From an uncultured Dehalococcoidia bacterium (GTDB lineage: Bacteria > Chloroflexota > Dehalococcoidia > DSTF01 > JACRBR01): a DNA stretch of 64,000 bases. Location: NCBI GenBank assembly GCA_964487335.1, contig CAZAPT010000004.1, positions 2,427 through 66,426 on the forward strand, read 5' to 3'. A program made the position numbers and the translations under genes. Positions within the stretch are counted from its first letter, which is position 1, and every line of letters begins with the position of its first letter. Of this stretch, positions 1-64,000 are shown one piece after another. The notes under the pieces are model-generated. The model was not told the DNA's origin, did no database searches, and saw only the letters and a list, made by a program, of their open reading frames with translations.

Positions 1-62
1 CAAACGCGACGGTGCGCGTGCGGCACGCCAAGTCACACTCGCAGAAAAAGAAGAAGTCATGA
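1..62 (+). CDS. rplC: 3' end of ribosomal protein L3 (partial; runs off the window start)
   Basis: Frame-3 ORF ends at TGA 60-62, overlapping the L4 ATG (ATGA). It sits directly upstream of rplD, as in the S10 operon. Confidence 0.45.
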   Translation, partial: NATVRVRHAKSHSQKKKKS

Positions 63-724
63 AGCTTGCCGTGCACGACGCCTCGGGGAAGGAAGTAGAC
101 AGCATCGAAGTGGATGATGCGGTGTTCGGCATCGAGCCGAACACCGCGGTCGTGCACCAGGCGCTGGTGGCTTCGATGGCGAACCGGCGCGCGGGCACGG
201 CTACGACGAAGACGCGCGGAGAAGTGCAGGGTTCGACGCGGAAGATCCGGCGGCAGAAAGGCACGGGCGCGTCGCGGCAGGGATCGATCAGGGCGCCGCA
301 TCACCGGCACGGTGGCATCGTGCACGGCCCACGTCGGCGCAGCTATGCGAAGGACCTGCCGAAGCGGATGCGCCGGCTGGCGATCCGATCGGTGCTTTCG
401 TCGAAGGCAGCGGACGGATCGCTGCGCGTCGTTAGCGAGCTAGCGATCTCGTCGCCGAGCACGAAGGCGATGGGATCGATCATCCGCTCGCTGGGGTTTG
501 AGCGATCGGTGCTGGTCGTAACCGGCGCCACGGACGCGAACGCCAAGGCGAGCGCGGGCAACCTCTCGAAGGTGCGCACGATCCCGGCTTCGTACCTCAA
601 CGTTGCGGACATGCTGGCGAGCCAGGGTCTGCTAATGACGGTGGACGCGGTGCGGGGCGCGGAAGCGCTCTGGGGCGGCGAGCGGGCGAAGCGGCGCCGT
701 ACGGCGGCGAAGGTGGAGGCGTAG
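59..724 (+). CDS. rplD: 50S ribosomal protein L4
   Basis: 221-aa ORF with an L4-like sequence, in S10 operon context. Confidence 0.93.
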   Translation: MKLAVHDASGKEVDSIEVDDAVFGIEPNTAVVHQALVASMANRRAGTATTKTRGEVQGSTRKIRRQKGTGASRQGSIRAPHHRHGGIVHGPRRRSYAKDLPKRMRRLAIRSVLSSKAADGSLRVVSELAISSPSTKAMGSIIRSLGFERSVLVVTGATDANAKASAGNLSKVRTIPASYLNVADMLASQGLLMTVDAVRGAEALWGGERAKRRRTAAKVEA

Positions 725-725
725 G

Positions 726-1022
726 ATGCCAAAGCAGTTGCATCCGTACGGGATCATCCTGCGGCCGCTCATCACCGAGAAGGCGCAAGTGCTGACGGGC
801 TTCGGGAAGTACGCGTTCGAGGTGGACCGTCGCGCTAACAAGATGCAGGTGAAGGAAGCCATCGAGGCGACATTCGATGTGACGGTTACGGCAGTGAACA
901 CCTCGATGATGAAGGGCAAGACGAAGCGCTTCGGGCGCAATATGACGAAGCGTCCGAACTGGAAGAAGGCGGTCGTGACGCTGGCGGCGGGCGACAAGAT
1001 CGACCTGTTCGAGGGCGTGTAG
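726..1022 (+). CDS. rplW: 50S ribosomal protein L23
   Basis: 98-aa ORF with an L23-like sequence; conserved gene order. Confidence 0.92.
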   Translation: MPKQLHPYGIILRPLITEKAQVLTGFGKYAFEVDRRANKMQVKEAIEATFDVTVTAVNTSMMKGKTKRFGRNMTKRPNWKKAVVTLAAGDKIDLFEGV

Positions 1023-1025
1023 ACG

Positions 1026-1856
1026 ATGGCGATCAAGCAGTTCAAGCCCACGTCTCCCGGTCGCCGCGGCATGACCGGATTCAGCTTCGACGAGATCACC
1101 AAGTCGAAGCCGGAGAAGTCGCTGCTTGCGACGCGCAAGAAGACGGCGGGACGCAACGCACAGGGGCGTATCACGGTGCGGCACCGCGGCGGCGGGTCGA
1201 AGCGGCGCATCCGGATCATCGACTTCAAGCGGGACAAGATCGGCATTCCGGGGCGGGTCGTTGCCGTGGAATACGACCCGGGACGTTCGGCGCGGATCGC
1301 GCTGGTCGCGTATCGAGACGGCGAGAAGCGATACATCCTTGCTCCTGTCGGGCTGAAGGTGAACGACAACGTGCAGGCGGGACCGGACGCGGACGTGCGC
1401 GTTGGCAACGCGCTGGCGCTGCAGAACATGCCAAACGGGACGGTGATTCACAACATCGAAATGACGCCCGGGCGGGGCGGCCAGATCGTGCGGAGCGCGG
1501 GCGCATCGGCGCAGCTCATGGCGAAGGAAGGCGAGTACTGCCTGCTTCGGCTGCCTTCGGGCGAGATGCGGCGCGTGCTGTCGCGGTGCATGGCGACGGT
1601 CGGGCAGGTGGGGAACGTCGAGAACTCGTTAATCAAGCTCGGGAAGGCGGGACGCACGCGGCATCGCAGACGACGGCCGCAGGTGCGCGGGGCGGTGATG
1701 AACCCGGTCGATCACCCGCACGGCGGCGGCGAGGGCAAGGCGCCCGTGGGCATGCCGGGGCCGAAGTCCCCATGGGGCAAGCCGACGCTTGGCAAGCGCA
1801 CCCGCGGCAGGAAGCCATCGGACAAGTTCATCGTGCGGCGTAGGAAGCAGGGATAG
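1026..1856 (+). CDS. rplB: 50S ribosomal protein L2
   Basis: 276 aa; carries the L2 signature region [14 protein letters not shown]. Confidence 0.96.
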
Positions 1857-2183
1857 ATGTCGCGATCGGTGAAGAAGGGGCCGTTCATCGACCCCAAGCT
1901 GCTCAAGAAAGTGGAAGCGGTGAAGCGCACGAACGCGCGCACCGTCATCCGCACGTGGTCGAGGGCGTCGACGATCATGCCGGACATGGTGGGCATGACG
2001 ATCGCCGTGCACGACGGCCGGCGGCACGTGCCGATCTTCATCTCGGAAAACATGGTCGGACACAAGCTGGGCGAGTTCGCGTTGACGCGGCACTTCCGCG
2101 GACACACGAGCAAGTCGGAGAAGGCATCGCGGACGGCGGGACCGGCGCCAGCGCCGGCGGCGGGGTCGGGAGGACGCAGGTAA
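1857..2183 (+). CDS. rpsS: 30S ribosomal protein S19 (short Ala/Pro-rich C-terminal tail)
   Basis: S19-like N-terminus [10 protein letters not shown]; conserved order. Confidence 0.92.
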
Positions 2184-2186
2184 GGC

Positions 2187-2522
2187 ATGGAAGTCAGCGC
2201 GACGGCGAAATACCTGCCGGTGTCGGCGCGAAAGGTGCGGCTCGTGCTCGAGCAGCTGCCGGGCAAGCGCGTCGGTGACGCGATCATGATGCTGCGGTTC
2301 CTGCCGACGCCTCACGCGCGGCTGGTGGAGAAGGTCGTGAAGTCTGCGGCTTCGAACGCGGAGAACAACTACGCGCTCGACATGAACGAGCTGCGCATCA
2401 AGCGGGCGTACGCGGGCGAGGCGCGGACCCTGAAGCGATTCAAGGCGAAGGCGCGCGGTCGCGTGGCGCCGATCCTTCGGCGAACGAGCCACGTGACGGT
2501 GATCGTGGAAGAGGAACAGTAG
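2187..2522 (+). CDS. rplV: 50S ribosomal protein L22
   Basis: 111 aa, L22-like; conserved order. Confidence 0.92.
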   Translation: MEVSATAKYLPVSARKVRLVLEQLPGKRVGDAIMMLRFLPTPHARLVEKVVKSAASNAENNYALDMNELRIKRAYAGEARTLKRFKAKARGRVAPILRRTSHVTVIVEEEQ

Positions 2523-3286
2523 TGGGACACAAAGTACATCCGACGGGATTTCGCACCGGCGTCATCTACGACTGGCAGAGCAAGTGGTTCGCGGGCAAGA
2601 ACTACAAGGAGCTGCTGCACGAGGACGTCGCGATCAGGCGGCGCATCATGGACGGCCGCAACGTCGATGCGGGGATCTCGCGGGTAGACATCGACCGGAA
2701 CGCGAACCAGCTCACGATCACGATCCACACGGCGAAGCCGGGGATCGTCATTGGACGGAGCGGCGCGAACGTGGACCAGCTTCGGACGGAGCTGGAGAAG
2801 ACGACCGGCAAGCGCGTTCGGGTGAACATCAACGAGATCCGGCAGCCGGAGCTGGATGCGTATCTCGTCGCGCGGAGCATCGCCGAGCAGCTGCAGCGGC
2901 GGGTGGCGTTCCGTCGCGCGATCAAGCAGACGGTGGCGCGGACGATGGCGCGCGGCGCGAAGGGCATCAAGGTGGGGGTGGCGGGACGGCTCGGCGGTTC
3001 AGAGATGTCGCGGCGCGAGTCGGAGAAGCAGGGGCAGATCCCTCTGCACACGCTGCGGGCGGACATCGACTTCGGACTGGCTGAGGCGCACACGACCTTC
3101 GGGCGGATCGGCGTGAAGGTGTGGATCTACAAGGGCGAGATCGCGCCGCCGCCGAAGAAGCGACAAGAGGAGCCTGCGCGCGAGGCGGTCGAGGCCGCGA
3201 CGCCGGAGCCCGCAGCTGTAGAGAGCGCACCGGCGCCGAGCGCGGCGACGGCGAGCGCACAGCAGCCAAGCGGGACGAGCGAGTAA
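2522..3286 (+). CDS. rpsC: 30S ribosomal protein S3
   Basis: 254 aa, KH-domain S3-like, with an Ala/Pro-rich C-terminal tail. Confidence 0.94.
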   Translation: MGHKVHPTGFRTGVIYDWQSKWFAGKNYKELLHEDVAIRRRIMDGRNVDAGISRVDIDRNANQLTITIHTAKPGIVIGRSGANVDQLRTELEKTTGKRVRVNINEIRQPELDAYLVARSIAEQLQRRVAFRRAIKQTVARTMARGAKGIKVGVAGRLGGSEMSRRESEKQGQIPLHTLRADIDFGLAEAHTTFGRIGVKVWIYKGEIAPPPKKRQEEPAREAVEAATPEPAAVESAPAPSAATASAQQPSGTSE

Positions 3287-3292
3287 CGAGCG

Positions 3293-3712
3293 ATGCTGCA
3301 ACCCAAACGACAGAAGTTCCGAAAGCAGCACCGCGGGCACCGGCGCGGGAAGGCGAACAGCGGCAACGAAGTAAGCTTCGGCGAGTTCGGGCTGCAGGCG
3401 CTTGGCGCCGCGTGGATCGACAGCCGCCAGATCGAGGCGGCGCGGCGCGCGATCACGCACGAGCTGAAGCGCGGCGGCAAGGTGTGGATCAGGATCTTCC
3501 CGGACAAGCCGGTGACGTCGAAGCCGGCGGAGACGCGGATGGGCAGCGGGAAGGGTGCGCCTGACCACTTCGTCGCGGTGGTGAAGCCGGGGCGGATGCT
3601 GTTCGAAGTGGCGGGAGTGAAGGAAGACCTGGCCCGTGCGGCGCTTCGGCTGGCGGCGCACAAGCTGAGCGTCGAGACACGCACCGTCATACGCGAGCAC
3701 GAGGGCATCTGA
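3293..3712 (+). CDS. rplP: 50S ribosomal protein L16
   Basis: 139 aa; L16-like N-terminus [15 protein letters not shown]. Confidence 0.95.
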
Positions 3713-3954
3713 TGGCGCGTCGAGGCAAGAAGGAGAAGGCGGAGGAGCTGCGCGGATTGTCGGACGACGCGCTGGCGAAGGAACTGACAGACGCGTACCG
3801 GCGGTTGTTCACGCTCCGGTTGCAGTTGACGACGCGACAGCAGACGAACACGGCGGAGAAGGCGAAGGTGACGCGGCAGATCGCGCGGATCCGGACGATC
3901 CAGCGCGAGCGCGAACTTTCTGCGGCGTACACCGCGATGGGGCACGGAAGGTAG
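3712..3954 (+). CDS. rpmC: 50S ribosomal protein L29
   Basis: 80 aa; its start overlaps the L16 stop; L29-like helical sequence. Confidence 0.88.
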   Translation: MARRGKKEKAEELRGLSDDALAKELTDAYRRLFTLRLQLTTRQQTNTAEKAKVTRQIARIRTIQRERELSAAYTAMGHGR

Positions 3955-3960
3955 TTAGCG

Positions 3961-4494
3961 ATGGCGACGCAAGAGAAGCTGCAGGTCGGGACGGTCGTCA
4001 GCAACAAAATGGACAAGACCGTCGTCGTGCGCATCGACCGGTACAAGCGGCACCGCCTGTACGGGAAGACGATGAAGGTGACGCAGCGGTACAAGGCGCA
4101 CGACGAGAAGAACGAGTGCCGTCTGGGCGACATCGTGCGGATCTCGGAGACGCGGCCGCTGTCGCGCGAGAAGCGATGGCGGATCGTCGAAGTCATCACG
4201 AAGGGTGACGTCGCCGAGATCGCGCCTCGCGACATCGGATCGACGCTGCTGGAGGAGACGCGCGCGGCGGCGGACGCGGAAATCGCGGCGCGGCTCGAGC
4301 GCGAGCGGGTCGAGCGGGAGGCACGCCGGGCGGAGGAAGAGGCCGCTGCTGAAGCGAGCACCGGTGAGGCGAGCACATCTGCGGCGGGTGAACCGGCATC
4401 GACGGAGATCGTGGATGACACGCCGATGGCGCCGGCGGACCAGATCGAGACGCTGGAAGAGGACGCTGCCGAGAAGCGCGAGGAGGAGCCGTGA
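3961..4494 (+). CDS. rpsQ: 30S ribosomal protein S17 with a roughly 90-aa acidic, Ala-rich C-terminal extension
   Basis: The N-terminal ~85 aa is S17-like ([16 protein letters not shown]...). The remainder is a low-complexity E/A-rich tail. Confidence 0.9.
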
Positions 4495-4859
4495 TCCAGC
4501 AGTACACGCGGCTCAAGGTCGCGGACAACTCGGGGGCGCGGGCGCTGATGTGCATCACCGTGCTCGGGGGATCGCGGCGGCGATACGCGCGGGTGGGGGA
4601 CATCATAGTGGCGTCCGTGAAGCAGGCGCAGCCGGGAGCCGGCGTGAAGAAGGGCGACGTGGTGAAGGCAGTCGTCGTGCGGACGGCGAAACCCTACGGG
4701 CGGCCCGATGGGTCGTACATCCGCTTCGACGAGAACGCGGCCGTGGTGCTATCGGACGCGCAGAACCCTCGGGGTACGCGCATCTTCGGGCCGGTGGCGC
4801 GCGAGCTGCGGGACAAGAACTTCACGAAGATCGTGTCGCTGGCGCCGGAGGTGGTGTAG
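4491..4859 (+). CDS. rplN: 50S ribosomal protein L14
   Basis: 122 aa; L14-like N-terminus [16 protein letters not shown]. Confidence 0.95.
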
Positions 4860-4861
4860 CG

Positions 4862-5215
4862 ATGCGGAAAGTCAAGCGCGACGACAACGTGCTGATCCTG
4901 ACCGGCAAGGACCGCGGGAAGGTCGGCGTGGTGCGCGCGGTCATCGGCGGCGGGGATGTTGTGAAGGTGAAGGGGCACCGTCCGAAGGTGATGGAGGACA
5001 AGGTCTTCGTGACCGGTCTGAACATCTCGAAGCGGCACAAGGCGCAGCAGCCGGGGGTGACGCAGGCCGGCATCATCGAGAAGGAGATGCCGATGCCGCT
5101 GTCGAAGGTGATGGTGATCTGCAAGAGCTGCAGCAAGCCGACGCGGGTGGGCTTCCTAATCCGCGCGAACGAGAAGCATCGCGTGTGCCGGAACTGCGGG
5201 CAGGACATCGACTGA
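4862..5215 (+). CDS. rplX: 50S ribosomal protein L24, zinc-ribbon (C+) form
   Basis: ATG at 4862 inside a longer spurious ORF. The KOW-type L24 core is followed by CKSC...CRNC, as in Thermus-type L24. Confidence 0.88.
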
Positions 5216-5766
5216 TGGCGCCGAGACTGAAGGAACGCTACAGAAGCGAGATCGTACCGGAGCTGATGCGCGAGTTCAGCTATCGGAACGTGATGCAGGT
5301 GCCGCGGGTCGAGAAGGTGACGCTGAACATCGGGCTCGGCGAGGCGCGGGACAATGCGCGCGCGGTGGAATCGGCGACGGCGGACCTGGCGACGATCAGC
5401 GGACAGAAGGCAGTGATCACGAAGGCGAAGAAGGCGATCGCGAACTTCAAGATCCGGCAGAACATGCCGATCGGCGCCGCGGTGACGCTACGCGGAGACC
5501 GGATGTACGAGTTCCTCGACCGGATGGTGAACGCCGCGCTGCCGCGCATCCGGGACTTCCGGGGGGTGTCGACGAAGGCGTTCGACGGACGGGGCAACTT
5601 CAGCCTGGGGCTCCGGGAGCAGTTGATCTTCCCGGAGATCGACTACGACAAGGTGGACCGGATCCGGGGGCTGGAGGTGAACATCATCACCACGGCACGG
5701 AACGACGAAGAGGGGCGGCGGCTGCTCGAGATGATGGGCATGCCGTTCGCAAAGGACCGGACGTAA
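5215..5766 (+). CDS. rplE: 50S ribosomal protein L5
   Basis: The ATG overlaps the L24 stop; L5-like sequence. Confidence 0.92.
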
Positions 5767-5768
5767 AT

Positions 5769-5954
5769 ATGGCGAAGACATCGCAAATTGTGAGAGCAAA
5801 CCGAGAGCCGAAGTTCCCGGCACGGGCGAAGAACCGCTGCAAGATCTGCGGCCGGGCGCGGGCGTACATCCGCGACTTCGCGCTGTGCAGGATCTGCTTC
5901 CGGGGGATGGCGCTGAAGGGGCAGCTTCCCGGGGTAAAGAAGTCGAGCTGGTAG
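5769..5954 (+). CDS. rpsN: 30S ribosomal protein S14 type Z (zinc-binding, 61 aa)
   Basis: CKICGR...CRICFR motif in a short 61-aa form. Confidence 0.93.
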
Positions 5955-6035
5955 CAGGCGGATCGCTTCGGCGGTCCTTCCCGAAGCATCCGACCACAGG
6001 CGGATGAGCGCGGGAGAACGAGGGAGACGCAAGCA

Positions 6036-6434
6036 GTGAACATGACCGACCCGATCGCGGACATGCTGACGAGGATCCGCAACGCGGTGACGGCGAAGCA
6101 CGAGTTCGTCAACATCCCGGCTTCGAAGATGAAGCTGGCGATCGCCGACGTACTGCGCAACGAGGGGTTCATCCGGGGGTATGAGGTCGCGGAGGACGGA
6201 CCGCGGAAGCTGATGCGGGTGCACCTGAACTACACCGGGAAGAAGGACCCGGTGCTGAGCGGTTTGCAGCGGGTCAGCAAGCCGGGTCTCCGGGTGTACG
6301 TGCAGAAGCGCGAGATCCCGCGCGTGTACGGCGGCCTGGGGATCGCGATCCTCTCGACGCCGCAGGGGATCATGACGGGGCAGGACGCGTGGCGCCGGAG
6401 CATCGGCGGCGAAGTCCTGTGTTACGTGTGGTGA
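6036..6434 (+). CDS. rpsH: 30S ribosomal protein S8
   Basis: S8-like N-terminus [15 protein letters not shown]; the start may be the ATG at 6042. Confidence 0.93.
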
Positions 6435-6438
6435 TGCA

Positions 6439-6984
6439 ATGTCACGAATAGGCAAGCTACCCATCCCAGTGGCGAAGGGAGTCCAGGTCGACATCGACGG
6501 GTCGACGGTTAAGGTCAAAGGGCCGAAGGGCGAGCTATCGCGCCATTTCCCACGCGGCGTCTCGTTCGCGCTCGAGGACGGACGTGTGGTGGTGCAGCGC
6601 GAGAGCGACGAGAAGCCGGTGAAGGCGCTGCACGGACTGTCGCGCTCTCTGCTGGCGAACATGGTCACCGGCGTGTCGGAGGGCTTCACGAAGAGCCTGG
6701 AACTGCAAGGCGTCGGATATCGCGTGCAGCAGGCGGGGCCCAAGATCACGCTTTCGGTCGGGTACTCTCATCCCGTCGAAGTGGCGCCGCCGCCGGGGAT
6801 CGAGTTGCAGGTAGACGGCACGACGCGTCTGCACGTTCGGGGCATCGACAAAGAGCTGGTCGGGCAGGTCGCGGCGGACATCCGCAAGGTGCGGAAGCCG
6901 GAGCCGTACAAGGGGAAGGGAATCCGGTACGTCGGCGAGCGCGTTCGGCGGAAGGCCGGGAAAGCCGGGAAGGCCGGCAAGTAG
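6439..6984 (+). CDS. rplF: 50S ribosomal protein L6
   Basis: 181 aa; L6-like N-terminus SRIGKLPIPV. Confidence 0.93.
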   Translation: MSRIGKLPIPVAKGVQVDIDGSTVKVKGPKGELSRHFPRGVSFALEDGRVVVQRESDEKPVKALHGLSRSLLANMVTGVSEGFTKSLELQGVGYRVQQAGPKITLSVGYSHPVEVAPPPGIELQVDGTTRLHVRGIDKELVGQVAADIRKVRKPEPYKGKGIRYVGERVRRKAGKAGKAGK

Positions 6985-7347
6985 ATGAAGAAGACGAAGA
7001 CATCACGAGCGGCGCGGGGCCGCCGCCACGAGCGGGTGCGGAAGACGGTCGGAGGGACGGCGTCGCGGCCACGGTTGGCCGTGTATCGCAGCCTGACGCA
7101 CATCTACGCGCAGGTCATCGACGACGCGCAGGGGCGCACGCTGGCGGCTGCTTCGGACGTGGAGAAGGACCTGAAGGGAACGTCGGGCAACAAGACGGCG
7201 CGCGCGAAAGCCGTCGGCGCGGCGCTGGGAAAGAAGGCCGTGGACGCGGGCGTGACGCAGGTGGTGTTCGACCGCGGCGGGAACAAGTACCACGGGCGGG
7301 TTAAGGCGCTTGCCGACGCGGCGCGCGAATCTGGCCTGAAGTTCTAG
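6985..7347 (+). CDS. rplR: 50S ribosomal protein L18
   Basis: 120 aa, L18-like. Confidence 0.9.
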
Positions 7348-7368
7348 GACGAGGAGAATCGACGAGCG

Positions 7369-7896
7369 ATGGTAGGTGACCGCAGGGGTCCACGAGGCGA
7401 GGGACGCGACCAGGAACTTCAGGAGAAGGTCGTCTACATCAACCGTGTCTCGAAGGTTGTGAAGGGCGGACGTCGGTTCAGTTTCAGCGCGGTCGTGGTC
7501 GTTGGCGACGGGCAGGGCCGAGTGGGCGCCGGGATGGGCAAAGCCAACGAAGTGCCCGAGGCTATCCGGAAGGGATCGGCGATCGCGCGGAAGAACCTGA
7601 TCCGTGTGCCGATGAACCAAACCACGATCGCGCACCCGATCGTCGCGCAGTTCGGTGCAGCGAAGGTGATGATGAAGCCGGCATCGGCGGGGACGGGCGT
7701 GATCGCGGGCGGCGGAGTGCGAGCAGTGATGGAGTCAGCGGGGATCAAGGACGTGCTGACGAAGTCGCTGGGCTCGGCGAACGCGATCAACGTCGTGAAG
7801 GCGACGATCGCGGGGCTTTCGCAGCTGCGCGATCCGAAGCGAGAAGTGGCGCGGCGCCGAGCATCGGCGAGCCGCCAGTCGGCAGCCGAGGCGTAG
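7369..7896 (+). CDS. rpsE: 30S ribosomal protein S5
   Basis: S5-like region [10 protein letters not shown]. Confidence 0.93.
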
Positions 7897-8081
7897 TGAT
7901 GGCGAAGATACAGGTGACCTGGGAGCGAAGCGGCATCAACCAGCGCGAGGACCAGAAGCGCACGATCCGGGCGCTCGGACTGCGACGGCTGGGCCAGACC
8001 GTCGAGCACGACGACACGCGAACGATCCGCGGGATGGTGCTGAAGGTGCGGCACCTGGTGCGGGTGCAGGAGGCGACGTAG
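7896..8081 (+). CDS. rpmD: 50S ribosomal protein L30
   Basis: 61 aa; overlaps the S5 stop; conserved order. Confidence 0.88.
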   Translation: MMAKIQVTWERSGINQREDQKRTIRALGLRRLGQTVEHDDTRTIRGMVLKVRHLVRVQEAT

Positions 8082-8765
8082 GTGCAGCAGCACGAATTGC
8101 GCCAGACGCCGGGTGCAACGCATCGGCGGAAGCGGGTCGGGCGCGGCAACGCGAGCGGCCATGGCACCTACTCGGGGAAGGGGCTCAAGGGCCAGAAGGC
8201 GCGCGCCGGCGGTGGCGTGCGGCCGGGCTTCGAGGGCGGGCAGCTGCCGCTGATCCGGCGCATGGCGCGGAAGCGGGGATTCCGGAACCCGTTCCGAGTG
8301 GACTACGAAGAAGTGAACGTCGGGCAGCTCGGCCGGTTCGAGCCGGGCGCGGAGGTGAACGCGCAGGCGCTGCTGGAGGCGCGGATCATCCGGCAACTGC
8401 GGAAGCCAGTGAAGATCTTGGGCCAAGGCGACATAACGACGGCGCTCACAGTGGAGGCTGTCAGCTTCTCGAATGCGGCGCGGAGTAAGATTGAGGCAGC
8501 GGGCGGAACGGTGCGGTGGCTCAACGGCGAGCCGCCGCCACGGGAAGAGCCGGTGGCGAAGGCCGCGCCGGCAGCGAAGCCGGAGAAGAAGGGGAAGCGC
8601 CAGGCGGAAGACGCGAGCGCGAGCGGCGACGGAGCGCCAGCGGCAACTGCAGAAGAAGGCGAGGCTGCGCCGAAGCGTGCTTCGCGAAAGAAAGCGGATG
8701 TGAGCAGCGAGGCGAAGGACGAGGCAGGGGTAGAGGAGACGCCGGAAGATGGCGCTGGCAGCTAG
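8082..8765 (+). CDS. rplO: 50S ribosomal protein L15 with a Lys/Ala/Glu-rich C-terminal extension
   Basis: GTG start. The N-terminal ~145 aa is L15-like; the ~80-aa tail is low-complexity. Confidence 0.9.
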   Translation: MQQHELRQTPGATHRRKRVGRGNASGHGTYSGKGLKGQKARAGGGVRPGFEGGQLPLIRRMARKRGFRNPFRVDYEEVNVGQLGRFEPGAEVNAQALLEARIIRQLRKPVKILGQGDITTALTVEAVSFSNAARSKIEAAGGTVRWLNGEPPPREEPVAKAAPAAKPEKKGKRQAEDASASGDGAPAATAEEGEAAPKRASRKKADVSSEAKDEAGVEETPEDGAGS

Positions 8766-10122
8766 CAGACAGCAGGCGGCGAACAGGCCGCGACTCCTCC
8801 AGGCGCTGTTCGACGCCCTGCAGCAGGAGGACATCCGGAAGAAGCTGTTGTTTACAGCGGCGCTCCTCGTGGTCTTCCGTTTCGTCGCGCATATCCCAAT
8901 CCCGAACGTCAACCCTAACCTGCTGGAAAAGCAGTTCGACCAGAACAAGCTGCTCGGGTTGTTCAACCTGTTCAGCGGCGGCGCGTTGCGCAGGATCAGC
9001 ATCGCGGCGCTGGGCGTGTACCCGTACATCACGGCGTCGATCATCATGCAGCTGATCACACCGCTGTTCCCCTCGCTGCAGGCGCTTCAGAAGGAAGGGG
9101 AGCAGGGTCGGCACCGCCTCGAGCTGTACCAGCATTGGATGGCGGTACCGCTGTGCTTCGTGCAGGGTTATGCGCAGCTGGTGCTGTTGCACCGAATCGC
9201 GCAGAACGACGCAGCGGTGTTCAACCCGAGCCTGAGCGGGAACAACGCACTGCCGACGATCACGGCATTGTTTGCGATGACGGCTGGAACGATGTTCCTG
9301 GTCTGGCTGGGGGAGCTGATTACCGAGAACGGCATCGGGAACGGGATCTCAATCATTATCTTTGGCGGGATCGTCGCGGGCATGCCCGGACTGATCAACA
9401 ACGTGTTCAGCACGTCGCTGGGGCTGTTCTACGTCATCCTGCTCGTCGTGGTGGCGATCCTGCTGGTCGCCGCGATCGTCTTCATGCAGGAGGCGACGCG
9501 GAAGGTTCCCGTGCAGTATGCGAAGAGCGTGTTCAGAGCGGGGAAGATGTACAGACAATCGGGGCAGAGCCATATCCCGTTGCGGGTGAACTCGGCGGGC
9601 ATGATCCCGCTGATCTTCGCGTACTCGATCGTGATCCTTCCGGCGACGATCGCGCAGTTCTTCGACACGTCTGACACGACGTGGATCCGGAACGGGGCGA
9701 AGTTCTTCGAGAACGTGCTGTCGCCGGGAACAGGCCAGGGCGGGCAGGGCAGCAGCCCGGGGTTCTACATCCTGGTGTTCCTGCTCGTTGTCGGCTTCAG
9801 CTTCTTCTACACGCTGGTGATCTTCCAGCAGCAGAACCTCGCGGAGAACCTGCAGAAGCAAGGCGGCTTCGTTCCGGGGATCCGGCCCGGACGCCCGACG
9901 GGCGAGTACATCATGCGCGTGCTGGTGCGGATCACATGGGCGGGCGCGCTGTTCCTGGGGATCGTGGCGATCATCCCTTACCTAGTGACGAACTGGTTCA
10001 ACATCACCTCGCTAACGATCAGCAGCACGGGGATGCTCATCGTGGTCGGCGTCGTGCTGGATACGATGAAGCAGCTCGAAGCGCAGTTGCTGATGCGCAA
10101 CTACGAAGGGTTCATCCGCTGA
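8749..10122 (+). CDS. secY: Preprotein translocase subunit SecY
   Basis: 457 aa, multi-TM protein with a SecY-like sequence, between L15 and adk. Confidence 0.95.
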   Translation: MALAASRQQAANRPRLLQALFDALQQEDIRKKLLFTAALLVVFRFVAHIPIPNVNPNLLEKQFDQNKLLGLFNLFSGGALRRISIAALGVYPYITASIIMQLITPLFPSLQALQKEGEQGRHRLELYQHWMAVPLCFVQGYAQLVLLHRIAQNDAAVFNPSLSGNNALPTITALFAMTAGTMFLVWLGELITENGIGNGISIIIFGGIVAGMPGLINNVFSTSLGLFYVILLVVVAILLVAAIVFMQEATRKVPVQYAKSVFRAGKMYRQSGQSHIPLRVNSAGMIPLIFAYSIVILPATIAQFFDTSDTTWIRNGAKFFENVLSPGTGQGGQGSSPGFYILVFLLVVGFSFFYTLVIFQQQNLAENLQKQGGFVPGIRPGRPTGEYIMRVLVRITWAGALFLGIVAIIPYLVTNWFNITSLTISSTGMLIVVGVVLDTMKQLEAQLLMRNYEGFIR

Positions 10123-10123
10123 C

Positions 10124-10711
10124 GTGTACGTGATCTTTTTCGGGCCGCCGGGCGTCGGCAAAGGGACGCAGGCGGCGATCATCGCCGAGCGCATAGGCTG
10201 GGCGCACATTTCGACGGGCGACATGCTGCGGGAGCACGTGCGCGATGGCACGACGCTCGGCGTGATGGCAGACGGCTACATGAAGAAGGGGCTGCTGGTG
10301 CCCGACGACCTCGTGATCGAGATGTTCATGGGCAGGCTGCTCGATCTGAAGCCGGACCAGGGCTTCGTACTAGACGGCTTCCCGCGCACGCTGGTGCAGG
10401 CAGAAGCGCTCGACGCGGCGCTCGAGCGTGAGGGCAAGGCGATCGACCTGACAGTGAACATCACAGCGCCGGACGATGTGCTTCTGGACCGGATGGCCGG
10501 CAGGGCGGCGGAATCGGCGCGTGCGGACGACACTCCGGAAGCGATGCGGGTGCGTCTCGAGAAGCAGAAGCCGCCCGCAGAGCTGCTCGACCACTATCGG
10601 AAGCAAGGGAAGTTACGAGATGTGGACGGGCGGCCGGACGTGCCCGCGGTAACGAGTGCGATCGTGCGGGCGCTGGGCATCGAACAGCAGACGGCGAAGG
10701 CCTCTTCGTAG
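10124..10711 (+). CDS. adk: Adenylate kinase
   Basis: P-loop GPPGVGKGTQ and an Adk LID region. Confidence 0.93.
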   Translation: MYVIFFGPPGVGKGTQAAIIAERIGWAHISTGDMLREHVRDGTTLGVMADGYMKKGLLVPDDLVIEMFMGRLLDLKPDQGFVLDGFPRTLVQAEALDAALEREGKAIDLTVNITAPDDVLLDRMAGRAAESARADDTPEAMRVRLEKQKPPAELLDHYRKQGKLRDVDGRPDVPAVTSAIVRALGIEQQTAKASS

Positions 10712-10727
10712 AGAGACGCGAGCGACG

Positions 10728-11477
10728 ATGCCCATCATCATCAAGTCGGACGACGAGATCGCGATCATGCGCTGCGCAGGCAGCATCGTGGCGCGCACGC
10801 TTCAGCGGCTGGTCGAGGAGCTGCGTCCGGGGCTCGTGGTGAAAGACCTGGACAAGATCGTTCGGAAGGAATTCGAGCGGCACAAGGTGGTGCCGACGTT
10901 CCTGAACTACCACGGGTACCCGGCGACGGTGTGCGTGTCGGTGAATGAAGAGATCGTGCACGGGATCCCGGGTGACCGGATCATCCAGGAGAGCGATGTC
11001 GTCAGCCTCGACCTGGGGTGTACCTACCGGGGCTTCGTCGCGGACTCGGCGCTGACCGTCATCGTCGGAGATGGGACGCCGGAGAAGAAGAAGCTCGTCG
11101 AAGTGACGAAGGGCGCGCTCGATCAGGGGATCAAGCATGCGCGGGCGGGGCAGCGGCTGGGTGAGATCTCGCACGCGATCGAGTCCTATGTGGCTCCGCA
11201 CGGATTCGGGGTGGTGCGGGAGTACGTCGGGCACGGCGTGGGGCGCCAGATGCATGAGGAGCCGCAGGTGCCGAACTACGGGCCGGCCGACCGCGGGCCG
11301 GTGCTGAAGAAGGGGATGGTGCTGGCGCTGGAGCCGATGGTCACGCTGGGGGACTGGCGCACGCAGCAGCTCGAGGACCATTGGACGGTGACGACGCTGG
11401 ACGGGAGCTTAGCGGCGCACTTCGAGCACACGATTGCCATAACCGATGACGGGCCGATCGTGCTCACGGTGCCGTGA
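10728..11477 (+). CDS. map: Methionine aminopeptidase type I
   Basis: ATG at 10728 inside a longer ORF. MetAP fold motifs are present, with His/Asp/Glu metal ligands. Confidence 0.92.
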   Translation: MPIIIKSDDEIAIMRCAGSIVARTLQRLVEELRPGLVVKDLDKIVRKEFERHKVVPTFLNYHGYPATVCVSVNEEIVHGIPGDRIIQESDVVSLDLGCTYRGFVADSALTVIVGDGTPEKKKLVEVTKGALDQGIKHARAGQRLGEISHAIESYVAPHGFGVVREYVGHGVGRQMHEEPQVPNYGPADRGPVLKKGMVLALEPMVTLGDWRTQQLEDHWTVTTLDGSLAAHFEHTIAITDDGPIVLTVP

Positions 11478-11559
11478 GCGAATCAAACATTTTGTTGGCT
11501 GCAGGGGCGGCCGATTTGGTAGAGTTATAGCTTGAGCGCCCCTGTCAAGAAGGAGCGGA

Positions 11560-11778
11560 ATGCCAAAAAAAGACGCGATTGAGGTCGAGGGCGTCGTCAA
11601 AGAGCCCTTGCCCAACGCGATGTTCAAAGTGGAGTTGCCCAACGGCCACCAAGTGCTGGCGCACATCTCGGGCAAGATCAGGCTCCACTTTATCAAGGTG
11701 CTGCCGGGCGATCGGGTGCTGGTCGAGCTTTCGCCGTACGACCTGACGCGCGGGCGCATCACGTACAGGTTCAGATAG
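11560..11778 (+). CDS. infA: Translation initiation factor IF-1
   Basis: 72 aa, S1-like IF-1 sequence. Confidence 0.95.
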
Positions 11779-11789
11779 TCGAGGACGAG

Positions 11790-11903
11790 ATGAGAGTCAG
11801 GGCTTCAGTGAAGAAGCGCTGTGAGAAGTGCAAGATCATCAAGCGGCGCGGAGTGATACGGGTGATCTGCGAGATCCCGAAGCACAAGCAGCGACAGGGG
11901 TAG
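11790..11903 (+). CDS. rpmJ: 50S ribosomal protein L36 (zinc-ribbon)
   Basis: Hand-translated as [37 protein letters not shown]. It is too short (37 aa) to appear in the ORF track. Confidence 0.9.
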
Positions 11904-11906
11904 AGC

Positions 11907-12290
11907 ATGGCACGCATCGCCGGCGTTGACATCCCGCGGGAGAAGCGGGTCGACATTTCGCTGCGGTACATCTACGGGATCGGCGGGACCTCGGCGCGGC
12001 ACATCGTTCGGCAGACGCAGGTCAATCCGGCGACGAAGGTGCGCGACCTGACCGACGAAGAGGTGAACCGGATCCGGGAGATCATCGACAAGGAGTACAC
12101 GGTCGAGGGAGACCTGCGGCGTGAAGTACGGCAGAACATCCAGCGGCTGATCGAGATCAACTGCTACCGGGGCGTACGGCATCGGCGCGGCCTTCCGGTG
12201 CGGGGGCAGCGGACGAAGACAAACGCGCGAACGAAGCGGGGAGCGCGGCGGACGGTCGCCGGGAAGCGCAAGGCGGCGGCCAAGAAGTAA
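11907..12290 (+). CDS. rpsM: 30S ribosomal protein S13
   Basis: S13-like N-terminus [10 protein letters not shown]. Confidence 0.95.
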
Positions 12291-12359
12291 ACGATCTGGA
12301 GTGTGCGCCGGGTTTCGTCCCGGAGATGAGCGTCGGGGTACGGCGAGCAGAGGAGACGC

Positions 12360-12761
12360 ATGGCCGAGCGAAAGGCAGCGGCGAAGAGCAAAGGGCGGAA
12401 GCGCGAACGGAAGTCCGTGCCGCGCGGTCGCGCGTACGTGCAGTCGACGTTCAACAACACCCTCATCACGCTGACGGATCCCAGCGGAGCTGTGCTCTCG
12501 TGGGCCAGCGCCGGGCAGTCGGGGTTCAAGGGCTCGCGGAAGAGCACGCCGTACGCGGCGCAGATCGCGGCCGAGGCTGCGGCGCGCCGGGCGATGGAGC
12601 ATGGCCTGCGGCAGGTCGACGTGTTCGTGAAGGGGCCAGGGAGCGGCCGCGAGGCGGCGATCCGTGCACTGCAGTCGAGCGGGCTGATCGTGCTGAGCAT
12701 CAAGGACGCGACGCCGGTGCCACACAACGGATGCCGGCCGCCGAAGCGACGGCGGGTGTAG
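12360..12761 (+). CDS. rpsK: 30S ribosomal protein S11
   Basis: 133 aa, S11-like. Confidence 0.94.
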
Positions 12762-12771
12762 GGGAGAGTAG

Positions 12772-13407
12772 ATGGCTCGATATACAGGACCGGTGTGCCG
12801 CATCTGCCGCCGCTACGGCGAGAAGCTGATGCTGAAGGGCGACAAGTGCGTGACGAAGTGCACGCTCGACCGGCGGGGCACGCCGCCGGGCGAACCGCCG
12901 AAGGGCGGCACGCGGCGGCGGAAGCTTTCGGACCGGGCGCTGCAGCTTCGAGAGAAGCAGAAGGCGCGGTACTCGTACGGCGTACTGGAGAAGCAGTTCG
13001 TCGACTACTACAAGGACGCGGTCCGACAGCCGGGCGTGACGGGCCAGAACCTCGTGCGGTTGCTCGAGATGCGGCTCGACAACGTGGTGCACAAGATGGG
13101 CTTCGCAGACTCGCTGAAGCAGGCGCGCCAGCTCGTGCGGCACGGGCACATCATGCTGAACGGGCGGAAGACGGACGTCCCATCGGCGAGCGCGAAGGCC
13201 GGGGATGTCATCGGTTGGACGCCGACGGGAAAGAAGACGGAATACTTCAAGATTGCGAAAGAGAACATGTCCAGCAAGCACATCGCGGGGTGGCTGAACG
13301 TCGACCCGGACCAAATGACGGGGCGTATCGTCCTGGCACCGGCGGCCAGCGACACGGAGGGGAAGAAGTTCGACCCGGCCGTGATCGTCGAGTACTACTC
13401 GCGCTAG
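12772..13407 (+). CDS. rpsD: 30S ribosomal protein S4 (zinc-finger form)
   Basis: S4-like N-terminus MARYTGPVCRICRR with an S4 RNA-binding domain. Confidence 0.94.
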   Translation: MARYTGPVCRICRRYGEKLMLKGDKCVTKCTLDRRGTPPGEPPKGGTRRRKLSDRALQLREKQKARYSYGVLEKQFVDYYKDAVRQPGVTGQNLVRLLEMRLDNVVHKMGFADSLKQARQLVRHGHIMLNGRKTDVPSASAKAGDVIGWTPTGKKTEYFKIAKENMSSKHIAGWLNVDPDQMTGRIVLAPAASDTEGKKFDPAVIVEYYSR

Positions 13408-13485
13408 CTGATGGTAGCGCTTGATACGGCGCAGCGGCTGCTCGCGGCCGATGCGCCCATTTTACGCCCGCATGGAGGAGAGACA

Positions 13486-14598
13486 TTGAACGAGCTCGAG
13501 CCCGCTCACATCGAGATCGAAGAAGAGACTGAGACGTACGTGCGCCTTGTCGCCGAGCCGCTGAACGCGGGGTTCGGCACGACGCTGGGGAATGCCTTGC
13601 GGCGCGTGCTGCTGAGCTCGCTGCCGGGCGCGGCGGTGACCTCGGTGCGGATCGAAGAGGTGGAGCACGAGTTCTCGACGATCCCGCACATGAAGGAAGA
13701 CACGACGGAGTTCCTGCTGAATCTGAAGGAGCTGCGGCTGCGGGCGCTTTCCGACCGGCCGGCGAAGCTGTACCTCGAAGCACAGGGCGAGGGGCCGGTG
13801 ACGGCTTCTGCGATCCAGACGACGGCGGACTACGAGATCGTGAACCCGGACCTGCACTTGGCGACGCTCGACGCGGCGGAGGGGCGGCTGACGGTGGAGT
13901 TAAACGTCGAACCGGGGGAGGGGTATGCGCCCGCTGGACAGACCGATGGCCTGCCGATCGGCGTGATCCCTGTGGACGCGATCTTCTCGCCGGTGCGGCG
14001 GGTGAACTTCCATGTCGCGCACACGCGCGTCGGGCAGATGACGAACTACGACAAGCTGACACTGGAAGTGTGGACCGACGGGACCACCTCCGGCGTGGAC
14101 GCGATCAGCAAGAGCGCGGACATCCTCGTTGACGAGCTGCGTATGTTCGCGCAGCTCGGAAAGCCGCTGCCGCCGGTCGTGGAGCGCGGGCTGGGCGTCG
14201 GCACGTCGCTCCCGCCGGACAAGTACAACATCCCGATCGAGGACCTGAACCTCTCGGTGCGCGCGTACAACTGCCTGAAGCGCAGCGGGCTCATGACGGT
14301 GGGTCAGGTTCTCGAGAAGAGCGAGGACGAGCTGCTGTCGTTGCGGAACTTCGGGCGGAAGTCGTACGACGAACTGCGCGACAAGCTCATCGAGATGAAC
14401 CTGCTGGCGCCTTCTGCCGACGGGCTGGACGAGGGTATGGGTGGCATACCGCTCGGGCGCTCGACGCCGGGCGTGGCTCCGGAGCGCGACCGGGATACGG
14501 AAGACCTCAGTCCGCTTGGAGCGGCGCTCATCGAGGCTCTCCGGGAGGCGGGTGAGGACCCGTCGGAGCTGGTGCGACGGCAGGAGCGGGAAGACTAG
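13486..14598 (+). CDS. rpoA: DNA-directed RNA polymerase subunit alpha
   Basis: Likely TTG start at 13486, after a GGAGGAGAGA Shine-Dalgarno; the ORF is open from 13411. It has an alpha N-terminal domain ([11 protein letters not shown]) and a C-terminal domain. Confidence 0.9.
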
Positions 14599-14600
14599 CG

Positions 14601-14963
14601 ATGCGCCACAAGGTAAGCGGGCGGAAGTTCGACCGGCCTTCGGACCAGAGGAAGGCGCTGTTCCGGATGCTGGTCGCCGACCTAATGCGCCACGAGCGGT
14701 TGAAGACGACGGAAGCGAAGGCCAAGGAAGTACGGCCGATCGCCGAGAAGATGATCACGCTCGGTAAGGACGGGACCGTGCACGCGCGGCGGCAGGCGTT
14801 CGCGTACATCAACGACAAGGACGTGGTGAAGAAGCTGTTCGACGAGATCGCACCGCGGTTCGCGGCGCGGCCGGGCGGCTACACGCGCATCATCAAGCTC
14901 GGAGCGCGGGTGGGCGACGGCGCGCCGATGGCGCAGTTGGAGCTGGTCGAGAGGGCTGGATAG
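14601..14963 (+). CDS. rplQ: 50S ribosomal protein L17
   Basis: 120 aa; L17-like N-terminus [10 protein letters not shown]. Confidence 0.94.
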
Positions 14964-14969
14964 CCCGAC

Positions 14970-15743
14970 GTGCGACGCGTTGCGCTGCTCCTCGAATACG
15001 ACGGCACCCGGTACGCGGGCTCGCAGTACCAGGACAACGGGCCGAGCATCCAGGCCGAGGTCGAGGGCGCGATCCGCGAGCTGACGTGCGCGGATGCGCG
15101 CATCGCGCTGGCGGGGCGGACGGATGCGGGAGTGCACGCGCTCGGGCAGGTGGCGGCGTTCGACACCGAGGCGGCGCTTGCACCGCGCGAGTTCGAGCGG
15201 GGGTTGAACCATTTCCTGCCAGAGGACATCGCGGTGGTGGAGGCGGCGGAGGTCGAGGCGAGTTTCGATCCGCGCCGCGACGCGCGCTCGCGGGTGTACC
15301 GGTACCGGATCGACAACCGGCGCGAGCGGGCGCCGCTGTCTCGACGCCGGTCGTGGCAAGTGGCGAAGCGGCTGGACATCGGCGCGATGCGTGACGCAGC
15401 GGTGATGCTCGTCGGGCGACACGATTTCGCGGCGTTCGCCGGGCCGTACGAGGGCAGCACGAGCCGCACGCTCCGGCGGTGCGATCTCAGCGCTCGAGTC
15501 GGGCGCATCCGGGTCGAGATGGAGGCGGAGGCGTTTCTTCCGCACCAGGTCCGGCGCACGGTGGGGGCGCTGGTGGAGGTGGGGACGGGGAAGATGACCG
15601 GTGAGGCGTTCGAGGAACTCATCGGGAACGCGCAGACGGCGACGGCTGGGCCGGTGGCGCCGAGTTGCGGGCTCTATCTTGTATCGATAGCGTATGACCG
15701 GCCCATTTTTGGGACGTGCCAGGGGAGTGGCGGGACGATATGA
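14970..15743 (+). CDS. truA: tRNA pseudouridine(38-40) synthase TruA
   Basis: GTG start; TruA-like sequence with YDGTRYAGSQ and RTDAGVHA motifs. Confidence 0.92.
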   Translation: MRRVALLLEYDGTRYAGSQYQDNGPSIQAEVEGAIRELTCADARIALAGRTDAGVHALGQVAAFDTEAALAPREFERGLNHFLPEDIAVVEAAEVEASFDPRRDARSRVYRYRIDNRRERAPLSRRRSWQVAKRLDIGAMRDAAVMLVGRHDFAAFAGPYEGSTSRTLRRCDLSARVGRIRVEMEAEAFLPHQVRRTVGALVEVGTGKMTGEAFEELIGNAQTATAGPVAPSCGLYLVSIAYDRPIFGTCQGSGGTI

Positions 15744-16183
15744 GCACCTTTCGCCTGAAGCCGAGAGAGATCGAGGAACGCTGGCACGTCGTCGACGCGG
15801 AAGGACAGGCGCTGGGGCGCGTCGCTTCGGACGTCGCGGCGACGCTGCGAGGGAAGAAGCGGCCGTCGTTCACGCCATCGATGCCGAATGGTGACTTCGT
15901 CATCGTGATCAACGCGGCGAAGGTCAAGGTTACGGGAGATACGAGAGACAAGCGGTACTACCGGCACACGATGTATCCCGGAGGACTGCGGTCGGTATCG
16001 CAAGAGAAGTTGCTGGCGACGCGGCCGGAGCGGGTCATCGAGTACGCGGTGAAGGGGATGCTGCCGCACAACTCGCTCGGCGCAAAGCTGCTGAAGCGGC
16101 TGAAGGTGTACGCCGGCCCCGAGCATCCGCACGCGTCACAGGTGAACGCCGGACAGGGCAAGCAGCGCGGTTCAGCGAGTTAA
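15740..16183 (+). CDS. rplM: 50S ribosomal protein L13
   Basis: ATG 15740 overlaps the truA stop; L13-like N-terminus MSTFRLKPREIEERWHVVDA. Confidence 0.92.
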   Translation: MSTFRLKPREIEERWHVVDAEGQALGRVASDVAATLRGKKRPSFTPSMPNGDFVIVINAAKVKVTGDTRDKRYYRHTMYPGGLRSVSQEKLLATRPERVIEYAVKGMLPHNSLGAKLLKRLKVYAGPEHPHASQVNAGQGKQRGSAS

Positions 16184-16201
16184 GGCGGTATCGGAGGTCG
16201 G

Positions 16202-16600
16202 ATGGCGGCGACAGAGAAGTATTTCTACGGCACGGGCCGGCGCAAGACATCGGTAGCGCGCGTGCGGCTGTATCCGGGGTCCGGGGAGATTCTGGTCAAC
16301 GGCAAGGGATATCTGGAGGTCTTCACGCGGGGGTCGCACCAAGCCGCGGTGCTGGCGCCGCTGAAGGCCGCAGGATCAGCGGAGCGGTTCAACGTGCAGG
16401 CGAAGGTCGAGGGCGGCGGGATCACCGGTTGGGCCGGCGCGGTGTCGCACGGGATCGCTCGGGCATTGTCGAAGTCCGACGAGGCGCTGAAGCCGTCGCT
16501 GCGGCGGCAGAACCTGCTGACCCGCGACTCACGGATGAAGGAACGCAAGAAGGTTGGTCTGAAGCGCGCGCGGAAGGCGCCTCAGTACACCAAGCGCTAA
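16202..16600 (+). CDS. rpsI: 30S ribosomal protein S9
   Basis: 132 aa, S9-like; C-terminus ...KAPQYTKR. Confidence 0.94.
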   Translation: MAATEKYFYGTGRRKTSVARVRLYPGSGEILVNGKGYLEVFTRGSHQAAVLAPLKAAGSAERFNVQAKVEGGGITGWAGAVSHGIARALSKSDEALKPSLRRQNLLTRDSRMKERKKVGLKRARKAPQYTKR

Positions 16601-16609
16601 CTCTCGGTT

Positions 16610-16981
16610 CTACTCCTTGGCCTTGGACGATCGGGTCCGCGTCGTTGACGCTCGGGGCTTCGCGGCGGCACGCCGCTTCGGCGCGGCGGCACGCTTAGCC
16701 GGCGCACCGGTCGCTGCGGGCCCGGCGGCGCGGTTGCGGTGGCGCATCAGACGCGACTTGTACCGGGATGCGGCGTTTGGGTGGATGACCCGGCGCTTGG
16801 CGGCGCGGTCCAGGACGCGCGAAGCCTCGCGGATGGCGTGGTCCGCATTCCCTGACTCCGCTGCGGCGTGGGCGGTGCGCACGGCGGTGCGGGCGGCGGA
16901 GCGGACGGGCTTGTTACGGGCGCGATGCGCCTCATTCTGGCGCCAGCGCTTGAGGGCAGATTTCGAATGTGCCAATGTCAT
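16610..16981 (-). CDS. rpsT: 30S ribosomal protein S20 (with an Ala/Lys-rich C-terminal extension)
   Basis: S20-like sequence MTLAHSKSALKRWRQNE... within a longer minus-strand ORF; it converges on rpsI. Confidence 0.85.
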   Translation of the reverse strand: MTLAHSKSALKRWRQNEAHRARNKPVRSAARTAVRTAHAAAESGNADHAIREASRVLDRAAKRRVIHPNAASRYKSRLMRHRNRAAGPAATGAPAKRAAAPKRRAAAKPRASTTRTRSSKAKE

Positions 16982-17115
16982 TTCCTCCGGATGAACACGA
17001 CATGGTATCGGTGCGTCATGCCGGCGTCCAATTGGACGTGCGCCCGTGGATCGGACGGGCGTAGTATGATGCTTCGACGCCGGCGCCGCTCCAGTGGCAT
17101 CGACGCGCACGATTC

Positions 17116-18780
17116 ATGCTTCGAACGTTACGCGGCCGCTTCTTCACCGATGTAGGCGAGCGGGTCGAGTCAACAGCAACACAACCCCCCAGCCTCGCGG
17201 TCGCGGCGTCGGTCGTGGCGCTTGGTTTCCTGGGCAGCCGCTTGCTGGGTCTGCTCCGCACGGTCGTGATCGCGCACCAATTCGGTACGAGCCCGGACCT
17301 CGACGCGTACTTCGTTGCGTTCCGGATCCCGGACCTTGTGTTTCAGCTGCTGGCGGGGGCGACGTTGGGGAGCGCCTTCATCCCGACATTCGCGCGCGTG
17401 CTGAACGCCAGCGGCGAGCGCGCGGCGTGGCGACTAGCATCATCGGTGTTGAACCTGGTGTTCCTGGCGACGCTCGTAGCGGCGCTTGTGGGGCTGCTGC
17501 TGGCGCCGTGCCTAGTACCCATCACCGCGCCGGGTCTCGGGGACGATACGGCGCAACACGCGCAACTCACTTCGCTTGCGGTGGACCTGACGCGCATCAT
17601 GCTTATTTCTCCGGTGCTGTTCGCGGTGAGCGGAATGTTCATGGGGATACTGAACGCGAGGCATCATTTCCTCGCGCCGGCGCTGGCGCCGATGTTCTAC
17701 AACGCGTCGATCATCGTCGCAGCGTTGTTCTCAAACGACGTGAAGGTGCTGGCGTTCGCGGTGGTGATAGGAGCGCTGCTGCATCTGCTGGTGCAGATCC
17801 CGGCCCTGGCACTGGTAGGCATGCGATGGGAGCGGCTGACGGAGTGGCGTGACAAGGCGGTACGCGAGGTCGGGCGGCTGATGGGGCCACGTGTCATCGG
17901 GCTGGCGGCGTTCCAGATCAATTTCCTGATCGCGACGTTTTTCGCATCGATTGTTAGCTCTGGCGCTATTTCGGCGATCAACTACGCGTGGCTGATCGTG
18001 ATGACGCCACTCGGCCTTTTCGGAATGGCGATCTCGACGGCGGTGTTCCCGCGGATGGCGGAGCAGGCGGCGCGAGAGGAGGGTGAGCTAAAGGACACGT
18101 TGTGGACGTCGCTTCGCCTCATCCTCTTTCTGAGCATTCCTTCGAGCGTTGGACTGATGGTGCTCGCGAAGCCGTTGACGGCGTTCCTGCTGCAAGGCGG
18201 CGCGTTCGGTTCGTCGTCCACGGACCTGGTCGTGGGCGCGCTGGTGCTCTATGCAGTGGCGCTGTTCGCGCATAGCGGTATCGAGATCCTGAGCCGCGGA
18301 TTCTATGCTATGAGCGATACGCGGACGCCGGTTGCGTTCGCCGTGCTGTCGATGCTCATCAACCTGGCGCTATCGATCGCGCTGGTGTGGCCGTTCGGGG
18401 TGAAGGGCCTGGCGGCGTCACTTTCGGTGGCTACGATCGTCGAGTTCACGCTGCTGGCCCGCACGCTTCGCCGCCGGCTTCCGGGGAGTGACGACGCGCG
18501 CACTGTGAGGTCGGTGCTGCGAACGGCTGCGGGAGCCCTTGTGATGGCGGAAGTCATCGCATTGTGGCTCGCGCTGCTGGAGCTGATGGGATTGCTGGAC
18601 CTCGCGAACAAACCCGATGCGGCCCTGGCACTGATCGGCGGTGTCGCGCTGGGGGCCGCATCGTACCTCTGGGTGTGCCGTCTCCTGGGCAGTGAGGAAG
18701 TGCAAATCGTGGGCCAGCGCTTGCCTGTACCGGCGGGTGTTCGTCAATTTTTGATGGGTTCGGCAGAGCCCCTATTGTGA
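17116..18780 (+). CDS. murJ: Lipid II flippase MurJ (MviN)
   Basis: 554 aa, polytopic membrane protein with MurJ/MOP-family sequence features. Confidence 0.88.
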   Translation: MLRTLRGRFFTDVGERVESTATQPPSLAVAASVVALGFLGSRLLGLLRTVVIAHQFGTSPDLDAYFVAFRIPDLVFQLLAGATLGSAFIPTFARVLNASGERAAWRLASSVLNLVFLATLVAALVGLLLAPCLVPITAPGLGDDTAQHAQLTSLAVDLTRIMLISPVLFAVSGMFMGILNARHHFLAPALAPMFYNASIIVAALFSNDVKVLAFAVVIGALLHLLVQIPALALVGMRWERLTEWRDKAVREVGRLMGPRVIGLAAFQINFLIATFFASIVSSGAISAINYAWLIVMTPLGLFGMAISTAVFPRMAEQAAREEGELKDTLWTSLRLILFLSIPSSVGLMVLAKPLTAFLLQGGAFGSSSTDLVVGALVLYAVALFAHSGIEILSRGFYAMSDTRTPVAFAVLSMLINLALSIALVWPFGVKGLAASLSVATIVEFTLLARTLRRRLPGSDDARTVRSVLRTAAGALVMAEVIALWLALLELMGLLDLANKPDAALALIGGVALGAASYLWVCRLLGSEEVQIVGQRLPVPAGVRQFLMGSAEPLL

Positions 18781-18838
18781 GGCTTCGAGGGCTGCCGATA
18801 TACTGATGATGGTGGTTCCGGGCGCGGCATGACAGACA

Positions 18839-18865
18839 GTGCGGCCTACAGGGCCGCACATTTAT
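18839..18865 (+). terminator. Candidate intrinsic terminator after murJ
   Basis: Stem GTGCGGCC / GGCCGCAC with a TACA loop, followed by ATTTAT. Confidence 0.4.
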
Positions 18866-18886
18866 GTCCCGAAGGGGAGGAGCATC

Positions 18887-19250
18887 TTTGAGTTTCGCAG
18901 ACAAGACGCTCGTGTGCCGCGACTGCAAGCAGAACTTCACGTTCACGGCGGGCGAGCAGGAGTTCTACGCCAACAAGGGGCTGCAGAACGAGCCGGTGCG
19001 GTGTCCTTCGTGCCGCGCATCGCGGAAGTCGACGCGCACGAACGAGCCGGACGAGGGTTACGTGCGGTACGGCGTATTCGCGAGTTTCGGCGGGCGAACG
19101 CCTCGCCAAATGCACCCGGCAACGTGCGCGGAGTGCGGGATGATGACGGAAGTGCCCTTCCAGCCGCGAGGGGACAGGCCGGTGTACTGCAGCTCGTGCT
19201 ACAACAAGGTACGCGAGAACGAAAATCCATCCGCGGAACGCGCCAGTTAA
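18887..19250 (+). CDS. Small tandem zinc-ribbon protein (four CxxC pairs; zf-trcl-like)
   Basis: Probable TTG start after a GGAGGAG Shine-Dalgarno. It contains two similar CxxC-x~17-CxxC modules: C.DC..F.FT..EQEFY..KG....P.RC..CR and CAECG...PF.P.GDRPVYCSSCY. Confidence 0.65.
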
Positions 19251-19269
19251 CGGCTGCGCAGCACGCGAA

Positions 19270-19297
19270 CAAAATGCCCCGAGCGATCGGGGCATTT
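19270..19297. terminator. Bidirectional rho-independent terminator
   Basis: Perfect inverted repeat AAAATGCCCCGA-gcga-TCGGGGCATTTT between two convergent genes, with an A-tract on one side and a T-tract on the other. Confidence 0.7.
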
Positions 19298-19315
19298 TCG
19301 ATCTCTGCCGCCGCC

Positions 19316-20404
19316 TCAGGCGCGGGCGAAGCCGAATTTCTGTGACAGGTTGTGACGGGTGCCGTCGGCGATGACCGTGAGCGTGCCGTCGTCCTCGTGC
19401 ATGAACGTGAAGCCGGCGGATGGATCGCGCGGCCGGACGAGCGACGCGCTGATGGCGAGGGCGAGGTTGGAGTCGAGGAAGACCTCGGCCGACTCGACGT
19501 TGGCGTCGAACTTCTTCCAGCTGATGCCTTCGGAGATCGTGGAGCCAGACAGGCCGCCGGTCTCGGCGGGTTCGATGCTGAAGCGGATGGCCTCGGCGTG
19601 GCCCTTGCTCTTCGCCATGAACATGTAGGAGCCGATCTGCGACTGTTGGATGTGATTCCGGGGGGCGCCGCCGCCGAAAATGACTGTCGACGTCCGCAGG
19701 CCAAGCTCTTCGGCGAGCAGGACGAGCGCGGACATCTCGAGGACGTCCTGGACGACGTCGAAGACGATGCGTCGTCCGGTCTGCGTCCACAGGAGGCCGA
19801 GGTCCATCCCGAGAACTGAGTCGCCGATGGCGGGGCAGTAGATCGGGACGCCGGCCTCGGCAGCGGCGGTGATGAATCCGGGTTGCGAACCGATGCGCTT
19901 GAAGAACGAGCCGAGGCGGAAGACGTACTCCCGCGTGGTGAGCGGCCGATCGGGGAGGGTCTGCGCGAAGTCGAAGATCATCGGTTCGACGCGGCGATAG
20001 TCGGCTTCGTCCCCGAAGGTGTCCCAGAAGCGGTTGACGTCGTGCGCGGCGAGCGCGGTGTCATCAGCGGTCACGACGCCCTGGTAGTGCTTACTGCCGA
20101 TCGTCTCGAGCATGTCGTGAGTGATCTGCGCGCCGGTGACGTCGAGGACATCGATGCTGCGCTGCTCGATCAGTGACGCGATCGCGGGGCCGAACCCAAG
20201 CGGGACGGGCGCGCCGGCGATCGAGCAAAACACGACGCGCTGACGATCGAGCATGGCGTTCCACAAGTCGATCGCCGCGGCGAGGCGGCGGGGCTGTCCG
20301 CCGGTGCGGCCGAGCGCCTCGATGAAGGCGCGAAGCGATGCCTCCGCGTCGGGACGGAAGCGTGTGATGGGCGTGGAGAAATATTCGCTCGCCACGGAGA
20401 GCAA
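19316..20404 (-). CDS. Deoxyhypusine synthase-like protein
   Basis: 362 aa, DHS-family sequence with a Rossmann-like NAD-binding core. Confidence 0.75.
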   Translation of the reverse strand: MLSVASEYFSTPITRFRPDAEASLRAFIEALGRTGGQPRRLAAAIDLWNAMLDRQRVVFCSIAGAPVPLGFGPAIASLIEQRSIDVLDVTGAQITHDMLETIGSKHYQGVVTADDTALAAHDVNRFWDTFGDEADYRRVEPMIFDFAQTLPDRPLTTREYVFRLGSFFKRIGSQPGFITAAAEAGVPIYCPAIGDSVLGMDLGLLWTQTGRRIVFDVVQDVLEMSALVLLAEELGLRTSTVIFGGGAPRNHIQQSQIGSYMFMAKSKGHAEAIRFSIEPAETGGLSGSTISEGISWKKFDANVESAEVFLDSNLALAISASLVRPRDPSAGFTFMHEDDGTLTVIADGTRHNLSQKFGFARA

Positions 20405-20478
20405 TCGCCGGCTATGTGCGTGAGGACGCGGGGATTATCGGATCAGACGATGGTTGGGGCAAACAAGCGCGAGGTCAG

Positions 20479-21168
20479 TCAGACGGCGGCGGCCTGCTTG
20501 CCGGCAGTGAGCAGGAAGTCATCGGCGCCGCACTTCAGGAGGTCACTGATGTGCTCGACGACAATATCGGGCTGGTAGTCGACGGCGTGCTTGGGATCGA
20601 GGGCGTACTTGCCCTGCAGGACATGCACGGTGGTGAGGCGGTCGCCGAGAGCCGCCTTCGACCGCATCAGGATGCCGGGCTTGTCGTCGATCAGGACGTA
20701 GTGCTCGGCGCTGAAGTAGGCCTCGACAGCCGGCAGGCACTTCTCCTTGTGGACGAAGATGAGCACGTGCCCGTCTACAGCGTCGGTGACGCCGCACTGG
20801 TGGATCTTCGAAGGCTGGAACACGGGATCACCGTCGGAGACGATGATGGGCTGACCGAGCGACTTCAGGTGCAGGATGGTCTCGATGGCGCGCGGGTAGA
20901 GGCGGGGGCAGAAGTCCCAGTTGAAGAGCGCGTCGGAGGCGGCATCGATCGAGGTGGCATCAGCAGGGAATTCTTCACGCAGGCGGCGAAGTGTTTCGAC
21001 GAAATCGACGACGTCAGTCTCCTTGCGGACTACTTCGTACAGCTCCCAGAAGCGTGCGGCGAGCTTCGAGCCGAGGATGGCGAGCAGCCGCTGCTCCATG
21101 TCGGACTTCACGCCGTCGTTGTTGAGGATGGTGTTATCGACGTCGATGAGGAAGACCAGTTTCCGCAC
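20479..21168 (-). CDS. HAD-superfamily hydrolase
   Basis: HAD motif I DVDNT near the N-terminus; 229 aa. Confidence 0.75.
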   Translation of the reverse strand: MRKLVFLIDVDNTILNNDGVKSDMEQRLLAILGSKLAARFWELYEVVRKETDVVDFVETLRRLREEFPADATSIDAASDALFNWDFCPRLYPRAIETILHLKSLGQPIIVSDGDPVFQPSKIHQCGVTDAVDGHVLIFVHKEKCLPAVEAYFSAEHYVLIDDKPGILMRSKAALGDRLTTVHVLQGKYALDPKHAVDYQPDIVVEHISDLLKCGADDFLLTAGKQAAAV

Positions 21169-21324
21169 TTATTGCCCCTCGCATGGCTGAAATCGCACTC
21201 CGGCGGGCCTTATCGAGCGACTTTCCTATCACCAATATAAGCCCAATTCGGCCAGGGAGCATTACACGGGCGTCAACATCGATTGCGGGCGTGTGGCGCC
21301 GGTGAGCTTTGCGATGTGACGGGG

Positions 21325-22944
21325 TCAGGCGTCGCGAGTGCCTTCTCCAGCGAGGAGGGCGCCGAATCCGCCGCGCGCGAGGCCGAGAGCGAAACCAGAC
21401 CTGTGGCGAGCACCTTCGCGCACAGCGAGGATGGCACGGGGGAGCGCGTCGAGGAGGTCGCTGGCGAGCATGCCTCGATCGCCGAGATCTTCGGCCACAA
21501 GCTCAGCGGCGCTCCCGTGGAGGTAGACGCCAGCGCAGGCCGCTTCGAACGGATCCATGCCCTGGGCGATGAGGCCGGCGATCGCTCCAGCGAGGACATC
21601 GCCGGTGCCGGCTGTCGCGAGGATCGGGTTCGCGTGCGGGCTGATGCAGGCGCGGCCATCGGGGGCAGCGATGACGGTGTGGGCGCCCTTCAACACGACC
21701 ACGTGCTGCCAATCGGCGGCGGTCCGTGTTGCCGCAGCGACGCGGTCGCGCTGGATGTCCTGCACGGAGCACGAGAGCAGCCGGGCCATCTCACCGGGGT
21801 GCGGGGTGAGGACGGCTGGACGACGCACGGTCGCGCTCCAGTTATCGATGCGGGAGAGGACGTTGAGAGCATCGGCGTCGACGAGGATGGCACGTGTGGC
21901 GTCGGGTGCGTGGGCGAGCACTTCCGGGATAATGCGCGCGGTGCGCGGGTTGTTGCCCAGGCCGGGACCGATGAGCAGCGCATCGCACTGCGGCAGGACG
22001 TCCAAGATCTGATGTGCGGCGATGGCAGCATCGTCGTCGAGGATGAGATACGTCGCTTCGGCGAGGGCGGGGGCGATCATCTGCCGGAGGCGCGGCGTGC
22101 AGGCGAGTGTCGTGAGGCCGGCACCGATCCGATAGCAGGCGGTAGCGGCGAGGCGCGCCGCGCCGACGTAGTCGTCGGAGCCGGCGACGACGAGCACGCG
22201 ACCGAAGGTGCCCTTGTTGCCGGACTTCGAGCGCGCGGGGAGGCGATCGCGCACCCAGGGCGACGAGAGCAGCTCCGCGAGATCGGGCGCGTCTTGCGGC
22301 AGGCCGATGTCGACGACCTGGACGTTGCCTGCGTATCCGGCGCCTGGGAGCGTGTAAAGGCCGAGCTTCGCGAGGCCGAACGTGACGGTGATATCGGCGC
22401 GGACGGCGACAGGATCGGCGGCGCCAGTGTCGGCGTCTACGCCGGTGGGGAGATCGACGGCGACGACCTGCGGGTGACGCGGTGTCGCGCGCGCGCGTTC
22501 GAGGCGGCTAAGGACTTCGGCGAGCGGGCCTGCGATGGGACGGTGGCGGCCGATGCCGAGGATGGCGTCGATGACGAGATCGGCGGCGTAGAGCTCCGAC
22601 TCGAGCTGTGAGTACGACGCGTCGTCGGCGGCGGTCATGATGCGGACGCCGGTGTCGCGGGCGCGCGCGAGGTTGGTGTCGGTCTCAGGCCGCGATGCGA
22701 CGACGTACGCGGCGACGTCGGCTTCCCATTCGGCGAGGTAGCGCGCTGCGACAAGGCCGTCGCCGCCGTTGTTGCCGGGGCCCACGAGTACAAGAACGCG
22801 CCGGCCGGGCGTCAGGCCGAGTGCGAGCCATGCCTCCTGCGCGACGGCGAGGCCAGCGCGCTCCATCAATTCGTCGAGTGACGTACCCGCGTCGACGGCG
22901 CGTTGTTCGAGGGCGCGCATCTGATCGCCGGTGACGAGCTTCAC
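21325..22944 (-). CDS. nnr: Bifunctional NAD(P)H-hydrate repair enzyme Nnr (epimerase plus ADP-dependent dehydratase)
   Basis: 539 aa with YjeF-N and YjeF-C (carbohydrate-kinase-like) domains. Confidence 0.88.
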   Translation of the reverse strand: MKLVTGDQMRALEQRAVDAGTSLDELMERAGLAVAQEAWLALGLTPGRRVLVLVGPGNNGGDGLVAARYLAEWEADVAAYVVASRPETDTNLARARDTGVRIMTAADDASYSQLESELYAADLVIDAILGIGRHRPIAGPLAEVLSRLERARATPRHPQVVAVDLPTGVDADTGAADPVAVRADITVTFGLAKLGLYTLPGAGYAGNVQVVDIGLPQDAPDLAELLSSPWVRDRLPARSKSGNKGTFGRVLVVAGSDDYVGAARLAATACYRIGAGLTTLACTPRLRQMIAPALAEATYLILDDDAAIAAHQILDVLPQCDALLIGPGLGNNPRTARIIPEVLAHAPDATRAILVDADALNVLSRIDNWSATVRRPAVLTPHPGEMARLLSCSVQDIQRDRVAAATRTAADWQHVVVLKGAHTVIAAPDGRACISPHANPILATAGTGDVLAGAIAGLIAQGMDPFEAACAGVYLHGSAAELVAEDLGDRGMLASDLLDALPRAILAVREGARHRSGFALGLARGGFGALLAGEGTRDA

Positions 22945-23378
22945 AGGCGGCCTCGCTCGCGCAGCCAGTTCGTGATGCGTGTGCGGTTCGCTTCGCGGTC
23001 GAAGGCTTCGTGTTCCGCGGCGCCAACGACGGCGGCGATGGCGAGCTCGCGGGAATGAGTGAGGCTGACATCGACGCCCCGGAGACCGATCTTCTCGGCG
23101 CGCTTCGCGGCGAGGCCGTGCAGGTAGACGATGGGTTTGCCGCGACTGTTCGGGAGGATCTCGATCTCTCGCCAGGCGAGGCCGCGGGCGCCGGTGCCAA
23201 GCGCCTTCATCACGGCTTCCTTCGCGGCGAAGCGGGCGGCCAGTTCCGCGACGCGACCGCGGCAGAATCCCACCTCCTCCCGCGTGTAGATGCGGCGGAG
23301 GAAGCGCTCAGGGTGCCGCTGGAGCACGCGACGGACGCGCGCGATCTCGATGGCATCGATGCCGACGGCGTACTCCAT
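22941..23378 (-). CDS. acpS: Holo-[acyl-carrier-protein] synthase
   Basis: The 3' 438 nt of a long spurious ORF encodes MEYAVGIDAIEIARV..., an AcpS sequence. It overlaps the nnr stop by 4 nt. Confidence 0.85.
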   Translation of the reverse strand: MEYAVGIDAIEIARVRRVLQRHPERFLRRIYTREEVGFCRGRVAELAARFAAKEAVMKALGTGARGLAWREIEILPNSRGKPIVYLHGLAAKRAEKIGLRGVDVSLTHSRELAIAAVVGAAEHEAFDREANRTRITNWLRERGRL

Positions 23379-23477
23379 AGGCCGATTGTACGCACGGCGC
23401 GCGCGGTCGCGGTATCCGCGCTGGTCGAACAGCGTGCGGTAGACTTCGGGCGACCACCTTCGACTCTGGAGTTCGGC

Positions 23478-24365
23478 ATGAGCGCGACTATCATCGACGG
23501 AGCGGCGATCGCGCGCGACCTGCTCGACGAGCTGCGGCGCGAGATCGACGAGCTGAAGCGACACGATGTCCAACCGGGGTTGGCGTTCGTGCTGGTCGGC
23601 GAGAATCCTGCGTCGATCTCGTATGTACGCGGGAAGGCGAAGGACGCTGAGGCGACCGGCGTCCGGTCGGAGACGATACGCCTCGCGGAGGACATCTCGC
23701 AGGAGCAGTTGATTGGCGTTGTCGCTGAGCTGAACGCGGACCCGCGCTGGCACGGGATGCTGGTGCAGATGCCACTCCCACCGCAGCTCGACGAGTCGGC
23801 CGTTGCGGGGGCAGTGCTTCCCGAGAAGGATGTAGACGGACTGCACCCGGTGAACGTCGGGCGGTTGTTCCGTGGCGAGCCGGGGTTTCGACCGTGCACC
23901 CCGTACGGCGTCGTGCAGATGCTGATGCGCAGCGGCCACGATCCGGCAGGCCAGCACGTAGTCGTGTGCGGACGGTCGAACCTCGTAGGCAAGCCGGTGG
24001 CGGGCCTCCTGATGCAAAAGGCGCGCGGGGCCAACGCAACGGTGACGGTGTGTCACACCGGGACGCGGGACATCGGACGGTACACGCGCCGGGCAGACAT
24101 CATCGTGGCGGCGATGGGGCGGCCGAAGGCGATCACCGGAGAGATGGTGCGCGAGGGCGCGGTGGTGATCGACGTCGGGGTGAACCGCGTGGACGATGCG
24201 ACGAAGAAGGCAGGTTACCGGCTCGTCGGGGACGCGGACTTCGAGGCGGTGGCGGAGAAGGCGTCGGCGATCACGCCGGTGCCGGGCGGCGTCGGGCCGA
24301 TGACCCGTGCGATGCTGATGTACAACACCGTGCTCGCTGCGAAGGGCGGGCCGGGCGCCGAGTGA
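23478..24365 (+). CDS. folD: Bifunctional methylenetetrahydrofolate dehydrogenase/cyclohydrolase FolD
   Basis: ATG at 23478 inside a longer ORF; FolD-like MSATIIDGAAIA... with a C-terminal NAD(P)-binding region. Confidence 0.92.
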   Translation: MSATIIDGAAIARDLLDELRREIDELKRHDVQPGLAFVLVGENPASISYVRGKAKDAEATGVRSETIRLAEDISQEQLIGVVAELNADPRWHGMLVQMPLPPQLDESAVAGAVLPEKDVDGLHPVNVGRLFRGEPGFRPCTPYGVVQMLMRSGHDPAGQHVVVCGRSNLVGKPVAGLLMQKARGANATVTVCHTGTRDIGRYTRRADIIVAAMGRPKAITGEMVREGAVVIDVGVNRVDDATKKAGYRLVGDADFEAVAEKASAITPVPGGVGPMTRAMLMYNTVLAAKGGPGAE

Positions 24366-24367
24366 GC

Positions 24368-24396
24368 TTTGCCGACGTATGCCTGCCCACGTATAG
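24368..24396 (+). promoter_or_regulatory. Candidate sigma70-type promoter for the nuoE/F-like pair
   Basis: TTGCCG-N17-TATAGT, about 30 nt upstream of the GTG start. Confidence 0.4.
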
Positions 24397-24423
24397 TGAA
24401 ACGATGCACAAAGTGAGCAGATC

Positions 24424-24900
24424 GTGACGCTCGACAACGAGGCGACGCTCGAGATCCAGCACCTGATCCGCGAGTTCAGGCCTCAAGACGGCGACCTCCT
24501 CGGAGCGCTGCACGCGGTGCAGCATCGGTACGGCTACATCCCGCGGATCGCGATGCGTGTCGTGGCACGACAGCTGCGACTGAGCGAGGCGAGGGTATTC
24601 GGAGCGGCTTCGTTCTACAGCGAGTTTCGGCTGACGCCGCCGCCACGGACAGCAGTGGCGTGGTGCAGCGGCCCGGCATGCAGGCTCAAGGGCGGCGAGC
24701 GTGTTCGGGACATCCTGCAAGCCGAGCTGGGCGTCGAGATGGGCGAGAACACGGAAGACAACAAGCTCGGACTGCATCTCGGGCAGTGCAACGGAACGTG
24801 CGAGCACGCGCCGCAGGTTTGGGTGGACGGCATGGTTGTCGGACCGCTGACTTCGGCGTCCACGGTGCGACTCGTTCGTGATCTGAAGGAGCGCGCATAG
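24424..24900 (+). CDS. NuoE-like (24 kDa, HoxE-like) [2Fe-2S] flavoprotein subunit
   Basis: GTG start; thioredoxin-like [2Fe-2S] motif C..C...C...C (CSGPACRLKG...GQCNGTCEHAP). Confidence 0.82.
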   Translation: MTLDNEATLEIQHLIREFRPQDGDLLGALHAVQHRYGYIPRIAMRVVARQLRLSEARVFGAASFYSEFRLTPPPRTAVAWCSGPACRLKGGERVRDILQAELGVEMGENTEDNKLGLHLGQCNGTCEHAPQVWVDGMVVGPLTSASTVRLVRDLKERA

Positions 24901-26792
24901 TGTCGCGGTACGAGGAGCTGCGGACAGCGGCGAACGCCAACGCTCGGGCGCTGGAGCAACCGTCGCGTCCGCTGTTCATCGTGTCGTTGAACACGTCATC
25001 GATCGCGAGCGGCGCTATCGGGACGTTCGACGCGTTGCGCCGGCTGTCGGAGAGCGCGGGCTTCGACGCGATGCAGACGGGTGATACGGGTCTCGCCTGG
25101 GCCGAGCCGGTCGTGCAGGTGTGGAAGCCGACCGGTGAGATCGTGCTATACGGCCGGGTGACGGCGGACGTAGCTCAAGCGTTCGCGTTGGCGGCGGTCG
25201 GTGGCATCGCGCGTGACCACGTTGTCGGCGTCGCGTCCGGCAAGGTGGATGGCCTGCCGGCGCTGAGCGATCTTCCGTGGATGAAGATCCAAACGCGCTG
25301 GATGATGGACAACTGCGGCGTCATCGATCCGGAGAACATCGAACACTACATCGCGCGCGGCGGATACAAGCAGTTCGACGCGGCTTGCCAGATGTCGCAG
25401 GACGAACTGATCGAGGTGGTGAAGGGCTCGACGCTGCGGGGACGGTCGGGGTCCTTCTTCTCGACGGGCACGAAGTGGAGCTTCCTGCAGACAGCGACGC
25501 GCGAGCCGAAGTACCTAGTGTGCAACGCGGACGAGGGCGACCCGGGCGCGTGGGTGAACCGCGTGATCCTAGAGAGCGATCCGCATCTGTTGCTGGAGGG
25601 CCTGCTCATCGGCGCGTACGCGACGGGCGCGACGTACGGCTGGATCTACATCCGGGACGAGTATCCGCTGGCGATCGAGCGCGTGCGGAAGGCGATCGAG
25701 CAGTGCCGAGAGCGCGGAATCTTCGGCGACGATGCGATGGGCACCGGCGTAAAGTTCGATGCGGAGGTGGTGCGCGGCGCAGGGTCGTACGTATGTGGCG
25801 ACGAGACGGGGCTAATCGCGTCGGTAGACGACGGCCGTGGGATGCCCAAGATCAAGCCGCCGTTTCCGGCGCAGAGCGGCGTGCTGGGGCAGCCGACTAA
25901 CGTGAACAACGTCGAGACGTATTCGGCCGTGACGACGCTGCTGCGGGTGTCGCCCGAGACGTACAGCACGGTCGGCACGGAGGCGAACCGCGGGACGAAG
26001 ATGTTTACGGTGTCGGGCGCGGTCGGGAAGACAGGCTGCCTGGAAGTGCCGTTCGGCACGAAGGTGAAGGACCTGTTGGTGGCCGTGGGCGGCATCGAGG
26101 GTAGTCATCAGTTCAAGGCGCTGCAGCAGGGCGGGCCGCTGTCCGGGCTCCTGCCGGCGCACATCGCCAGCGAGTTGCCGCTCGAACCGGAGCCGTTTCG
26201 CCCGCTCGGCGCCGGCATGGGCGGCGGCGGGCTGGTATTCGTCGACGAGACGGCATGCGTGGTCGATCTCAACGTGATGACGTCAACGTTCCTCGAGGAC
26301 GAGTCATGCGGGAGGTGCACGACGTGCCGCGGCGGGAACCAGCGCATGGTGGAGCTCTGGCGACGGGCTTCGCGCGGCGAGGCCGAGGCGAACGACGTCG
26401 ACCGGATGAAGTCGCTTGCGGCTTCGATGCAGTACTCGAACTGCTTCCACGGGTCGCTGTCGCCGGTGATCACGAACAACTCAATCGGGCACTTCCGCGA
26501 CGAGTACGACGTGCACGCCCGCGAGCATCGGTGTCCTGCCAAAGTTTGTCCAGGGCTGATCCGGTACGAAGTGGCGCGCCAGAGCGGCGCCGTTGCTGAA
26601 GCCGCGGAAATCTGTCCGACCGATGCGATCGAGCAAGCGGGCGGAGCGTGGCGGATCGACGACGCGAAGTGCATTCGCTGCCACGCGTGCAAAGAAGTGG
26701 CTCCGGACGACATCGTGATCGAGGACCGGTATCGCGACGCGATCCCGCTTCGGGCGATCGCCGTCGCCAACGTCGCGCGAGCGGGCGGCTAA
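24900..26792 (+). CDS. NuoF-like (51 kDa, HoxF/HndC-like) NAD(P)H-binding flavoprotein with a C-terminal 2x[4Fe-4S] ferredoxin domain
   Basis: GTG start overlaps the upstream stop. 630 aa, with a NuoF FMN/NADH-binding core and C-terminal Cys clusters (CIRCHAC...). Confidence 0.82.
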   Translation: MSRYEELRTAANANARALEQPSRPLFIVSLNTSSIASGAIGTFDALRRLSESAGFDAMQTGDTGLAWAEPVVQVWKPTGEIVLYGRVTADVAQAFALAAVGGIARDHVVGVASGKVDGLPALSDLPWMKIQTRWMMDNCGVIDPENIEHYIARGGYKQFDAACQMSQDELIEVVKGSTLRGRSGSFFSTGTKWSFLQTATREPKYLVCNADEGDPGAWVNRVILESDPHLLLEGLLIGAYATGATYGWIYIRDEYPLAIERVRKAIEQCRERGIFGDDAMGTGVKFDAEVVRGAGSYVCGDETGLIASVDDGRGMPKIKPPFPAQSGVLGQPTNVNNVETYSAVTTLLRVSPETYSTVGTEANRGTKMFTVSGAVGKTGCLEVPFGTKVKDLLVAVGGIEGSHQFKALQQGGPLSGLLPAHIASELPLEPEPFRPLGAGMGGGGLVFVDETACVVDLNVMTSTFLEDESCGRCTTCRGGNQRMVELWRRASRGEAEANDVDRMKSLAASMQYSNCFHGSLSPVITNNSIGHFRDEYDVHAREHRCPAKVCPGLIRYEVARQSGAVAEAAEICPTDAIEQAGGAWRIDDAKCIRCHACKEVAPDDIVIEDRYRDAIPLRAIAVANVARAGG

Positions 26793-26796
26793 CGTA

Positions 26797-27771
26797 TCAA
26801 CGAGCAGCGGGATTGCTGCTCAGCCGCTTGCCGATGACCTCCTTGTGGCCTCGAATATAGTCAGCGGCTGACATGACGCGTCCGCCGGGCGGCTGCACCG
26901 ACAGCACGCCCACCTCGCCCTGCGCTGCTACGACGCCGAATCCGGCGCCGAAGAGTTGGGGTTCGGCGACGCCACTCAGGGCGAATACCGTGCCGGGTTC
27001 GTCTTCGAAACGATGCTGGAGCGCGACGCATTCGAGGATGCGCAGCGGCTCGCCATCGAGGTAGCTGTAAGCGACCGGCCACGGGTTATAGGCGCGGACC
27101 TTTCGCGTCACAACGTCTGCTGAATCTCGTGTCCAGTCGATCATGGCGTCGGTCTTCTTGATGGACGGCGCGTAGGTAGCCGCCGATTCGTCCTGATCCT
27201 GTGGCCTGAGCTCGCCGGCGGCGTATTTGGCCAGCGTAGGCAGGAGTAAGTCTGCGCCGACTTCGGCGATCTTCGTCGTCAGGGTGGCGGCTGTGTCGTC
27301 GGGGCGAATCTCGATGCGCTTGGAAGTGAGCATGGGGCCGGAGTCGAGCTTCAGACGGACGAGCATGATTGTCGCGCCTGTCTCTCGATCGCCGGCGAGG
27401 ATGGCGGCGGGGATCGGCGCTGCGCCGCGCCAACGCGGGAGCAGTGACGCGTGGACGTTGAGGATGCCGAGGCGCGGGACATCGAGCACTGGCTGTCTCA
27501 GCAGCTGGCCGTAGGCGGCGATCACGGCGACGTCGGGCGCGAACGCACGGAGCTCGTCGACGACGTCGGCAGCACTGATCGATGCCGGCTGCCGCACGGC
27601 GAGGCGGTGCTCGAGCGCGAGTCGCTTCACGGGCGGCGGCCCAAGCTTCTGGCCGCGGCCGACGCGTCGATCCGGTTGCGTGTAGACGGCGACAACTTCG
27701 TGTTCGCTATCGATCAGGCGCCGCAGCGACGGGAGTGCGAAGTCCGGCGAACCCATGAAGACGATGCGCAT
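26797..27771 (-). CDS. fmt: Methionyl-tRNA formyltransferase
   Basis: MRIVFMGSPDFA... with the HASLLPRWRGAAPI SLLP motif. Confidence 0.93.
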   Translation of the reverse strand: MRIVFMGSPDFALPSLRRLIDSEHEVVAVYTQPDRRVGRGQKLGPPPVKRLALEHRLAVRQPASISAADVVDELRAFAPDVAVIAAYGQLLRQPVLDVPRLGILNVHASLLPRWRGAAPIPAAILAGDRETGATIMLVRLKLDSGPMLTSKRIEIRPDDTAATLTTKIAEVGADLLLPTLAKYAAGELRPQDQDESAATYAPSIKKTDAMIDWTRDSADVVTRKVRAYNPWPVAYSYLDGEPLRILECVALQHRFEDEPGTVFALSGVAEPQLFGAGFGVVAAQGEVGVLSVQPPGGRVMSAADYIRGHKEVIGKRLSSNPAAR

Positions 27772-27839
27772 TGCAGCGAGAATAACACGGGTGGTTTCGG
27801 CGCTCGTATACTTCCGGCGACGTGTGAAGCAGGGGAGGA

Positions 27840-28643
27840 GTGATCACTGTGCGACATGGGATCGTTGCATCGACTGTCGTCGCGGCGCTGGCGTTTTGCG
27901 CGTGCGGCGGAAACGGTGATGCGGACAAGACAAAGACGGCGGGAGCGGGCGGCACTACCGCGGTAGCGTCGCCTTCGAGAGCCGCGGGCCAGACGCCTAC
28001 GGCGGGCGCGTCCACGACGACGCCCGCGGCGATCAGCATCGATGCGCCGGCGCCGGGCTCGACGGTGAAGGTGCCGATTTCCGTGAGCGGCCAGGCGGAC
28101 GTGTTCGAAGGCGTGCTGCAGGTCCAGTTGCTGGCGACGGACGGGACGGTGCTGTGCGAACGGAAGGTTCAGGCGACGTCCGGCACCGGGACGCCGGGGA
28201 CGTGGGAGACGACGATGGCGGTGCCGCCACCGAACGCGCCGGAAGACGCTGTCATCCGCGCGTTCTCGCGAAGCGCGCGTGACGGCAGTGACGAGAACGT
28301 CGTGACCGAGCCGGTGCACGCAACGACGGATGTGCCGGCGGTCGTCATCCTGACGCCCACCTGCAACGCCGACGTTGCGGTCGGAGTGCCGCTGAAGGTT
28401 ACGGGCACGGCGAGTGTATTCGAGGCGGCATTGAGTCTGGAGCTGCGCGACCCGGACGGGCGCGTCGTGTCGACGCAATCGGTCACAGCGGACGCGGCCG
28501 GGCCGGCGCGGGGGAACTGGAGCGCCACGATCGACATCTCGGCGCTGGCAGCCGGCAACTATGAGCTGACGGCGTTCGACCTGAGCGCTCGAGATGGGTC
28601 GCGCGAGAACGAGTTCACGATCCAGCTTCGCCTTACGGTGTGA
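27840..28643 (+). CDS. Secreted (lipo)protein with two Gmad2 immunoglobulin-like domains
   Basis: Signal peptide followed by a Cys. Contains a duplicated VFE(G/A)xLxxxL...G Gmad2-like module. Confidence 0.7.
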   Translation: MITVRHGIVASTVVAALAFCACGGNGDADKTKTAGAGGTTAVASPSRAAGQTPTAGASTTTPAAISIDAPAPGSTVKVPISVSGQADVFEGVLQVQLLATDGTVLCERKVQATSGTGTPGTWETTMAVPPPNAPEDAVIRAFSRSARDGSDENVVTEPVHATTDVPAVVILTPTCNADVAVGVPLKVTGTASVFEAALSLELRDPDGRVVSTQSVTADAAGPARGNWSATIDISALAAGNYELTAFDLSARDGSRENEFTIQLRLTV

Positions 28644-28936
28644 TGTCGGACGGCGAGAAGGCGGTCCGGGTCACGGCGAGGGTGACGGGGCGTGTGCAGG
28701 CGGTGGGGTTTAGGGATTTCGTGCGGCGGGAAGCGGACCGGCGAGGGCTGAGCGGACTCGTGCGGAACGGCGATGACGGGCGGTCGGTCGAGGTCGTTGC
28801 GGAGGGGGCGGAGGACGCAATCGGCGAGTTTGTCGCTGCGCTGCGACGAGGACCGACGCTGGCGCGCGTGGTTGGCGTGAACGTCGAGCGGGCGGAGGCG
28901 ACGGGCGAGTTCGCCGGGTTTCGGGTGGTGTTCTAG
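28640..28936 (+). CDS. acyP: Acylphosphatase
   Basis: 98 aa; acylphosphatase signature VxGxVQGVxFR (VTGRVQAVGFR). Confidence 0.88.
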   Translation: MMSDGEKAVRVTARVTGRVQAVGFRDFVRREADRRGLSGLVRNGDDGRSVEVVAEGAEDAIGEFVAALRRGPTLARVVGVNVERAEATGEFAGFRVVF

Positions 28937-28939
28937 CGG

Positions 28940-30187
28940 TCAGTCGAGCAGGATGGCGTCGACTTCTTCGCCGGGGTTGATGCCAGGCACGTCTTCGGGG
29001 ACTACCGCGAAGGCGTTGGCTTCGGCCATGGACGTGAGGATACCGGAGCCCTGGGGGCCGGTTAGGGCGGCGTAGTATCGGCCATTGCGGCGCGTGACGA
29101 TGGCACGGGCGAAGACGCGGCGGGCATCGGCGTTGTCGATGCGCTCCTCGGCGATGGCGCGGACGACGCGGCGCTGCCAGTCGATCCGGCCGAGCATCTT
29201 GAAGATGGCGGGCCGCCCGAACAGCTCAAAAGAAACCATCGAGCTGACGGGGTTGCCGGGGAGGCCGATGTGCGGGACACGTCGGCCGCCTGAGGTGAAC
29301 GCGCCGAACGCGAGCGGTTTGCCGGGGCGCATGCGGACGGTCCAGAAGTCGACCTCGCCTTCCTTCGCGAGGACGTCCTTGACGACGTCGTAGTCGCCGC
29401 GCGAGACGCCCGCGGACGTGACGAGCATGTCGGCATCGAGGCCTTCGCGGAGCTTCGCGGTCAGCGCTTCGACCGTGTCCTGCGCGATGCCCAGCCGCTT
29501 CGGGATGCCGCCATTCTCGAGCACCATGGCGGAGAGGCTGTATGCGTTGCTGTCGTAGATCTGGCCCGGCTTCAGCGGCTTGCCGGGCTCCTGGACTTCG
29601 TCGCCAGTGGACAGGATGGCGACGACAGGGCGACGGTGGACGCGGACGGTCGCTCGGCCGAGCGACGCGAGCACGCCGATCTGCGCGGGGTGGAGGACGG
29701 CGCCCTTTCGGATGATGGCCTGGCCGCGGTGGACGTCCTCGGCGGCGAGGCGGATGTTCGCGCCGGGTTCGGCTGGCTTCATGATGCCGACGACGTCGCG
29801 GGACTTCGCGAACGAGCCGAAGCTGCGGCCGGACGGCTCGTCGGTCTCTTCGAAGGGTACGACGGCGTCGGCGCCCGCGGGCATAGGAGCGCCGGTCATG
29901 ATCCGGACGGCGGTGGCGGGCTCTACGCTGCGCTCGAAGACGTAGCCGGCGGCGAGCTCGCCGATCACGCGGAGTTGTTTCGGGGCGGCTTCGGAAGCGC
30001 CGGCGGTGTCGGCGGCGCGGACGGCGTAGCCGTCCATCGCGGTGTTGTCGAGGGGCGGGATGTCGATGTCAGAGACGACGTCTTCGGCGACGACCTGGCC
30101 GAGCGCATCGAGGATGGGTCGCTCTTCGGGTTCGAGGAGGGAGACGTACGAGAGGATGCGTTGGAGCGCTTCTTCGACGGAGATCAC
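28940..30187 (-). CDS. moeA: Molybdopterin molybdenumtransferase MoeA
   Basis: 415 aa, MoeA N-terminal, MoCF-biosynthesis and C-terminal domains. Confidence 0.9.
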   Translation of the reverse strand: MISVEEALQRILSYVSLLEPEERPILDALGQVVAEDVVSDIDIPPLDNTAMDGYAVRAADTAGASEAAPKQLRVIGELAAGYVFERSVEPATAVRIMTGAPMPAGADAVVPFEETDEPSGRSFGSFAKSRDVVGIMKPAEPGANIRLAAEDVHRGQAIIRKGAVLHPAQIGVLASLGRATVRVHRRPVVAILSTGDEVQEPGKPLKPGQIYDSNAYSLSAMVLENGGIPKRLGIAQDTVEALTAKLREGLDADMLVTSAGVSRGDYDVVKDVLAKEGEVDFWTVRMRPGKPLAFGAFTSGGRRVPHIGLPGNPVSSMVSFELFGRPAIFKMLGRIDWQRRVVRAIAEERIDNADARRVFARAIVTRRNGRYYAALTGPQGSGILTSMAEANAFAVVPEDVPGINPGEEVDAILLD

Positions 30188-30196
30188 GCTTCGAGC

Positions 30197-33100
30197 TTAC
30201 CCGAAGTTGTGGGACTGGGGTGCTTGCAGCGTCTTCGGGACCGGGAGAGCGTGGAAGCGGTCAGCTAGGAGATTAATGGTGCCTTCCTTGCGCTGGAGCT
30301 CGCCTTCGATGATCACGAACGGCTCGCCTCGGACGAGTGCGCGTTGCCGTTCGTGGAGCCACGGCGGGACGATGATGTTCAGCATGCCGAACTCGTCTTC
30401 GAGCAGCAGGAAGACGAAGCCTTTTGCGGTGCCGGGCTGCTGACGGCAGACGACCATTCCGGGCACGCGGACGCGGCTGGCGTCGGGCATCTTTAACAGG
30501 TGTGCGACGGACGGCATCGATTCGTTGATCTGCGGCCGTAGGAGCGCCATCGGGTGGTATCCGGGCGAGAGCGAGAGCAGGTTGTAGTCCACGGCCATGC
30601 GCTCCCACTGTGTGAGGTCGCCGAGCGGCACGGCGTCCTGATCGATCGGTAGCGGCAGGGCCATCTGCACGTTCGGCGGGCGGTAGAGCAGGCCGAGCTG
30701 CCAGAGCAGTTCGCGGCGGTTGAGGCCGAAGGCATCGAAGGCGCCCACCTGCACGAGGTTCTCGATCGCCTCTTCGTGCAGGTGGCATTCGGCGATTCGG
30801 CCCATGCGGCGGACGAAGTCAGCGAGCGATGCGAACAGGCCATTGCGCGCGCGCTCGGCGGCGATCGTCTCGGCGACGTCGCTGCCGATGGCGCGGACGT
30901 AGCCGAAGCCGACGCGGACGGTGTCGTCTTCGACGGTGCAGGTGGCGTTGCTGGCGTTGATGTCGGGCGGACGGACGCTGACACCGTGGCGCTGAGCGTC
31001 GTGAGTGAGGACGTGCGGCGGGTAGAAGCCCATCGGTTGGGAGTTGAGCAGGGAGCAGAGGAACTCCGTGGGGTAGTAGTGTCGGAGCCACGCGGACTGG
31101 AACGCGAGGAAGGCGAACGCCGCGGAGTGGCTCTTCGGGAAGCCGAACTCCGCGAAGGCGATGATCTTCTCGAAGACGGTCTTCGCGACGTCTTCGCGGA
31201 CGCCTCGAGCGAGCGCGCCTTCGAGGAAGAGCTCGAAGAAGCGCTGCATGCTCTCGCGCGAGCGCTTGCGGCTCATCGCGCGACGTAGTGATTCGGCCTG
31301 GCCCTCGGTGAAGCCGGCAACGGCGACGGCGGCCTGCAGCACCTGCTCCTGGTAGAGGATCACGCCGAGCGTCTCGCTGAGCACCGGCTCCAGGCTGGGA
31401 TGATCGAACGGTGGCTTGAAGTCCGGATCCTGCAATTGGGCCTGGCGGTGACGGACGTAGGGGTTCACCGCGCCGCCGACGATCGGGCCGGGGCGGATGA
31501 TCGCGACCTGTACGGTGAGGTCTTCGATCGATCGCGGGCGGGTGCGGGGGAGCATCTGCATCTGGGCGCGACTCTCGATCTGGAAGACGCCGACGGTGTC
31601 CGCCTCGCAGATCATGTCGTAGACCTTCGGATCGTTGAAATTGATGCGGCTGAGGTCTTCGATCTTGCCGTGATGCTCGGCGATAAGGTCGCTGCACTCT
31701 TCGACGAGCGAGAGCATGCCCAGCGCGAGGAAGTCGATCTTGATGAAACGAGCGTCGTCGATGGAGTCCTTGTCCCACTGGCAGATGTAGCGTCCGGCCA
31801 TCGCGGCCTGCTCTACCGGGACGAGCTCGACGATGGGCTTGGTGGAGATCACCATCCCGCCGACGTGCTGGCTGAGGTGGCGAGGGAAGCCGGAGATCTG
31901 CTTCGCCAGTTCGATGAGGTCGCGCCAGATCGGAGCTTCGGTCTTGCCGGCGTAGTCGGGGTACATCGACATCTCACTCTCGATGTCCGAGCCGCTGCCC
32001 CAGCCGGCGCGCTTCGCGAGGCGGTCGAGCTCACTTTCGGCGATGCCGAGCGCCTTGCCGACGTCTCGGATGGCGCTGCGGATCTTGTACGTCGGGAAGC
32101 TGGCGACGAGCGCGGCGTGCTCGTGACCGAAGTGCTTGTACACGCGGAGGATGAGCTGCTCGCGGATGTCGCGCGGGAAGTCGAGGTCAATGTCAGGGAC
32201 GGAGGCGATCTCGTCGTTGAGGAAGCGGCCGAGATAGAGGTTGTACTTGATCGGGTCCACGTGCGAGAGGCCGATCAGGTAGCAGAGGATCGATCCAACG
32301 GATGAGCCGCGGCCACGGCCGGGAGGGAGGCCGGAGCGGCTGCGCGCGGTGTGGCCTCCGCGCACTTCGGCGGCGACGGTGCGACTGAGCTCGAGGAGGT
32401 CGCGGTAGATGAGGAAGAAGCCGGACAGGCCGTGCTTTCGGACCAGGCGCAGCTCTTCGTGCAGGCGGTCTTCGACGTTCTGCGGGATGCGGCCGTTGAT
32501 CATGCCGTAGCGTTCGCGCGCGGCCTGGCGGCACACCGTCTCGAGATACTCGTCGGCCATCGAGCCGTCGGGAGTGGCGTAGTCGGGGAAGCGGTAGTCG
32601 AGGTCGGTCGTGAGGTCGAAGGTGCAGCGGTCGGCGATGCGAGCGCTCTCGTGGAGGGCTTCGGGCCATTCGGCGAAGATCTCTTCCATCTCGGCTGGTG
32701 ACTTGAGGTAGTACTCGGAGTTCTCGCGGCGCTCGCGATGCGACGCTTCGAGTGTGCTGCGATTGCGGATGGCGACCATTACGTCCTGCAGTCGGTGGCG
32801 TTCACGCTCGTGGTAGTGGACGTCGTTGGTGGCGACGTATCGCAGGCCGTGCTTGCAGGCGAGATCGACGAGGCGGCGGCAGCGTTCGGTGTCACCATGG
32901 GCAAGATTCTGCTGCAGCTCGATGTAGAAGTTGTCGCACCCGAACCACTCGATGTATCGCGCGAGCGCCTGTTCAGCAGCGTGGATCTCGCCGGCGGTGA
33001 CGAGCGATGGGACTTCGCCGCGCTTGCATCCGGAGAGGGCGATCAGGCCGCGCGTGTGCTGCGCCAGCTCGGCGTACGAGAGGTGCGGATCCTTGCGCTC

Positions 33101-33418
33101 GCTGGTGAGATGCGACGTGGAGAGCAGGCGGCAGAGGTTACCGTAGCCCTCGCGGTCCATGGCGAGCAGCGTCAGGTGGTGGCCGTCCTCGAGCGTGACT
33201 TCAGCGCCGGTGATGGGACGGATGCCGAAGGCCTTCGCGGCCTGGGCGAACTCCATCGATCCGTAGAGGCCATCGTGGTCGGTGAGGGCGAGCGTTTCGT
33301 AACCGAGGTCGCGCGCGCGGAGGATCAGCTCGTCGGGGCTGGAGGCGCCATCGAGCAGCGACCAGCATGAGTGGAGGTGGAGTTCGGCGCGGTAGCGGGG
33401 ATGCTCAGGCTCCGGCAT
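30197..33418 (-). CDS. dnaE2: Error-prone DNA polymerase DnaE2 (ImuC)
   Basis: 1073 aa. N-terminal PHP domain (LHLHSCWSLLDGAS), a Pol III alpha core, no tau-binding C-terminus, and imuB directly upstream. Confidence 0.9.
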   Translation of the reverse strand: MPEPEHPRYRAELHLHSCWSLLDGASSPDELILRARDLGYETLALTDHDGLYGSMEFAQAAKAFGIRPITGAEVTLEDGHHLTLLAMDREGYGNLCRLLSTSHLTSERKDPHLSYAELAQHTRGLIALSGCKRGEVPSLVTAGEIHAAEQALARYIEWFGCDNFYIELQQNLAHGDTERCRRLVDLACKHGLRYVATNDVHYHERERHRLQDVMVAIRNRSTLEASHRERRENSEYYLKSPAEMEEIFAEWPEALHESARIADRCTFDLTTDLDYRFPDYATPDGSMADEYLETVCRQAARERYGMINGRIPQNVEDRLHEELRLVRKHGLSGFFLIYRDLLELSRTVAAEVRGGHTARSRSGLPPGRGRGSSVGSILCYLIGLSHVDPIKYNLYLGRFLNDEIASVPDIDLDFPRDIREQLILRVYKHFGHEHAALVASFPTYKIRSAIRDVGKALGIAESELDRLAKRAGWGSGSDIESEMSMYPDYAGKTEAPIWRDLIELAKQISGFPRHLSQHVGGMVISTKPIVELVPVEQAAMAGRYICQWDKDSIDDARFIKIDFLALGMLSLVEECSDLIAEHHGKIEDLSRINFNDPKVYDMICEADTVGVFQIESRAQMQMLPRTRPRSIEDLTVQVAIIRPGPIVGGAVNPYVRHRQAQLQDPDFKPPFDHPSLEPVLSETLGVILYQEQVLQAAVAVAGFTEGQAESLRRAMSRKRSRESMQRFFELFLEGALARGVREDVAKTVFEKIIAFAEFGFPKSHSAAFAFLAFQSAWLRHYYPTEFLCSLLNSQPMGFYPPHVLTHDAQRHGVSVRPPDINASNATCTVEDDTVRVGFGYVRAIGSDVAETIAAERARNGLFASLADFVRRMGRIAECHLHEEAIENLVQVGAFDAFGLNRRELLWQLGLLYRPPNVQMALPLPIDQDAVPLGDLTQWERMAVDYNLLSLSPGYHPMALLRPQINESMPSVAHLLKMPDASRVRVPGMVVCRQQPGTAKGFVFLLLEDEFGMLNIIVPPWLHERQRALVRGEPFVIIEGELQRKEGTINLLADRFHALPVPKTLQAPQSHNFG

Positions 33419-33430
33419 GATTGTTCGCCG

Positions 33431-33718
33431 CTAGTATCGTTGCAGCCACCATGCGCCTCCGGGGAGATCCTGGTAGAGGGTGACGACGCGGTCGCCCTCG
33501 AGCTGGACTTCGTAGTACATGCGCGAGACGGGAGTTTCGCGCCACCACTCGTCGTCGATGCGCCATCGGTCCTGGACTGACGCCACTTCGCGCACGGCGC
33601 CTTCGAAGAGCACGCGATGCGGGCAGCCCCGGTCGTCGGCGTCGACGCGAGCGGGGCGCGGGCCGGCTAGAGGTCGTAGTCGATGAGGGCGTACCTTCGT
33701 TCCGGGATCCTTGACCAT
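33431..33718 (-). CDS. Small hypothetical protein between imuB and dnaE2 (Trp/Arg-rich, 95 aa)
   Basis: ORF MVKDPGTK...RIDDEWWRETP...YYEVQLEGDRVVTLYQDL. It overlaps the imuB 3' end by about 52 nt; the start is uncertain. Confidence 0.45.
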   Translation of the reverse strand: MVKDPGTKVRPHRLRPLAGPRPARVDADDRGCPHRVLFEGAVREVASVQDRWRIDDEWWRETPVSRMYYEVQLEGDRVVTLYQDLPGGAWWLQRY

Positions 33719-34869
33719 GGTTCCACCTCCGCCACGCGCAAGACCTGCGATTCACCGCCGAAGCGCGCTTTGAGCTGACGCAGCGCCGCCATGAGCTGCG
33801 CGCGTCGCCTCGCCTGTTCGGCGAAGAGCAGGCTGCGCTGCTTGCCGGTCTCTTCGGTCAAGCCTATGAACTCCAGCGTCATCTCTTCGACGGGGCCGGC
33901 GAGCTGCAACTGCTCGATGAGCTTCTTCAGCACGAACATCAGGCCGTCTTCATCGGCGAGAGGCTCGCGCAGGGTGAGCGTGCGCTCCCAACTGCCGCCA
34001 CCGGCGAGGAGCGCGAGGCGCAGGCGCAGGCGGCGGACGAAGCGATAGCGCATCGACGTGCGGTAAAGGAGGCGGCGGACGAGCTGGCGCGCTGCGATCA
34101 CGAGCGCGCCGCTGTTCACCGTCGGTGCGGGCATGGTGAGGGTGTCAGTGATCGGCTCCTGGCGGCGTCGAGGGACGAAGGGATCAACGTCGATGCCGCG
34201 GGCGAGCTGCCAGAGGCGCCTGCCTTCGCGGCCGAACTGGGCCTGCAGAGCGCCGACGGGCAGGGCTGCGACGTCGGCGATGGTGCGCAGGTTGTAGAGG
34301 CCGAGCTTGCGCTGGGCTTCGTAGGAGACGGGGAGGAATGACGTGCTCAGTGGGGCGAGAAACTGCTGCTCGCTGCCGGCGGGAACGACTGCAACTTCGC
34401 CGGGAGCGCTGACGGTGGCGGCGGTCCAGGCGACGAACTTGCCTTCGCCGATGCCGACGCTGGCTTCGATGCGGGAGCGATCTCGGACGGCTTCGAGCAA
34501 GCGCTCGCCGGCGTCCTGCTGGGCTGCGACATCGGCGTTGGGGTCGATGGCGGCGAAGGCGCTGCCGGCCTCGCCCGGCTCGACGGCGGGCTCGGCGTCC
34601 TCGATGGCGGCGAGGAGGTCATCGAAGGAGCGGCCGTAGAAGATCGGGTCGGGCGGGAGCAGGACGAGGTCCGGGACGATGGTACGAGCATCGCGCAGGG
34701 GCATGCCGGTGCGGATGCCGAGGGCCGCGGCCTCCGGCGAGCAGTCGCCGACTTCGTTGGCGCCGGGCGGCGGCTCGCCAATGGCGACGGGGCGACGTCG
34801 CAGCTCGGGCGCACGGGCGCACTCGAGGGCGATGCGGAAGTTCGGGACGGTGACGCAGGCCAGGCGCAC
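33667..34869 (-). CDS. imuB: ImuB-like inactive Y-family polymerase
   Basis: Y-family fold. The catalytic acidic residues are replaced (VTVPNF in place of the DxD motif). It is directly upstream of dnaE2. Confidence 0.82.
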   Translation of the reverse strand: MRLACVTVPNFRIALECARAPELRRRPVAIGEPPPGANEVGDCSPEAAALGIRTGMPLRDARTIVPDLVLLPPDPIFYGRSFDDLLAAIEDAEPAVEPGEAGSAFAAIDPNADVAAQQDAGERLLEAVRDRSRIEASVGIGEGKFVAWTAATVSAPGEVAVVPAGSEQQFLAPLSTSFLPVSYEAQRKLGLYNLRTIADVAALPVGALQAQFGREGRRLWQLARGIDVDPFVPRRRQEPITDTLTMPAPTVNSGALVIAARQLVRRLLYRTSMRYRFVRRLRLRLALLAGGGSWERTLTLREPLADEDGLMFVLKKLIEQLQLAGPVEEMTLEFIGLTEETGKQRSLLFAEQARRRAQLMAALRQLKARFGGESQVLRVAEVEPWSRIPERRYALIDYDL

Positions 34870-34945
34870 GAGCCGGCTCCGGATTGGGAGATTGGCCCTG
34901 CTGTCGTGTGGCGGGGAGGTCAGGCAGCAGGGGTTATGGGCAGTA

Positions 34946-34961
34946 TAGAACGCCCGTTCTA
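34946..34961. promoter_or_regulatory. Candidate LexA SOS box (Cheo-type GAAC-N4-GTTC palindrome)
   Basis: TAGAACGCCCGTTCTA, a perfect inverted repeat, about 80 nt upstream of the imuB start. Confidence 0.6.
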
Positions 34962-34977
34962 GAAGTCAAGGTTATGG

Positions 34978-35754
34978 TCAGCGCAGAGTGACGTCGGCGG
35001 CTTCGATGGCGTGGAGTGCGCCATCGGCAGTGCGCAGGAGGAGGGTGCCGTCTTCGGCGACGCCTTCGGCGCGGCCTTCGAGCGTTTCGGTGGGCGTCGT
35101 GGCGCGGACGTGCTGGCCGAGGGTGACGAGGCGCGAGCGCCAGACGTCGAACGGGGAGATGCCGGACTTGGCGGCCTCGTAGAGGCGCTCGAAGTGGAGG
35201 AGATAGGCGGCGAGGAGGGGCTCGCGGTCGAGGTCGTGGCCGAGCTCGACCGCGAGGCTGGTGGCGAGGTCACGGATCTCGTCGTAGCGGCGCGGGTCGA
35301 GGTTGACGTTGATACCCGTGCCGACGAGGACGAAGTCTGCATCGCCGCCTTCGATGGAGGTCTCGATGAGGATGCCGGCGAGCTTCTTGCCGGCGACCTG
35401 GACGTCGTTGGGCCACTTGATGTCGGGGATGAGGCCGGCGGCTTCTTCGACGGCGTAGCAGACGGCGAGCGGGGCGATCATCGCGACGTGGCGGAGGACG
35501 GCGGCCGGTGGGCGGAGGAGGAGGGCGGGCATGAGGTTGACGGCGGGCGGCGAGACCCACGAGCGTCCGAGGCGGCCGCGGCCGGCGGTCTGCTCATCGG
35601 CGAGGGCGACGAGGCCTTCCGGCGCGCCGTGGCTGGCGGCGTCACGGGCGAGGTCCATGGTGGAGCCGACGGACGGCTCGAAGATGAGGTCGCGGCCGAA
35701 GGCGTTCGTCTGGAGGAGTGCGTGGAAGCGGGTGAGGTCGAAGGGCTCAGGCAT
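34978..35754 (-). CDS. birA: Biotin--[acetyl-CoA-carboxylase] ligase BirA (group I, no HTH)
   Basis: Start MPEPFDL... inside a longer ORF; BirA catalytic core motifs GRGRLGRSW and KWPND. Confidence 0.85.
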   Translation of the reverse strand: MPEPFDLTRFHALLQTNAFGRDLIFEPSVGSTMDLARDAASHGAPEGLVALADEQTAGRGRLGRSWVSPPAVNLMPALLLRPPAAVLRHVAMIAPLAVCYAVEEAAGLIPDIKWPNDVQVAGKKLAGILIETSIEGGDADFVLVGTGINVNLDPRRYDEIRDLATSLAVELGHDLDREPLLAAYLLHFERLYEAAKSGISPFDVWRSRLVTLGQHVRATTPTETLEGRAEGVAEDGTLLLRTADGALHAIEAADVTLR

Positions 35755-36214
35755 GTGCTGTTTGATTGATTTTTGTTTTTTCGAGTACGGGCGCGGGTTG
35801 AATCTGAGGGCCGTCGATGAGGCGACCGCACAGCTTCGGAATGTTGGTCGTTCTGATTGTCTTTGATTGATCGCGACCGAAAACAATCAACGCTGCAGAC
35901 GAGACGCGCATCGGGTGTACAACGTTAGCGGTTGTACGGATCCTGGCGAGCTCCGCAGTCGCGGGGAGTGTGGTCGAGTTTCGCTCCGTCATGACGCAGC
36001 GATGGTAGCGCAGCGGCGCGGGAACTTCGAAGCGGGAATTGCACTTCCGCCGAAATGCGCGAACGGCGAGGTCGCCCAAGCAGGCGGAAATCCTCACCAA
36101 GTGGTCTATATGAAACTGTTACGCCAGATGGCTCGTGGATCACTTATTTGGATTGCCGCATGTAGATGATGATTGCAGCATCAGATCCCCCGCGTGCCAC
36201 TGTCAGGAGGACTG

Positions 36215-38452
36215 GTGTCGAGACGAATCATCGCGAGGCTCGCGGCGGCAGCGCTGGCTGCGGCGCTCCTGCTTTTTCCTACGGCCTCCCCTCATCGAGC
36301 GAGTGCGGCGTCGTTTACGGTCACGTCACCAGCTGACACGCCGGACCTGGTGAACGCGGACGGGCTCTGCCTCGACGTGACGGGACAGTGCTCGCTGCGC
36401 GCGGCGATCGAGCAGGCGAACTTCAATGCATCTCCGACGACGATCAGCTTCGCGATCCCAGGGAGCGGAGTGCAGACGATCACGCTGCTCTCGGCGCTGC
36501 CGGCGGTGACGGTGCCGGTGGCGATCGACGCGACGACGCAGGCGGGGTTCTCGGGGACGCCGATCGTGGTGTTGGACGGAGTGTCGGCGGGCAGCGGGGT
36601 GGACGGGCTGCAGCTGACGGCAGGAAACAGCAGCGTGCGTGGTTTGGTGGTGGAGCGGTTCAGCGGGAACGGAATCACGCTCATGACGAACGGCGCGAAC
36701 ACGATCGCCGGGAACTACATCGGGATCGATGCGGATGGCGTTACGGCGCGAGGCAATGGCGCATCGGGCGTCGACGTGAACAACGTGGGTAATAACACGG
36801 TCGGCGGTACGGGCGCGGCGGACCGCAATGTGATTTCTGGGAACGGCGGGGATGGAGTTCTTATTGAGGGGACCAGCGCGGGCTCCAACCAGATTTCCGG
36901 GAACTACGTCGGAGTCGATGCAGCGGGAGTGATGAGAGTCCCGAATAGCGGCGATGGGATTGGCATCGAGGACGCTCCGAGCAACATGATCGGTGGGACG
37001 ACGGCGGGCGCGCGCAACTTACTCTCTGGAAACAACGGCGCGGGAATCTACATACACGGTGCTGGAGCGAGCGGAACGGTCATCCGCGCGAACTACATCG
37101 GGATTGACGCCACGGGCACCGCGTCTCTTCACAACCGGTTTGGGATTCACCTCTACTTCAGTTCAGGCGGACACGTCGTCGGCGGCCCAGCAGCGGACGA
37201 TCGCAACGTGATCTCGGGGAATTCTCAGGACGGAATCACGTTTCAATTCGAGTCCTTCGGCGCGGGAACGCTCCCCGATCTCGTGGAAGGAAACTTCATC
37301 GGGACGAATGCGGCGGGCAACGCGGCGATACCGAACCATTACGGCATCAGCGGGCTGTCCGCGAGGCCGGCGACGATTCGGGGAAACGTCGTCTCCGGCA
37401 ATACTCTCGATGGTCTGGCGGTGACCCTGGTAGATAGCGTAACGTCGAACTTCGTAGGCGTGCAGGCAGACGGGGTCAGCGCTCTTGGTAACGGCGGTAA
37501 CGGAGTCTCGATCAATAACAACTCACGGCAGTCAATCGGGACGACGACGACTGGCGAAGGGAACGTTATCGCCTTCAACGGCGCCGCCGGGGTGTGGTTG
37601 CAGTACAGCGGCGGCAGTACCGGTCGCCAGATATCGATCCGCGGGAACTCGATCTTCTCAAACGGGGCGCTGGGCATCGACCTAGCGACGCCGGGCTCGC
37701 CGATTTCGCCGCCGGGAGTGACGCCGAACGATCCGGGCGACGGTGATACCGGACCAAACGACCTGCAGAACTTCCCGGTGCTGTCGGTGGCGTCGTCCGG
37801 CGGGAGCACGACGGTCAACGGATCACTGAACAGCACCGCGAACACGACGTTCGACATCGACATGTACGCGAACCCGTCGTGCGACCCGTCGGGTTACGGC
37901 GAAGGAAAGACGTACCTGGGGTCGACGACGGTAACGACGGACGCGAGCGGGAGTGGTGGATTCACTTCGGTGTTCGCTGGCCTGCAGACGTACGTGACGG
38001 CGACGGCAACCGATCCGTCGGGAAACACGTCGGAATTCTCGCAGTGTGCCACGGCGGACAGCGATGGAGATGGGTGCCCGGATGCGCGCGAGCTGGGTGC
38101 GGACCACAAGACGGGCGGTCAGCGGGATCCGAACGACTTCTGGGACTTCTTCGACGTGCCGACGCCGCCGCTGGTGCCATCGAACACGACGGGCACGCGG
38201 AACCACGCGATCAGCATCGGGGACGCGATCGGGATCCTGGCGTACATCGGGACGAACAACGCGAACCCGAACCAGGCGAACTCGCAGGGGGCGACGTACG
38301 GGAGCGACTGGAACAACAACGGCATCGCGGACGGACAGGAGTACGACCGGACGCCGGGCGCGCAGGCGTGGGCGCCGGGGCCGCCGAACGGGGCGGTGAC
38401 GATCGGGGACGCGCTGATCGCGGTGAACGGGATCGGGGACAACTGTAACTAG
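36215..38452 (+). CDS. Secreted CSLREA-domain / right-handed parallel beta-helix repeat protein with a dockerin-like C-terminal module (paralog 1)
   Basis: GTG 36215 after an AGGAGG Shine-Dalgarno. Signal peptide, then GQCSLRAAIEQAN (the CSLREA motif), many GNYIG.D..G beta-helix repeats, and a C-terminal DSDGDGCPD...DWNNNGIADGQEYD...NC module. Confidence 0.8.
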   Translation: MSRRIIARLAAAALAAALLLFPTASPHRASAASFTVTSPADTPDLVNADGLCLDVTGQCSLRAAIEQANFNASPTTISFAIPGSGVQTITLLSALPAVTVPVAIDATTQAGFSGTPIVVLDGVSAGSGVDGLQLTAGNSSVRGLVVERFSGNGITLMTNGANTIAGNYIGIDADGVTARGNGASGVDVNNVGNNTVGGTGAADRNVISGNGGDGVLIEGTSAGSNQISGNYVGVDAAGVMRVPNSGDGIGIEDAPSNMIGGTTAGARNLLSGNNGAGIYIHGAGASGTVIRANYIGIDATGTASLHNRFGIHLYFSSGGHVVGGPAADDRNVISGNSQDGITFQFESFGAGTLPDLVEGNFIGTNAAGNAAIPNHYGISGLSARPATIRGNVVSGNTLDGLAVTLVDSVTSNFVGVQADGVSALGNGGNGVSINNNSRQSIGTTTTGEGNVIAFNGAAGVWLQYSGGSTGRQISIRGNSIFSNGALGIDLATPGSPISPPGVTPNDPGDGDTGPNDLQNFPVLSVASSGGSTTVNGSLNSTANTTFDIDMYANPSCDPSGYGEGKTYLGSTTVTTDASGSGGFTSVFAGLQTYVTATATDPSGNTSEFSQCATADSDGDGCPDARELGADHKTGGQRDPNDFWDFFDVPTPPLVPSNTTGTRNHAISIGDAIGILAYIGTNNANPNQANSQGATYGSDWNNNGIADGQEYDRTPGAQAWAPGPPNGAVTIGDALIAVNGIGDNCN

Positions 38453-38458
38453 GAGCGG
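38129..38458 (+). repeat. Direct repeat copy A (320 bp perfect identity, plus about 10 bp more, with copy B)
   Basis: Hand alignment of 38129-38448 against 40440-40759 is identical. There is a single C/T mismatch before the TAG stop, then the shared TAGGAGCGG. Confidence 0.85.
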
Positions 38459-38471
38459 TCGGGAGGGCGCC

Positions 38472-40763
38472 ATGAGGGCGAGGATGGTTCGAATCGCAGG
38501 AATCGCGCTCGTGGCGGCGGCGCTGCTGGCAACCCCTGCATTGTCGCCACACCGGGTGCTCGCGGCTTCGTACGTGGTGAATTCGACGGCGGACACGGGT
38601 GATCTGTTGTTGGCGGACGGCGTGTGTGACGCGGGTGGCGGGGTGTGCACGCTTCGGGCGGCGATCCAGCAGGCGAACTTCAACCCGGGCGCGGACACGA
38701 TCACATTCAGCATCGGTTCCGGGGTGCGGACGATCGCGCCGATGTCGGCGCTGCCGGACGTGACGGGCGCGGTGACGATCGACGGGACCACGCAGCCGGG
38801 GTTCTCGGGAGCGCCGATCATCGAGCTGTCGGGCGTGAGCGCGGGGAGCGGCGTCGATGGCCTGAAGCTGACCGGCGGAAGCAGCATCGTGAAGGGGCTA
38901 GTGATCAACCGTTGGGGCGCGAACGGGATCGAGATGGCGACGCTGGGCGGGAACACGATCGCAGGGAATTACATCGGCACGGATGTGACCGGGACGATGG
39001 AGCAGCCCAACGGCGGCGACGGGGTGCTGCTTGGGGCGAATGCGTCAAACAACACGATCGGCGGCACGACGGCCGGCTCGAGGAACGTCCTCTCGGGCAA
39101 CCCAGGCTACGGAGTCAGCACTTTCCATACCGGGAGCCCCGCGTCGAACAACCAGATCCTCGGTAACTACATCGGTACGGACGCTTCCGGAGCGACCGCG
39201 TTGCCAAATGCCAGTGGTGTAGGGATCGGCGATCCCAACAATACGATCGGCGGCCCGACGCCGGCCGCACGAAATGTCATCTCTGGGAATACGAACCAGG
39301 GTGTCTTTATCTCCGGTCCCAGCGCTACGGGCACGATCGTTCAAGGAAACTACATCGGCACCGACGTGAGCGGGACGTCGGATCTGGGGAACGCGCACAA
39401 CGGCATTGGTCTCTATGGAGGAACGAGTGCGAACCAAATCGGCGGGCTTGCGCCGGGTGAGGGCAACCTCATCTCCGGAAACGACGGGCTTGGCATCCGG
39501 TACTTCGCACCAGCCATCGGCCAGACGATACAGGGCAATTACGTTGGCACGAACGCCGCAGGTACAGCGGCGATTCCTAATGGATACGGGATGTTCGTCG
39601 GCGGAGACGCGACGATTTCGCCCGTGGGCACCGATCTGATTGAACAGAATCTCGTGTCCGGCAACACGATTGTCGGCATTGACGTCCAGGGACCGCGTAC
39701 GAACGTTTACGGAAACCTGATTGGGACTCAGAGCGATGGAGTAAGCCCGCTGGGCAATGCCGGCCCGGGGATGGACGCGTTCGGCCCGACGACCAATGTC
39801 GGTGGCAGTGCAAGCGGTCAAGGAAACACGATCGCCTTCAACGGTGGCCCTGGCGTATACGCGGGTGGCGCAGCTGTCGTCAGCTACAACTCAATCCACC
39901 ACAACACCGGTGTAGGCATCGTCGTCAGCGGCACCACGAATTCCTTTAGCCACAATGCTGCCTACGCGAACGGTGGACTCGGAATCGATCTGGGCGGCGA
40001 TGGCGTGACCCCGAACGACATGGGAGACGGCGACAGCGGCGCAAACAACCTGCAGAACTACCCGGTGATCACGTCGGCGACGTGGAGCGGGACGGCGACG
40101 AACATCAACGTGACCTTCAACAGCACCGCGAGCACGACGTTCACGCTGGAGTTCTTCTCGAACGATACCTGCGATCCGTCGGGGTACGGGGAGGGGCAGT
40201 CGTACTTCTACTCGAACTCGCCGACGACGGACGCGGGAGGGAACGCGAGCTTCACCGTGACGACGGGCTTCGACTTCCGCGGGAAGGGAATCACGGCGAC
40301 GGCGACGGACCCGAACGGGAACACGTCTGAATTCTCGAACTGCGCACTTGTGCCGGCGCCGGCAGTCGATACAGACGGCGACGGGTGTCCGGATGCGCGG
40401 GAGCTGGGGGCGGACCATAAGACGGGCGGGCAGCGGAACCCGAACGACTTCTGGGACTTCTTCGACGTGCCGACGCCGCCGCTGGTGCCATCGAACACGA
40501 CGGGCACGCGGAACCACGCGATCAGCATCGGGGACGCGATCGGGATCCTGGCGTACATCGGGACGAACAACGCGAACCCGAACCAGGCGAACTCGCAGGG
40601 GGCGACGTACGGGAGCGACTGGAACAACAACGGCATCGCGGACGGACAGGAGTACGACCGGACGCCGGGCGCGCAGGCGTGGGCGCCGGGGCCGCCGAAC
40701 GGGGCGGTGACGATCGGGGACGCGCTGATCGCGGTGAACGGGATCGGGGACAACTGTAATTAG
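38472..40763 (+). CDS. Secreted CSLREA-domain / parallel beta-helix repeat protein with a dockerin-like C-terminal module (paralog 2)
   Basis: Signal peptide; GVCTLRAAIQQAN; GNYIGTD repeats; the C-terminal ~110 aa is identical to paralog 1. Confidence 0.82.
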   Translation: MRARMVRIAGIALVAAALLATPALSPHRVLAASYVVNSTADTGDLLLADGVCDAGGGVCTLRAAIQQANFNPGADTITFSIGSGVRTIAPMSALPDVTGAVTIDGTTQPGFSGAPIIELSGVSAGSGVDGLKLTGGSSIVKGLVINRWGANGIEMATLGGNTIAGNYIGTDVTGTMEQPNGGDGVLLGANASNNTIGGTTAGSRNVLSGNPGYGVSTFHTGSPASNNQILGNYIGTDASGATALPNASGVGIGDPNNTIGGPTPAARNVISGNTNQGVFISGPSATGTIVQGNYIGTDVSGTSDLGNAHNGIGLYGGTSANQIGGLAPGEGNLISGNDGLGIRYFAPAIGQTIQGNYVGTNAAGTAAIPNGYGMFVGGDATISPVGTDLIEQNLVSGNTIVGIDVQGPRTNVYGNLIGTQSDGVSPLGNAGPGMDAFGPTTNVGGSASGQGNTIAFNGGPGVYAGGAAVVSYNSIHHNTGVGIVVSGTTNSFSHNAAYANGGLGIDLGGDGVTPNDMGDGDSGANNLQNYPVITSATWSGTATNINVTFNSTASTTFTLEFFSNDTCDPSGYGEGQSYFYSNSPTTDAGGNASFTVTTGFDFRGKGITATATDPNGNTSEFSNCALVPAPAVDTDGDGCPDARELGADHKTGGQRNPNDFWDFFDVPTPPLVPSNTTGTRNHAISIGDAIGILAYIGTNNANPNQANSQGATYGSDWNNNGIADGQEYDRTPGAQAWAPGPPNGAVTIGDALIAVNGIGDNCN

Positions 40764-40769
40764 GAGCGG
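40440..40769 (+). repeat. Direct repeat copy B
   Basis: See copy A. Confidence 0.85.
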
Positions 40770-40822
40770 CGTGGAGGACGCGTCGTCGGAGTTGCACCTG
40801 GATGATTGGGAAGGATGAGCGT

Positions 40823-43525
40823 ATGAAGCGGTTCGCCGGCTGCGCACTTGCGGCGCTAGCGGCTGCGTGCATGTTCGCGGCGGCAGCGCGTGATGCGAGG
40901 ATCACAAACGCCGATCCGTTCAACGACGTATTCGTGTACAAGACGACGTGGAGCACGCTGGCGCCGAACAGCGCGCCGAACCTCGATATACAGCTGAGCA
41001 TCGATTGTCAGCTCGGCGCGGGCTCGTGTCCTGCCACCTCGAACGCCCCGCTGTTCGATGTGGCGGCGACGCAATACACGGCCAACGTGGTGGCGTGCAC
41101 GGTGACGAACCCCGGAACTGGGGCCTGCGCGGGAAAGGTGCCAACCGACGCGAGGCTCGGCACGGTAGACATGCAACTGAGCACGAACCTGATAGCGGCT
41201 CGCCTGCCGGACAACGTCGATGCGACGACGGGCACCGTTGCGGCGTGCGGCGGGGCCGGCACGAGCACGCTCACACAGACGTTCACGATCTACAACGGAA
41301 ATACGAGCGCCAGTGCGCTCGTCAGCGGCAAAGACGGTCCGGACCTAGACAACCTGCCTGACACGGAGGCCGACGCGTCCGGCGTGGACGCCACTGACGC
41401 GTTGACACCGGGACCGAACGGCATTCCTGATGGAGCCGATGGGCTGCCCGACTACATCAAGCTGATGCTCGATACTTCGCTTCCTACGTTGATCAGCCGC
41501 GGGTTCGGGGTTGCGCAGATCGTGCCGCAATCCGCACAGGTCGACGTGAACTTCCTGACGCTGAACCTGGGGCCGTTCGGCGGCGGTTATGCATCGGTGA
41601 CGACGATTGGCGACGTGCGGCCGATGCTGCTGCCGGACGCCAACGCAAGCCAGGCGACCGAGACGTGCGCGCCGTTCGCGAGCACGGTGCATCTGCTCGG
41701 CACGTCACAGGACAGCTTCGGGACATCGTGGACGGCGAACGGCGTCACGACGACGCATCTGCTGCATGAGCTTCCGACGGTCGCGCGGACGATCACGGGA
41801 TCGGCGGGCGATCCGATCCACTACGCGATCGACGTGTCGGGCGCGGAGGACGTGGATGGAGATGGTGTTCCAGCGACGATCGACCGATGTCCGAACCCCG
41901 ACGTCGGGCTGTTCCCGTCGGCGAACTCATTAACGGCGTCGAGCGGCGCGACCGATACCGACGGCGACGGGATGGGTGACAGTTGCGATCCCGATCCGCT
42001 GACCGCGAACAACTGCCCGGGGACCGCGTTCCCCGGAAAGTCAGCGGCGTGCGCGGGTGACCTGTTTGTCGGGCCGAACTATCCGACGAAAGAGGCGGGC
42101 TGCAGTTACACCGATGCGGGCGGATCGCCGGCGACGTACTCGGAGGACGGCGACCTAAAGAGCACTCACGTGACGTGCGCTGGCACCGCGTGGAAGCCGG
42201 ACCAGGACATCGACGGGGACGGGTGGGCGAACTGGTTCGATAACTGCCCGACGGTTTACAACCCGGAGCAGACGGACGTGAACGCCGACGGCATCGGCGA
42301 TGCGTGCCAGGTGCTCGTGAACACGGCGGCGGGGCCGCGCCCGCCGCGACCGCTGCACGACCACGACGACTTCTGCGACGCGGCGACGACGGTCGGCGGC
42401 ATCACGGCACCGGGCACGACGTGCTTCGCGAGCGTACCGCACGCAGCAGGGACCACGGGCTCAACGCCGACAGCGGGCATCGCACAGGACTCGAACGACG
42501 ACGGCTTCCCGGACTTTCTCGTCGTGCCGGGGTTCAGCTTCGGCGACAAGAACAGCGACTCGGACTGGGATGGGTGTCCGGACTACTCGGAGGTGAGCCA
42601 GACGGCATCGGGTAGCGCGTGCGGGCCGTCCTACGGCGTGGCGAGTGTGCCGAACGCATACCCGAATACTGTCGGTCGCCAGTGCGGCGTCGGGATCACG
42701 ACGTGTCTGAACCCGAAGCTCCCGAACACGAGTGGCGGCAACGAGTGCGGAAGCGGTCCGCCGATTACAGGCGGCGGGGCGACCGTGACGTACAACAGCC
42801 AGACGATGACCGACACGAGCAAGAACTTTCTCTGGAACAGTCTCGTGGGCAAGACGATCACGTCAGGGGCGAGCAGCGGCACGATCGGAAGTAACACCGC
42901 GACGGGAGTGTCGCTCACTGGCAACTGGACGGGAGCGACCCCAGGTCCGGGAGACGCCTACACGATTGCACCAGGAGGTGGGATTTATCTTCCGCCCCAC
43001 ACTATCCAGGACGCCGCGCATTGTGTCGATGGCGGGAAGGACGACCCGAACGGATCGCCGGACGCGCAGGACATCGGGCTGGACTTCAGCCAGCAGGACA
43101 TTCCCGGCACAGGTAACCCGAACGGCGGTAACGCAGACAGCGACGGCGACGGCTGCACGAACCGACACGAGGTGCTCCCGAACACACCAAAGGCGAATGC
43201 AGGCGGCCGCGATCCAATAAACAAGTGGGATTTCTACGACGTCGACACCAACAACAACGGGACAGTGGGGAAGAACCGAGCGATCTCAATCCAAGATACG
43301 ATCGCGATCCTCCAGTACATCGGGGTGAGTTCGGCGAACCCCACCGTTCAAAACGCGAACGGGAAGACGTATGCGGGTGACGACAACCAGGACGGGATCT
43401 CGAACGCGATTACGTTCGACCGAAGTCCGGCCGGCGTCTTGACCGGCCCGCCGAGCGGCGCGGTCTCGATTGCCGACGCCGTCAGCAACGAGAACCAGAT
43501 CGGAGCGAACTGTTCGACGCCGTAA
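40823..43525 (+). CDS. Large secreted protein with thrombospondin-type-3-like Ca-binding repeats and the same dockerin-like C-terminal module
   Basis: ATG 40823 (MKRFAGCALAALAAA signal). Multiple D.D.DG..D..D repeats (DTDGDGMGDSCDPD, DIDGDGWANWFDNC...). The C-terminus ...RDPINKWDFYDV...GDDNQDGISNA...NC aligns to the paralog 1 and 2 tails. Confidence 0.78.
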   Translation: MKRFAGCALAALAAACMFAAAARDARITNADPFNDVFVYKTTWSTLAPNSAPNLDIQLSIDCQLGAGSCPATSNAPLFDVAATQYTANVVACTVTNPGTGACAGKVPTDARLGTVDMQLSTNLIAARLPDNVDATTGTVAACGGAGTSTLTQTFTIYNGNTSASALVSGKDGPDLDNLPDTEADASGVDATDALTPGPNGIPDGADGLPDYIKLMLDTSLPTLISRGFGVAQIVPQSAQVDVNFLTLNLGPFGGGYASVTTIGDVRPMLLPDANASQATETCAPFASTVHLLGTSQDSFGTSWTANGVTTTHLLHELPTVARTITGSAGDPIHYAIDVSGAEDVDGDGVPATIDRCPNPDVGLFPSANSLTASSGATDTDGDGMGDSCDPDPLTANNCPGTAFPGKSAACAGDLFVGPNYPTKEAGCSYTDAGGSPATYSEDGDLKSTHVTCAGTAWKPDQDIDGDGWANWFDNCPTVYNPEQTDVNADGIGDACQVLVNTAAGPRPPRPLHDHDDFCDAATTVGGITAPGTTCFASVPHAAGTTGSTPTAGIAQDSNDDGFPDFLVVPGFSFGDKNSDSDWDGCPDYSEVSQTASGSACGPSYGVASVPNAYPNTVGRQCGVGITTCLNPKLPNTSGGNECGSGPPITGGGATVTYNSQTMTDTSKNFLWNSLVGKTITSGASSGTIGSNTATGVSLTGNWTGATPGPGDAYTIAPGGGIYLPPHTIQDAAHCVDGGKDDPNGSPDAQDIGLDFSQQDIPGTGNPNGGNADSDGDGCTNRHEVLPNTPKANAGGRDPINKWDFYDVDTNNNGTVGKNRAISIQDTIAILQYIGVSSANPTVQNANGKTYAGDDNQDGISNAITFDRSPAGVLTGPPSGAVSIADAVSNENQIGANCSTP

Positions 43526-43563
43526 GTCAGGCGCGCGGTCGAGCGTAACCGGACGAAAGAACG

Positions 43564-43588
43564 AGGCCCCGAGATGATCGGGGCCTCG
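43564..43588. terminator. Candidate bidirectional terminator hairpin
   Basis: GAGGCCCCGA-gatga-TCGGGGCCTC, a 10-bp stem between convergent genes. The flanking T-tracts are weak. Confidence 0.45.
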
Positions 43589-43633
43589 CTGTTCATACGC
43601 TCGCTGCCTGGGCGAGCTGGCGTTGGTTGCCGG

Positions 43634-44119
43634 TTAGCTGTTGCGGCCGGGGTTCTTCTTGCAGTGGTGGTCGCCGAGGTGGAGGCCGTTGTCGCCCTTG
43701 CGGCTGCTGCCGAAGTGGTTGCCGTTGTCGCCGCCGGAGCATTGAGTCGCCGTCGGGACGGGCGTGTCGGTTGCCCCTGGACCCGGCGTGTCGGTCGCGA
43801 CGGCCTCCGTCGCGGTGGGCTCCGGCGTGTCGGTGTCGGTAGCGGTCGGCACAGGCGTGTCCGTAGCGTCCGGCGTATCCGTCGCTGCGGGCGTATCCGT
43901 GGATGTAGCGACGGCGGTCTCGGTGCCGGACGGCGTCTCGGTCGCGGCAGCGGTGGAAGTCGGCGTCTCGGTGTCGGGGGTGCCGGTCACGGTCTCGGTG
44001 CCGACTACGAGCGGATCAGTCGCGAACTTCTTCACTTTGTCGTTCGAGGCGTAGACCCCGGCAGCGGCGAGCGATACGAGCACGATGGCGATACCTGCGG
44101 ACAGGATTTTCTGGCGCAT
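43634..44119 (-). CDS. Secreted or anchored Thr/Pro/Asp-rich repeat protein (TDTP/TETP linker) with a short Cys-containing C-terminal module
   Basis: GAGGAG Shine-Dalgarno 7 nt before the ATG. N-terminal hydrophobic signal/anchor. About 100 aa of T[DE]TP repeats, then CSGGDNGNHFG...HHC. Confidence 0.65.
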   Translation of the reverse strand: MRQKILSAGIAIVLVSLAAAGVYASNDKVKKFATDPLVVGTETVTGTPDTETPTSTAAATETPSGTETAVATSTDTPAATDTPDATDTPVPTATDTDTPEPTATEAVATDTPGPGATDTPVPTATQCSGGDNGNHFGSSRKGDNGLHLGDHHCKKNPGRNS

Positions 44120-44350
44120 TCAGACTCCTCGTGGTGAAACACGTCGACACGGGCGGCGCTCGGCGGCCGCAGACCTCTGACCCACGGTTACTATCGAACG
44201 GTGGCCAGAAACCCGTTGCGGAGGACGGGCAAAATTTCCCAATCTTCGTGCGGCCCAGATTCAGCGTTACAGGTTCGCCGTTGACTGTTCAGATCGGGGT
44301 GACGGCGCCGATAGGTAGGGTGAGGCACCTAATGAGGTGACCTGAATACT

Positions 44351-44449
44351 CTCCGAAAAAGGCAAACCCGTCGTGAGGCGGGGACGCAAAGCCACGGATC
44401 CTCTCCACTTCGGTGGGCGGACAGCCGGGTTGCCGGGCCAGCTTCGGAG
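44351..44449 (+). ncRNA. Candidate c-di-GMP-I (GEMM) riboswitch aptamer
   Basis: Hallmark GGCAAACC (44361-68) and GGGACGCAAAGCC (44381-93) flank a GNRA hairpin CCCGUC-GUGA-GGCGGG. The enclosing P1 is CTCCGAA (44351-57) / TTCGGAG (44443-49). This architecture parallels Vc2-type GEMM. Confidence 0.6.
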
Positions 44450-44455
44450 CCTTGG

Positions 44456-44487
44456 CCCACTTCACACGGGCGTGAGGTGGGTTTTTT
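44456..44487 (+). terminator. Intrinsic terminator (riboswitch expression platform) in the leader of the TadE/G-like gene
   Basis: CCCACTTCAC-acgggc-GTGAGGTGGG, a 10-bp stem with one G.U pair, followed by TTTTTT, about 30 nt before the start codon. Confidence 0.7.
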
Positions 44488-44518
44488 CAATGCTCCGAAA
44501 TCCACTGGGAGGTGGAGC

Positions 44519-45826
44519 ATGGCGCGGTCAGTCCTTCATTTCATCACGTCCATCCGGCAGTTCAGATCGCTCCGTCGCTGCGGCGAGCGGGGCCAAGTGT
44601 TGATGATCGGTGTTCTCATTCTTCCGATCCTACTGGGCGCCTCGGGCCTCGTGATCGATTACGGCATCGCGGCCGCCGCTCGTCGGGACACCCAGAACGC
44701 GGTAGACGCTGCAGCGCTCGCGGCTGCCGGGGTGCGCGTAAAGGGCGGAAGTATCTCGGATGCGACGACGGCTGCGAACTCCTACATCACGAAGAACGGC
44801 TATTCCAGCAGCAACGCCCACGTGTACATTCCGCCGACGACTGGAGCGCATGCCGGTGACAGCAATTACGTGGAAGTCACGCTCACCACGAATCCGCCGA
44901 CGGCGTTCGTCCGAACGGTTGGCATCAACTCCGTGACCATCACGTCTCGTGGCGTCGCGGGGTTCAACAGCAGCGCCGTGAAGCACTACGCGATGGTCGT
45001 CCTCGACCCGACGATGTGCTCGTCGTACAGCCAGTCCAGTGGGAACACGCTCACGCTGAACGGCGGCGGCGTCATGGTAAATTCGTCCTGCAAGCCGTCG
45101 GGCAACCAGGGTGGCGGCAGCACGCTGAAGGCGGACTTCGTCGACTACTACAGCGCAGGCTCCTGGCAGCTGAGCAACAACGCGTCCACGTCCATCGCGG
45201 CAACAGCAGTCACGTCCACGATCACGGATCCGCTCGCATCGAAGGCCCGACCGGACCTCAGCACACTCTCCGTCTCATCCGATTCCGGTGGCACGGCTGC
45301 GAGCCCCTCTCTTAAGCAGGTCAACAGCGACGCCACGCTGCACCCCGGCATCTATTACGGCGGTCTGAAGATCAGCGGGTCCCCGACCATAACGTTCCAG
45401 GCCGGTCTCTATGTCTTCGCAGGCGGCGGCTTCACCTACAGCGCTTCCGCCACGCTATCGGGGACCGACGTGACGTTCTTCAACACCAGCGACCCCTACG
45501 CGTCACATGGGGGATCGTGTGCCAGCATCGCCCTGCAGGGCAGCGGGAGCATCAGCCTGAGCGCCCCCACGAGCGGAACGTACAAGAACATGCTGTTCTG
45601 GCAGGCCGATGACTGCACCGCGCAGATGAAGTATGCCGGCTCGTCCTACCTCACCGTCGGTGTCATCTACCTCCCCAAGGCCGAGCTGAACGTTTCCGGC
45701 GGCGGCACGTTGGGTGCGCTACAGATCGTGGTGAACAACTTCAGCTACACCGGTTCGAGTTCTGTCACGGTGAACTACGCGGATTACGTACCGATTGCCC
45801 CGCCGACCTTTAAGCTGGTCGAATAG
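44519..45826 (+). CDS. TadE/TadG-like (Flp pilus-assembly / pseudopilin-like) protein
   Basis: ATG 44519 after a GGGAGGTGGAG Shine-Dalgarno. N-terminal TM followed by the TadE-like motif LVIDYGIAAAARRDTQNAVDAAALAAA. The rest is Ser/Thr/Gly-rich and likely beta-rich. Confidence 0.7.
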   Translation: MARSVLHFITSIRQFRSLRRCGERGQVLMIGVLILPILLGASGLVIDYGIAAAARRDTQNAVDAAALAAAGVRVKGGSISDATTAANSYITKNGYSSSNAHVYIPPTTGAHAGDSNYVEVTLTTNPPTAFVRTVGINSVTITSRGVAGFNSSAVKHYAMVVLDPTMCSSYSQSSGNTLTLNGGGVMVNSSCKPSGNQGGGSTLKADFVDYYSAGSWQLSNNASTSIAATAVTSTITDPLASKARPDLSTLSVSSDSGGTAASPSLKQVNSDATLHPGIYYGGLKISGSPTITFQAGLYVFAGGGFTYSASATLSGTDVTFFNTSDPYASHGGSCASIALQGSGSISLSAPTSGTYKNMLFWQADDCTAQMKYAGSSYLTVGVIYLPKAELNVSGGGTLGALQIVVNNFSYTGSSSVTVNYADYVPIAPPTFKLVE

Positions 45827-45884
45827 AAGAGCGCCAGCGGAAGTGTGGGCCCGCAGGGATGCGGGCCTTTTCGTTGATGGAGGG

Positions 45885-47738
45885 TCACGCCTGGGGAAGC
45901 GCGGTCGGGCGGCGGCGCCGGAGGGCGGAGAGGCGAATGATGCGTTCGCGGCGGCGTTCGTGGTCGAGGTGTCGGACGCGGGCGCTGAGGAGATCGGCGA
46001 GTGCGATCATGCCGGCGAAGTTCATGGTGTCGCGCTCGACGACGGGGAGGCGCGTGAAGCCGGTTTCGGCCATGCGATACGCGACGGCGCGGAGAGGCTC
46101 ATCGGGGTACGCGACGACCGGGTCGGTGACCATGACGTCAGCGAGGCGGTGCGACGCTCCATCGCCATCGGGCGAGGGCTGGCGGGCGGCGCTGTGCGGG
46201 ACGACGCCGACGAGCGTGCCACCGGCATCGACGACGGGGTAGAGGCGGGGCGGGCGCCGGCCGTGGCCGTTCGAGAAGAAAGAGAGCGCTGGCGACACGC
46301 GTGACGCTTCTAGGACGGGGACGTCGGTGCGCATGACTTCGCGAACAGACATCGTCTCGAGCGGATCGATCGCGTACTCGCGGCTGAGGTGGTAGCCGCG
46401 GCGGCTGACCTTCTCGGTGAGCATCGAGCGGCGCATCACCATCACGGTGCAGGCGTAGGCGACGACGACGGCGATGAGGAGCGGGGTCAGTGCGTTGAGG
46501 TCGTGCGTCAATTCGAGCGCAAAGACGACGGCGGTGAAGGGCGAACGCATCGTGCCGCCGAGGACGGCGGCGATGCCGATGAGCGGCCAGAAGCCAGCTC
46601 CTTCGGACGGCAGGAAGGTGCCGAGCAGGGCGCCCATCGCGCCGCCGATCATCAGCAGCGGGGCGAGCACGCCACCGGACGTACCGGAGCCGAGCGATAT
46701 CGCCCAGATCGTGGACTTGATCAGAAGGATGCCGAGGACGAGACGCATCGACGCGTCGGACTGGAGGAGCGTGCTGATGTTGCCGTAGCCGACGCCGAGC
46801 GCTTCGGGGAACACCAGACCGCTAATGCCAATGAAGAGCGCGCCAATCGCGGGCCACCACATCCAGTGGATGGGAATCCGGGCGAAGGCGTCCTCGGCGG
46901 CGTAGATGGAGACCGTGAGCGCTGCGGACAGCGCACCCGCGGCGACGCCGATGAGGAGGCATCCGGCGAAGCCGGGAATGCCGATGTATGCGGGATGGGG
47001 TGGCGCCGGGAATAGCGGGCCGGGGCCGATGATCTGGTGGCGCACGACGGCCGCGGTGGCACTGGCGAGCGCCACGGGGACGACGCTTCGGGGCTTCCAT
47101 TCGAAGAGCAGCAGCTCGACCGACAGGAGAACTGCGGCGATCGGCGAGGCGAACGTCGCGGACATGCCGCCCGCGGCGCCAGCGACGAGCAGCGTCTTCC
47201 GCTCGACTGCGGAGAGGTGAAAGCACTGGGCGATGATCGAGCCGAAAGCGCCGCCCGTCATGATGATCGGACCTTCGGCGCCGAAGGGGCCACCGGACCC
47301 GATCGATATCGCGGACGAGAGCGGCTTGAGGACGGCGACGCGCGGCTGCATGCGGCTCTCGCCGATGAGGATGGCCTCGAGGGCCTCCGGGATGCCGTGG
47401 CCGCGGATTCGGTCTGAGCCGTATCGCGCCATGACGCCGATGATCAGCGCGCCGATGACGGGAACGATGATCACGAACGGGCCGAGGCTATTGTCAGCGG
47501 GATTGGCGAGTGACGTGCCGAGACGCTGGAAGAAGAACAGGTTGGTGAAGAGGCCGATGAGGCGTAGCAGCGCGAGCGCGACGAACGCGCTGATGACGCC
47601 GATGCCGGTCGCCATCGCGGCGATGAGGATGAGGCGCGGGGTGACGACGAAGTCGGCGAGCTTCTCGACGGCAGGCGCCGTCGCCATCCCTGCGGCGGCG
47701 TTTGATGTTCGGCGCCGGATGAGATCGAAGAACGTCAA
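45885..47738 (-). CDS. ClC-family chloride channel / H+-Cl- antiporter with C-terminal CBS domains
   Basis: 617 aa, multi-TM protein with ClC selectivity motifs (GSGIP-like, GREGP-like) and a C-terminal CBS pair. Confidence 0.85.
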   Translation of the reverse strand: MTFFDLIRRRTSNAAAGMATAPAVEKLADFVVTPRLILIAAMATGIGVISAFVALALLRLIGLFTNLFFFQRLGTSLANPADNSLGPFVIIVPVIGALIIGVMARYGSDRIRGHGIPEALEAILIGESRMQPRVAVLKPLSSAISIGSGGPFGAEGPIIMTGGAFGSIIAQCFHLSAVERKTLLVAGAAGGMSATFASPIAAVLLSVELLLFEWKPRSVVPVALASATAAVVRHQIIGPGPLFPAPPHPAYIGIPGFAGCLLIGVAAGALSAALTVSIYAAEDAFARIPIHWMWWPAIGALFIGISGLVFPEALGVGYGNISTLLQSDASMRLVLGILLIKSTIWAISLGSGTSGGVLAPLLMIGGAMGALLGTFLPSEGAGFWPLIGIAAVLGGTMRSPFTAVVFALELTHDLNALTPLLIAVVVAYACTVMVMRRSMLTEKVSRRGYHLSREYAIDPLETMSVREVMRTDVPVLEASRVSPALSFFSNGHGRRPPRLYPVVDAGGTLVGVVPHSAARQPSPDGDGASHRLADVMVTDPVVAYPDEPLRAVAYRMAETGFTRLPVVERDTMNFAGMIALADLLSARVRHLDHERRRERIIRLSALRRRRPTALPQA

Positions 47739-48193
47739 CGGCGCGCGGCCTCGCGCAGACGCCGGCGAGCAGGGCGCGCCTGCGGCGGCGGGGTGATGAT
47801 CGCGGAGAGAGCGTCGGCGAGGGTCGGGCCGGCGGTGCGGAGCTCCTTGCGATGATGAAGTGAGAGCCGGCGCAGCAGCTTCTCGCCGGAGGGCGTGACT
47901 TCGACGAAGACCTGGCGGCGGTCGCCGTCACTGCGGACCCGCCGGACGAGGCCACGGGCCTCGGTACGGTCGATCAGTTCGGCCGCGCTGTGCTGCTGGA
48001 GCTGGAGGCGCTCGGCTAGTTCGCCGACAGTGGCGTCGCGGCCTTCGGGGAGGCCCTTGATGGCGAGCAGGAGCTGGTGCTGCTGGGGCTCGATGCCGGC
48101 GTCTCGAGCAATCCGCTCGCTGGCACGGAGGAAGCGTCGGATCTGGTAGCGGAGCTCGGCGAGCGCGCGATAGTCGTCGGGTGGGAAGGTCAT
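47735..48193 (-). CDS. MarR-family transcriptional regulator
   Basis: 152 aa, winged-helix MarR-like. Its stop overlaps the ClC start (ATGA). Confidence 0.8.
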   Translation of the reverse strand: MTFPPDDYRALAELRYQIRRFLRASERIARDAGIEPQQHQLLLAIKGLPEGRDATVGELAERLQLQQHSAAELIDRTEARGLVRRVRSDGDRRQVFVEVTPSGEKLLRRLSLHHRKELRTAGPTLADALSAIITPPPQARPARRRLREAARR

Positions 48194-48274
48194 TGTTCTA
48201 CGTGATTATATCGTATCACGATGTATTGTGGGAAGTGGAGACGACGACTGCTGCGTTCGGCAGTGGTCTTCGCG

Positions 48275-49319
48275 TCAGGTGCGGCGGACGACGATCAGCT
48301 TGTCGGCGGCGGACTCTGCGCCCCAGACCTCGCCGGGCCGGCCGAGGCGCTGGCGAACGTTCGCGGGATCGTCGGGCAGCGGGAACGACTGGAACTGTTC
48401 GGATTCGGGGTCGAAACGCAGCACTGCGTTTGCGCCGAAGTCGCTCACCCAGACGCCATCCTGGTCGTCGACGTAGACGGCGTACGCGTGCGGCTGTGAG
48501 CCGGGCAGACGCCACTCGCGCCAGGATTGCGAGGCTGGATCGAAGACCGCGAGCTGTCCGGCGTTCCACTCGCTGATCCAGGCGCGGCCGCGCGAATCCG
48601 ACCAGGCGCGGCGTGCGCCCTGATCGCCCGTGGGCGGGCGCAGGACCTCGGCGGCACCGGTTTTCCGGTTCGATGCGTGCGATGTGGCTGCCGGCGAGCG
48701 AGGCGTAGTAGATATCGCCGCCCGGCGTCACGGTGATGCCATACGGGCCCGGGCCGAGCGGGGCGTCGAAGACTTCGATCTGTCCGGTCGAGCGATTGAG
48801 GCGGCCGTACAGTCCGGATTGGCCGGTGAACCAGAGCCCGCCGGTGTGGTCGAATGCAGCAGTGTTGAGATTGGCGTTGCGCGAACCTTCGGGCAGCGGA
48901 AACGTGCGAACTTCGTGCGTCACGGGATCGACGCGGACGATCGCGTTGAGGCCGCCGTCCGTCACCCATGGTGCGCCGTCCGGTCCGACGATCACGCCGT
49001 GCGGGGCGGAGCGGCCGCCGAGCGCGATTTCGTCGGTCTCTCCGGTGGCGGGATCGAGGAGACCGAGTTTGCCGGTGGACTGGGCGGTGTACCAGACGCG
49101 TCCATCGGGCGCGGGCGCGACATCGTGCGGGTGCGAACCGGCGGGGACGGGGTATTCGTGGAGAGTGTAGGTCGTTTGGGTCGAAGTCGTTACGGCGGTG
49201 GCGGTTAGAGGAGCGGCTGGCGATATTGGCGAGGCGGATTGAATAGCTGTCTTGTCTGAATCGCCGCACCCGGCGAGTGCCAGCGCGATCAGACTGAGGA
49301 ACGCCGCAGCGCGTATCAC
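48275..49319 (-). pseudogene. Vgb-like (streptogramin lyase / beta-propeller) lipoprotein gene, apparently frameshifted
   Basis: Residues 1-227 (signal plus LAGC lipobox, then YPVPAGSHPHDVAPAPDGRVWYT... repeats) are in one frame. The Vgb-like C-terminus (AWSDSRGRAWISEW...VWVSDFGANAVLRFDPESEQF...) continues in another frame, ending with a TGA stop at 48275-77. The shift falls near the CCGGAAAACCGG run around 48650-48662. Confidence 0.6.
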
Positions 49320-49368
49320 ATATGAATTCTATCGACCCAGTGTGTGCGCTCGGTTCGTTCCGCCACAG

Positions 49369-51204
49369 TCACTTATCCAGGCGGAGGACGGCCATGAACG
49401 CTTCCTGGGGGATGTCGACGTTGCCGACGCGCTTCATGCGCTTCTTGCCCTCGGCCTGCTTCTCGAGGAGCTTGCGCTTGCGGGTGACGTCGCCGCCATA
49501 GCACTTCGCGAGCACGTTCTTGCGCATGGCGCGGATGGTCTCGCGGGCGACGATCCGTCCGCCGATCGCAGCCTGCACCGGCACATCGAACATTTGGCGC
49601 GGGATGAGCGAGCGGAGCTTCTCGACGAGACGGCGGCCCTGCACGACTGCTTCTTCGCGATGCGTGATGAGCGAGAGGGCATCGACGGGCGCGCCGTTCA
49701 CGAGGATGTCGAGTTTCACGAGCGGGGCGGCGAGGTATTCATGGAAGCTGTAGTCGAGGCTCGCGTAGCCCTGCGTGCGTGACTTCAGCTCGTCGTAGAA
49801 GTCGACGAGGATCTCGGACAGCGGTATGCGGTATTCGAGCACGACGCGGCCTTCGGCCTTCTTGGTGCCGTCGGACTGCAGGATGGAGTGCTGTAGGTAC
49901 TCCATCTTCCGGAACTCGCCGCGGTTTCCGGTGACGAGCTCCATCACGGCGCCGATGTAGCGGTCGGGGCAGACGACGGAGATGTCCATCCAGGGCTCGC
50001 GGATCTCGGCGATCTCGTTGGGTGGCGGGAGGTCGGCGGGGTTGTCGACTTCGATGTCCTGGCCGTTCGTCCTGGTGACCTGGTACTCGACACTTGGCGC
50101 GGTCGCGAGGAGGTTGAGGCTGTACTCCCGCTCGAGGCGCTCCTGCACAATCTCCATGTGCAGTAGGCCGAGGAAGCCGCATCGATAGCCGAAGCCGAGG
50201 GCGGCGCTGGACTCTGGCTCGTAGACAAGCGAGGCGTCGCTCAGCTGCAGCTTGTCGAGGGCGTCGCGGAGGAGCGGGTATTCGTTGGCCTGTGACGGGT
50301 AGAGACCCGCAAAGACCATCGGCTTGGCCGGGCGGTAGCCGGGGAGGGGCTCGGCGGCGGGCTTAGCGTCGTCGGTGAGGGTATCGCCGACGCGGCACTC
50401 TTTCACGTTCTTCAGGCCGGTCGCGACGTAGCCCACTTCACCGGCACCGAGCTCGCGGACGGGATCGAGGGCGGGACGGAAGACGCCGACCTCGAGCGGT
50501 TCGACGGCGAGGTGCTGAGCCATCAGGCGGAGCTTGCGTCGCTGGGTGACGGCGCCATCGATGATGCGGACGTATGCGATGACGCCTTTGTAGGCGTCGT
50601 ATTTTGAGTCGAAGATGAGCGCGCGCAGCGGCTTCGTGCTGTCGGCATCGGGCACCGGGATGCGCTCGACGACGGCTTCGAGGATCTCCTTCGTGCCTGC
50701 GCCTTCCTTCGCGCTAGCGAACATGATCTCGTCGGGATCAAAGCCGAGGGTATCGACGAGCTCCTGGGCGACGCGCTCGGGCTCGGCGGAGGGGAGGTCG
50801 ATCTTGTTGACCACCGGGATGAGCTTCAGGTCGGCGTCCACCGCGAGGTAGACGTTGGCGAGGGTCTGGGCCTGGATGCCCTGGGCGGCATCGACGACGA
50901 GGATGGCGCCTTCACAAGCGGCGAGGGCGCGGGAGACCTCGTAGCCGAAGTCGACGTGGCCGGGCGTGTCGATGAGGTTGAGCTCGTACTCGAGGCCATC
51001 GGTGTGGGTGAAGGCCATGCGGACGGCCTTGGCCTTGATGGTGACGCCCTTCTCTCGCTCGAGGTCCATGGCGTCGAGCACCTGCGCGGCCATGTCGCGT
51101 CGGGCGATGGTGCCCGTCTGCTCGAGAAAGCGGTCAGCGAGGGTGGATTTGCCGTGGTCGATGTGGGCGATGATGCAGAAGTTGCGGATGCGGGATGGGT
51201 CCAT
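49369..51204 (-). CDS. lepA: Elongation factor 4 (LepA)
   Basis: 611 aa, translational GTPase with a LepA-specific C-terminal domain. Confidence 0.95.
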
Positions 51205-51366
51205 TGGGGATCAGGGTAGCGGGATTCCAGGGGTGGGGCCGATCCACAAAGGACACAGAGGGCATCGAATGCAGAGGTCGCGCGGCGGATGCGACGCCTA
51301 CGAGCGTCCAGTTCCACGAGGGCGTTGGGCGCCTTCTGGGTGCACGTGGTCGTCGCGCAGTGACGC

Positions 51367-52209
51367 TTACGCGAACCGCTTGACGAAGTCGAGCGCCGTC
51401 TGGGCGACGTCGCGCCAGCCGTGGTCGATCGTGAGGGCGTGGCCCCGGTTCGGGATCTTCGCGATCTCGGTCACGCTGGGGTTCTGCCTCTCCCGCCCGT
51501 AGGCGGCGTTCGCCATCGCCCACGGCACCGTGTGGTCCTTCTCACCCTCGATGATCAGCAGCGGACCGCGGTCTGGGTTCTTCGTGTCCACCTTCGCCTG
51601 CGTCCACGGGTTGAGGTTCGCGTTGCCCATCTGCACGAGAGCGATCCCGGAGGCGGCGACGTGGAACGTTTCGTAGAGGTCCTTCGCCTCCTTCTCTTCC
51701 AGCGCGTTCGCCCACCCGTACTTGAACTGGTCGAACGTGAGCGTGATGGCGCGGCCGCGCGTGAGCGGGTTGACCAGGAACGGGCCCGCCACCCTGAGCG
51801 CGGGGACCGGGAGAGGCAGCACGCCGCGGAAGGGCCCGGGGTCGATCGCCACCGTGGCCGACGAGAGGCCCCGGCCCGCGAGCATCTGCGCGAGCAAGCC
51901 GCCGGTCGAGTGTCCCATCACGGCTGGCTTCTTCTTCAAGGCGCTGATGATCTCGGTCGTGTGATCGGCGACCTGCGCCAACGTCTTCTTTGCGAAGACC
52001 TGCGGGTTCGCTCGAGCCTCTTCAACGGTCCCAGGATCGTCCGGCCAGTCCGGCGTGAGCGGCGCGTAGCCGGCCTGCTTGAAGAGGTCCGCCCAGTTGG
52101 CCCAACTGCTAGGCAGGAGCCAGAGGCCATGGATGAAGACGACCGGGGTGTTGCCAGAGGCATTGGCCGCCTCGATCTCCTGGTTCTCGCGCGCGGAAAT
52201 TGACGCCAT
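51367..52209 (-). CDS. Alpha/beta-fold hydrolase
   Basis: Start MASISARE... after a GGGAG Shine-Dalgarno inside a longer ORF. Nucleophile elbow GHSTGG. Confidence 0.75.
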   Translation of the reverse strand: MASISARENQEIEAANASGNTPVVFIHGLWLLPSSWANWADLFKQAGYAPLTPDWPDDPGTVEEARANPQVFAKKTLAQVADHTTEIISALKKKPAVMGHSTGGLLAQMLAGRGLSSATVAIDPGPFRGVLPLPVPALRVAGPFLVNPLTRGRAITLTFDQFKYGWANALEEKEAKDLYETFHVAASGIALVQMGNANLNPWTQAKVDTKNPDRGPLLIIEGEKDHTVPWAMANAAYGRERQNPSVTEIAKIPNRGHALTIDHGWRDVAQTALDFVKRFA

Positions 52210-52331
52210 GACGAACTCCCTTCCGTCTCGCCAAGAGGGCATTAGTGTATGGCACTTGGCTCTGGTACGCGACGGTGGATCCTCATGAGTCTGAGTGTGC
52301 GATCTCCGGCGGACGACGAGGTCGGCTGGTG

Positions 52332-53099
52332 CTAACTCGTGCGGGAGCGGAGGGCGAGCATGGTGAGGGTCATCGTGAACGTGCCGATGCCGAGGATCGC
52401 CGCGAAGGCGCCGAAGAGTGACTGCGCATCCCATCCGACGAGGACGAGATCGCGCATGCCTTCGAGGAGGTACGTGACGGGGTTGATCGTCGCGAGGAAC
52501 TCGAGCCAGCCGCTGAAGACGTCCTTGGGGGCGAAGGCGGGCGAGAGGAAGAGGAGGGGGAAGAAGAGAAGAAAGCCGAGTTGGGCGGCCTGCGCGCTGC
52601 CGGTGCGGAGGGCGATCGAGAGGCCGATGCCGGAGTAGGCGATGCCGAAGAGCCCGGACATCGCGATGATGGTGACGGCGCCGAGCACTCCGGACTCCAT
52701 GCCGGAGCCGGCGAGCAGGCCTGCGATCAGGATCAGCGTGGCGATGACCATCACACGAACGCCGTCGGCTGCGAGACGGCCGAGGACGAGGGAGGGGCGC
52801 GGCGCGGGGGTAAGGAGCAGTTTGTCGAAGTAGCCCCGCTCGATGTCGGTGACGGTGCCGATGCCGGCGTTACCGGCGCTTCCGGCGACGCCCTGCAGGA
52901 TCGCGACGGGCATCTGGAAGCCGACGTAGTTGGTGACGCCGAACGCGCGCCCGGCCACGCCGCTGATCGCACCGACGGTGATGGCGAAGAAGAACATCGG
53001 GATGAAGATGTTGCCGATTTCGACGGCCGGCTGCCGGGTGGCCTCTCGGAGGGAGCGGAGCATGAGGTGCCAGGCGTCCTTGGCGGTCAGAGCGATCAT
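52332..53099 (-). CDS. ABC-2 family transporter permease
   Basis: Start MIALTAKDAW... inside a longer ORF; six-TM ABC-2 topology. Confidence 0.75.
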   Translation of the reverse strand: MIALTAKDAWHLMLRSLREATRQPAVEIGNIFIPMFFFAITVGAISGVAGRAFGVTNYVGFQMPVAILQGVAGSAGNAGIGTVTDIERGYFDKLLLTPAPRPSLVLGRLAADGVRVMVIATLILIAGLLAGSGMESGVLGAVTIIAMSGLFGIAYSGIGLSIALRTGSAQAAQLGFLLFFPLLFLSPAFAPKDVFSGWLEFLATINPVTYLLEGMRDLVLVGWDAQSLFGAFAAILGIGTFTMTLTMLALRSRTS

Positions 53100-53215
53100 C
53101 GGAAGAGTGAAGAGTGAAGGGCGAAGACTGAAAGGGGAGAACGAAGAACGGAGAACAAAGAAGAAACGGCGAACAGAAAAGAGCACACAGCAAACATCAG
53201 AGAGCGAGGAGCGCT
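53100..53215. repeat. Roughly 115-bp homopurine (AG-rich) tract on the + strand, giving a CU-rich 5' leader for the minus-strand permease mRNA
   Basis: GGAAGAGTGAAGAGTGAAGGGCGAAGACTGAAAGGGGAGAACGAAGAACGGAGAACAAAGAAGAAACGGCGAACAGAAAAGAGCAC..., about 85% purine in a 68% GC genome. Confidence 0.7.
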
Positions 53216-53244
53216 TGTGGAGCGGTGCGTGCGGTGAAGTACGC

Positions 53245-53643
53245 TCATGGTTTATCGATCGGCCCGGCGTCGGTGGTTTCGAAGTAGATCTCGTTGACGT
53301 GGCCGTCGGGATCGCGGATGAAGGCGTAGGGCGCGCCGGGGGCGAACTCGCCGCGCTTGTCGATCGCGCCGCCCGCGGATTCGACGAGGCGTACTGCTTC
53401 ATCAATGTCGGTGGGATCGGCGAGACGGAAGCCGATGTGATCGACGGCGCCCATCGAGCGGACCTTCGACGTGCGGCGAGCGATCAGCGTGATGATGTCG
53501 TGGCGCCCGGGCGTGTTGAGTTCGGCTGTCGAACCGTTGTTGTAGAGGACGCGCGCGCCGAAGACGGCCTGGTAGAAGGCGATAGCGCGGTCGAGGTCGC
53601 GGACGGTGAGGCCAATGTGGGTGAGGCCGAGCGTTCGGATCAC
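53245..53643 (-). CDS. VOC-family (glyoxalase/bleomycin-resistance fold) protein
   Basis: C-terminal ~130 aa is VOC-like (VIRTLGLTHIGLTV...DHIGFRL...). Probable GTG start; the exact start is uncertain. Confidence 0.65.
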   Translation of the reverse strand: MIRTLGLTHIGLTVRDLDRAIAFYQAVFGARVLYNNGSTAELNTPGRHDIITLIARRTSKVRSMGAVDHIGFRLADPTDIDEAVRLVESAGGAIDKRGEFAPGAPYAFIRDPDGHVNEIYFETTDAGPIDKP

Positions 53644-53767
53644 TGTTGTTCGACCGGGTGAATGAGTCTGTACGAACCGTCGATGGCGGTCCGACGAGGG
53701 CGACCACATGGGGCCGCCCCTACACGCAGCGTCGCGGCTCCACTCGTGTTTCGTGTCCAAGCGATGA

Positions 53768-54754
53768 TCATGTCGCTGCTCCGATCGCGCGTTGGAGTTG
53801 TGCGTCGCCTGGTTCGATGTGGTGGCCGGTGGCGCGGAGGAAGACGTCGTCCAGTGTCGGCTGGGCGAGGGTGACTTCTCGGGCGCGGAGTGAGGCTTCG
53901 TCGAGCAGGAGGACGATCTTCGCGATTGCGGTCGAGCCTTCGCGCACGTAGACGATGATCGAGTCGCCAATGATGCGGACGTCCTCGATGCCCTCGAGGC
54001 GGCGGACGGCTGCTTCAGCGCGCTGGAGTTCTTCGGCGCCACCTTCGATCCGGACGGTGACGACGTCGGCGCCGATCGCGGCTTTCAGCGCGGCGGGCGC
54101 GCCCTGGGCGACGATGCGCCCGGCGTCCATGATGGCGACGTCGCCGGCGAGGCGGTCGGCTTCTTCGAGGTACTGCGTGGTGAGGAAGAACGTGACGCCT
54201 TCGCTGCGGTTCAGATCGACGACATAACGCCAGATCGATTCGCGGCTGATGGGATCGAGGCCGGTGGTGGGTTCGTCGAGGAAGACGATCTTCGGGCGGT
54301 GGACGAGCGCGGCGGCGAGATCGAGGCGTCGCTTCATGCCGCCCGAGTAGGTCTTCACACGGCGGTCGGCGGCGTCGTCGAGATCGACGATCTCGAGGAG
54401 TTGCTGGGCGCGCGGGGCGATTTCTTTAGGTGCGAGCTGGTACAGGCGGGCCTGGAGTTCGAGGAGCTCGCGGCCGGTCTGGACGTCGTCGAGGCCGGCT
54501 TCCTGGAGCGCCACGCCGATGCGGCGGCGGACCTCTGCGGCGTGGCGGAGGACGTCGAGGCCGGCGACCTCAGCGTGGCCGGAGGTGGGGCGGAGGAGGG
54601 TGGTGAGCATGCGGACGGTGGTGGTCTTGCCGGAGCCGTTCGCCCCGAGGAAGCCGAAAATCTGGCCGTCATCGATGCTGAGGTCGATGCCTTCGACGGC
54701 GCGGATGTCGCCGGGGAAGTGCTTGGTGAGGGATCGGGCGAGGATGGCGGGCAT
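53768..54754 (-). CDS. ABC transporter ATP-binding protein (ABC-2 / DrrA-like)
   Basis: Walker A GANGSGKTT, signature YSGGMKRR, Walker B IVFLDEPT. Confidence 0.9.
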   Translation of the reverse strand: MPAILARSLTKHFPGDIRAVEGIDLSIDDGQIFGFLGANGSGKTTTVRMLTTLLRPTSGHAEVAGLDVLRHAAEVRRRIGVALQEAGLDDVQTGRELLELQARLYQLAPKEIAPRAQQLLEIVDLDDAADRRVKTYSGGMKRRLDLAAALVHRPKIVFLDEPTTGLDPISRESIWRYVVDLNRSEGVTFFLTTQYLEEADRLAGDVAIMDAGRIVAQGAPAALKAAIGADVVTVRIEGGAEELQRAEAAVRRLEGIEDVRIIGDSIIVYVREGSTAIAKIVLLLDEASLRAREVTLAQPTLDDVFLRATGHHIEPGDAQLQRAIGAAT

Positions 54755-54938
54755 GGGGTGTGGGGTTTCAGTTCACAGTGGGCAGTTTGCAGTTCGAGGT
54801 CGGGTCAGAGGGAAGTGTATCCGGCCGAGTTCGTCGCGAACGGGCCGGTGGGTGATGCGGATTTCGTAGCGGGGTACAGAACCGTGCAGAGGCTAGAGGT
54901 GACGTACAATCGCGACGCGGGAACTTCGGAGCAACTTC

Positions 54939-55523
54939 ATGGCGGTCGATCCGGTTGAGCTTGTACGGGGTCCGGCGCGCGAGCCGGGAACGTTCCGGTG
55001 CCCGAGGTGCGGCCTTCGCCAGCGACATGCGGAGATCTTGCCGACGGGTGGCGTCACGTGCACGCGGTGCGAGCACAATCTCAATGTCCGTGATCGTGTC
55101 GTTTACGCAACGCCGAGGGCACGCGTCGCCGCCGGCCTCGTCGATGTCGCGTCGCTGCTCCTTCCCTTCCTCTTGCTTACGGTCTTGCCCGTGTTCTCGA
55201 GTCCGCTCGTGCCGACCGACGCGCACGGGCACGTCACGCCGCGCGCCATGTTCGTGCTGCGCTGCGTCTCGGCCGCCTACTTTACGGCGTACTTGTGGAT
55301 GTGCGAGGCGCTCGGAAGCTCATTCGGCAAGCAGTTCACCGGCATCCGGGTGGTGCGAGCGTCAAATTGGCGAAGGCCCGGAATCTTCATCGGGCTCATT
55401 CGTGGATTTGCCAAGGTGGTGACAGTGGCGACGTTCGGCCTCGGCTTCGTGGTCATGGTCTGGGACTCCGAGGGCCGCACGTTGCACGACCGGCTCGCCG
55501 GGACGCGAGTGATCGAGCACTAG
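54939..55523 (+). CDS. RDD-family membrane protein with an N-terminal CxxC...CxxC zinc ribbon
   Basis: CPRCG...CTRCEH, then TM helices and the RDD motif GRTLHDRLAGTRVI. Confidence 0.7.
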   Translation: MAVDPVELVRGPAREPGTFRCPRCGLRQRHAEILPTGGVTCTRCEHNLNVRDRVVYATPRARVAAGLVDVASLLLPFLLLTVLPVFSSPLVPTDAHGHVTPRAMFVLRCVSAAYFTAYLWMCEALGSSFGKQFTGIRVVRASNWRRPGIFIGLIRGFAKVVTVATFGLGFVVMVWDSEGRTLHDRLAGTRVIEH

Positions 55524-55642
55524 GCGGCGTCCGGGGACTGCGCGGTGAAGCGGGGCAGCTACGTCCTAAAGTCGCATGGCCGCTTGCGGGGGATTTCGGG
55601 GCGTACGTATACTGAGGTTGAACTCTGGAGAATCGCTTTCAG

Positions 55643-55669
55643 GAGTGGGCTCGCGCCCACTCTTTTGTT
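55643..55669 (+). terminator. Intrinsic terminator upstream of nusA
   Basis: GAGTGGGC-tcgc-GCCCACTC followed by TTTTGTT. Confidence 0.7.
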
Positions 55670-55702
55670 CATCGGGCGATTCTGAATATTCGTAGGGGAA
55701 CC

Positions 55703-57268
<1,566 letters not shown>

Positions 57269-57269
57269 G

Positions 57270-57599
57270 ATGCCCTCAGCGAAGGGTGGCCCGCGCCCGA
57301 AGCACATCCCCATTCGCACGTGCATCGGGTGCAGGAGCAGCGAAGCCAAGCGCGGGCTGGTACGCATCGTGCGGACGCCCGAGGGGCGGGTCGAGCTGGA
57401 CCCGACAGGGAAGAAGAACGGACGCGGAGCGTACGTGCACGAGGCGCGCTCGTGTTGGGACGAAGCGCTGAAGCAGGACCGCATCGGGCGGGCGCTGAAG
57501 GTTTCGCCGCCGCAGGACGACATCGAGATGCTGAGGGCGCACGCGGAGACGCTGGCGCCGGTGGCGGCCGAGAGCGCACAGGGTAACGGGACTTCATGA
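57270..57599 (+). CDS. ylxR: YlxR/RnpM-family RNA-binding protein (DUF448)
   Basis: Motif PIRTCIGCR...GRGAYV; located between nusA and infB. Confidence 0.85.
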
Positions 57600-59386
57600 C
57601 GACAGCAGACACGAGCACCAAGAGCGTCGAGATACCGCGTGTCCTGTCCGTGAAGGACCTGGGCGATCTGCTTGGCGTGTCCCCGGTCGAGGTCATCAAG
57701 GAGCTGATGAAGAACGGCGTGATGGCCGCCATCAACCAGACGATCGACTTCGACACCGCGGCGATCGTTGCGACGGACCTGGGGTTCGAGGCGATCGAGC
57801 CGCGGGCGGCGGCGGAGCAGGCCGTCGAAGCGCCTGCAGCCGACGGTCAGCCGAAACGCGCGGTCATCGAAGAAGACGAGACGAAGGTCGTGTCGCGACC
57901 GCCGGTCGTGACGATCATGGGGCATGTTGACCACGGGAAGACGAGCCTGCTCGACGCGATCCGCGAGACGAAGGTCACAGCGGGCGAGGCCGGCGGTATC
58001 ACGCAGCACATCGGCGCGTACCAGGTGCACGTCGACTCGCACGACATCACGTTCCTCGACACTCCGGGCCACGAAGCGTTCACGGCGATGCGCGCGCGCG
58101 GCGCGAAAGTCACGGACGTGGCGGTGCTGGTGGTGGCGGCGGACGACGGCGTGATGCCGCAGACGAAAGAAGCGATCGACCACGCGAAGGCGGCCGGCGT
58201 GCCGATCGTGGTGGCGCTGAACAAGATCGACCTTCCAAATGCGAACCCGGACCGGGTGAAGAAAGAGCTGTCGGACAACGGGGTGGTGATCGAGGAGTGG
58301 GGTGGCGACACGCCGCTTGTGCCGGTCTCTGCGAAGACCCGCGAGGGGCTGGACGACCTGCTGCAGAACATCCTGGTAGTGTCGGAGGTGCTCGATCTCA
58401 AGGCGGACCCCACGCGCGCGGCGATCGGCATCGTGGTCGAGGCGGAGCTGAGCAAGACGCGCGGGCCGCTGGCAACAGTGCTGGTGAAGACGGGGACGCT
58501 GCACGTCAGCGACTACGTCGTCGTCGGCGAGACGATGGGCCGGTTGAAGGCGATGCAGAACGAGCACGGCAAGCGCATCAAGGTAGCGGGGCCCTCGGCG
58601 CCGGCGGAGATCCTTGGGCTGCAAGCGGTGCCGAAGGCGGGCGAGACGTTGCAGGTCGCGCCGGATGAGAAGACGGCGCGGGCGACAGTGCTGGGGCGCA
58701 TCCGCGAGCGCGAGGCGGCGGCGATGCACCAGCAGCAGCGGGTGACGCTCGACACGCTGTTCGGTGAGATCAGCGCCGGGAAGCTGAAAGAACTCAACAT
58801 CATCCTCAAGACGGACGTGCAGGGCTCGATCGAGCCGATCCGGACGTCGCTGGAGCGGCTTTCGAACGAGCAGGTGAAGGTAAAGATCATCCACACCGGC
58901 TCCGGATCGATCACGGAGACGGACGTAATGCTCGCGGTGGCGTCGGGCGCGATCATCATCGCGTTCAACACGGGGCTCGAGGGCGGGGCGGAGCGGTTGG
59001 CGGCGCAGGAGAAGGTGGACATCCGCCACTACAGCGTCATCTACAACATCGTCGAGGACGTGGACAAAGCGCTGAAGGGGATGCTGGAGCCGACGTTCCG
59101 CGAGGTGGTGACGGCGCATGCGGAAGTGCGGCAGGTGTTCAAGGTATCGCGCCGCAACTCTATCGCCGGCTGTTTCGTGCGGGACGGGATGGTGAACCGG
59201 AACGACAGCGCGCGGGTGCTGCGGAACGGTCAGGGCGTGTACACCGGCAAGCTGACGTCGCTGAAGCGGTTCCAGGACGACGTCCGGGACGTAGCGGCGA
59301 ACTTCGAGTGCGGGGTGCAGGTCGAGGGGTTCGACAGCTTCGAGCCGGAGGACGAGATCGAGTTCTTCCGGACGGAGCGGGAGTAG
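57596..59386 (+). CDS. infB: Translation initiation factor IF-2 (short N-terminal form)
   Basis: G domain [24 protein letters not shown]. Confidence 0.95.
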
Positions 59387-59485
59387 GGGCGCGGCTGACG
59401 TCTCGCCAGAACAAACAGCAAGGATCGAACAAATCGGCGCCGCGACTGCCGTGAGTTGCTCGGCGGGTCGCTCTTGGTGTGATGG

Positions 59486-59845
59486 ATGACTCAGCGGACG
59501 GAGCGGCTTAGCCACGTGGTGCGCAAGGAGCTGAGCGAGCTGCTTCGTGACGAGATGCGGGATCCGCGCGTCGGCGGACTGGTGACGGTGACGCACGTCG
59601 ATGTTTCGCCGGACCTGCGGCACGCGGTCGCGTTCGTCAGCGTGCTCGGGACGCACGAGGAGCGGACATCGACGATGGAGGCACTTCGGCACGCGCGGCC
59701 GTTCCTCAGACGAGAGCTGGCGCAACGCATGACCTCGAAGAACACCCCGGATCTTGACTTCCGCGCGGACGACTCGATGGAGAAGGCGCAGGAGCTGACG
59801 GACCAGATGCGGCGCAACGCCGCGGAGCGCGGGGAGACGCTCTGA
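59486..59845 (+). CDS. rbfA: Ribosome-binding factor A
   Basis: 119 aa, RbfA KH-like sequence. Confidence 0.9.
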   Translation: MTQRTERLSHVVRKELSELLRDEMRDPRVGGLVTVTHVDVSPDLRHAVAFVSVLGTHEERTSTMEALRHARPFLRRELAQRMTSKNTPDLDFRADDSMEKAQELTDQMRRNAAERGETL

Positions 59846-60399
59846 TGGCGTGGATCGCGGGCGAACGGGTGGTGCTCCGCGCGTGGGAGGGCGACGACGT
59901 GCGGACGCGATGGGAAGCGGACCAGTCCGCCGATGCAGAGGCGCAGCGGCTGCGGGACTGGCACGAGGCGCCGCGGTCCTTGTTCCAGCGCGAGCAGGAG
60001 TTCGAGGCGGGGCAGTCGGATCCGGACGCCTCGGAGATCTCGCTGATTATCGAGGCGGACGGACGCGCGGTGGGTGATATCAACCTTTTCCAGATCGACA
60101 CGCGCGACCAGCGCGCGCTCGTCGGGCTGAGCATCTGGAGCCGGAACGACTGGGACAAAGGGTACGGCACGGACGCGATGCGGGCGATGATGCGCTGGGG
60201 GTTCCGGGAGTTGAACCTCCATCGCATCGAGCTGGAGGTCGACGTCGACAACCCGCGAGCGATCCACGTGTACGAGAACCTGGGATTCGTCTGCGAAGGG
60301 CGGCGGCGGGAGCAGCACTTCGACGGCGGACGGTTCCACGACGCGATGATCATGGGGATGCTGGCACTCGACTTCGCCGACGGCTGTGGCCCGCGCTAA
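59845..60399 (+). CDS. GNAT-family N-acetyltransferase (RimJ/RimL-like)
   Basis: GNAT fold motifs (acetyl-CoA-binding region ...RAMMRWGF...). Confidence 0.75.
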   Translation: MAWIAGERVVLRAWEGDDVRTRWEADQSADAEAQRLRDWHEAPRSLFQREQEFEAGQSDPDASEISLIIEADGRAVGDINLFQIDTRDQRALVGLSIWSRNDWDKGYGTDAMRAMMRWGFRELNLHRIELEVDVDNPRAIHVYENLGFVCEGRRREQHFDGGRFHDAMIMGMLALDFADGCGPR

Positions 60400-61450
60400 A
60401 CGCGCCGAGGCCAAGCGCTACTACGCACTGACTGTCCCTGGCATCGAAGATCTCGCGGCCGCCGAGCTACGGCGCGCCGGAGCTTCGCGGATCGAAACGC
60501 TGTCGGGGTTCGACAAGCGGGACAGCATCGTGCTGTTCGAGGCCGGGTCTGCGGCGGCAACGCTCCGATGCGGGCTGCTCGAGGACGTGTTCGCGGTGTT
60601 AGTGGATGTGCCGGTGCCGAAGGGACGCGGGGCGCCTTCGGTGCTGGCTCGAGCGGCCGAGCGGACGACTCTCGAGGCGGCGATGCTGGAGCATCACGCG
60701 CTGGCATCGAAGAAGCGGGGGCGATCGTACAAGGTGATCGCTCGGGTTGCGGGACGGCAGGCGTTTCGGCGGCAGGACGTGGAGGCGGCATTCGGACGAG
60801 CGATCGGACGCGTGCTGCCGCACTGGGTGCAGGTGCGGGGTGACGCGGCGGTCGAGGTGTGGGTGCATGTCGTCGGGGAGCGGGCGATCGTCGGGCTGCG
60901 GCTATCGAGCGACGAGCTTGCGCAGCGGCGGTGGAAGCGGGCGCACTTGCCGGCGTCACTGAAGCCGACGGTAGCACGGGCGCTGGTGGAGCTGGGCGAG
61001 CCGCGGGCCGGAGACGTCTTCGTCGATCCGATGTGTGGAGCGGGTACGATCGCGCGGGAGCGGTCGGATGCGGGACCGGCGCGCATGATTATCGGAGGAG
61101 ACGTGGATGTCGCGGCGCTCGCGGCGTCGCGGGAGAACCTCGGACGAGGCGTCAGGCTGGCGCAGTGGGATGCGACGCGGCTGCCGTTTCAGGATGGGTC
61201 GGTGGACGCGTTCGTAGTGAACCCGCCGTACGGGCGGCAGCATCAGCCGACCGAGGGTGTTGGCGGACTGTACCGCGAAATGATGCGGGAGGCGCGGCGC
61301 GTGTTACGGCGGGGCGGGCGGTGCGTCGTGCTGACCGGTGAGGCCGAGGCACTGGGGCGGGCACTTCCTCGCGAGATGCGGGTGCGGGAGAAGCGCCGGA
61401 TGCTGGTGCGAGGGCTGCCGGTGACGGCGTTCGTTATGGTTCGGGCGTGA
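60386..61450 (+). CDS. THUMP-domain RNA (guanine-N2)-methyltransferase
   Basis: GTG start. N-terminal THUMP-like domain, SAM-binding motif DPMCGAGT and catalytic NPPYG. Confidence 0.78.
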   Translation: MARAKRAEAKRYYALTVPGIEDLAAAELRRAGASRIETLSGFDKRDSIVLFEAGSAAATLRCGLLEDVFAVLVDVPVPKGRGAPSVLARAAERTTLEAAMLEHHALASKKRGRSYKVIARVAGRQAFRRQDVEAAFGRAIGRVLPHWVQVRGDAAVEVWVHVVGERAIVGLRLSSDELAQRRWKRAHLPASLKPTVARALVELGEPRAGDVFVDPMCGAGTIARERSDAGPARMIIGGDVDVAALAASRENLGRGVRLAQWDATRLPFQDGSVDAFVVNPPYGRQHQPTEGVGGLYREMMREARRVLRRGGRCVVLTGEAEALGRALPREMRVREKRRMLVRGLPVTAFVMVRA

Positions 61451-62334
61451 GTGAGGTCTGCGGGCTCATCATCATCGACAAGCCTTCGGGCGTATCTTCG
61501 TTTTCGATGGTGTCGCTGGTGCGACGGCTCACGGGGGTGCGGCGGGTTGGGCACGCCGGGACGCTCGATCCCATGGCGTCGGGGGTGCTCCCGGTGGCGG
61601 TGGGGAGGGCGACGCGGCTCATAGAGTACATGGACGACGAAGCGAAGGTGTACGAGGCGTCGGTGCGATTCGGCGTGACGACGGAGACGTACGACGCGGA
61701 GGGAGCGGTCGTCGAAGAGCGGAACGCTTCGGGGCTGACGCGGGAAGCCGTAGATACGGCGCTTCGGAAGTTCGTCGGGGATATCGAGCAACGACCGCCG
61801 GCGTACAGCGCGCTGAAGGTGGCGGGGAAGCCAATGTATCGATACGCGCGGGAGGGAGTGGCGGTGGACGCGGCGGCTCGACGGGTGCGGATCGACTCGA
61901 TCGAGCTACGGACGTTAGAGGATGGGGTGGCGGAGATCGAGGTGGTGTGCGGGAAGGGGACGTACATCCGGTCGCTGGCGCATGACGCGGGGCTGCTGCT
62001 GGGGGTCGGCGCGCACCTCTCGGCTTTGCGGCGGACGCGGAGCGGCGGGTTTGGCATCGACGACGCGCGGGAGCCGGAGGAGCTGCGGCGCCTAGCGGAG
62101 GAGGGGCGACTCGAGGAGGCGGTGCTAGCGCCAGACCGGGCGATGGAGCGGCGCCCGGCGGCGATCGTGGGGCCAGAGAAGGCGCGGGACGTCTGCGCCG
62201 GCCGTGATATCAGCTTCGCGGAGGAGGCAGCCGGGCTGTGCCGGGCGTATTCGGTGGAAGGGGAGTTCCTCGCGGCGTTGACGGCGGTCGGCGGGGGACG
62301 GTGGCATCCGGCGAAGGTCGTTGGGTGTCTATGA
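61447..62334 (+). CDS. truB: tRNA pseudouridine(55) synthase TruB
   Basis: GTG start overlaps the upstream stop. Catalytic GHAGTLDP; PUA-less/short C-terminus. Confidence 0.92.
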   Translation: MSEVCGLIIIDKPSGVSSFSMVSLVRRLTGVRRVGHAGTLDPMASGVLPVAVGRATRLIEYMDDEAKVYEASVRFGVTTETYDAEGAVVEERNASGLTREAVDTALRKFVGDIEQRPPAYSALKVAGKPMYRYAREGVAVDAAARRVRIDSIELRTLEDGVAEIEVVCGKGTYIRSLAHDAGLLLGVGAHLSALRRTRSGGFGIDDAREPEELRRLAEEGRLEEAVLAPDRAMERRPAAIVGPEKARDVCAGRDISFAEEAAGLCRAYSVEGEFLAALTAVGGGRWHPAKVVGCL

Positions 62335-62525
62335 GGAATCGCCGCCAGACCTGTACCGCGAAGCTTCGTCGGCATCACGGTCGGACGCGGGGCCACACCC
62401 CACTCGGCAAGATGCTGGCGTCCGCAAACTGGCTCGGAACCTTCGCTTTTTCGATGTATCACAACCATCGTAGAAAAGGTCGCTGACATTTCGAAAACAT
62501 CTATAGTTGATTCTGGCGGCTCGCA

Positions 62526-62554
62526 TTGACAGATTGCCCCCAAAGTCAGATACT
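62526..62554 (+). promoter_or_regulatory. Candidate sigma70-type promoter
   Basis: TTGACA-N17-GATACT, about 90 nt upstream of the ATG at 62646. Confidence 0.4.
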
Positions 62555-62645
62555 CGCCTTAACTTGGCGACGGGACGCACCCGTTGTCAGGTAGTCGCGT
62601 GTTCCCCCCGCCAATCTTCTGGTTCTCGCGACCACCGCGAGGGTT

Positions 62646-64000
62646 ATGCCGGACGGCCTTCGTCGCCGCTTGTCCGCAGCATTGCCTGTACACGCCGGGG
62701 CGCTGCCACGCGTCTGCTCGGTGGCGTTGGCCCACGTGCCAGGCAGCAGCCGGTCGAAGCTCTCGATCACGGCGCTCGCGCTTGTGGCGGCGGCGATCTT
62801 CGGGTTTTACGTCGTAGCCCAGCTTGAGACGAACCCGCAGATCACGACTGACAGGCCCTACTATCCGCCCTATAGCATCGTGACGATGACGGGGACCGGC
62901 ATGAACCCGGGCGCCAGCTATGACGTCGTCACGGTCCGGCCCGGCAGTGTGGTGAGCGGCGACGGGCTGGAGCATCCGATCCCGCCGGCGCCATACGAGA
63001 CCGCCGTTGCAAACTCCTCCGGGACGTTCACATATCACTACCAGCTCACCAACATGCAGGGGTTCTACACGGTCAACGTGTACCGATCGACCGACACGGC
63101 GCACGCCAACCTCATTGCGACAACGACATTCGAGGATGCGCTGAACCCGAACCTAGACCAGTGCTCGAACGGTTCACCGGCGTTTGGGGACTTCCACTGT
63201 GACTGGCAGAACGGGGACCTGAACGCGAGCAACTCGGCCTACCTCGAGGGGCAGGTGATCGCATTCCGCCTCGGGATCGATGGTTTCACTACGAACGGGA
63301 CGCACACAATCCACATCAACTACGACTTCTCAAAAGCGGGGGTCAAGTCGTACGACTTCCTGACAAAGTACAACGACACGCAAACAGGCGCCGATCCCTG
63401 CTCAGGGAGCGCGGCCGCACCGAGCCTCTGCCCAGGGCTCCCGACCGAGCCGCCGCAGTGCTTCTCATTCCCGAGCGACACGTTCAACGCGGGCGGGCTG
63501 CCGGTATCGGGAGCGGAAACGTCGTTCGGGCTCGCCAGATGTCTGGGCATCTACGGCGAGACGATCACAAGCATCTCGCCGCCGGCGCACACTCCGGCGG
63601 TGTGGTCGGGCGGTGACAGCTCCGTAGATCTTCTCGTCACGTTCACCAACTCGGGTTCGGCCGTGCTCCTCGTCTGGGGCGCGCACCTCGCGTACAGCGG
63701 GTACTGGGGCGCGGGGCAGGGCGCTGCGAGCGTCAGCGGCGCGCCCATCCACATGCAGACGCAGCAACTCGACGGAGCGGGGAACAAGAACCAGTCCAGG
63801 AACTTCCAGCCGTCCGGCATCGCGACAATGACGCCGACACCGACCAACACTGGCACGGTAACGAACACGCCGACCCCCACAGCGACCTACACCGCCACGC
63901 CCACGCGGACGAATACGGCGACGAGCACGCCGACGCGCACGAACACGCCGACAATCACGAGCACGCCAACCCGAACGAGCACCGCCACGAACACGGCGAC
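62646..64000 (+). CDS. Secreted or membrane-anchored protein with a C-terminal Thr/Pro-rich (TPTRTN) repeat region; partial, runs off the window end
   Basis: Hand translation from the first in-frame ATG after a TAG at 62592-94. N-terminal TM/signal anchor, a ~350-aa globular region, then TPTPTNTGTV...TPTRTNTATSTPTRTN repeats. It is not in the ORF track because no stop codon falls in the window. Confidence 0.6.
   Translation, partial: MPDGLRRRLSAALPVHAGALPRVCSVALAHVPGSSRSKLSITALALVAAAIFGFYVVAQLETNPQITTDRPYYPPYSIVTMTGTGMNPGASYDVVTVRPGSVVSGDGLEHPIPPAPYETAVANSSGTFTYHYQLTNMQGFYTVNVYRSTDTAHANLIATTTFEDALNPNLDQCSNGSPAFGDFHCDWQNGDLNASNSAYLEGQVIAFRLGIDGFTTNGTHTIHINYDFSKAGVKSYDFLTKYNDTQTGADPCSGSAAAPSLCPGLPTEPPQCFSFPSDTFNAGGLPVSGAETSFGLARCLGIYGETITSISPPAHTPAVWSGGDSSVDLLVTFTNSGSAVLLVWGAHLAYSGYWGAGQGAASVSGAPIHMQTQQLDGAGNKNQSRNFQPSGIATMTPTPTNTGTVTNTPTPTATYTATPTRTNTATSTPTRTNTPTITSTPTRTSTATNTA

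Follow-up and report, generated by a model that had tools for sequence, protein, structure and literature searches.

A predicted class I c-di-GMP riboswitch preceding a TadG-related gene of an uncultured Chloroflexota bacterium

The leader of a monocistronic TadG-related gene in the window, the whole 64 kb stretch of DNA that was analysed, very probably carries a canonical class I c-di-GMP aptamer which senses c-di-GMP and acts in cis; this was the explanation that fitted the observations best. The initial annotation, made from the sequence alone, had proposed a class I aptamer with a terminator in the leader of a TadE/G-like gene, and the covariance match, the PF13400 match of the protein and the recurrence of the element before homologous genes all agreed with it. 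Binding of c-di-GMP may promote transcription termination and turn the gene off, a direction that has about an even chance. Expressed as shares, termination takes roughly half of the weight, translational activation nearer a third, and other outcomes the remainder. It has been known since GEMM-I was first described that such elements precede pilus and adhesin genes, and the present one is otherwise an ordinary instance of this well-known riboswitch class.

Identification and family assignment of the aptamer

Only one riboswitch match was obtained when the whole window was scanned against Rfam with cmscan, a c-di-GMP-I clan match at 44352-44438 (+), which covered the full model (1-80) with 73.4 bits and an E value of 1.7e-15. 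A local cmscan of the aptamer region gave an E value of 8.2e-18, with only chance-level matches around it. No second c-di-GMP-I copy was found in the 64 kb with a covariance model of our own (R1), and RF01786 (c-di-GMP-II) had no match in 44250-44560, either at gathering thresholds or at E values up to 10.

The covariance match to the c-di-GMP-I clan was thus as the initial annotation had anticipated, but the top family was RF03167 (the c-di-GMP-I-GGC variant, gathering score 59) and not RF01051. A second family of clan CL00126 also exceeded its own gathering score in cmscan and was hidden by clan competition; the likeliest candidate is RF01051, which has a gathering score of 35. With the P1 strands cut off, RF03167 remained the best family at 58.2 bits. 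This ranking, and a P3 that in the window is without the CUAAG/UAUG receptor, as in the RF03167 consensus, would suit a true member of the GGC variant which senses a ligand other than c-di-GMP.

The printed consensus sequences in cmscan were GGGACGC-G-AAgCc and ggGcUGCcg for RF03167, and GACGC-A-AAgCc and ggGcUgCCg for RF01051. Their sole conserved binding-site difference is the G versus A after GACGC, which is position 47 in Vc2 numbering. The ligand contacts of Vc2 are G20, A47 and C92, and the interhelical C-G pair (C44-G83 in Vc2) is universal (PMC4744006); C46-A47-A48-A49-G50 are listed in a further source (PMC7288161). From the consensus comparison and these contacts it could be deduced that "GGC" stands for positions 20, 47 and 92, namely G20/G47/C92, the canonical site being G/A/C. 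A literature search for A47G gave nothing relevant, and the variants go unmentioned in an NAR paper of 2017.

Alignment of the window to the Rfam consensus placed the ligand triad at G44361 (G20), A44388 (A47) and C44433 (C92). The window reads GACGC-A-AAGCC and left a blank in the RF03167 match line at position 47, where the G that defines the variant is replaced by A44388. At the sequence level the interhelical bridge pair is also present, the P2 bulge GAC holding C44 (C44385) and the P3 bulge AG holding G83 (G44424). The string GCAAAGC occurred in 12 of 12 related copies, all of which kept A47, G20 and C92, and the closest orthologous leader (L004) was assigned to RF01051 with 80.2 bits. 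Against the sole conserved binding-site difference, the kept triad and the family of the closest ortholog, membership of the GGC variant is highly improbable.

An A in place of G at position 20 is the defining feature of the 3',3'-cGAMP riboswitch (GEMM-Ib), and position 20 of the window is G (G44361). The same position-20 feature of the cGAMP riboswitch is given in PMC7288161. Because G44361, A44388, C44433 and the bridge C44385-G44424 are all in place, the window aptamer is read as a canonical c-di-GMP-I binding site set in a scaffold like that of RF03167, and binding of c-di-GMP is predicted for it. By its fold, its binding-site identity and its genomic role, the putative aptamer is a member of class I, and would be neither a GGC variant, nor a cGAMP (A20) variant, nor class II. 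RF03167 probably outscored the other family because of the scaffold, since the window P3 is without the CUAAG/UAUG tetraloop receptor of the RF01051 consensus. Among the related leaders, only L004 had this receptor, and it was the one assigned to RF01051.

The regulated gene and its recurrence with the aptamer

The gene downstream of the aptamer (44519..45826, +) encodes a TadG-related protein of 435 aa, the N-terminal region of which holds a Tad domain (PF13400, E 9.8e-09, residues 25-70). The next gene, encoding a CLC channel (45885-47738, -), converges on it, so the TadG-like gene is monocistronic, and its earlier description as a standalone TadE/G-like gene was correct. A total of 281 homologues were found, several of which were named TadG-related by their sources, and the exact protein occurred in one NCBI contig and one Logan contig. 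Near the gene no Tad machinery was present, and the neighbours were housekeeping genes.

Upstream on the same strand, three ORFs (759, 763 and 907 aa) had signal-peptide-like N-termini and almost no Pfam matches, and a divergent Thr/Pro-rich ORF of 161 aa, also with a signal-peptide-like N-terminus, lies between these large ORFs and the leader. From these four ORFs the "surface-protein island" that had been suggested is plausible, and control of attachment functions by c-di-GMP may be supposed. The G+C content of the window was 66%, and its LepA was 87-89% identical to proteins of Dehalococcoidia and Chloroflexota MAGs, the closest being from Dehalococcoidia MAGs.

Related loci were drawn from metagenomes and assemblies and searched with R1 and Rfam. 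The same riboswitch was found before TadG-like genes or tadE-tadG operons in ten further loci from metagenomes, of which eight are distinct. The aptamer lies 43-76 nt upstream of standalone tadG-like genes in L004, L006 (= L084), L008, L009 (= L094), L091 and L014, and before tadE-led operons containing tadG in L070, L076, L096 and L097. It was absent upstream of the tadG homologues in L005, L007, L086, L088, L089, L092, L093 and L095, and in ~65 more distant loci. The association of riboswitch and tadG is real but patchy. A protein search of genome contigs gave only relatives of 24-25% identity, with no useful leaders. Two divergent copies of the aptamer, ~390 nt apart, were observed in L004.

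Candidate promoter and 5' hairpin

The leader had been described as about 400 nt long. This length fits the intergenic region (399 nt), which is common with the divergent gene, but the leader itself would be shorter: conserved upstream motifs suggest a transcript start near 44320 and a leader of ~200 nt. One of these is the bipartite motif TTCAGATC-N12-CCGAT(AGGT) at 44288..44316 (+), a candidate promoter of the leader put forward from its conservation. The spacing from TTCAGA (AACAGA in L004) to CGA(T/G) was 15 nt in the window, L091, L008, L006 and L004; in L009, which has TTCAAG as the first half, it was 16 nt. The CGAT-like half was present in 10 of 10 leaders. A scan for sigma-70 consensus promoters gave no sites, and a window-wide search for the motif pattern with an N17 spacer (the leaders have N15) was not above chance.

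About 10 nt upstream of P1 there is a 5' hairpin (44324..44342, +) with the core CACCU-AAUG-AGGUG (44326-44339), which is possibly the 5'-terminal stem-loop of the transcript. All six TadG-type leaders had a tetraloop hairpin of 5-6 bp at the same position, with the stems CACCU, CUCCC (twice), CCCCC, GAAGCC and GCCCC. The stem sequence differs among most leaders (two share one), and the fold z-scores were -1.7 to -2.7.

Aptamer fold and the position of P1

Both GEMM signatures noticed at the outset are in place, GGCAAACC at 44361-44368 and GGGACGCAAAGCC at 44381-44393, and the GNRA-capped hairpin between them has 6 bp (44367-72 / 44377-82). As delimited by cmscan and by pair counts in nine related aptamers, the c-di-GMP-I aptamer (GEMM-I fold, 44352..44438, +) is composed of three helices on the forward strand. 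P1 (UCCG/CGGG, 44352-55 / 44434-37, +) has 4 bp and adjoins C92; P2 (44362-63 / 44386-87 plus 44367-72 / 44377-82, +) carries the GNRA loop GUGA at 44373-76; and P3 (44390-44400 / 44420-31, +) ends in an apical CCAC-UUCG-GUGG hairpin at 44405-16. P2 carries the GNRA loop, and P3 is without the CUAAG/UAUG receptor in which such a loop would dock, a point that counts against the best-fitting explanation. The Rfam alignment gives P1 as G44355-C44434 and C44354-G44435, extendable by C44353-G44436 and U44352.G44437.

Over 22 pairs in the nine related aptamers, a small sample of related sequences, 97% of cells were paired, against 24-50% with the 3' partners slid by 1-3 columns. Changes on both sides were seen at four aptamer pairs. 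P1 was 100% paired in nine of nine, its outer pair being U-A in five, U.G in three and C-G in one.

A different helix had first been taken for P1, a 7-bp pairing of CUCCGAA with UUCGGAG. The complementarity exists, one base off the implied position (44351-57 with 44443-49), but the role as aptamer P1 does not hold. Segment a (CUCCGAA, 44351..44357, +) is the 5' strand common to the true P1, with 44434-37, and to the distal pairing, with 44443-49, so the C92-adjacent P1 and the distal 7-bp helix are mutually exclusive. The distal helix adds -7.9 kcal/mol in the energy model and the true P1 adds -2.3. The unconstrained fold accompanies the distal helix with a non-native GGC(44361-63):GCC helix which buries G20-C22, and this conformer is therefore predicted to be unable to bind the ligand. 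The distal pairing has 6-8 bp in the window, L091, L008, L004, L070 and L076, is broken or weakened in L009 and has no counterpart in L006 and L014; the adjacent P1 strand is itself CGGAG in L097 and in the second L004 copy. Competition for the 5' strand of a P1 that is paired throughout, degradation or loss in three leaders and burial of G20-C22 led to the rejection of CUCCGAA/UUCGGAG as aptamer P1, and the distal a:c pairing is here read as a rival of P1 that belongs to the expression platform.

Elements of the expression platform

Folds of each sequence and duplex energies were used for the platform, since MAFFT/RNAalifold misaligned its covarying stems and those of the 5' hairpin. Segment c (UUCGGAGC, 44443..44450, +) is complementary, by duplex energies, to both a and e. 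Hairpin h (GGGCCAGCU-UCGG-AGC..UGGCCC, 44435..44458, +) is a candidate anti-terminator taken from the energy model. The intrinsic terminator (44454..44487, +) has its stem at 44454-65 / 44472-83 (core 44456-65 / 44472-81) and its U6 at 44482-87. Segment e (GCUCCGAA, 44492..44499, +), 3' of the terminator, is a repeat of segment a, the P1 5' strand. It is followed by the SD hairpin UCCAC-UGGGAG-GUGGA (44501-16), with the SD core GGAGG at 44508-12 and the ATG at 44519-21 (44501..44521 as a whole, +). Action in cis would go through a composite of segment c, the terminator, segment e and the SD hairpin.

The terminator had been recognised early as a strong 10-bp stem plus U6, and this stands: the core has 10 bp with one G.U (12 bp in full), and the U6 is followed by 31 nt before the ATG. 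The 12-bp stem contains 6 G-C pairs, has a 6-nt loop and amounts to -19.4 kcal/mol, from which termination activity is predicted. A simple terminator scan taken by itself was not above the shuffle expectation (1 found versus 0.6 expected), and the case for the terminator comes from its strength and its recurrence in related leaders. Equivalent hairpins were present in L091 (U5), L004 (U7), L008 (UCUUUU) and L009 (UUCCUU), whereas L006 and L097 had none. The P3 apex shares CCACUUC / GGUGGG with the terminator and was considered as an anti-terminator; it was rejected, L091 having an identical terminator and a different P3 apex.

In the window the duplex energies were -10.4 kcal/mol for a:c and -15.1 kcal/mol for c:e, and c:e ranged from -15 to -23 over the leaders. 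The c:e rod, which encloses the terminator, was kept in the window, L091, L008, L009 and L004 and was in the minimum free energy (MFE) fold of each. Its lower stem is extended with compensatory changes (UUG/CAA, UCAA/UUGA, CGA/UCG, CAA/UUG), so the conserved partner of c is e, which is better kept than a.

AUGCUCC (44490-96) is also the complement of GGAGCAU (44514-20), a stretch that runs from the SD end into the AUG (duplex -12.6 kcal/mol). Analogous SD hairpins were found in L091, L008, L009 and L006. A longer-range complementarity joins GCCGGGCCA (44432-40, P1 3' region) and UGGCGCGGU (44520-28, start-codon region) in five of the six TadG-type leaders; the duplex was -12.7 to -13.3 kcal/mol in five MAR-type leaders, and in L004 it was shorter and shifted (ACCGG/CCGGU, -8.4).

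Hairpin h contributes -13.7 kcal/mol. It takes in G44435-37 of the P1 3' strand on one side and, on the other, the opening five bases (GGCCC) of the terminator 5' arm. It is identical in L091, weaker or moderate in L009 and L076, and poor or weak in L008, L004 and L070. Without ligand, the MFE fold depended on the transcript end: a:c at 44448-56, h at 44460-68, and a:c plus terminator from 44472 onward (-53.6 to -63.5 kcal/mol). When the native aptamer was forced, the fold always ended with partial h and the full terminator core, 6.6-9 kcal/mol above the free fold; the terminator was in the MFE of both states.

Direction of the switch

In the proposed OFF mechanism, bound c-di-GMP would lock P1 and withhold G44435-37 from h (44435-58). 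Without h, the terminator (44454-83 plus U6) would form and transcription would stop. In the ligand-free RNA, P1 would lose out to the distal a:c pairing and, after that, to h, which would transiently sequester the GGCCC base of the terminator and allow read-through; after read-through, c would pair with e into the long rod.

Several results favour this course. Hairpin h is the free-state MFE at ends 44460-68, and the forced native aptamer always ended with the terminator; ligand-bound transcripts should terminate, because nothing competes with the terminator once P1 is locked. The geometry of h, which overlaps the P1 3' strand and the terminator 5' arm, is that of a classical anti-terminator. 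The gap of 6.6-9 kcal/mol lies within the binding energy expected for the pM-nM affinity of c-di-GMP aptamers. In L097 the P1 3' strand CGGAG is at the same time the Shine-Dalgarno sequence of the tadE gene, 4 nt from its AUG, an arrangement that is classical for OFF switches. Activation by way of the terminator was considered and discarded: with P1 locked, only 2 nt of the terminator 5' arm are sequesterable.

Several points count against the OFF direction. The terminator belongs to the MFE fold with and without the forced aptamer, so anti-termination by h would be purely kinetic; a strong h is confined to the window and L091; the complementarity of GCCGGGCCA to the start-codon region would give a translational ON switch instead; and activation is the usual effect of c-di-GMP on adhesion and pilus genes. 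When RBS accessibility at equilibrium was modelled for 10 leaders, with and without the forced aptamer, the shifts had no consistent direction.

The foremost competitor, which is tentatively entertained, is translational activation by c-di-GMP. The ligand-free RNA might pair GCCGGGCCA (44432-40) with UGGCGCGGU (44520-28), or, alternatively, e (AUGCUCC) might pair with the SD/AUG (GGAGCAU) as a holds c. Binding of c-di-GMP might then lock P1, so that the start codon is freed and c sequesters e, and the terminator-like hairpin might be chiefly structural, a rod which draws both ends together. In the window, L091, L008 and L009 the MFE folds of the leader tails contain the long-range helix, with the duplex energies given above, and L091 turns a G.U into G-C and varies the one unpaired position; but both strands of the helix are nearly invariant, so that there is no real covariation. 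ATGGCGCGG was limited to homologues that bear the riboswitch, those without it having another start region, but the leaders with ATGGCGCGG are also the closest relatives. The c:e rod with its compensatory changes, which persists in both states, the stability of the e:SD/AUG duplex and the lack of any terminator in L006 would also agree with translational activation, as would the common activation of adhesion and pilus genes by c-di-GMP. On the other side, the forced aptamer leaves the terminator of 10-12 bp plus U6 without a competitor, the modelled accessibility of the AUG shifts little and inconsistently, and L097 has a design of the OFF type.

A two-level circuit, in which transcription and translation are both decided, was also considered and is rather unlikely. 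It would be conserved in a Chloroflexota lineage and would combine the relay CUCCGAA 44351 / UUCGGAGC 44443 / CUCCGAA 44493, the rod, the long-range helix and the 5' hairpin. Apart from such a circuit, natural A47 scaffolds of the RF03167 type occur in this lineage.

It is very unlikely that the terminator is constitutive and that the main product is an aptamer RNA of ~165 nt acting alone, for example as a c-di-GMP-binding sRNA or sponge, with the gene served by leak-through: the strength of the terminator and its place in the MFE of both states would suit this, but the element always lies in sense directly before tadG or tadE genes, a terminator is missing from L006 and L097, L097 couples P1 directly to the SD, and the conserved c:e rod needs sequence 3' of the terminator.

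Comparison with known systems and significance

The RF01051 aptamers Vc2 and Vc1 of Vibrio cholerae resemble the window element in the three-helix junction, the triad G20/A47/C92, the C44-G83 pair, the GNRA loop on P2 and the position in a leader of the surface or adhesion type. They differ in that the window P3 has a UUCG hairpin at its end and no 11-nt GAAA-tetraloop receptor, GUGA caps P2, P1 has only 4 bp and meets a stronger distal competitor, the terminator stands inside a longer rod, and the host belongs to uncultured Chloroflexota. With RF03167, the best-scoring model, the window shares the receptor-less P3, the strings AAAGGCAAACC and AGCCGGGyUGCCG and the modelled P1, whereas position 47 is A, not G, in the window and in all related leaders.

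In Clostridioides difficile, the type IV pilin gene pilA1 is preceded by a c-di-GMP-II riboswitch, a known ON switch. This riboswitch is similar in being a c-di-GMP riboswitch before a gene related to type IV filaments, but it belongs to another aptamer class (RF01786 had no match here) and its gene to another branch of the pilus superfamily. Cd1, in the flgB leader of C. difficile, is a terminator-type c-di-GMP-I OFF switch. Bc1 of Bacillus thuringiensis is presented as another (PMC11218506). In the window, as in these two, a rho-independent terminator comes after the aptamer, and the P1 3' strand overlaps the candidate anti-terminator. In contrast to them, the window element has a gene related to pili and not to flagella or chemotaxis, its anti-terminator competes no more than marginally by the modelled energies, it has the additional repeats a, c and e and an SD hairpin, and its OFF direction is a proposal. 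A literature search for a c-di-GMP riboswitch with TadE, TadG or the Tad pilus found nothing specific.

These results point to c-di-GMP signalling acting directly on genes for Tad-type pseudopilins (TadG- and TadE-like) in uncultured Chloroflexota of soil and sediment. No genetics exists for the uncultured Chloroflexota concerned, and the leader provides a concrete RNA to test. The analysis gave two by-products, namely a caveat on Rfam labels and a collection of related leaders whose repeat-containing platform is unusual. As to the labels, Rfam clan competition named canonical G20/A47/C92 aptamers "GGC variant" in the window and in seven of eight related leaders. The mislabelling follows from the similarity of the scaffolds, so automated counts of the GGC variant may be inflated. 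Natural A47 scaffolds of the RF03167 type could be compared with true G47 variants to learn the ligand of this orphan variant.

Conserved elements upstream of the aptamer

A tetraloop hairpin of 5-6 bp was identified at window 44324-44342, about 10 nt upstream of P1, the aptamer helix next to C92, and a hairpin of this kind occurred at the matching relative position in the leaders of the homologous loci L091, L008, L009, L004 and L006, that is, in all six TadG-type leaders including the window. The stem sequences differed in most of these six leaders, with one stem common to two of them, and such differing stems at a constant position suggest covariation. A cuGAAUA-like string lay 3' of the hairpin, and the transcript may begin with this hairpin as its 5'-terminal stem-loop. 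The hairpin was included in no Rfam model, and it was not clear in the tadE-type leaders (those of the tadE-led operons).

At window 44288-44316 lay a motif in two conserved halves, TTCAGATC ... CGAT(n)GAT. The leaders of L091, L008, L009, L004, L006, L097, L014, L070 and L076 also had it 5' of the aptamer, at a motif-to-aptamer distance of about 35-60 nt, and the spacing from TTCAGA to CGA was constant at 15 nt among the TadG-type leaders, apart from 16 nt in L009. No site was found by a sigma-70 promoter scan; the motif could serve as a promoter of a non-sigma-70 type or as a binding site for a protein. In addition, TTCAGATCGCUCCG was observed at window 44561-44586, within the TadG-like coding region, where it repeats both TTCAGATC from the upstream motif and GCUCCG, an element found in segments a and e (the two CUCCGAA-containing repeats of the window leader), and the coding region of L070 likewise contained a second copy of CUUCGGAGC.

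Rfam family assignment

Eight of the nine aptamers with the canonical ligand-contacting triad G20/A47/C92 were labelled 'c-di-GMP-I-GGC' by Rfam clan competition, a count which drew on L004, L006, L008, L009, L014, L070, L076 and the window. Since canonical-triad aptamers received this label, the numbers of the variant in automated annotation may be over-counted.

Homologous loci

In L097 (795-835), the leader of a tadE-tadE-tadG-tadE operon contained CGGAG, which is the P1 3' strand and also the Shine-Dalgarno sequence of an AUG at 806, from which it is separated by 4 nt. This AUG was missed by the gene caller, which called instead a GUG at 851, falling within the conserved RGQSLVEFAL prepilin-like motif. 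Codons 9-10 (GAGUCC) were complementary to GGACUC at the aptamer 5' end.

Two divergent c-di-GMP-I aptamers, 9-100 (-) and 487-583 (+), about 390 nt apart, were present in the soil contig L004, one facing the TadG-like gene, the second pointing out over the end of the contig; the minus-strand aptamer had a P1 of CUCCG/CGGAG abutting C92.

The TadG-like homologue of L093 (1-3000), 49% identical, was without a riboswitch and adjoined a PAS-GGDEF-EAL protein and a divergent ECF sigma factor, the latter accompanied by a putative anti-sigma gene. These neighbours suggest that the same TadG-like gene family may be reached by a protein-based route, via c-di-GMP or sigma.

Other ORFs of the window

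Four grouped ORFs were found at 36173-38452, 38472-40763 and 40802-43525 (+) and 43634-44119 (-), for which Pfam gave no match beyond a thrombospondin type 3 repeat in the 907-aa protein. Two tandem Gly/Asn/Thr-rich paralogues of about 760 aa each had signal-peptide-like N-termini and an identical C-terminal 29 aa (QAWAPGPPNGAVTIGDALIAVNGIGDNCN), and the fourth member was a 161-aa Thr/Pro/Asp-rich protein. An ORF of 1185 aa at 56168-59725 (-), also with no Pfam match, had a third-position G+C of 0.72, versus 0.80-0.9 in its neighbours.
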